Positions 1 through 64,000 of a stretch of DNA of 64,000 nucleotides are shown here, one piece after another. Position numbers and translations under genes: made by a program. This stretch comes from Phoronis australis. Lineage: Eukaryota > Animalia > Phoronida. Under the pieces are notes generated by a model. That model was not told where the DNA came from, ran no database searches, and saw only the letters and a program-made list of their open reading frames with translations. Numbering within the stretch: position 1 is the stretch's first letter; each line of letters starts with the position of its first letter. Location: positions 329,518 to 393,517 of the forward strand of contig NMRA01000071.1 in the NCBI GenBank assembly GCA_002633005.1. The letters are read 5' to 3'.

Positions 1-743
1 AATGTCAACTGATTTTGCAGTGCGTAATTAACTTCATTATCAGTAAAACGTACTGTTCCCACCCAACTCTGACTTTTATTTGCGAACTTTGACCCACTTT
101 TATATAAATAGGTCACAGTTCATTGTTGTACACATAGCCTGTCCACGTCACATGTTGGGAGACTGATACGAAACCAAGTAAGAAATGGATGACAAAAATC
201 GAATCGGTGGTTAAAGCATGTCGTTAGCATGAGCTCGAAACATTGAAAAGTTATTAATTGAATGAAGGAATTAGAATGAGGATTTATCTCTTTTCACAAT
301 TTGCTTTGTTCATGACCACAAAGGCCTGAGGCGACCGTAGCATTCATTCTCAACGCCAACGGTCGTATGTGCATGTAGACTCAAAACTCTCTTCGGATCA
401 GAATGGCGTTTTGTCTGTTTTCCCCGGCACCATTCTGCCATAAGTGCATCTCGTTTACTCAATGTTATGGCGATTTTTTTAATGAAAGAACTGAGGGTAT
501 GTTCTGTACCTGGCGGGAGATTCGATTTGATTGAATGCCCTTTAACCTTTGACCTCGGATAAGTAGTAAACAAATATCCACGCGGTTGTGCGGTACCAAA
601 GTGGTTCTCTTAAATCTTTTTTTCTCGCTACGCAGTTTATGTTTTGTATTTGAAGTTCACGAGAATGAAGATAAGGTATTTTACTAGACACATGTAAAAT
701 ATTGTAAAAATGACCATTTTTGTGAATAAGGTTGGAGATGACC
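1..743. mobile_element. Non-autonomous Kolobok-like DNA transposon, copy 1 (left part outside window)
   Basis: Colinear with 20966-21711; right TIR AAGGTTGGAGATGACC followed by TTAA (744-747). Confidence 0.75.
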
Positions 744-1627
744 TTAACCACCGGGAATCTATTAAGTTCATTGTCAAATTAACTATTGGCACCCGAGCGC
801 TTAACAGAGCCAAGTCGGTATACTCTTTCATTTAGTATTGTCGCTGTTCTCTTTTGATGTGCAGCTTTGGAGTGGCGCGCGCGGAGGCCTACACTTTACG
901 TTGGCAGCAACATGTGACAGACCTACGACTCGTATTTCGCGTACGTAGCCCCAGAAACAAGTAAAGGGTTTGAGAATTTCTTGGCGACTCAAAAACTACT
1001 TTGCTGAAAGTAAAGACGTGGCCGTCGTTTGGCAATTAATAGAAGCGGTGGATCCAGGGTTTTTAGTTAGGGGGAGAAGCTGGCTGGGCACAGTGTTAGC
1101 CAGGATTTTGCCCGTCAGACATTCGCACCCCCGAACTTTCAAATGGAATCTGGGAGAGTTGTGGGGGAGGCATGGCAGCCTTGCCCCCCCTCTAAATATT
1201 TTGGAAAATGAGGTCTATAAGGACCTGGTATGAGCACCTTTGTGGCCGTTTCAGAAACCCTTGATGAAATACAGCCGGTGGTCCAGTTACTGGTGGCTGA
1301 GGGAGTGTTCCAAAAATATACACACTTCAACGCCTGGAGTTCAAATTCAGTTCCCGTGGATGTGTGAGATTCTACGCAGGCCTATTGCATGGTTACACCT
1401 TATTTTGAAAGTGGGTGCGTCACTCATGACGTGCTCAGTCTAATATGCAAGGAGATGGAAGGCAAGCGATTCAGTTTTGAAGAACAAAAATTCATTGCTC
1501 AATTGGAAACTAAAAGCATCAAGGAAGTGAAAAGAGAACCTTTGTAAATTGATGAGCAATGAGTTTTCGACCTGCGGTTAGTGAACTTAAACCCACTAAT
1601 CTACTTCCTAAGTTAATAGATAATTTA

Positions 1628-2251
1628 TTGTCATTTGAATTGTGAGAACATTTTGGGACACTTTGTAGAGCTAACTGACATTCATCAATATCTTTGAGAC
1701 TTCTTTATAGACAAATCAAATCCTTTAGTGTACTTTTATATTTGGGGATCTGATGATAGATCCCAATGTCAGCATGCAACTAAATTCCGTGAAGCACCGT
1801 AATTTCTTACAAGATTAGCTTCTAATTGTCAGAAAATTATCTGTCATTCTATTTTCGTACTGGATACATAAACATGTAAATCAGAAACCAACAATTAAAT
1901 CCATGAGCAATGCGTTTACCTTGATTTAATGACTTAATTATTTTTGATCTCCTGTTGGTGAGACAAAACTTGTACCGAAGTCAAAAAGCAATGAATTTGT
2001 TGTCATTTGAATTGCGAATAAATTTCTTGGAACTGCCCAAATTTCATCAATTTCTTTGAGAGTTATTATAGACAGCCAAAAAGAGTCCAAGTGCAATTTA
2101 CTATTTGGGGATCGGATTACAGAGTTTTCCATTTCAGGCTGCAGCTAAATTCACTGAAACATTTCTTAAAAGATTAGCTTCTAATTTCCAAAAATCATCT
2201 ATTAACCAATCGGTTTTCGTAGACACATAATCGTGTAAATCAGAAACCAAC
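1628..2251. repeat. Degenerate ~260-bp direct duplication (1628-1893 vs 2000-2251)
   Basis: Shared ordered blocks TTGTCATTTGAATTG, TTCATCAAT.TCTTTGAGA, TATTTGGGGATC, AAGATTAGCTTCTAATT, TGTAAATCAGAAACCAAC. Confidence 0.7.
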
Positions 2252-4274
2252 GAATTTGTTTATCAAAACGGAATGTTACAAGTAATTTCCGCAGGTATAC
2301 AGATTAATGTAAGTTGAGGAAGATGGGGGCATTCATATCAAGGTGTATTGTTGCACATTTGAGAGGTACCTAGAACGGTTCACGAGTTTAACTTGAACTC
2401 CAAAAGACGCTGAAATATTTTTTGTAATTGAGAGTATTTTGAGTACCCCCGTTTGACGTGTACACGGTCATCACAAATCACAGCCCCCAGTCTCCTCGAC
2501 ATTTTTAACTTCATTACAAACAATTCCTGGTAACGATCTTCAAGAGAAATACTATTCTTGTGATACTATGGAAAAAAATATAACATTATTTGATAACTAA
2601 CCATCGGAAGTAGCCTTTTTGTGTAAATCACAAATAGCGGTCTTCACGTTCTTCAGAATTCCACCTTTTTGATGGTGGTCAGTCCATTTTTGTTGTTTGG
2701 GTAGAATGTTTTGAAGCTGCTCTGTTGTGCACGAATGTTTTGTGTTTTTGATGAATTTGGAATCTCAGCTTCACTTCGTGAATACTTGGCAGTGTCAGAT
2801 TTAAACGTATAGAGGGACAAAAGGACAATTCGCTCGAACTGCCTCACCGAGAGAGGGTCCCTTCTGAAATGGGACACCTAAGATGAAAGGCTACACTTTA
2901 TTAAGCTTCCATTGTCGGGTGACCCTGCAAGTAGTGACTTTCCTCAGCATAACACCGGTTGTATGATTTGTCAACAAAAACACGAAAAGGGTGGCTACTT
3001 GAATGTCATCAATGGCCCTCTTTAAGAGCTGGACCCCTAAATATGAAAAATCTATATTTTCAAAAGTCAGGAAATGTGCAGCAATTGATGTTATCTGCCA
3101 GGCCATCAATTTTCTCAAGTGGTACTCAATTTAGAGAAAAAAATACCCCGAAAAATAGAGTTAGAGTTATCTGTGTTATTCTTTGCTAGAGAAGGGCCTT
3201 GGAAAATATAATGTTGCATTTCTGCATTTGCAAGACTGTCTCATTGAATTTAAGAATCCAGTGAGTTAACATGCTCCTCAAAAGCTTCGCTTAATGAATT
3301 TTCTCGAAATACATGTATGAATGATAAAATGCATATATTCAAGTGCGTTTAGACGATCTACATGTATGCTGCAAAAACGAGGACCCTAACAACAATGCCC
3401 TGGCCTGGGACTTCAAAGGGTAAACCATGCACCGATATTGAGTTGTCAAATGTTCTCTTGAATTTTCATTCTAGCCTATGTTGGTTGCCATGGTTTAATC
3501 TGCACGTGCCCCAACCCCGGTTCCTATGGCCCTGCTTTTTAAGGCAACACCACTTACTTTGAACATACAAAAGATCCTCTGTCGTCATGTGTCCTTTGGT
3601 CTTTTATTGAAATGCTGCTGTTACTGCTACTGTTGCTGCTAGGTGAAACTTCACCGACGGAGTTTTTATGCCACGGTTTCACTGGTTGTGCACCGTCCCT
3701 AACACGTCATAAACTCGACCCGGCCACGCCATCTTGTGTTTACATCACTAACGATATAATCAGCATCGGTAATCACACACCAAAAATAATCAAGTACTGG
3801 ACCCGTACTTTTGAAGTAAAAACCGCGAACGATATTTCGGAAGACATTCATTGATAAGCGACTTCCATCGATACGGTTACACGACCGCCATAATTTGGAA
3901 TTCAAGTGATGGCCTTGCGCAAATTTTCAGCATGATCTATTAAGTGATCGTCATTAACTGTACTTATTTCGCGTATGCATGAGATCAGGAAAACATTTAC
4001 TGTTGTGACTCCGCCAGGTTACCAAACAAGCAGATCCCGGGGGCCAAGACCAAACGCGCAGATCCAGAGGGGTCAAGACCAAACTTTTCTCTTGATTTTA
4101 GTGATATCAAATCTAGAATTTTCGAATTTTTGACTTGGACTCCGTTGATCCGACCTCACCTTTTGAAAAATCCTAGATCCGCCCCTGTCAAAGTTACAAT
4201 ATCCTCCACACAGGCTAGGCTACAACAGTTGATTGTTTTATTTGTTTGTAATATGTTCGAGGAATACTTGGCAA

Positions 4275-4479
4275 CAGTGGCAGATCTACGATTTCAGTAA
4301 GGGGGGGGGGGGTTAGGAGTCGAGAGAACAAGGACAAGGAAGGTCGCGAGAGGGTTTTCCTCCTCCCGTGTAAGATTTTTTGGGATTTTTAGTAGCTAAT
4401 TTCGTTTTTCTGGCGATTTTTTTTCCAGTTTTTATTTTTGATTAAACCCCCTGAACCCCCCCCTGTAGATCCGCTACTG
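4275..4479. mobile_element. MITE with CAGTRGCGGATCTAC-type TIRs
   Basis: CAGTGGCAGATCTAC / GTAGATCCGCTACTG (13/15 inverted match), GGCAA on both flanks. Related GGATCC/AGATCCGCC-type fragments at ~1044-1240 and ~4030-4188. Confidence 0.65.
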
Positions 4480-5844
4480 GGCAAAACTAGTGGGCCTTAC
4501 AGAAAGACATTACGCATTTTGATAATTCTCCAAACCACCCTTCGTCTTTGAGGAAATTTTCGTTATTTTAAATGCGTTTTGCCGCCAGTCCATCGATCTG
4601 TCTTAATACACCCGTTGTTGCTGTTTCCAATGTTGTTCCAAAAGCAATCCTTTCAGAACTATCCAGATTGAAGCCAACAGTTACAAGTATCTTCGCTTTG
4701 CTAGCAAATGTTGCTTGAGTTTTGGGTATCGTGTATCACTGTTAGTACGTACTGGAGTAAAATCCTACACAAAAACTGGGCTTTTGTGTCGCTCATGCCT
4801 CAGTGTCTTCCGAGTGTCGATATACGCGCACTAGATAGACCTGTGTACGAACTATGAGCAGATTTAACATCTAACTTCGCCAAAAAATTGGCATAGTAAG
4901 GCCTAATAACTGAGTGAAATTGCAACCGAAAGTTTGTCGTTCGCCCGCAATATGGAGTCTCCAACCATTCGTGAGCTGTCACAGCCACATAGTCTACGGG
5001 CTTCATGCAACATTGACGGGGAGTTTTCATTCCGTACATTCGTGAAAGAACTGGAAACACATTTTTATACGTTGATGAAAGTTATTTGATATATTTCTTA
5101 TTTTTAAAGTTGCAATTCACCCTGTGTAGTTAGCTAAAAAAGTTAAAAAAGACATTAATTCTCAAAAACGGTCTCCTAATGTTCCTTATCGTCAGGTACT
5201 CAAGAAAACGCTTCACAGTTTAGTACGGTTGGCCAATCCTAAATTTGTGGATTGGAAAATTGTGTATGAACGCAATGCCGGTGATTTGATCGAGTTGCCG
5301 ACTCTTTCGCTGAAAATTCAAGATCAGATGAGCGTGTTTGTGTTGTGAAACACCACTATGCTTGTTAAAATTACGTTACTGAACACTGTCGAAATGCAGG
5401 TTTATATAGTACAAAGAAAATCTCCCTGAAAATTACAATTATAATGCTAGTCCAACTAAAAATGAAACAACATAGTCAAACACTTATTCGCATTATTGCC
5501 ATATTTTTTTACTCAAATGAAACTAAGTCTACGAAGTAGTTGAATAGCTTACGTCGCTGTCAAATCAAAGTCGCCTAAGGTAGAAGTTTCGGCTTCTGTT
5601 AAAGCGGAAGATTCCATTTATAATATGTATGGGGGGATAAGCCTGACCGGGCTGCGCTATGATAAAACGTCTCATAAATACCTAAATGGTATTTTATCGT
5701 AGGACAACCGTACTTGGTGCTCAAAGATAACATATACTTGGTCTGACAATGTATCTAAGTTTAGCTGTGTAAATTTAGGGTTGCTGAACCAACAAAAGAG
5801 CGTTTCCCCTCAGGCAAAATAAGACGACCCAAAGTTAAATAGCC

Positions 5845-5893
5845 ATGGCGCGCGCTTTCCTGGACACTGTTGCGCTAAATAACTGCGTCAAAG
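5845..5893 (+). CDS. Possible upstream in-frame exon (MARAFLDTVALNNCVK) or 5'UTR exon of the IGFBP-domain gene
   Basis: gccATGG Kozak at 5845, AAG|GTAGCT donor at 5894 and tttttctattAG acceptor at 5995 join in frame (G-D-M) to the ATG at 6001. Confidence 0.35.
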
Positions 5894-6000
5894 GTAGCTA
5901 AAACATCGTGTTTGGAATTTTTTAATATAATTGTATTTTTATAGTAACCTGCGCTTAACTGATAAGAATTCGATCATTGATTATTTTTCTATTAGGCGAT

Positions 6001-6370
6001 ATGAGGCGATCGGGTGAAGCGGTAGTGGTATATCTGCTGGTGTTCAGTTTATCGTCGTTGACGGCAGGAAGAAAGGCGAAATATTCGCTTGGACTAAGTT
6101 CACATACAGAGCGCGCAGCCCTGTCATGCCCGCCATGTAAAGAAATTCACTGTACCCCCAAAAAGGCGAGCAAACTGAAATGTAAGGGGGGTATCACACA
6201 CGGTGTGTGTGACTGCTGTCCGGTTTGCGCCAAGTTGGAAGGAGAGCCGTGTGGCGGCGAGTGGAACTACTTGGGAAAGTGTGACACAGGACTTTACTGT
6301 GAGGCACAGAAGAACCCCAATCCGTATGGACCAAAAAATGAAGACGTGCTGGTAGGCAAGTGCAAAACAA
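6001..6370 (+). CDS. IGFBP-domain protein exon: signal peptide and IGFBP domain
   Basis: MRRSGEAVVVYLLVFSL...CPPCKEIHC...GVCDCCPVCAKLEGEPCGGEWNYLGKCDTGLYC...GKCKT; donor GTGAGT at 6371 (phase 1). Confidence 0.9.
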
Positions 6371-9300
6371 GTGAGTCAGTTTGGAATCTTATACTCGAAA
6401 TTGTCATCTACCTAAGTCAAATCACAGTCACTGATCTTACCATGGTCCATCCTGCTAAGTGGTGTTGTCTTAAAAAATAGACAAAAAAAGAGACACAGAG
6501 GTAAATACTATTATTGAGAAATATAAAAAGCCTGTTTTTTATGTTAAAATGAAGCAACATGAATTTCTCTTAAATTTAGCCCACAATTTGACCCAAAGTG
6601 GAGTTTTACTAAGTGTAGCTTTCCCTCCCTTGAAAAATATAAGAAAACAAACTTTGCCTGCCCTTATTTCCCCTTTATCTTGCCCCAAAAAATTCCTGGG
6701 CAAAATACTAAGCATTTGCCATCTATACAAATCAGGCATGTTGCTGGGCTTGAGCCTGAAACAACAAGCTAACATGGTTCATTGGTAACTGAACATGTTA
6801 TTTACCTATGCTACTAATATTCAGCTTTAAAAACAGTGTGTTTAAAATGATGGAAACATTGGGTAAATTTGGGACAAAACACTGCTTGTAATGAAAATTT
6901 AAAGGTACTGCTTCAAATTAAATTAATACAAATAGGCTAATCAAAATTATTGATTTCTGTATTGAGACCTCACATGTACAATTAAAACAGGTTGTTTCCT
7001 GGTTTACAGAGGGGAAACATATCCTATGAGGCACAGCTAATCATTGTTCTTGATCTCAGAAGGCATGGTTCTGACCACACACATTATACCCAAACTACCT
7101 CCTTGGGTTAGAGATTAGAGGCCAAATATTTGTACTGTGATGAATAAAACAATATGAAGGCTGATATATGAGATAACCCTTGATAAATGGCACCATGTTT
7201 GTAACTAGCATCTCTCATAGCCTTCACAGATAGTGTGTGTTTACTAGACCCTTGGCAAGCTCTCATTGCAATACTGTCACCAGATACAATACTGTCACCA
7301 GATACAATACTAAAGTTAAGCTTCACAAACAACTGGCATTCACATTTGAGGTTTGTAATTAAATGTCCTTTAAATCAAATGATTTTCTTAGGAATCACCA
7401 TAGTCGCACTTGTAAAATATCAAAGAGAAAATAAATAATTACAGAAAGCCTTCAACATGTGACTTGAATGTCTTTTATATAAATAATAAACTCATTTCAT
7501 AAAACACATCATCATCTCTACCATATTCTCATAGACCATGTTATACTAATGATAAGTGATTTATGTGGTCTCTCATTCAGACTGTCACCCCTCCTCCACA
7601 CTCCTATTTCTTTCTAGACAACACATGTTCTGTTAAACTACCATAATCAAATTTAATTTGAACAGAAAATTAAGAACAATAGGTGTGAATGACTACAAGC
7701 CCCAGGCTTCACATGTCATCATCCACAACACAGGCTTACAGAAGTGCACTGCAGGGCCAGAGGTACTCTCCATCAACTGTACAAGGAGGCTTGTCAATCA
7801 CCTTAAATGGAATGTGTACTAGTGACAAACAGATAGATTCCTGCAGGCCAAGTTTACCAACTCTCACAAAGGTGTGAAACACTTCTTGACAAGCGTTTAA
7901 CATGCTGCCATTGTTCTTTTTTATTCTGTTTAAACGCACTCTGGACTCCCATCATACTCATTTATATCCTATAGTCTACAAACATGCACACAACAATGTG
8001 GTCATTATCTACCTGACTTAGTGACATAGCTTTCTCTTACAACTTCCCTTAACAGATTTAACAAGTACGAAAACAGTAATCATGACAATAATAAAATAAC
8101 TATGAATAAATTAAAAACATGTCTTGCAAAACAACTGGACCCCTTTAGTGGCATGTTCTGTTATGACCATCTTGCAACTCAGTGAAATTCACAACATTTT
8201 TAGACTTTATAATAATTTATAAAATTATTTATTTGAGTGACAGTTGGTAATGGTACTTGTTACCCTACAAACATGTGACTATGCAGCAGTAATTAGTCAA
8301 CAACAAGTGTTGTTTATTAGCCTGAATGTTACTCTTCACTGTATCTAACACTTGTCCTACCTGTCAATGACACCACTACACTGTGACAATAGTTTGTTTA
8401 CAGAGTGCATTAGACTGAGCCCTACTTGCATAGGCTCAACAGTCTACTCTTATAAACTATTGTTTCCCAATATTTTGTCTGGTATGCCACTACATAATGC
8501 TATCATCAGAAGGCTACAGCTCACTGTTGGTCAGTCTTGTGTTATGGTCACACAAACCTTTTGACAACACAATGTGCTATTGAGAGGTACTACCTGTACA
8601 ATGTGCTATTGAGAGGTACTACCTGTCTTGGCTACAGTAGGTCTGCCCCCCAGGCTCTATTCCTATGAATGGACTGACTATTAGTTGTTTGGTATTAATT
8701 TACACTTTCTGCTTTCAATAGGTTGTAGACAACAGATAACAATAGAGTATAATTAAGCATGTAGATTTAATCTCCAAGTATGACTTTCATTACTATAAAG
8801 ACTAGTTTTTGCAAGGCCTGAGGCTCACTGCCAACTGGTTGCTCCTTCAAAAGCACCAAATAAATAGCTACTTAGAATAAAACAACAACAAAATCATTAT
8901 TTGTCTTTTTGTTTATGTACAAACTTTGATGAAAATCAAGCCCATAAACATTGCACAGTGTCACTTTCAAAAGAATTCATAAAGTTTTCTATTTATAAAT
9001 TCTTTTTCCTTGCCATGTCCTCACTGGTGGACTGTATAAATGGCTACTCAATCTTCTGCTTGGTGCAGTTCAGCACAAGTGATAATCATTACAGATTGTC
9101 ATCTGTTATCTCTAGAGTTACAAAAGAAATCCTGTAAAGGTCTGTGTTCATATATTAACATTATAATGTCTGGGCTGTCCACTGTATCACTGACCAGGGG
9201 TCTGTCAGTTGGGAGGTGTGTGTTGGGGTTATGGATGGGGTCTGCCAGTTGGGAGGTGTGTGTTGGGGTTATGGATGGGGTCTGTCAGTTGGGAGGTGTG

Positions 9301-12300
9301 TGTTGGGGTTATGGATGGTGTCTGCCAGTTGGGAGGTGTGTGTTGGGGTTATGGATGGGGTCTGTCAGTTAGGAGGTGTGTGTTGGGGTTATGGATGGGG
9401 TCTGTAAGTTGGGAGGTGTGTGTTGGGGTTATGGATGGGGTCCTTGTATTAACTTGCATGTTGCTCATGTAGAGAGAAGAAAATGTTTTAAAAATACAGC
9501 ATTTAAGGTGTAACACCAAATGTGTACAGCTGATATGATGAGATGAAGTTTTCAAATGGATAAATCATCAATAAAATTAGAAGTATCGATCAATTTGAAG
9601 CCGACTTACTAACGTTGTGCACAAACAGATTCTTTGCAACATTTCGTTTGGAGAATACTCAACTCCCCAAATGTCACCTCAAGTTCCAAGATTCTCCACC
9701 ACTTTTCTGTTTTGGATTGAACTTATTAACCATTCTGAACTTTTCCTGCCTATGAAGTATCAAAACAGAACCTTCGATATTCTCATATGGGATTGAGGTC
9801 ATGGGGTTTAGTGTTGGTTCATATAGCAACATTAGGTCTATGTAATGCAATCAAAATCCAGACAATTTTATTCATGACATCACACAAAAACTGAATGACA
9901 TAAGTTGATTAGTTTAGTATTGAGCAAAGGTCAATAAGTCAAAATTAACATCATGCAAGAGAACACCCAATAATTGAAAAATACCAAAGTCTGTCGCCTG
10001 TCGATTTCCCCAGAAATCAATAGTCTTCTGCATTGCATAATCATTTTCAAAACTAATTACCCAAAGAGAATGGGACATAGATTGTAACGTAGCAATCTAT
10101 AGAAATGACTAACTAAATACAAAAAACGTCTCTTTCTCAAGTGACACTGGAAACATATGACAACAATTACTGCCTCCAGGCAAAACTAGAAATAGTAGGC
10201 CTGTTGAATGTTTTTTTCTCTATTTTCTTTGTAAAAATACAAATACTATTTGTGAGTGAGTGAAATGTTTTGTTTGTCTAATCCAGCAAGTGCTCGTTGT
10301 GTGTAAACTGGCTGAGCTTGAGAGTCTAGAAGAGTCTGGCATGTTGGGACAAAGTGGTACCACGTCTCTAAGGGAGGTTACATTGGATCAAAAGTTGGAA
10401 GTGAATAACCTCCAATGTGCTAAATGGGTATGCTTTGCAGATATTGTGGCATGGCTTTCACATTTTAAAGATAATTTTTGTTCAGAGGAACGACTCTTGG
10501 CGAAATTGAATGAAAAGACGACCATGGAGATGATGATGATGATGGTGATGGCAATGACGAACATGAAGATGACAGTCATATGACGATTGAAGATGACAGA
10601 AATGAGTAAGAAATACAGTCTTGTTCAATAGAATGTAAACCAACAAAAATGCAGCAAATATCGATCAACAAAGGAACAGCGTCACCAGAAATCCCCAAAT
10701 AATTCGAAAACGAGACGTCCAAGTGAAAAATGGAAAAAAATGAAAACATTTTCTGAAAGCCCATTTAAAACTCTATCTAACAAAGTAGTTTCACAAAATT
10801 TTCGAAAAATTTTAAAATTTTGCATTTTTTTTAAATTGAAAGTCAAATAACTAAAACATGGCAAGTCAGTGAAAAAAATTGTTGTAGTTCATTTAAGAGA
10901 GTATACCTTAGAGAATCCACTTGCAAAAATTCACGTCATTACCTCTTCCCGTTCAAAATAGCACCCCAACACGATTGAAAATGGATGAACATGCACCAAA
11001 TCCACCATTTTGAAAATGACTTCCAGTTGAGCAGAACTCGATAATAACTATCTACTAAACAAAGGTGACATGTTACTAACTCAGACAAAATATTCCAGAA
11101 ATTTGAATTTTTTTCTAATCAACTTGTTCATTTTACCTCATGGGGTTAAATGAGGCAAGGAACGGTGAAAACTAAAACATGCACAACTTGGTGTAACAGT
11201 GTGCGGTCACCTGACCTACTAGGGTCCAATCATATTTCTTTGGAATAAAAATCATTACTTTGATTTGTTATAGACACTTATGCTAAAATTTGGGAAACAC
11301 TTTTACCGTTTGTCATTTTAAGACATTGTCAAAAATGAGTCAACCATGAGTGTGCCAGTGTAAGGAATCGTGTAGAGTTAGTAAACAATCATGTAGAGTT
11401 TGTAAACAAATATGTAGAGTTAGTAAACAAATATGTAGAGTTCGTAAACAAATATGTAGAGTTAGTAAACAAATATGTAGAGTAAATAAACAAAAGCAAA
11501 TACTTACACTTAACGACTTTACAAGCTTTAACCTTACAATACTTTCTCTGTAAATGCTAGTGTAATGAAACCACTTAAAACACTGGCAAGTGTCATAGTT
11601 AGGCAAGTTGCTGTAGTAGCAAACAAAAGATGATGATTACAATAGGAAGGCAATGAGGCTATTGTTGTCAATAGATGTCAACCTGCACATGACCCCTACT
11701 GTTCTCTTCACTTATCTCTAATTTACAACAGGATGCTCATTAAGTAGGAAGGCCAGCCTTGGAAGTTGCTCAGTTACCTGAGGCCACCCATGATGTGTGG
11801 ATACCTCAGGTGGTTCTTCTGTCACAAGATAGATACACAAACACAAGATACACAAGTGGTAAGAATAGCACTTTAAGTAACTTACTGCAAAATCAACATT
11901 TTTGAAATAAAGTTATTTGTTACAGAAAAGTTTTTACTCATGTGGACGATAATTGAGACAATATGGCCGACAAGTGAGAAATATGTCCGACACGTGAGAA
12001 ATATGGCCCATACGTAAAGTTTTATTTTGTTATCTTTTTCATATGTAGCACCAAGTTAAGTATTTCAATGTTCAAGCTGTGTTACCATAGCTATGGTCAC
12101 CAGGCAACATTTTGAAAAACTGTGCACATGCAGAACAATGCAAGACTTAAAAAACAAAGAAGGTCAATTTCGGCAATTGTTTTGACCAAAATTGGATGAA
12201 ATTTAGTTAAAATCAAAATTATTACTCAAATGTTTTGACAATTAGTCAATGTTGTAAAAATGACTGCTTTGTTACAATTTGGCAAACTGTGCTAAACACC

Positions 12301-15300
12301 TTAAAAATGCAAACACCCTAATTTGCGACAAACTGTCAGAGAGAGAGAACACAATCAGATGTGACACGGTCTTCACCTCATATAACCACTGTGGGGTTCT
12401 AAGCACAGGCGGGGGGGGGGGNTATAGATAGCCACCGTGTGGTTGTAAGCACAGGCGAGGGGGGTCTATAGTGAAAACAAATGCTAGTATCAATTGCTGA
12501 TACTCTGCTTGGGTGATCCAGTCCTCCTCAGTGAACACACGCATTCCTAACACTCACTTGATAAGTTGTAGTCCACTTATCACATGTGTACACAGCTATA
12601 GATTAACATTACATGCATTAACAATACATCCAGTATTCTTTCATCATTGTTGTTCATGCTACTACTAACTTTTACCCCTCCCCCCTGCTGTGAAACTGAC
12701 TGAGAAATGCATCAGCAAATCCCTCTGAAGACATCCTGATCTCAGCTGATAGCCTCCTATATAAAACCCAATGGCCAGGGTACTGGTAATCACCTTCCAA
12801 GAGTTCAGAGACTGAGTAACTGGGCTATCGAGTATGGGGCAATATTCATACCAGGTCAAAAATAGAAAAACAATGTCCATATTTATTTCAAGAGGTAGAC
12901 CCAATAGTCACCCATGCCTATATTCATTGAAAGAGGCCTTAAAACAAGACAATTCCTGCCAAAATTGCTATAGACTCTAACCTGACAAGCACCCTGAGAT
13001 TTCAATAAAAGTCATATTTTGTTTCTCCCTAAAACAACTAGTTGGCAAAGATTTAGCAGTAAATACCTGGGTGCTCTCCAAGTAGTATATCTTCTTTGAC
13101 TGAAACATGGGATCAATCCGTTTACCAGAATTGACCATTCAGATAAATGCCCTCAACATGAGGAAGATTAGTTTTCTTCATTTTAGCCGTGTCAAATAAA
13201 ATAAACATGCAAATAATTATTTTTAAACCAGAAGAGCACTGTAGGTGGCGCCACCTCCCATTAACCCAAAAGACAATACTTTAGCTTAGACCCAGTATTA
13301 TAAAGTCGCTTTCCCATTAGAAGTTGGACAGATTAACTCCGACAGTTGATTTGCAAGCAAAACTTTGCTTAAAATATAGTTTAGAAACAAAAGTTCGGTA
13401 CTGATCGAAGTTTTGGTGTAGTGGGAATACTAAAGGTCAACCTTAGTCAAAGTTATCAGTAGAGGTCACAGCAACGATATACGATCATGCGAGACTTGCA
13501 AAACAGTGTAGCCGATGTGCTCTCAATAGATACACATAAATAAATAAATAAATGACAGTATATCTGATGAAGAATGACACTGACCATTTTCATAAACACT
13601 CGCACATGGCAGCCCGAATAGTTTTTGGTTAGCCAACAACTCAGTATTTGTTTCAGAGTACGAATGGTCAGCATCGTCTGTTGTCATAGTGATAACACTG
13701 ATATTGTTGTGTAGTTGAAAAGGTAAGCCAAGTTTCGGCAAAGCTACGGTTAACCAAAGTTGGCCTAATAGAAAATCACCCATGCTAAGTCTGAGAGAAT
13801 AGTTGGCACTTATTCTAGTTACTTTAAACTTCTGACTACACAAGAAATATTGCATGCAAAACCAAATACCGGGATCTTATTTTCATTTAATCTCAGGTCT
13901 GTTTGTGGGTTTGCCTATCACCATTCCTGTTTTAAAGAGAGAGTGGAGGGGGGGGGGTGCAAGCCCTTCCTACATTCCTAGTTGTGAGCCTGAATTGACA
14001 GATTAAGTGAGTAATGTGTCATTATTTACAAACTCATTGTCTGCTGGAAATCAGCTGTTGACAACAGGAAATGCTAAATGTCCTCTGCTACAATGAACAC
14101 TGATGCCATGTAATTATCTTTTGTAATTCAGTGAATACTCAATCACCAGTCCAGACTCATTAGAACATGGACATACCAATTAATTATGATGTAAGCGTTT
14201 GAAGTGTCCTGAAGTTGGCACGTTTGTGACAACTTGAAAATCACTGAGTTGTGAAAATGGATACTGAAAAATACCGTTGCATTTGTCAAATAGCTAATTA
14301 TGGTTGTGTTCATTTGCGTGTGTGACACGTGAATTGTTATTGACATGACTGTGCAGTTCAATGTGGGTGGGATGACTAGCAGACTGCTGTAAAGAACTGT
14401 TTGCCTAACATTTTTAAGACTGTCTTCTTTCCAAACTATACGCCAGTATGAAATGCCTCTCCCAACTATATGCCAGTATGAGATGCCTCTCCAAACTATA
14501 CACCCATATTACATATTATAATTACATGTTATTGTTCTCATTATTAAGTAATGCTTACCACTTTAGTTATTATTGTTTCAATGAAAATGTTTGTTTACTC
14601 AATATATCTCCTAAAAACTCACTAATCATGATTTTTGAGGTGTTGGAAATGCATACTAAAATTTAGTAAAGGTATGTTTGTCTAACATTATCTAGTGCTG
14701 CAGTGCTCGGAGTTCTTCATAAAAGTTACTAGTGCTGCAGTGCTCAGAGTTCTTCATAAAAAGTTCCCTTGCTAAGTGTATGGAAACTAAATTGGAAAAT
14801 GCTGAGTGTCAGTGTGCTGTCAATGTGTTCTACCTAAGTTAAGACAGTACCAAGGCTCACTGAGTTAACATAGTATTTAGGCTACGGTAAATGAGTACCA
14901 AGACTCAATGAATTAACAGTGTGCTGAGGCTCAATGAGTTAGCATTAAATTGAGAGTTAACACAGTACTGAGCAGTTGATTGAAATAAAGTCTGTCTGAC
15001 ACCTAGCCAATCCACTTGAATTCAGATGACTTAATTAAGAAAACGCCACTGGCTTTTGACCCTCACCACGATGTTTCACAACCTTGTTGGCACTCTCATT
15101 TTTCAACTACTTTATATTTTTTTGTGGCTGCCAGACATTCCTTTCTAATTATGCACAGTTAATTTCAGTATTGCTGAGTGAACACTAATTTGTCAACACA
15201 TTTGGTTGTTTTTCTAAACCCTGTGACATGTGGCTAGCCTGCTGAGTTACAAAACATTGGTAGAAGTTGAGGTGCTACAAAAATACACTTGTCACTGCAA

Positions 15301-18300
15301 TACAGGACCTCAGCAGCAGGTCTGAGTAGTTAGTCAAATATCTAAAAAACACTGCAAGTTTTGAATAATTGCTCATCTTGTAGAAGTGCAACATTTTAAT
15401 GATAATTTCATGAAGAGCTCTGTAGAACAGTGCATAACGCATAGCATCATTTCTGAGATGATTTTCTAGTGTCCTAAGTAATCTGAACAATTGATCATTT
15501 CTAAGATGATATTCTAGTGTCCTAAGTAATCTGAACAATTCATCATCCTCATCTTGGTTATGGCACCTAAATCTATCAAACCAAATATCCACCAGGGAGT
15601 TTAACTGAGCATGGGTGGTTATTGGTTTATGGTCAGAGATGTACATTGATATACAAGTCGCTATAATTTGGCAGTAATCTTTCTTGCATACATATTTCAT
15701 TGAAAACACGAATTTGATCTGTTTTTAATAGTTAAGTCTCAGTTCTTTCCAACTGCCTACTAAGTAAATAGAGATCTTGTCTTTACATCACAACAGTGCA
15801 ACAAAAACCCAAACGACATCAGTAGGTAACATATTTTAAAAAGTGATCATTTCGAGACACATATCTCATCTTCAGGCTACTATTTACAACATAGTTCACA
15901 ATGAAACGCACATCAGAAATGATGAATGCAATATAACAAGTGAAGTTGGCATGCGCAACTACGACGATAAAAACATAAATAAATATACATATGTTGCTGT
16001 GCAACATAATCTATAGATCACCGAAATAATGAAAGAGTCCTTCTAGTTCTAGGTAGCTGCTCGTTCAAAGTGGGTTTTTCAAACATTATTAGAAGCGACT
16101 CTAATGTTCTTGTGTTTTCAATGAAATATGATGTACAAGTGTCAACAGTGTGAACAGATTGGATGTAGGAAGGGGTTTCTTGAAATTTGATCAAGTTTCT
16201 TTGTAGTTCAGGACCATCTTTATTGGTCAGGCGGTACATGATGTGCTGCAGGTACAGCTAAAATGGTCTGTACATGATGTGCTGCAGGTACAGCTAAAAT
16301 GGTCTGTACATGAGATGCTAAAGGTACAGCTAAAATGGTCTGTACATGATGTGCTGCAGGTACAGCTAAAATGGTCTGTACATGAGATGATGCAGGTACA
16401 GCTAAACTGGTCTGTACATGAGATGCTGCAGGTACTGCTAAAATGGTCTGTACATGAGATGCTGCAGGTACAGCTAAAGTGGTCTGTACATGAGATGCTG
16501 CAGGTACAGCTAAAATGGTCTGTACATGATGTGCTGCAGGTACAGCTAAAATGGCCATCTGATGTTGAATAAAAGGGACTAAATAAAGAGCAGGCAACCG
16601 ATAGGTTGCCTACACTGGATATGTCATCAGTCTAACTTACAGTCTGGTTGCCTAAGCTGGATATGTCATCGGTCTTGTGTCTGTTGATGGCTGGAATTAT
16701 GTTATTTTATATTGTGTGTTATTCATTGTTTTTGTATATTGATTTCAAATAGACCACCATGGATTTTTTGGTGTTATCATGGTAACATGCATTTTCCTAT
16801 TAATATTTACTTTAGTTACTATTATTTGTCTTAAGTGAAAATTTTCTTTATTATTGAATATGCGTGTTATCAAATAAATAAAATAAAAATCAAAACAACA
16901 TTAGGGGTGTGCTTGCGTCACTACCACTGGCTAATGGTCAGGCAATGATTGAACTGTTTACACAGTTTCTGACCACTAGTCGATTATATTCTCATGGCTT
17001 CTTATCGTTATTAAATCTCCCTAAAGCCTGTCTTCACACTTCAACTTTCTATATATGACATAGCATCTGATTATCTTATGTAACTAATCAAGTGTGTACA
17101 GATAGGTGTACTGACACAACGTTTGAGGTGAGAAGTAGTATACCAAGTCCTGCAGGACAATTATTGGAATGTTTCTATAGTGCTCTACCAGTCCTATGTG
17201 AAGAACTGAAATGCCAGGACATGGCTGGTTATAATTCAACAAGGGAAGGACCAGCAGGCAGATAATAGTGGCTCTCATTTCTACAATACACAAACTGATC
17301 AGGTATTCAAGGTTCTCATTTCTACAATATACAACTGATCAGGTATTCAATGTTCTCATTTCTACAATATACAACTGATCAGGTATTCAATGTTCTCATT
17401 TCTACAATACACAACTGATCAGGTATTCGATGTTCTCATTTCTACAATACACAACTGATCAGGTATTCAAGGTTCTCATTTCTACAATATATAACTGATC
17501 AGGTATTCAATGTTCTCATTTCTACAATACACAACTGATCAGGCATTCAATGTTCTCATTTCTACAATATACAACTGATCAGGTATTCAATGTTCTCATT
17601 TCTACAATATACAACTGATCAGGTATTCAAGGTTCTCATTTCTACAATATACAACTGATCAGGTATTCAATGTTCTCATTTCTACAATATACAACTGATC
17701 AGGTATTCAATGTTCTCATTTCTACAATACACAACTGATCAGGTATTCAAGGTTCTCATTTCTAAACAGTATGTCACTAAGGATCTGCAAGCTGATACCG
17801 TACTAAAGCTTGGCGCAGACAGAGTTGGGAGCTCAGCTATCAAGTGAGTTATCGGAACAGTGTCAGTGAGCACATAGCTCACATCAGGGCATGACAAGAT
17901 GACCCCACTTGAATGATCTAGCATCTAGTTCTATTCTTTTCATTATTTATGTCTTGTTATCTTGTGTAGATTTGTGTAAATGCATCAGGTTAGTCCGTTG
18001 CTATGTTTGTTACAGCAGTCACATCCAATTGGAATGTCCAAATGTTTGGTTCTCAGCCAATAGATTGTCAGAATATTTCTAGATTTTTATAATACGATAC
18101 AAGATCCCCTATGGACAGACTGCTGTTAAGGCATGCAAAGAGTGCAGCCAATAGTGGATATGCTTTTCTATACTTACTGCAGGAATTAACTCCCATTGTA
18201 AATGTAAACCAATCCTTGTAAGGCTGGGAACCCATCTAGCACATAATCTGTTATCTTTGTGCTAAAAATCTGTAGTTTGCAACTGAACACAATAGGACAC

Positions 18301-21300
18301 AAAATACAAGTAAATACACAATAGTTTATAGCCCTGTAATTGTCTGTTGTGTTAGAACTGCTTATTCTATTGACTTGAGTGGATCAACATTAATGAAATA
18401 TAAAATTGTTTCTATCAAGTGAAACAAGTAAACAATAAATCAAGAGTCTTGAGTTTAATTAGTGCGAAAATCACCTATTTGCAGATTTTTTTTGTTTTCA
18501 CAATTACAAGTTGTCAATGATTACATCTGCACTTTGTTTATTAAATGATGTTCAAATCACTGTCCTTTAATTCCTGCAATACATTAGCATAGTTAGGAGC
18601 ATGCAAATACATCTTTAAAACTGGCTGAAATTTAAGATTTGCCTTAGCTAAGTCAGTTTTCTTGGAATGGGCACCAGAATTACCAACACCCACTGTCAGT
18701 AATTGTCCATGTAAAAATCATTTCAACAAAAATCAGTCAAATGAGAATATTATTGGCAGATGCCACTCAACGACCCTGGAGTGATATGCTTGACAAGCAG
18801 GGTTAGGGCAGTGCAACCTGTCTTAAGTCTGTCTCAACCTCCTGGCATTATGGAAGCACTTAGACACATCTCCAATATAGCCACAACATACCTACCCACT
18901 GTAAAAACACACTCATATTTTCACAACATTTAATGTTATTTTCATTCGCAATTCAGTGTTTCTACAAAATTACTAATATACTGTTGTGTGAACAAGTTAG
19001 CTGCCAATGAATAGTAAGGAATGTGAACATGGCCTGTTTTCTATATGTGATTTATTTGTTATATCACTTTAGATCAGCCACCCACATTACATCCTGCATC
19101 CAGTCAATACAAAATGGCTGACTCGTATGTTTTCACTTGTTTGCTTTAAAAACGTAGTACTCGGATGTGATAATGAATTCACATGAACGCTACCTCCACT
19201 TAAGCCATATTGGTCTAGTCAGTGGCATTCTAACATATAAAGAAAAAAATCTATTTATTTGGTTTCATTCCAAATGTCTCATTCACAGAGCCTGCCACTA
19301 TTGTTAATATGTCATCTGATTATTCATGTACTTTCATTCATCAGAAATAATGATTTTGTAATGCTGTATCTTACAATTTTAACTAAATGTATATATAAAA
19401 GCAGATCTCTGCACCTGGCCTTCAAGGAAAGTTTTGATTAATATACTTAAAATAAGGACCTCGTCTGCAATTCTTAATTTTTAGTCTTTGAGGAATTAGT
19501 AACACAATAGTTTTGTAAGAAATTGTAAATTTAAAGTACCTGCTATTGCCACAAGTGATGAAACTTTGGCCAGTTTTAACTTAAAAGCAACTCAAAATGT
19601 GAAGTTACATTTTTTATGTAAAGCATAAGTACAAAACTGACAGCGTAAAGTCTCACCAATTTTGGACAAAAATAACGTCATAGTTTAGTGTGGGGCATGA
19701 AGCTATGGTATGAGATATAAAGCTACATATACGTAAAGTAGGACATAGAGCTATACTATAGGTCATAGAACTACAATATAGTATTTTACTGTGGCTCAAG
19801 TTTACAAATATTTTTGTGTAGCTATAATTTACATGTATTTTTCCATGGCAAGAATTTGCAAGTATTGTAGCTGGAGAATTTGATTTTTGTGTATAAGCAT
19901 ATACGTGTTGATTAGACAAACAGTTGGTGTTGATACTTATGTGACTAAACCTTGTCATTTGCAGACCCCCGTCATGCCGGAGATGAAGCTATCCCAGGCT
20001 ACTGTCAACCCAAGTGTACACCCAAGTTCTGTAAAGCCAACCCGAAAGAAATATGCTCAGCAGTGTAAGTACTCACTTCTTTTGATGAAAATCAAATAAT
20101 ATGGTAAATTCTCACCCATTTCAGATAAAAATTATTGCCATAATTTTTCCATTTTAAAGGTGCTCTGATATTGTCAAGGTGATCTGATATTGAATAGTGG
20201 AAGCTATGATGTTGCACAACTTACAGAGTTGTGATCTTTGCCTTTGAGGCTCCTTAGAACAATTAAATTGTAGGAATTATGAAAATTCACAATAACTGAC
20301 TACAAATTGAAACATGTATCATGGCAATACACAATCACAATATGAATCTTGGTAAGGCACTATACTGACTGTAAATTGAGGTAGGAATCTTGGATATACA
20401 TTACGCTGACTACAAATTAAAGTATGCATCTTGCTAATGTGTTATCACTTACTACAAATTAAAGAATTTGCCAAACATCAAAATCACAGTGCTATGGCAT
20501 TTGGTTTTGAAGGTTATCTCCAACCTTATTTAGTGGCCTCTATTCTAACTCGTACATCAAAAAAATAGTTTGTCAACTAGTAAAAGTATATATTTTCTGA
20601 AAGACCAAAGTTAAGGATCATGAAAATACTTTTTGTATTAATGTACCATTATTATTTTTACATAAAAACCTTTTTTAAGTCAAAAAAAATTAAAAAAGGT
20701 ACATTCATAGCAAAATAACCCCAAGGTTAATTTTAATGGATTTTTTTAAATGAAAACTACACCAGTTACCTCAAAAGCACTGTTAGGAATTTTCGATTAG
20801 TCTTTTTGTTTGGTTTTTATGACAGATCAACAGGCAAAACGTAAGGTACCTTTGTAAAAAACGAAAATATCAAAGTCTTCGGTTGATTATTCCGTGAAAA
20901 CTTGTTTTCGGTACACGTAACCTATACAAGCCTCAAATATGTTCGCTATTTCAACATTCACTTGCAATGTCAACTGATTTTGCTGTGCGTAATTAACATA
21001 ATTATCATTAAAACGTACCATTCCCAGCTAACTCTTACTGTTGTTTGCGACCTATTTGACCTACTTTTATATAAATAGGTCATAGTTCATTGTCATACAC
21101 ATAGCCTGTACACGTCACGTGCTGGGACACTGACACGAAACCAAGTAAGAAATGGATAACAAAAATCGAATCAGTGGTTAAAGCATGTCGTCAGCATGAG
21201 ATCAAAACATTGAAATGTCAATTTATTAATTTAATGAAGGAATTAGGGTGAGGATTTATCTCTTTTCACAACTTGCTGTATTCATGACCACAGAGGCCTG

Positions 21301-24300
21301 AAGTGACCATAGCATTCATTCTCAACGCCAACGGTCGTATGCATGTAGACCCATAACTCCCTTAGTAGTTTTGTCTTAGTTTTCCCCGGCACCATCCCAC
21401 CGTAAGTACACCTGGGTGACTCAATGTTATGGCGATTTGTAAATGAAAGGATTGAGGGTATACGAAGCTGTTCTGTACTTGGCGGGAGATTTGATTTGAT
21501 TGAAAGCCTTTTAATCTTTGACCTTGGATAAATAGTAAACAAATCTCCACGCAGCTGTGCAGTTCCAAGGTGGTTCTGTTACATCTTTTTTCTCGCTACG
21601 CAGTATATATTTTGTATTTGAAGTTCCCCGAGAATGAAGATAAGGTATTTTAGTAGGCACGTGAAATATTGTAAAAACAGTAATTTTTTGTGAAAAAGGT
21701 TTGAGATAACCTTAAATGGAGTTCACTCTTATATTTGCCAGACTATACTCTGTCCAGACTTGACATGCTCATATACTAATTAAATCAAACAAAATTGCGT
21801 TTCTTATTTCATTTTTTCTAATCATCATTTTTGAATTAATTTATTTACTATTTATTTATGTATATGTTTACTTATTTATTATTTTTGTATGTTTGCGTAT
21901 ATTTTTATTTACCTGTTTACTTACTTATATACTTGTTTACTGCTGATTGTCTTATGTTTTCATTTTGTTTCTCTATTTTTACGGTCCATACTTGAGATAA
22001 ATCTTTGACCTTTTATGTTATCCTTGTCTTGCACTTGTACTTTTATCTTGTGTTTTATGTTTCTCTTTTATTTCTCAGTTCTTGTATGATTCTAATAACT
22101 TAATTATAATTATTATTATTATTTTATTTGCATTGTAAAGTTAGAAAGCACAGTTTGAATTACATTATAGCCAGTACAGATCTCAGAACAAATAACGCTA
22201 CCTAGTGAGCATTAAGTGTAGTATATTAGAATAAAACAATGAAGCACTCATTGACCTCAAGCAACTAAAACAGAGAAATGACAAAAATGTGAAAAGTAGA
22301 GATATTTATTTACAGATAATTAGAGATATTTATTTACAGATAATCAGAGATATTTACTTACAGTAGTCTGTTGGCGTTCACCACTGGTCTGACTAGATGT
22401 GATAAACTTGAGTATTTTTAGAAAATGAGTGCAGACTTTCATTCTGCAGATACAATCAGACATCAAGACTACAGCTGAACCTTTGGTACACTTCATCTTT
22501 TTGACATTTTAAGGAGTTGTGTGAGGAACTCTACCACAAATGTGCAAAGTATGAGTGACCTCTGTTGATCATTAAAGTGAATTAGATATTTAATAACTCG
22601 TTTTATCTGAAAACTATGGGTCTACGACTGATGACCATATATTTAATAACACGATTTATTTGAAAAGTGGGGGTCTATGGATGTTGACAATAATAGTGAA
22701 TTAGGTATTTATCAGCTTGCTTTGTCTAAAAACTCTTTATCTAAAAATGTCATATTAAAGGTTATCTCTGACCTAAGTTCTGTTGTGAAAGTGCTTCCGG
22801 TGAATCATATAAAATTATGAGCCTGTTAGCCACTCACTAACGGGCAATTGCCTATTAGCTGAATGGTTAGCACGCTTGCCAGTTTTATGGGGGTCGCTGG
22901 TTCGATTCCCGAGGTCGGGTAATCTCGGCTATTACTACAGTTCTGTAGCCAACATTAAAGACATTCTAAAGTAAACTAAAAAATTTTACATGCAATTCAA
23001 CTTCAGAGGAGAATTTCAGTTCAATATCTATGAATGCCTTTATAATGAGTTTTCAGCAAATGTTGGAGCTGATTTGGGTCAAAAGGTGGATTAAAAAGTT
23101 TCCACTCATGCCTTTAAAATAATTTAAAGTCCACCTTTTGACCCATGAAGAAGCAAACATTTCCATGAATAGCCCAGTTTTCAGATATCATCAGCCACTA
23201 AAATAATTTTAGGACCATTTCAATTCAAGTCTTAAAGTACATAAAAGCTGGGTAGTAACCACTCATTCATGGCCACTTCCTGCCAAAATATACAAGTAGG
23301 TTTCAATGCAGGTCTACCCCGATACAGGTAGGCTTTAATAGGCACCTACTCAGATACATGTAGGCTTCAATAGACACCTAATCAGATACAGGTATGCTTG
23401 AAAAGACACTTAGGCAGATACAGGTAGGCTTGAAAAGACACCTAGGCAGATACAGGTAGGTTTCAATAGACACCTACTCAGATACAGGTGGGCCTCAATA
23501 GATACCTACTCAGATACAGGTAGGTTTCAATAGACACCTACTCAGATACAGGTAGGCTTCAATACATATCTACCTGGGCTAGTACAAGACTAGCTTAGGA
23601 ATTTTTGTGAACTATTACGACATCCCAACTATTACGACATCACAACTATTACGACATCACAACTATTAGGGCATCGTAACTATTAGGGCATCATAACTAC
23701 TAAGTCATCATAACTATTAGGACATCGTAACTATTAGGGTATCACAACTATTAGGGCATTATAACTATTAGGACATCACAACTATTAGGACGTCATAACT
23801 ATTAGGGCATCATAACTATTAGGACATCATAACTATTAGGTCATCATAACTATTACGACATCATAACTATTAGGTCATCATAACTACTAGGGCTTCATAA
23901 CTATTAGGGCATCGTAACTATTAGCGGTTCATATCTATTAAGATATCATATCTGGACACCAGTTCATAACATGAACACGTACAAATATGAGAAAATGAAG
24001 TGGAAGTTTCTGCTACATTAAAAGTTTATTTATTCAAAGCAAAGCACTTCTCCATTGGTCCTCACTTCCTGCAGACATCGGACATTTTTTTCTATATTTA
24101 ATTCCTTCCAAGCAGCCAACTAGAAAATCTGACTCTTAAAGAAGTGGTTAAGTGCTCTCAGTCAGACTGGAAATTGACAAAAATTGTCAAAATATTGGGA
24201 TTACTGCTTAGTGGATAAACAGCACAGCTTGAACAGTTTTAAGTGTGAGAGTATAAGTTGAGAACAACGCCACTTTTAGGAGACATGTTGCATGGTTGTG

Positions 24301-27300
24301 AGTGTGAACTCTATTAAAACTGATTTTTTTACCTACTAAGATTATTGCATACTGTGAGCCAATCTTGATTTTCCAGTGAATAAACAAATAAGTTTTCCTG
24401 CATGTGTGTTCAATATCTGCATGGCGACCCCAGTGGAAGGATTGGCCCAGGTTACCCCATAGAAATGTCCGTACTTGTGTTATGCCTGCGGAGGTGAAGG
24501 TGATAATACCTTACAGCTGTTTAAATGGTAACAATGCTTTTTTATAGAAAACTGAATTAGTGACTAATGTTTACATGCGCTGTACTAATGGGCTACAGAC
24601 GGCTACCATTACCTCTAGTGGTGCAAGCTACGCTTAATTTTTGTGACATTCAGGGGGTTAACTCCAACTGAAGGGAGATATAGGACAGGCACTTCAAATG
24701 GGAAGGGTTAAATACAGAACTAAGTAAAAAGGTGGTTTTTCCCATTTAATTTCCTCAAAAAGGTACGCTTTGAAAACTACAGAATCTAGGAATGCTGCTG
24801 GAAGAATACATCTCAATGTCCAGAAAGTTACTGACTGACCAGTGATTGACTGACTGACAGACTGACTGACCAGTCCTCATTTTATTAATCCAACAACAAC
24901 AGTCTAGAGTCCTACTTACATAACATTTCAAACAACAGAACCAACAGTTTGCTTACCCCACAGCTTGATTAACCTTTTTCAATGGCACTGCAAATACATT
25001 CCCTAAGGCAAATGACTTCTCCTATTTTGCTAAGAAAATTTTATTTATAAAATTAATCACTTTTATTGATTTACTGTTAGCAATTTGTTTTTCATAAATT
25101 CATAAGCAAATCAGAATAGCACACCTTTAACTGACTTAAGGCATAAGTTGTTTTGAGCTCTTTTATTCACTTCATGGATTTCTCACTGGCTTTGATAAAA
25201 TCAATCACAAATGTTGTGATTTCTCCAGCTATGATATGTCTGCGAAATACTAGTCCACTCACAACTGTGGTGCATGGATGGCTGACTTCATAACTCTTGG
25301 CCTTATCAATTCATATTGAATTTCGCTGATGAATGCACATCTAGAGTTAATGGTTTGGTTTATTGTAGGACCCCACTTGAGTACATGTGCTGCTATCAAT
25401 AACATCAAATTTAGTTTGCCATCATTGTTTAAGATTAAATGCTGTCACAGTTTTCTAACTTCTGATTTCATTTTAAGCAGCTTTTGTTTTTTTCATGAAA
25501 AACATCAGTCTTATTTTTTGATAGCCACTCATACAAAGGTGGGTCATTTAAAAAACAATGACGAACAGAATTTTGGGGAACAGTGCATTGAGCATAGTAT
25601 ATGAAAGGTCTATATGATCCTACATAGCATAGTGTATGAAAGGTCTATATATGATCCTACATAGCGTTAATTAGTTAGACTCATGGTTAGTCACAGTTAG
25701 TTTCTAGTTATCAGGTACCGGTATACATTGTTTGTGATGAACCAGCACATGTAATTGATTACTGTAGTCAAAGAAAGCTGTCATTCAAATCACTTTGAAC
25801 CAAACTAAAGAGGGACAACTTCTAAACCAAGTACTGGCATGTCTTGAGTAGCTGGTTTTCAAATCATCATTATACGTCAATGAAATCATAAATTTTTTAA
25901 CCACATGTCGAAAATTAGTGATAAAACTAGCAGATGCGACAACACTTACAGTGAAGACATTCTCACAAGCGGCAACAGTTTAATACACTAAAGACATTCT
26001 GACATGCAGCTGCAGTTCAATACATGTTGGCATGTGTTGTAGTCTACATGTTGTTTTTAAACTTTTTCCCACCACAACTTGTACAACATGAACAACCAGT
26101 CAAGTCAAATGAACATGTCAAAGCACAAGCCTGTGCTCTTGATATCAGATGAAGTGGTATGAGACACGAATTTATTGCGAAATACACCATCCATGTTAAC
26201 TATAACCAATTGTTAATAACTCAGAAAGGTTGTGAATATGGGTAGTACTCCTTCTCAATTGATTTCAAAGTTATATGCGCTGTAATTACTAATAATTTTT
26301 CTGCACGTCTTCAGTTATTCATATCCTCCTTTTTAATAACCCATTAAATGACAAACAAAATACATAACAATATGTAGCACACTGCAGATCCACAAACCAC
26401 TCAAGTCCCATTTAAGTTTTTCTGTGCCAATTTCCATAAGATAATGTTTAGAGTGCTTAAAATCACCAATTTCATATCAAAACATCAAAACCTACCCCAC
26501 CAGTTGATCAGCTGTCAATATAGAACACTTGCAAATACTATCTGACGATATGTTAAATAGTCGAATTCGAGTTAAGAAAATTGATTGGTCAAAACATACT
26601 GCGTAAAATCGGGACAACCAGTCACAGCATTAGTCATCCTCCACTGTAATTAGCGTGATATATTGTCAGATCTTGCAGCTCCTTGGAATGACCAAAGACA
26701 AAAACAGACAAAAATTTTCCAGGTGATGTATCTTTCCACAAATAAATAGGCTTGTGTGATAGAAATATTTTGCGTTGTAAAATTTAACTGAAATAAACGT
26801 TTTTGTATAAACAAAGTTAAAATAATAACAAAAAAGAGGAAGCTGGAAATGAAATAAGAGGAACTTGAAACCAAAAAGGAAGAATTCCCTTAAAAGCCCT
26901 GAATAAGAAAAAGCGAGGGACTGCGTTAGTGGTGGTTGTGACAGTTTAGTATTTGACTATCATAACGCCACTTTTCACTTTCCCACGGGACATCATGGAA
27001 GAAGCACGAATATGGGTTATGTTTTTTATAAGAAAGTCACGTGTTCGTAGTGGACATGACACATTGGACCTCGGTCCATTCACACGTCAATGAAATCAAT
27101 GAATCATCACCTAGGTCCAATGTGACGTGTGAACGGACCTAGGTGCACTGTGTCATGACGGACCTAGGTCCGTTCACACGTCACACTCATGTCTGTGGAG
27201 CTAAGAAACTTTCTATTGAAATTGCTTTTTTCTAATTTCTCATTTTTGGGAAACTGAATTCAAAATTGGGATATGCAGTGCTATATAGGAAGGTTTAATG

Positions 27301-30300
27301 ACACTGACAACGTAGTCACTTGTCAAACTACGGTAAATGATAGTTTGAAATACTTTAAATGTTCATGATATTGTAATTGCCATCTTGCTTTCTTATTAAG
27401 CCTTGTTAGTGGTAGACCACTATATAGATATATATGTCTTGGCACTGTGGCAGATCAGTTTCCAACTCTAAAATAAACATTTCAATAAACTACATCACAG
27501 TAGCTGTGGTGGTCTCCATTATATGTGCATGATTGACATATCTCTTAATGGTGAACCCTGGCTTTTTTATTTATTTTGCACAGTCTGAATTTTTGGAAAA
27601 TAAAATAGAAGTGAAGTAATGAGCTTGATCAATTGTGAAATACACAGCCAGTGTGAGTGTGAAGACTTAACCATAGTAGAACTACTTCGCCAGCGATTCA
27701 ATGCCCTATCAGTGTCTGTTTGAAGGCTTGCTCATACTTACATTGCAGTCACAGCAACAACCATTTAATTATCTGACAATACAAACTGATACTCAATTGC
27801 TGGTTACATCACAGCTGACATGCCTCTAGCTATTAATGAGATGGGAACTTTATTTGGGTTGGCCATAATTAAATGTTAGTTTTGTTAATTTCAGATAATT
27901 CACTTTACTGGACAATTTAATCTTCCAAGTCTTCCTCCATCAGTTTACTGCTGCGAAACTAAACACTCCTCTTTATTGTGTTGTCTACACTGAAGCTGCC
28001 AATGGAATTTCATATTTTCTGGTTTTTCTTAATTAGAATTTGGCCTGATGATTTTGTATATTCTCAGGTTACTAACTATTAATTGTTTTGCAAGTCTATT
28101 AAACGATTTAGACAATATTTAGACACTCTATCATATTATATAACCCATAAAGAAAAGGTTTAGATTTTTAAAAATTATTTTACTTAGTGTCCCAGACTTG
28201 CTGAAAATAAGCGAGAGTTATCTCTCTATTAATGACTGACTCAGCTGATTGAGAGATAGTTGACAAGAACTGGACCATGTGGCTAAGAATATTTTGGATG
28301 AATACATACAGTATGAAACATCTCTACTTAGTACACATGTACTGTACTTAGATCACATGTACTCTACTCAGTACACCTGTAATAAATAGTTTCAACTTAG
28401 AGCAAGTATTTCAAGAGAACAAACCCACTGTGTATATTAGCAGGAAGAGATAACCAGTTAATAGTTTCACAACGTACAATTACAAAACATCCAACATGGA
28501 GCACTGTATTGTTCTTTCAAACGCACTACAGATGGAAAATTTAGGAACCAATTGTTAAGATAAGCATTACTTGTCATTATACATTCATTTGTAATTTAGG
28601 TAGTAGGCCTAACCCATCAGGTGTGGTATTAAGGGGGATTCAAGCCTCCTGCCATCTAGCAACATTAGCATACATTAGGGGTGAGTGTCTGGGCATAGGA
28701 CTTAGTCATTGGGAGACATTTGTAAACATCCAGCAAATGCCAGCCACACATTTGAACATTGTAGTACGTTGCACTGAGTGCTCTTTGACCTCTGTTTTTC
28801 TGTTGCAGGGACGTGGCAGAGGTGAAACAAGAGTGTCAGGGAGAGTGCCAACACACTTCTTGTCAGGCATGTAGGTTTGCTGACTATGATCCTGATTGCA
28901 TCAAGTGCAGTAAAGATGACTTCTCATGTATGAAGAAGTACGCCAAGTGTGTCAAGAAACAGTACTGTACGCGGAACAAGTTTCCATGTCGGAAAGCAGC
29001 CTACAGGGTGAGTAGAGAACATGTTGTAGGTTGTAATCTACAGGGTGAGTAGAGAACATGTAAGTAGTAATCTACAGGGTGAGTAGAGAACATGTAAGTA
29101 GTAATCTACAGGGTGAGTAAGAGTGTATGATGGAAATCACTGCTTCAGAGATGCCCACTAGTACACATTAAAATGTCACCAACCTAGAATATCAGACAAA
29201 CCAGTGCTCAATGCACAACATCAAATCAAACAACATGACTGCATCAACAACAGCCATGACTCAAAATCCACTTTTCACAATTTAGTGAAAGCACAGGTTT
29301 TGAAAAATTAAATGATAATCAAAACCTATAAACACTGGGCCTTTAAAGTTAATCATTTGCTAATTTGGCAATAACACAAATTTGGACATTCAACTGAAAG
29401 TTTGAAAATTTTTCATAATGTCCAAGAAAACGTTTTTATTTTTGTTTGTGAAAATACAGAAAAACCAAAAATACTAAAACTTGTGGAAAAAATAATGGAG
29501 GCACAATTTTTGGGTAGGCACCACTGCTGCATGAATTTCCCCTCTCCCAGTGAGGGAGCAGCAGGCTATCATGTGTACAGCCCAGTGTAGTCTGGAGGGT
29601 CCAGACTATCATGTGCATAGGTCAGTGATGACTTGTGCTGTCTAGGGTTTCTTGTTTTGATGAACACAACCTCATTCATGTTTTGGTCAGAGACCAACAT
29701 TTTGATAAGTCAGCAACATTCAGAGGACCATGCCGTACCACAAAGAGAATTCAAAGTCTGCGCCTCTTTGTATGACACTATGTGTCTGGTTGTGTAAACT
29801 GGTCAGAGCAGAATGGTCCACTTAAAATTTTTACATTGTCTGTAAGCATTGTCTGGTTGTGTAAACTGGTCAGAGCAGAATGGTCCACTTAAAATTTTTA
29901 CATTGTCTGTAAGCATTGTCTGCTTGTTACATTCTAATTTACTTTGTTGAGTTTTTGACAAAAGTAAGCGGTACTTACCATTTTATATTCCTTGGTATTT
30001 GTCATTACATTTCCATAGAGCACCTAGAAAATTCTATGGATTTCATAAGCATTTTCAAAATTATAAGGTCTTTTTCACAACAATTTACTTTGTAAATATA
30101 CTTCATTTAAAACTAGTGGTCCATGTTTTCCAATATATTTTGTTTTGTCAACAATCACACCTCAAAACAACAGTTTTTTCACAGTGTGTTGTGATTGAAG
30201 TATTTATTCCAAAACATTCTATAATTCCCTTGGTTAACCTCTGATTAAAAACAAAAATGTTTTCAATACTAAGTCAGCAATTGTGTGTTTACTGTAATTT

Positions 30301-31930
30301 AATATCAAATCTTAAGTGTTTTGGTTCTTAGTCACTAGAGATTATCCAGGTCGGGTATCACGACTTCCACTGCCTGCCCCACCCCCCACCATGAAGTACA
30401 ATGCTAGTCTAATCAAACCTATAGTCTTCCACTGGGCCCCCGATGAGGTAAAATGCTAGTCTAATCAAACCTATAGTCTTCCACTGGGCCCCCGATGAGG
30501 TAAAATGCTAGTCTAATCAAACCTATAGTCTTCCACTGGGCCCCCGATGAGGTAAAATGCTAGTCTAATCACACCTACAGTCTTCCACTGGGCCCCCCCG
30601 ATGAGGTACAACGCTACTCTAACCTCAATCTTAGTCTTCCTCTTAAAGTGCTTTGCTATGCTAATCACAGCTGACAGAAGCTGTCGCCTGTCTCCTGCTA
30701 ACATTTAGTGGTCCAACCCCCTTAATTGGCACTTTGTACAGTGTGTCACCACCTTGTGTGCATTTTTGAAACCACTGGATGGCATTAGCAAAGGGAAATT
30801 GAATTCATTACTTAAAGAAATGTAACTTTTAAGTCAAATTGGTACCAGAAATATTTTGGGAAGTTTTCTTAATGGATGGTCACCTTGGTAATATTTTCTA
30901 TTTAATACATCAGATTGATGTTGTGGTTTTACAAAAGAAAATAAACTACTTTGAAAAGCTTTATGAGGAAGAATAATTTTAAAACATAAAATTTTCCAAC
31001 AAAATTATCTTGATATACTTTGAAAAGGAATGTTTAAACTGTTCATCAGAGCAAATCAGGTGCAGCCAATTGTTTCAATGCATAACTTCTTGTGGATACT
31101 TTAGGTAATAAAAGAGAACTTAAATAATACCCAATCAACAAATCTAGTTACATTTCTGGGTACATTCACACCCACCATGACAGCACTGCCTGTGAGATGC
31201 ATAACTACACAATGTTTTTAAAGCATGCATTTTAACTAGTTTGACAGCCAACAAGCACATTAGGCTATTTTGTCTAGTTCTAACAATAACTCATATGCCA
31301 GCTTGACGCAACTTGCCCATAGTCACATCAACCAGTGGACACTTGGCCATGCCACTGCAGCAGACAGTGTGGTAGGATAATAATGATTTAATCACTGCTT
31401 TATGTGCTAGACTTATTTTGAATGATAACACAAGGTACTCCAATTTAATTGGTAGGTTTTAGTTCACAGGCCACCCTCATAAATGAAAACAGATCAGTGA
31501 CATTTTGATGAGTTTGAGAATACTAAAGTCTCTACAAAATGTGTCTGGCATCCTGTAAATATACCAGTACATAACAACATCAGCCAGGTTTGTTTTTAAA
31601 CAACACTTAATATCGCAAACAGTATTTCTAATGAAAATAAACAGTAATTTGTTATTATTTTAAATGCAATATAATGTATTATACACGACTCCATTGTATA
31701 CTATAAAACAACATGAGAATAAATATGAATGTTTCCAATACACAATGTTTTATAGTTGCTGATTCCACCATCTACATTGTATCAATGGTATCTATGTGGT
31801 GTCCATAGCATCTTTGAGGAATCTATCAGAATTTGTCGTTTGATTTAATTTTTTCATGTAGAATTTTACTTTGCAGCTTAAAGAAGCAGGAAAGTTCCAG
31901 TGCATGGTTCCGCCATGTTTAAAACATTGA
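6001..31930 (+). CDS. Secreted IGFBP-domain (CRIM1-like N-terminus) cysteine-rich protein, ~240 aa; join(6001..6370,19965..20064,28809..29007,31877..31930)
   Basis: Four GT-AG exons with compatible phases (1,2,0) give a 723-nt open frame ending in TGA. Hydrophobic N-terminus (VVVYLLVFSLSSLTAG), 12-Cys IGFBP module with GVCDCCPVC (GCGCCxxC-type motif), then 16 more Cys. Confidence 0.82.
9198..9442. repeat. 40-bp minisatellite, ~6 copies, G-rich
   Basis: TCTGTCAGTTGGGAGGTGTGTGTTGGGGTTATGGATGGGG units at 9201, 9241, 9281 and onward. Confidence 0.95.
11371..11492. repeat. 21-bp minisatellite, ~6 copies
   Basis: TGTAGAGTTAGTAAACAAATA units. Confidence 0.9.
16234..16556. repeat. 36-bp minisatellite, ~9 copies
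   Basis: GTACATGATGTGCTGCAGGTACAGCTAAAATGGTCT units. Confidence 0.95.
17273..17763. repeat. 40-bp minisatellite, ~12 copies
   Basis: TTCTCATTTCTACAATATACAACTGATCAGGTATTCAATG units. Confidence 0.95.
19965..20064 (+). CDS. IGFBP-domain protein internal exon
   Basis: tttgcAG acceptor and GTAAGT donor. Phase 1 reading gives NPRHAGDEAIPGYCQPKCTPKFCKANPKEICSA; the ORF track shows a different frame here. Confidence 0.75.
20512..21711. mobile_element. Non-autonomous Kolobok-like DNA transposon, copy 2 (full length, 1.2 kb)
   Basis: TIRs GGTTATCTCCAACCTT / AAGGTTTGAGATAACC, flanked by TGAA and TTAA. RR..YY termini with a TTAA target are Kolobok-type. No ORF. Confidence 0.75.
22828..22940 (+). mobile_element. 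tRNA-derived SINE head with preceding inverted copy
   Basis: A-box-like TAGCTGAATGG and B-box GGTTCGATTCC; no proper acceptor stem; near-identical inverted copy at 49201-49285. Confidence 0.65.
23320..23575. repeat. ~32-bp minisatellite, ~8 copies
   Basis: CAGATACAGGTAGGCTTCAATAGACACCTACT units. Confidence 0.9.
23610..23950. repeat. 17-bp minisatellite, ~20 copies
   Basis: AACTATTAGGRCATCAT units. Confidence 0.92.
27052..27185. repeat. Compound palindrome of GGACCTAGGTCC units
   Basis: Perfect 24-bp inverted repeat 27121-27144/27162-27185 with a 17-nt spacer, plus an upstream degenerate copy. Confidence 0.75.
28809..29007 (+). CDS. IGFBP-domain protein Cys-rich exon
   Basis: ttttctgttgcAG acceptor and GTGAGT donor; DVAEVKQECQGECQHTSCQACRF...CRKAAYR (10 Cys). 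Confidence 0.82.
29001..29119. repeat. ~34-bp tandem repeat containing the exon end and donor site, 4 starts
   Basis: CTACAGGGTGAGTA at 29001, 29038, 29072 and 29106. Confidence 0.9.
30391..30641. repeat. ~52-bp minisatellite, ~5 copies
   Basis: ATGAGGTAAAATGCTAGTCTAATCAAACCTATAGTCTTCCACTGGGCCCCCG units. Confidence 0.9.
31877..31930 (+). CDS. IGFBP-domain protein terminal coding exon
   Basis: ttttactttgcAG acceptor, phase 0, LKEAGKFQCMVPPCLKH*; its two Cys bring the C-terminal region to 16. Confidence 0.68.
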   Translation, partial: LKEAGKFQCMVPPCLKH

Positions 31931-34715
31931 CAGATCTGACCAAGGACCAGGTAAAACAGGGTACCATAAAACACCTAAAGGTGGCAGGACCAGTTCTAAA
32001 TCGTCTGGTGCAGTGAAAATGAATGATGCAGCAACATAGGTTTCCCTGTTGAGGATTTTCTACCAACAAATATTGGACAAAGATATGATTGGCTGACAGT
32101 GAAGTAAGCCATGAGGACCATATCAGCACTTGTAGACCCTTGACACTAGAGTCTATTTGACTGAGGAGTAATGAACAAGCATACTTCCTTTACACAACAG
32201 TCTCAGTCAAGTCTTTCACCTCAGCGCTATTAAACCCAATGTATGTTCTGGTTCAGAACCTGACATTTCAAACAAGTGACAAGTAACTACAAATCTTGGC
32301 AAAATCTTATTAATTCTGTTGTGTTGGTCGTCTGATACGATTGTATTAATGGGCAGTCTTTGTACGCTCGATAAGTACATTTTTAGTGTCAACAGAAAGT
32401 GTAAAACACTGATTTATGCAGCTTATACAGCATACTGTGGGTTTGCTTTCATAGTCTTCTAAGGAGTTATAGATAAATAACTTGTAACCCAGGGTAGAAG
32501 ACCTTCCTCTCTCTCGAATTACAAGAGCATCCTCATCAATGCCTGTTTTTTTATTCCCTTCAATTATGTTCTTATGAACTAATTTCTTTTTTTCAAAAAC
32601 CACGATCATTGTGAGACAGTGAAAGGAAATATTATTGAAGTTTTTGAGAAAACATATGTCTTCATAAGAATAGAGTCACATATCATGAGAAAACAAACAC
32701 AACATGCAAGTAAAAGGGTTTGTATGAAAATAGTTGCACTTCAAGCAAGAAATAATCGAGTTACTAATAAAGAAGGTGTCCGTGACAAAATAATGCTGCA
32801 AATGAGAACGGTCACGGAGTTCGTCAGGGGAGAAGATTATCTAACCTGTTGCTGAGATCACCAGGTATCTGATGATTCACTGAGACATATTTTTAAGTAG
32901 GTGAAGGAAACCAAACTCCAGTTAATGGGAAACTCTAACTTCACTAGGTGTCTGTAGTGCAGCATGGGACCTACCTGTAGAAAGGTCTGCGATCAGGTAA
33001 TCACGTGGGCCATTTATCCCATGAACACACAATATGATGGTGAAGTGCCTTTTGCTCTCACTCTATTCAGGTGTATAAAAAGTGGGACATTTCTTCATTA
33101 AGACCACCCTGTGAATGTGGAGTAAACCATACCATACATTGAAATAATTATACACTTTTAAAAGCGAAGACTTCCACCTTGAGTCTCATGTTATTAATAT
33201 CATCACTTCCATGTCTTACAAATAACACCAGCTTAACTCTATTTGTTGTGCTTTTGATGTAGCTCGATACTATCCATGTTACTTTCAGCGTGAATAGTGT
33301 TTCACTGTATTAACCCAGTGTTCCACTGTATTAACCCAGTGTTCACAGTATTCATCTAAGAGTATGAACAGTGTTTCATTGTACTGACCTAGTGTTCATG
33401 GTATTCATCAAAGAGTGTGAACAGTGTTTCTTTGTATTGACCCTGTGTTCATGGTATTCAACTAAGTTATGTCTAAGATATGTTATTGTTTTATTATAAT
33501 TTCTATTTATTTGACGTCAATCAAAACTTTGCACATGTACTAAATGTCAGTGGTGTAAATATGTTATATGTTTTAATAAAATGATGGGTTTGTATTTGGG
33601 GTTTGTGTTGTGAAGAAAAATATCAGTTAAATCAGAGGCAATATGAAGACAATCAGTCCTCACTGTAATGGAAGGGTACTTGAAAGACATGTCTGTTGAG
33701 ACAAAACAAAACATAAGGGGACCAGAGAGACATGTCCATGGACACAATATGACACATAAGGGGACCAGGAAGACATGTATTGAAAAGTAACGGTGCACCC
33801 TACTAGTTAATTGCAATTACACATCTACTTATTCATAATCACTGGAAATTACAAGAACTCCAATGGCTGCCATATTAACTGAGAACTACAGCACACAGCT
33901 GTCTGCTTTATTCTAGTCTACAAATCTATTTTCCACTCAGTTCTGATAAGCACACGGCTGATAAAGGTACTAAACTGAGAGAACAGTCACAACTTTTGAT
34001 TTAATTACAGTAAACAAGCACCAAATGCATTCTTTTAGTGAGTAAAACCTGCCAGTCAACACTGTTTAAACAGTATGTCATTGACCTACTTATGGAGACC
34101 ATCAGGTTATGTCATTGACCTACTTATGGAGACCAGCAGGTTATGTCATTGACCTACTTATGGAAACCAGCAGGCTAGTGATGTCCACAATTAGTGTTCT
34201 GTCACAAAATAGTATGTAATATTTTTATATTTTTGTACGTTCTCTTAAAAGCCCAAGTTTTGGCTGGGTATAGCAATTGATACAGGACACTAAATAAACG
34301 ATTATTGATTAATGGATTGATTGATATGAAGTTAATGAGAGAATACAAAGATGTAAAAATTAACTATATTTTCTAAAAATTTATATTCAATTTAGTTGCA
34401 ATTTTCCACGGAATAGCTGAACAAATATAAGTTCACAAAAATGGTGCATGAAATGAAACAAAAATGGCGTCTCCTAGAAGCTGGAAGTACTATAAACATC
34501 TGAGCAGCGAAAACAAAAACACCTTGCAAGCAACACAAAGAATCCACCAGGGGGCATTTCAGATACACATCAGCAGGAAATACGACTTTCCTGAAATGAT
34601 CCTGTGTAGTGGTCAACCTTTTAACTGCTCAGCACATTTATTAGGAAATTATTTTGTATCCAGATGACATCTGTTGCAATTAAGCACGTTTTCTATGGGA
34701 ATACTGTATCTGCTC

Positions 34716-34838
34716 CAAGACCATGCCTTGCACCAGACCATGCACCAGACCATGCCTCGCACCAGACCATGCCTCGCACCAGACCATGCCTCGCACTAGA
34801 CCATGCCTTGCACCAGACCATGCCTCGCACCAGACCAG
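34716..34838. repeat. 17-bp minisatellite
   Basis: CCAGACCATGCCTCGCA units. Confidence 0.9.
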
Positions 34839-36057
34839 CTTCACAAGTTGATTTTTCTTGCATAAACTATGGACAAAGTCATTCACCACGATGTCACATC
34901 TCAATGTGAATTTAATTTTGGTATTCAAAATTTGTAATTGGTTTATGTTTGAAGCCACTGAATAATGCGTATTATATTTAACCAGTCAAATATTAAATGC
35001 ATGTTCGTTGATCACTTATTTCACACATCAGATTCAAACAATACATAACTGTCTGTCTGGCTATATGGAACCAAAGCATGAGAACCCAGATCCAAACCCA
35101 AAGTGGAACCATTGCAGACCAAGTTCCTACCATTTGTTTGAAATTAAAACTAGAAAAGATTGCATGAGTTTTGAGTTATGATTTGTTTCAACAATCACAC
35201 CTACAATTAATTGAGAAAATATACAATGACTAAAGTAGACAGTCTTACGACCACAGCTTTTCTGAGGACACAATATTGTTGTGACAGAGAATGCAAGTGA
35301 TGCCACCTTTGGGAATTTTTTGTACCCTAATTAAAGATCATGGCTCTTTTCACTGCATAAACACATGACAATTTGGTTTAAGTTGAATTCTCCAACTCTT
35401 TTTTAGCAAATTTAGGAATACATTAAAATGGAAATCAATAATTCATTTGATGACTAACAACTTATTGACATATTTCATACATGACCAGCAGAAAGTAAAA
35501 CATAAATAATAAATTGAAACATTATTTATTATGCCATCATCTTAGCTTCAACTTTTTCTGTCTTTTAGCCAAGACACACATCATTAAGAATGCATGCACA
35601 ATTAATGAGGCTGCTAACAGTCTTTAACAGCATTGTAAGCCATTACAAGTGTTCCATACACAAACTGATCCAAGAATTCTTAGACAGTGCAGTTTTATAA
35701 AGTCACCTCAAACCAAAACGTTTGGTTTTAATTATTCTTAATAGACAAATTGTGGTTTGTGAAATTTTGTACAGCTGAGACAAAATGACTAAAGGGTACA
35801 GTACTAGTTGTTTTTGTCTGAAAATTGACTGGTGTTGCACTCTACAAAATACAAAATTAACACAGTCACATGCTAAGTTTTATGACAATCTTTCACATGC
35901 CTTTTAGATAACAAGGCAGATGACAAAAATTGAACTGCAAATGGGAGGGGCCACAGTTGTACCAGCACGGATAATTGACCCCTTGGCAAGCAGCCAAATT
36001 TCAAGAGCCTTTCAAGAGTAAATACAGAAAAATATTACAACACCCAAAAACCATAAT

Positions 36058-36360
36058 TGAAAACTGCCACAAGGTGTCAGGCATAACTGTGACATATATG
36101 AAAACTGCCACAAGGTGTAAAGCATAACTGCGATTTGAATGAAAAATGCCACAAGATGCCAGGCATGACTCTGATATAAATGAAAACTGCCACCAGGTGT
36201 CAGGCGTAAGTGTGATATAAATGAAAACTGCCACAAGGTGTCAGCCATAAGTGTGATATAAATGAAAACTGCCACAAGGTGTCAGGCATGACTGTGATTT
36301 AAATGGAAACTGCCACAAGACATCAGGCATGACTGTGATATAAATGAAAATTGACACAAA
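36058..36360. repeat. 41-bp minisatellite, ~7 copies
   Basis: GAAAACTGCCACAAGGTGTCAGGCATRACTGTGATATAAAT units. Confidence 0.9.
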
Positions 36361-36582
36361 ATGCTGGAATTCAACGAAAAAGTGACTTCAGTTGTACTCG
36401 TGAAAAAGAAGTGCAAAGTTTCACGGCATCATTCAAGATTTAAGGAGATACAAGCGCATATACTGGATGCTGCCAGTATAGAGTAGCAAATGGTGGAGAC
36501 CACCAGATACAGAGGATGATAACATGTACCCAAATATTGAACACTTGGGTGCATGAAAAATTACTCAGATGTCTTTAATCAT

Positions 36583-36588
36583 TTTATT
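36583..36588 (-). promoter_or_regulatory. Candidate CDK7 polyadenylation signal AATAAA
   Basis: First minus-strand AATAAA, about 190 nt after the stop codon. Confidence 0.4.
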
Positions 36589-36779
36589 GCTGAAAATAAC
36601 ACAATATAACTACTAGTGATTCGTCACACTTAGTCCTGTGTAGCCTGTAATAACACAATATAACTACCAAGTGATTCGTCACACTTAGTCCTGGGTAGCC
36701 AGTAATCACCACTGTAACTTTGAGACCAACCTCCTCAAAACACTTCTATGACATCCCAGCAACACTGCTCCTGCACTTC

Positions 36780-60575
<23,796 letters not shown>

Positions 60576-61456
60576 CGTCACTAAATCTCCACCAATCATT
60601 CATGGTGTCACAGTTGTTGTCAAATCTCAAAGAATTCTGCCCAGCTGCCTGTTTTAAGTCGCTCCATTCTAGTTATGCTATACACCTTGTTGTTACGGTA
60701 ACCGTGCCTGCTGAATTGTTGGGTTGTGTAAGTGTCTCAACAGAGGGCAGCATGATCTTATACTCACAGCAGTGTACTGGAGATCGGAACAGTGCTTGAA
60801 TAGTTACAATGGTGTCCTGTAGAGGGAGCTGAGAGCAAGTCCGCTGAGCAGCAAGCCAATCTGGGAAGATTCATCCTATGTTGCAAGCCGCAGGACACAT
60901 GGATAACAGCCGCACGCTGACTCTTGTGTCCACCATAAACAATATGTCCTATCAACTCTGTGATTATTTATCGGTGATGAAGGACTTGGTGAGCTCTTGA
61001 AATGGGCATGGTGAGCTGGTATGTTGCATGAACTGACAGGGTGGATATGAGCTGGTGGAGTGCACATTATGAGCTGATATGCTGAATTTTGATGAACTGA
61101 TGTGTTGGACACATTGAACAGAATAGGATGAACTTGTCAAGCAGTTGTGATGGATTTCATCAACTGCTGTGATGAAATTGGTGGTTTGATCTGATGTACT
61201 TACTGAGCTGATGCAGTAACCATGGTGATGATGTTTGGTTTAATTTAATATGTACCAGTTTCACACTATTCACTGTTTTGGTGCCTAGTCAGTTAAAATG
61301 ATGCTTATACTTTACATAATTTTAATTTAAGTATTCAATTTAAATTTGTTAGTCATACTTAATTTGGACTAAATATAGATATAATGATGTCCAAAATTAA
61401 TAAATCAAGTAAGGCATGACCACCTATTGCAATACCTGTCTCGTGCAATTGTGGAG

Positions 61457-61763
61457 CAGAACTGTGAATTGTGGTTCAGAACTGTGAATTGTGGTTCAGA
61501 ACTGTGAATTGTGGTTCAGAACTGTTAACTGTGTACAGAACTGTGAATTGTGGTTCAGAACTGTGAATTGTGGTTCAGAACTGTGAACTGTGATTCAGAA
61601 CTGTGAACTGTGTACAGAACTGTGAACTGTGTACAGAACTGTGAACTGTGTACAGAACTGTGAATTGTGGTTCAGAACTGTGGTTCAGAACTGTGAACTG
61701 TGTACAGAACTGTGAATTGTGGTTCAGAACTGTGAATTGTGGTTCAGAACTGTGAATTGTGGT
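61457..61763. repeat. 20-bp minisatellite, ~15 copies
   Basis: CAGAACTGTGAATTGTGGTT / CAGAACTGTGAACTGTGTA units. Confidence 0.92.
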
Positions 61764-63610
61764 ACAGTTTTCGTGAAATGTGTGTGACTGCGTCAAAGGA
61801 AGTCTGCAGTAAAGAATTTCCTTACTTTGTTCAAATGAGAGGTCACTAACAGTGGTGATTGGACTTTGAGCCTCTGTTTGTGTCACAGATAGGCAGAGTT
61901 TTATGCTGCTCAAATATACCGCATTTGGGCGCACAGGTGTGTATCTGAAATAATATATCTTTAAAGTGATATTCTTTGCGCAGCTGTTTTGCATATTGTT
62001 TCATGTACTTAAGCCTCCTGTCCACGTGCTGCCATCTGTTGGCTGTAAGTGTGCATAGAACTGTGGAAGTGAAGGCCTAGAGCTATATGTTAAGTGACTG
62101 TTACTAGGGCCTTGTGCACACCTAGTCACCAGTCCACACTGATTACCATAAGTGAGAGTGTGAACACATGCCAACGTTCATCATTTTTGTGTTGAAGTAC
62201 TCATAATTCACTCAAGCAATATATTCCATATTTCCCCATAATTCACTCAAGCAATATATACCATACTTTCTCATAATTCACTCAAGTGTTGTTTCATGTG
62301 CCTTCATCCACTTAATTCCCTCCAATAGGGGCCGCTTTGGTAGATAAAGAAACGAAGGGGTGTTGTAAACAGGAGTGAAACTTTGGAAACTGTAATATTT
62401 CAAAATACACTTGATGATATCACCAATTTAGAACACGTGACGAGTTTCAGAAGTCGAATGATATCAGCATTTCGTAACTTCCATTCCTGTTCGGAGGCTC
62501 GAGTACCCATAATGCCACTTGAGTTCGCTATCACTACGGTGGGGCCATTTTAGGTGGTACTGCACCACCAAACATTAAAATTAAAAAATAATTTTTAATT
62601 GAAGATATTTGTAATTGTGTTGAATGAGCATTAGAGAATAAGTTTCGATGCGTTAAAATCCATTTTATAAAGTTTTTAACTAAAATCAAGCGAAAATAGT
62701 ATCTTTAATGTGCTGCAGGGTACAGTTTGACTAAAGGCGCTTTGTTTGCTGTAATTAACGACTGTTTTGAGGTATGCATTGAAACTAGCTTCAGTGCTGG
62801 TTTGCTTGAGCATGAGAACACAGTGTGAATCAGAAAGATGCACTTGAATGTTCAACTGTAGATTTCCTTACCGTCAAAACTGAGGTTCCCCGTACCGTAG
62901 AAACGAAACTGTTTGTATTTGCCTATTTTAAAATTGTAGTGCGTAGTTGGGAATCTGCTGCCATTTCATGCAGTCCTCAGATAAAATAAATTTGCAATTA
63001 ATTGGATTTCATATGGCCATGTTTCTGTAATAGGCTAATTTCATTAGAAAAGGCAAAAATTTTGAATCAAAATAATATTTCCTTCTCTTGGCTTGTTCGT
63101 GTCATAACGCATTTTAAATTTTTCGGCACTGGTGGAAAAATTGCATGGACTGACGACATCATTGGATTTAACGCTATGAGAGGCGACAGGATCCTGACAC
63201 ACGGCTCAGTGTTACTGCTGCCTTCTCAATGCATCAGCATGTAAACTTATATTTACCTTTCACATGGTGCATTATCAACGTGGATGTTGTTATCAGTTTT
63301 GCCAGTGAATATATCTGGAGTTTCAAGTGGAGGCTGGTTGATTCTAGTCCTTGGTTTACATTAGACGCTTAAGAAAAAAATTGACATATCTGCAGATGTA
63401 CCCGTTGTCACTATGCCACATATTTCGTAAGCCTGCAATTCGCTGTCAATTTCGCTACAAGTGTGAGCAACGATGCTTAAAGCAATTACAGTTTCAAAAT
63501 GGGAGGGTCACGTTCAGGGAATACATTTGGAGAATGTTTGTCACTGGTGGTTCTAGCAATATTTAACGGTGGAAATGCATAGAATGACTTGTTAACACTG
63601 TGGGACACTT

Positions 63611-63857
63611 GTGGTGTCAGTGGTGTCTTAGACACAGGGTTAGATGTGTAGTTAGTGTAGCTTAGTGTAGTTAGTGCTTGCACTTTCTAGCTTTCAGCTT
63701 CTACGACCACCTAGTCCTCTGAGACGAATTAGGAAGGCATATGTAAGATCCGCTTTGGTGGCCTTTAACTACCTCTAATCAAGACTCTTGCAGTACCTCC
63801 TCGTGGTACACCATGGTAACTGGGCACCCTGCGGCCCCAGGCTAAATTTTGCAAGGG
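63611..63857 (+). ncRNA. HDV-like (nested double pseudoknot) self-cleaving ribozyme
   Basis: P1 GTGGTGT (63611 or 63620)/ACACCAT 63808-14 with G1·U; P2 CTTGCA 63787-92/TGCAAG 63850-55; P3 ACC/GGT closing L3 TCCTCGT; P1.1 CC 63799-800/GG 63815-16; P4 CTGGG 63820-24/CCCAG 63836-40; J4/2 GCTAA with catalytic-position C63842. Confidence 0.8.
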
Positions 63858-64000
63858 ATCTCGGAAGAGGTTAGGCTCTTAAAGGTGCAACGTGCATGAC
63901 CCATCGGTGTATGGATATGCTCTGGCGTTCACCAACCTAACTCCCAGCTATGGGCAAATAGCACCCTTCATTGGTTGGGCTCAAGACTTACTACCTTGTC
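63611..64000 (+). mobile_element. Probable 5' end / 5'UTR of an RTE-clade non-LTR retrotransposon or RTE-derived SINE, truncated by the window edge
   Basis: Starts with an HDV-like ribozyme, as known for RTE elements. The downstream CTCCCAGCTATGGGCAAATAG resembles RTE 5'UTR sequence as I recall it (not searched). Confidence 0.5.

What the first reader, a model, noticed from the sequence alone, without database searches (positions are those of the whole stretch)
63611..63857. Complete HDV-like self-cleaving ribozyme with a long J1/2 insertion
Seen in sequence: every element of the HDV/CPEB3 fold occurs in the right order. P1 5' GTGGTGT; P2 5' CTTGCA (63787); P3 ACC (63795); L3 TCCTCGT; P3' GGT; P1 3' ACACCAT (7 bp, G·U at the cleavage site); GG for P1.1; P4 CTGGG/CCCAG; J4/2 GCTAA (C63842 at the C75-equivalent position); P2 3' TGCAAG. 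J1/2 is about 160-170 nt. Established: HDV-like ribozymes process the 5' ends of non-LTR retrotransposons (R2, RTE, L1Tc) and can carry long J1/2 inserts. Inference: this copy may be active and could free a retroelement RNA from read-through transcription. It lies on the PGGT1B strand about 3 kb past the stop codon, so it could also cut PGGT1B read-through RNA. The ribozyme class is known; this instance would be missed by gene annotation.
Basis: partly seen in the sequence, partly recalled or inferred. Interest (0 to 1): 0.85.

Follow-up and report, generated by a model that had tools for sequence, protein, structure and literature searches.

The report
Ribozyme-headed young LINE retrotransposon copy
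This is the front end of one copy of a multi-copy repeat, likely a recently active RTE-type jumping gene, that starts with an RNA fold predicted to cut itself free of host transcripts, a known arrangement, followed by a tiny predicted RNA knot whose sequence also recurs in phages and RNA viruses.

Summary
The HDV-like fold is real. Every motif is at the stated place, and my descriptor found 1 hit in the window against 0 full hits in 60 resamples. It heads a repeat: contig depth rises about tenfold from 63620, and other copies start there with different flanks. Relatives found through a downstream motif share the whole head, show compensatory changes in P1, P2, P3, P4 and J1/2, and precede endonuclease-RT ORFs of RTE-like or Ingi-like build.

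Corrections: P2 is about 12-13 bp; J1/2 is a conserved structured domain; P1 5' is duplicated (63611 and 63620), so the cut site is open. A role in cutting PGGT1B RNA is unsupported: its RNA ends near 62300-62465 and no reads cover 62762-63575. Cleavage is untested and the ORF lies beyond the window. The scan reported this kind of element before in at least 6 genomes.

Side result: the known RTE 5'UTR motif at 63943-63962 reads as a minimal pseudoknot, whose first stem covaries in phage contigs (28 of 28 paired); I found no description of it.

The parts
63620..64000 (+). 5' end of a multi-copy repeat (likely a non-LTR retrotransposon); it runs on beyond the window
   Evidence: Contig depth 10.7 on the flank against about 60-200 per bin from here on; three diverged copies start at 63620 (records 2-4); a 570-nt contig at depth 52.5 starts at 63911 and leaves the window
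63611..63617 (+). Upstream copy of the P1 5' strand; alternative G1 and cut site
   Evidence: forced folds -59.3 (G1 63611) against -59.7 kcal/mol (G1 63620). One run's contig of this locus lacks 4 letters at 63616
63620..63626 (+). P1 5' strand at the point where other copies begin; candidate G1 = 63620
   Evidence: Loose ends lie before 63620 in X1, X3 and X8; aligns with the starts of relatives
63623..63635 (+). Predicted 5-bp hairpin that competes with P1 in the 63620 register and is compatible with the 63611 register
   Evidence: Constrained folds; prediction only
63638..63780 (+). Structured J1/2 domain: closing helix P1.2 (63638-63644 with 63774-63780) next to P2, and an inner helix (63707-63711 with 63757-63761)
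   Evidence: P1.2 is 7 of 7 paired here and 9 of 9 in five relatives with other letters, imperfect in three. The inner helix has three pairs changed on both sides here against the commonest pair. A third helix of the relatives is only partly kept here
63782..63794 (+). P2 5' strand (extended)
   Evidence: Duplex -13.9 kcal/mol; 7 of 13 pairs show a change on both sides among 12 rows
63795..63807 (+). P3 - L3 (TCCTCGT) - P3'
   Evidence: Sequence; 2 of 3 P3 pairs change on both sides
63808..63816 (+). P1 3' strand (63808-63814) and GG of P1.1 (63815-63816)
   Evidence: the C22-G37 pair is invariant in 12 of 12 rows, the second pair holds in 8 of 12
63820..63840 (+). P4
   Evidence: 96% of cells paired, 2 of 7 pairs change on both sides
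63841..63845 (+). J4/2 with the predicted catalytic C63842
   Evidence: C invariant in 12 of 12 aligned rows
63846..63861 (+). P2 3' strand, with a 2-nt insertion relative to most relatives
63859..63954 (+). Segment shared with further repeat copies that have other upstream sequence
   Evidence: Summed depth rises from about 560 to 1470-2430 from 63860; a 1753-nt contig matches only 63859-63954
63943..63962 (+). Start of the conserved RTE 5'UTR domain; predicted minimal H-type pseudoknot (CCC/GGG, GCTAT/ATAGC)
   Evidence: Motif as printed in PMC5786205; pairing tests

Best explanation
The stretch is the 5' end of one copy of a multi-copy repeat, likely a young RTE-type LINE or a derivative of one, and its HDV-like fold is predicted to cut the element's RNA free from whatever host transcript runs into it. 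Shown: the fold, the repeat boundary, near-identity of the core among the main group of copies, covariation, and RT-encoding relatives. Inferred: read-through transcription by a host promoter; Mg2+-dependent cleavage 5' of G63620 or G63611 with C63842 as general acid, leaving a 5'-OH end; activation by the structured J1/2, which holds P1 and P2 together; protection or translation of the uncapped RNA by the ribozyme and the downstream knot; reverse transcription by the element's own protein or that of a partner.
For: Repeat boundary at P1 5'. The main contig of the family (247 nt, 63645-63891, depth 417.7 against 39.3 on the flank) differs at only 3 letters, all in J1/2. Covariation in 12 rows: 90% of cells paired, 11 of 25 pairs change on both sides, 0 of 500 shuffles reach this, slid controls 23-49%. 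P1 keeps 6.8 of 7 pairs in 10 distinct strand pairs against 4.9 when crossed. The best blastn matches L069 and L059 (73% over 187 nt, E 4e-22) precede an endonuclease-RT ORF without RNase H. The downstream motif is the RTE domain of PMC5786205. Extended P2 plus P1.2 matches the activating build described in PMC4908430.
Against: No cleavage assay. No pile-up of RNA ends at either G (table 6; depth under 6). The ORF is outside the window and no RT fragment lies in it. The same head also precedes ORFs with RNase H (L054, L073, L093, L098, L107), so the clade is open. This family has a 2-nt insertion and a G-U in P2 beside the core. Older copies carry changes in P1 and P2 whose partners were not listed (45 rows not shown). 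The 11 relatives in the alignment were picked for a recognisable core out of 32 nhmmer hits, and the P1 starts were picked by eye, which leans towards pairing.
Confidence: 0.82

Rival explanations
1. Same fold and same job, but the element belongs to an Ingi-like clade (ORF with RNase H), or it is a non-autonomous internally deleted derivative that borrows its protein.
For: The head is shared with RNase H-bearing elements. PMC5786205 reports the domain in Ingi-3_AC of a mollusc and bipartite derivatives in RTE and Ingi. Only 381 nt of the element are in the window.
Against: The top two blastn matches, and five of the top eight, head ORFs or ORF parts in which no RNase H was found (three of these are partial). 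The repeat continues at least about 480 nt past the window.
Confidence: 0.35
2. The fold is inherited but this family's ribozyme is slow or dead, because the P2 insertion and competing hairpins misfold it.
For: Extra TT and a G-U near the core. Both P1 5' copies have a competing hairpin. Free folds do not form P1. Reads from one transcribed copy carry G63803A in L3 (6 of 6 in X9).
Against: The main group of copies shares these features and starts at P1, which fits recent spread with a working cut. The catalytic C, L3 and P1.1 are intact here. Three relatives also have one extra base at that place.
Confidence: 0.2
3. The copy has been kept by the host to cut PGGT1B read-through RNA and so help end or regulate its transcription.
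For: Same strand, 3045 nt after the stop codon at 60573-60575; intact core.
Against: PGGT1B RNA ends more than 1.1 kb upstream and no reads bridge the gap in 3 runs. The intact core is explained by youth, since other copies are near-identical. No orthologous insertion in another species was seen.
Confidence: 0.06

Closest known systems
HDV-like ribozymes at the 5' end of RTE, Ingi/L1Tc, R2, R4, R1 and LOA retrotransposons (PMC5786205 parts 1-3 of 5 read; PMC6765202 and PMC3774820 passages read; Webb 2009 and Ruminski 2011 not held, known only through these citations)
   Same: Double-pseudoknot topology, position at the element's 5' boundary, conserved downstream and variable upstream sequence, long J1/2.
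   Different: New host (PGGT1B best matches bivalves; group not resolved), new family, 2-nt P2 insertion, duplicated P1 5' strand; activity not tested.
drz-Agam-2-1 of Anopheles (PMC4908430, parts 1-2 of 4 read)
   Same: P2 extended to about 12 bp and a base-paired P1.2 domain in J1/2.
   Different: No sequence comparison made; kinetics unknown here; the 5' linker is 11 nt in the 63620 register.
[quoted passage not shown]
   Same: The 20-nt motif at 63943-63962 matches the printed 5' terminal motif, apart from the short linker before AAATAG.
   Different: The paper gives no structure (0 occurrences of 'pseudoknot') and the parts read mention no viral occurrence.
Minimal HDV-like ribozymes of phages (theta ribozymes; name recalled, paper not read)
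   Same: The same ACC-TCCTCGT-GGT-N7-GG-TAA core occurs in 33 viral loci; 5 of 10 scanned have tRNA genes nearby.
   Different: Those have short J1/2 and short or no P4 and no LINE context.

Membership tests
HDV-like ribozyme | P1, P1.1, P2, P3, P4 in nested double-pseudoknot order | tested here: met
HDV-like ribozyme | Catalytic C in J4/2, conserved L3, G at position 1 with a G-U or G-C first pair | tested here: met
   C63842 invariant in 12 of 12 rows; G-U at both candidate starts
HDV-like ribozyme | Pairings kept by compensatory change | tested here: met
   11 of 25 pairs; P1 table; rows partly chosen for a recognisable core
HDV-like ribozyme | Match to an Rfam HDV-type model | tested here: not met
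   a 160-nt J1/2 and pseudoknots are poorly handled by such models (my knowledge), so this is weak
HDV-like ribozyme | Mg2+-dependent self-cleavage 5' of G1, lost in the C-to-U control | not testable with these tools
   RNA reads too few to show an end
RTE-clade LINE | Dispersed multi-copy family with different 5' flanks | tested here: met
   contig depth is only a rough guide to copy number (about 9-11 near-identical copies by ratio)
RTE-clade LINE | Conserved RTE 5'UTR domain | tested here: met
   63943-63962; the domain also occurs in some Ingi and R4 elements
RTE-clade LINE | Single ORF with AP endonuclease and RT, no RNase H, grouping with named RTE proteins | tested here: inconclusive
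   Outside the window. Met in domain make-up by relative L069; no named RTE reference among the 120 listed homologs; no tree built
RTE-clade LINE | Simple-repeat tail and target-site duplication | not testable with these tools
   3' end outside the window; no genome held
Ingi-like LINE | ORF with endonuclease, RT and RNase H | tested here: inconclusive
   Seen in five relatives that share part of the head; the name Ingi is assigned from domain make-up, recalled

The most novel reading that the evidence does not exclude
The 20-nt motif 80 bases behind the ribozyme is a minimal pseudoknot used across kingdoms. The same sequence and fold sit in RTE and Ingi-like 5'UTRs, near the start or just after a stop codon in RNA-virus contigs, and between genes of many phages. 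It is one RNA device that shields uncapped or cut RNA from 5'-to-3' decay or holds a ribosome. The LINE head would then be a two-part machine: a ribozyme that makes the end and a knot that guards it, swapped as a unit between LINE clades.
Probability: 0.3. Interest if true: 0.7.

Novelty: new member of a known kind. Interest (0 to 1): 0.38.

Why it matters
As a ribozyme it adds one more family to a known class: a probably young LINE head in an invertebrate, with a conserved J1/2 domain and two possible cut sites. It is a handy natural test of the model that duplicated P1 strands shift cleavage sites and lengthen J1/2 (PMC3774820). The side result could matter more. If the conserved RTE 5'UTR motif is a working pseudoknot shared with phages and RNA viruses, it would give a structure and a testable job to a domain known only as sequence, and it bears on how uncapped LINE RNA survives and is translated. 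RTE UTRs are also being used in gene-insertion tools (PMC13708176, passages read).

Tried and rejected
No whole genome was held, so copies were judged from laid contigs and reads. An exact 24-base core gave 0 hits in metagenomes. A looser core pattern in viral contigs found only short phage-type folds. Rfam found nothing relevant at the locus and only tRNAs plus one weak unrelated match near the motif in 32 loci. A hammerhead reading of CTGAGA at about 63719 was dropped: no GAAA follows in the sequence, and the stretch aligns to a variable hairpin of relatives. No RNA holder was listed among indexed runs. X10 laid 0 records. X5 and X6 (other organism labels) each gave one contig at depth 2 and 4.5; not used as evidence of host range. 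No pile-up of RNA ends. No RT fragment and no second copy of the head elsewhere in the window. The homolog search of L069's ORF gave no clade name. In prokaryote genomes the motif gave 9 matches, near my rough chance estimate of about 4; two look like animal repeats and several lie inside ORFs, so no enrichment is claimed there. A degenerate pattern added only 3 copies of one probably chance site. Webb 2009 and Ruminski 2011 are not held. The supplement of PMC5737381 could not be read and may describe the phage form of the motif. Three scripts stopped on errors; reran, and the rows printed were used for the alignment. Rows left out of the core alignment: L054 and L046 (my pattern missed them or they were not tried), the many copies from one marine assembly (8-nt L3), and the shorter family L044/L056/L086.

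Full report
Observation. My own HDV descriptor found this one site on both strands of the 64-kb window. In 60 Markov resamples it found 1 core and 0 complete folds. Rfam did not detect it and plain folding energies are unremarkable, as expected for a double pseudoknot with a long insert. Three details change. P2 forms a 12-bp duplex with one bulge, 63782-63793 with 63849-63861, and T63794 can pair with A63846 as in relatives. The P1 5' strand occurs twice, at 63611 and 63620. The family has two extra T after J4/2.

Setting. The upstream gene is PGGT1B (Pfam Prenyltrans in a first and a last exon), with its stop codon at 60573-60575. Its exon matches bivalves best, at 74-79%, with a hemichordate at 77%, so the host is probably a mollusc or a related invertebrate. 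No genome was held. I therefore laid public runs of the same species label on the region.

It heads a repeat. In run X1 contig depth is 10.7 on the flank and about 60-200 per bin from the bin that holds 63620 onward, and three contigs have unrelated sequence before 63620. In X3 the flank depth is 39.3, three diverged copies begin at 63620, and one 247-nt contig at depth 417.7 covers 63645-63891 with only three differences, all in J1/2. The tool warns that depth is not a copy number; as a rough ratio it suggests about ten near-identical copies plus a few old ones. Depth rises again at 63860, where other repeats share 63859-63954. A 570-nt contig from 63911 leaves the window, so the element is at least about 860 nt long. 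T63749 and T63754 were not seen in any record that covered them, so they may be private variants or assembly errors.

Which G is the start? The shared sequence begins by 63620. However, the loose-end consensus before 63620 ends in GGT in all three runs that show it, and X3's contig of this locus lacks four letters at 63616, which leaves a tandem GTGGT unit. The family's end may therefore reach a few bases further upstream. Forced folds of the two registers are equal within error (-59.3 and -59.7 kcal/mol), and each P1 5' copy has its own competing hairpin. [quoted passage not shown] The cut site is open.

Relatives and covariation. A scan with the motif at 63943-63961, not with the ribozyme, returned 100 metagenome and 16 viral loci. 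Of these 116, 32 matched the window's head by nhmmer at E<=0.01; the best blastn hits were L069 and L059 at 73% over 187 nt. I aligned the 11 in which my pattern found a core. With the HDV structure imposed, 90% of 300 cells pair, 11 of 25 pairs change on both sides, 0 of 500 shuffles reach those values, and slid partners pair at 23-49%. The tool notes that relatedness inflates the shuffle test. For 12 relatives with a visible 5' end, P1 differs between families yet keeps 6.8 of 7 pairs on average, against 4.9 when strands are crossed. Starts were picked by eye; for seven copies from one assembly the start is also fixed by different flanks.

J1/2 is not a random insert. A helix closes it next to P2: 7 of 7 pairs here, 9 of 9 with other letters in five relatives, imperfect in three. 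An inner helix has three pairs changed on both sides in the window against the commonest pair, while a further helix of the relatives is only partly kept here. PMC4908430 (parts 1-2 of 4) shows that an extended P2 with a stable P1.2 speeds the mosquito ribozyme by up to about three orders of magnitude. The same build here favours activity; that step is inferred.

What element? L069 has one 1099-aa ORF with endonuclease and RT and no RNase H; L059, L047, L089 and L046 show the same domains in broken or partial form. That is the RTE build. L054, L073, L093, L098 and L107 share part of the head but also encode RNase H, an Ingi-like build (name recalled). PMC5786205 (parts 1-3 of 5) prints the downstream motif as the start of a domain conserved in RTE 5'UTRs, also seen in one Ingi and one R4 element, and lists RTE and Ingi among the clades with 5' ribozymes. 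The window holds no ORF of the element, so RTE is likely but not shown.

The PGGT1B idea. In three RNA runs (18-19% of each read), reads of the PGGT1B strand reach depth 1-17 over 61800-62243 and fall to zero by 62466. No read on either strand lies in 62762-63575. The few reads on the element (depth under 6) come from both strands, and several carry foreign flanks or other letters, so they derive at least partly from other copies. No pile-up of ends was found. Rare read-through could still be how this copy is transcribed, but nothing supports a host role.

Mechanism. Most likely: a host transcript runs into the copy, the fold cuts 5' of G1 using C63842 and Mg2+, and the freed, uncapped RNA is translated or serves as template and is inserted elsewhere with the same 5' end. 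This follows the established model (PMC6765202, passages). The fold, boundary and covariation are shown; transcription, cleavage and mobility are inferred.

A side result. The motif CCCAGCTATGGGCAAATAGC (63943-63962) can form an H-type pseudoknot. The base after the 19-letter search pattern, which the pattern left free, is C or T in 111 of 116 loci and in 53 of 58 distinct contexts, as the second stem requires. The exact pattern hit 16 viral loci against 0 and 0 for reversed and complemented controls; one of the 16 lies inside an ORF. A form with a longer linker hit 95 more. When the middle pair of stem 1 was forced away from C and its partner left free, 28 of 28 hits paired, 27 by Watson-Crick change, in 21 distinct flank groups. 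For the outer pair 53 of 60 paired, mostly as T-G. For the first pair of stem 2, A-C occurred 7 times in 183 against about 28 expected under independence. The phages are related, so these are not independent events, and stem 2 is less firmly shown than stem 1. Contexts: 11-12 nt after a stop codon in a dicistrovirus-like contig and three others, 43-45 nt before the first ATG in two tombusvirus-like contigs, before terminator-like hairpins in phages of about 70 kb, and after a Shine-Dalgarno-like stretch (label recalled) in gut phages. Rfam gave no match for it, and six literature searches (listings only) showed no description beyond the RTE sequence note. The supplement of PMC5737381 could not be read and might hold it. 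Its function is untested. A block to 5'-to-3' decay or a ribosome stop fits most contexts but not clearly the terminator-proximal ones.

Verdict. A real, probably working HDV-like ribozyme at the head of a young LINE family: a new member of a known kind, reported by this scan in at least 6 genomes (20 notes). Interest 0.38, most of it owed to the open cut site, the conserved J1/2 domain and the shared mini-pseudoknot.

Noticed in passing
window 63943-63962; loci L052, L075, L079, L134-L149, L168-L262, L272-L359: The conserved RTE 5'UTR motif reads as a minimal pseudoknot and recurs in phage intergenic regions and RNA-virus contigs, with covariation in stem 1. L136/L191 carries three tandem variants.
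   Followed up: partly
L054, L073, L093, L098, L107 against L069, L059, L047, L089, L046: The same 5' head or part of it precedes ORFs with and without RNase H that are only about 22-33% alike, which suggests 5' module exchange between LINE clades.
   Followed up: partly
window 62544-62708: Another multi-copy repeat: contig depth about 100 against 10.7, with several loose ends.
   Followed up: no
window 63554-63606: A short piece just upstream of the ribozyme shared with other loci in run X3 (summed depth about 120 against 39).
   Followed up: no
window 60575-62465: PGGT1B has a long 3' UTR by RNA coverage (seen from 61800 on), ending near 62300-62465; no AATAAA lies there, only GATAAA at 62343 and AATACA at 62404.
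   Followed up: partly
window 58343-59299: Near-perfect 15-bp tandem array of 64 copies starting right after an N, possibly an assembly join, in a PGGT1B intron.
   Followed up: no
window 41119-41487 (-) and 5959-6480 (+): An exon resembling a CDK7-type kinase and a cysteine-rich exon resembling an IGF-binding domain (labels recalled, not searched).
   Followed up: no
L266, L268: Two bacterial genome bins hold what look like animal SINE/RTE-type repeats, probably host contamination.
   Followed up: no
L018, L026, L027: Phage minimal HDV-like folds lie beside tRNA genes with a CTA anticodon.
   Followed up: no
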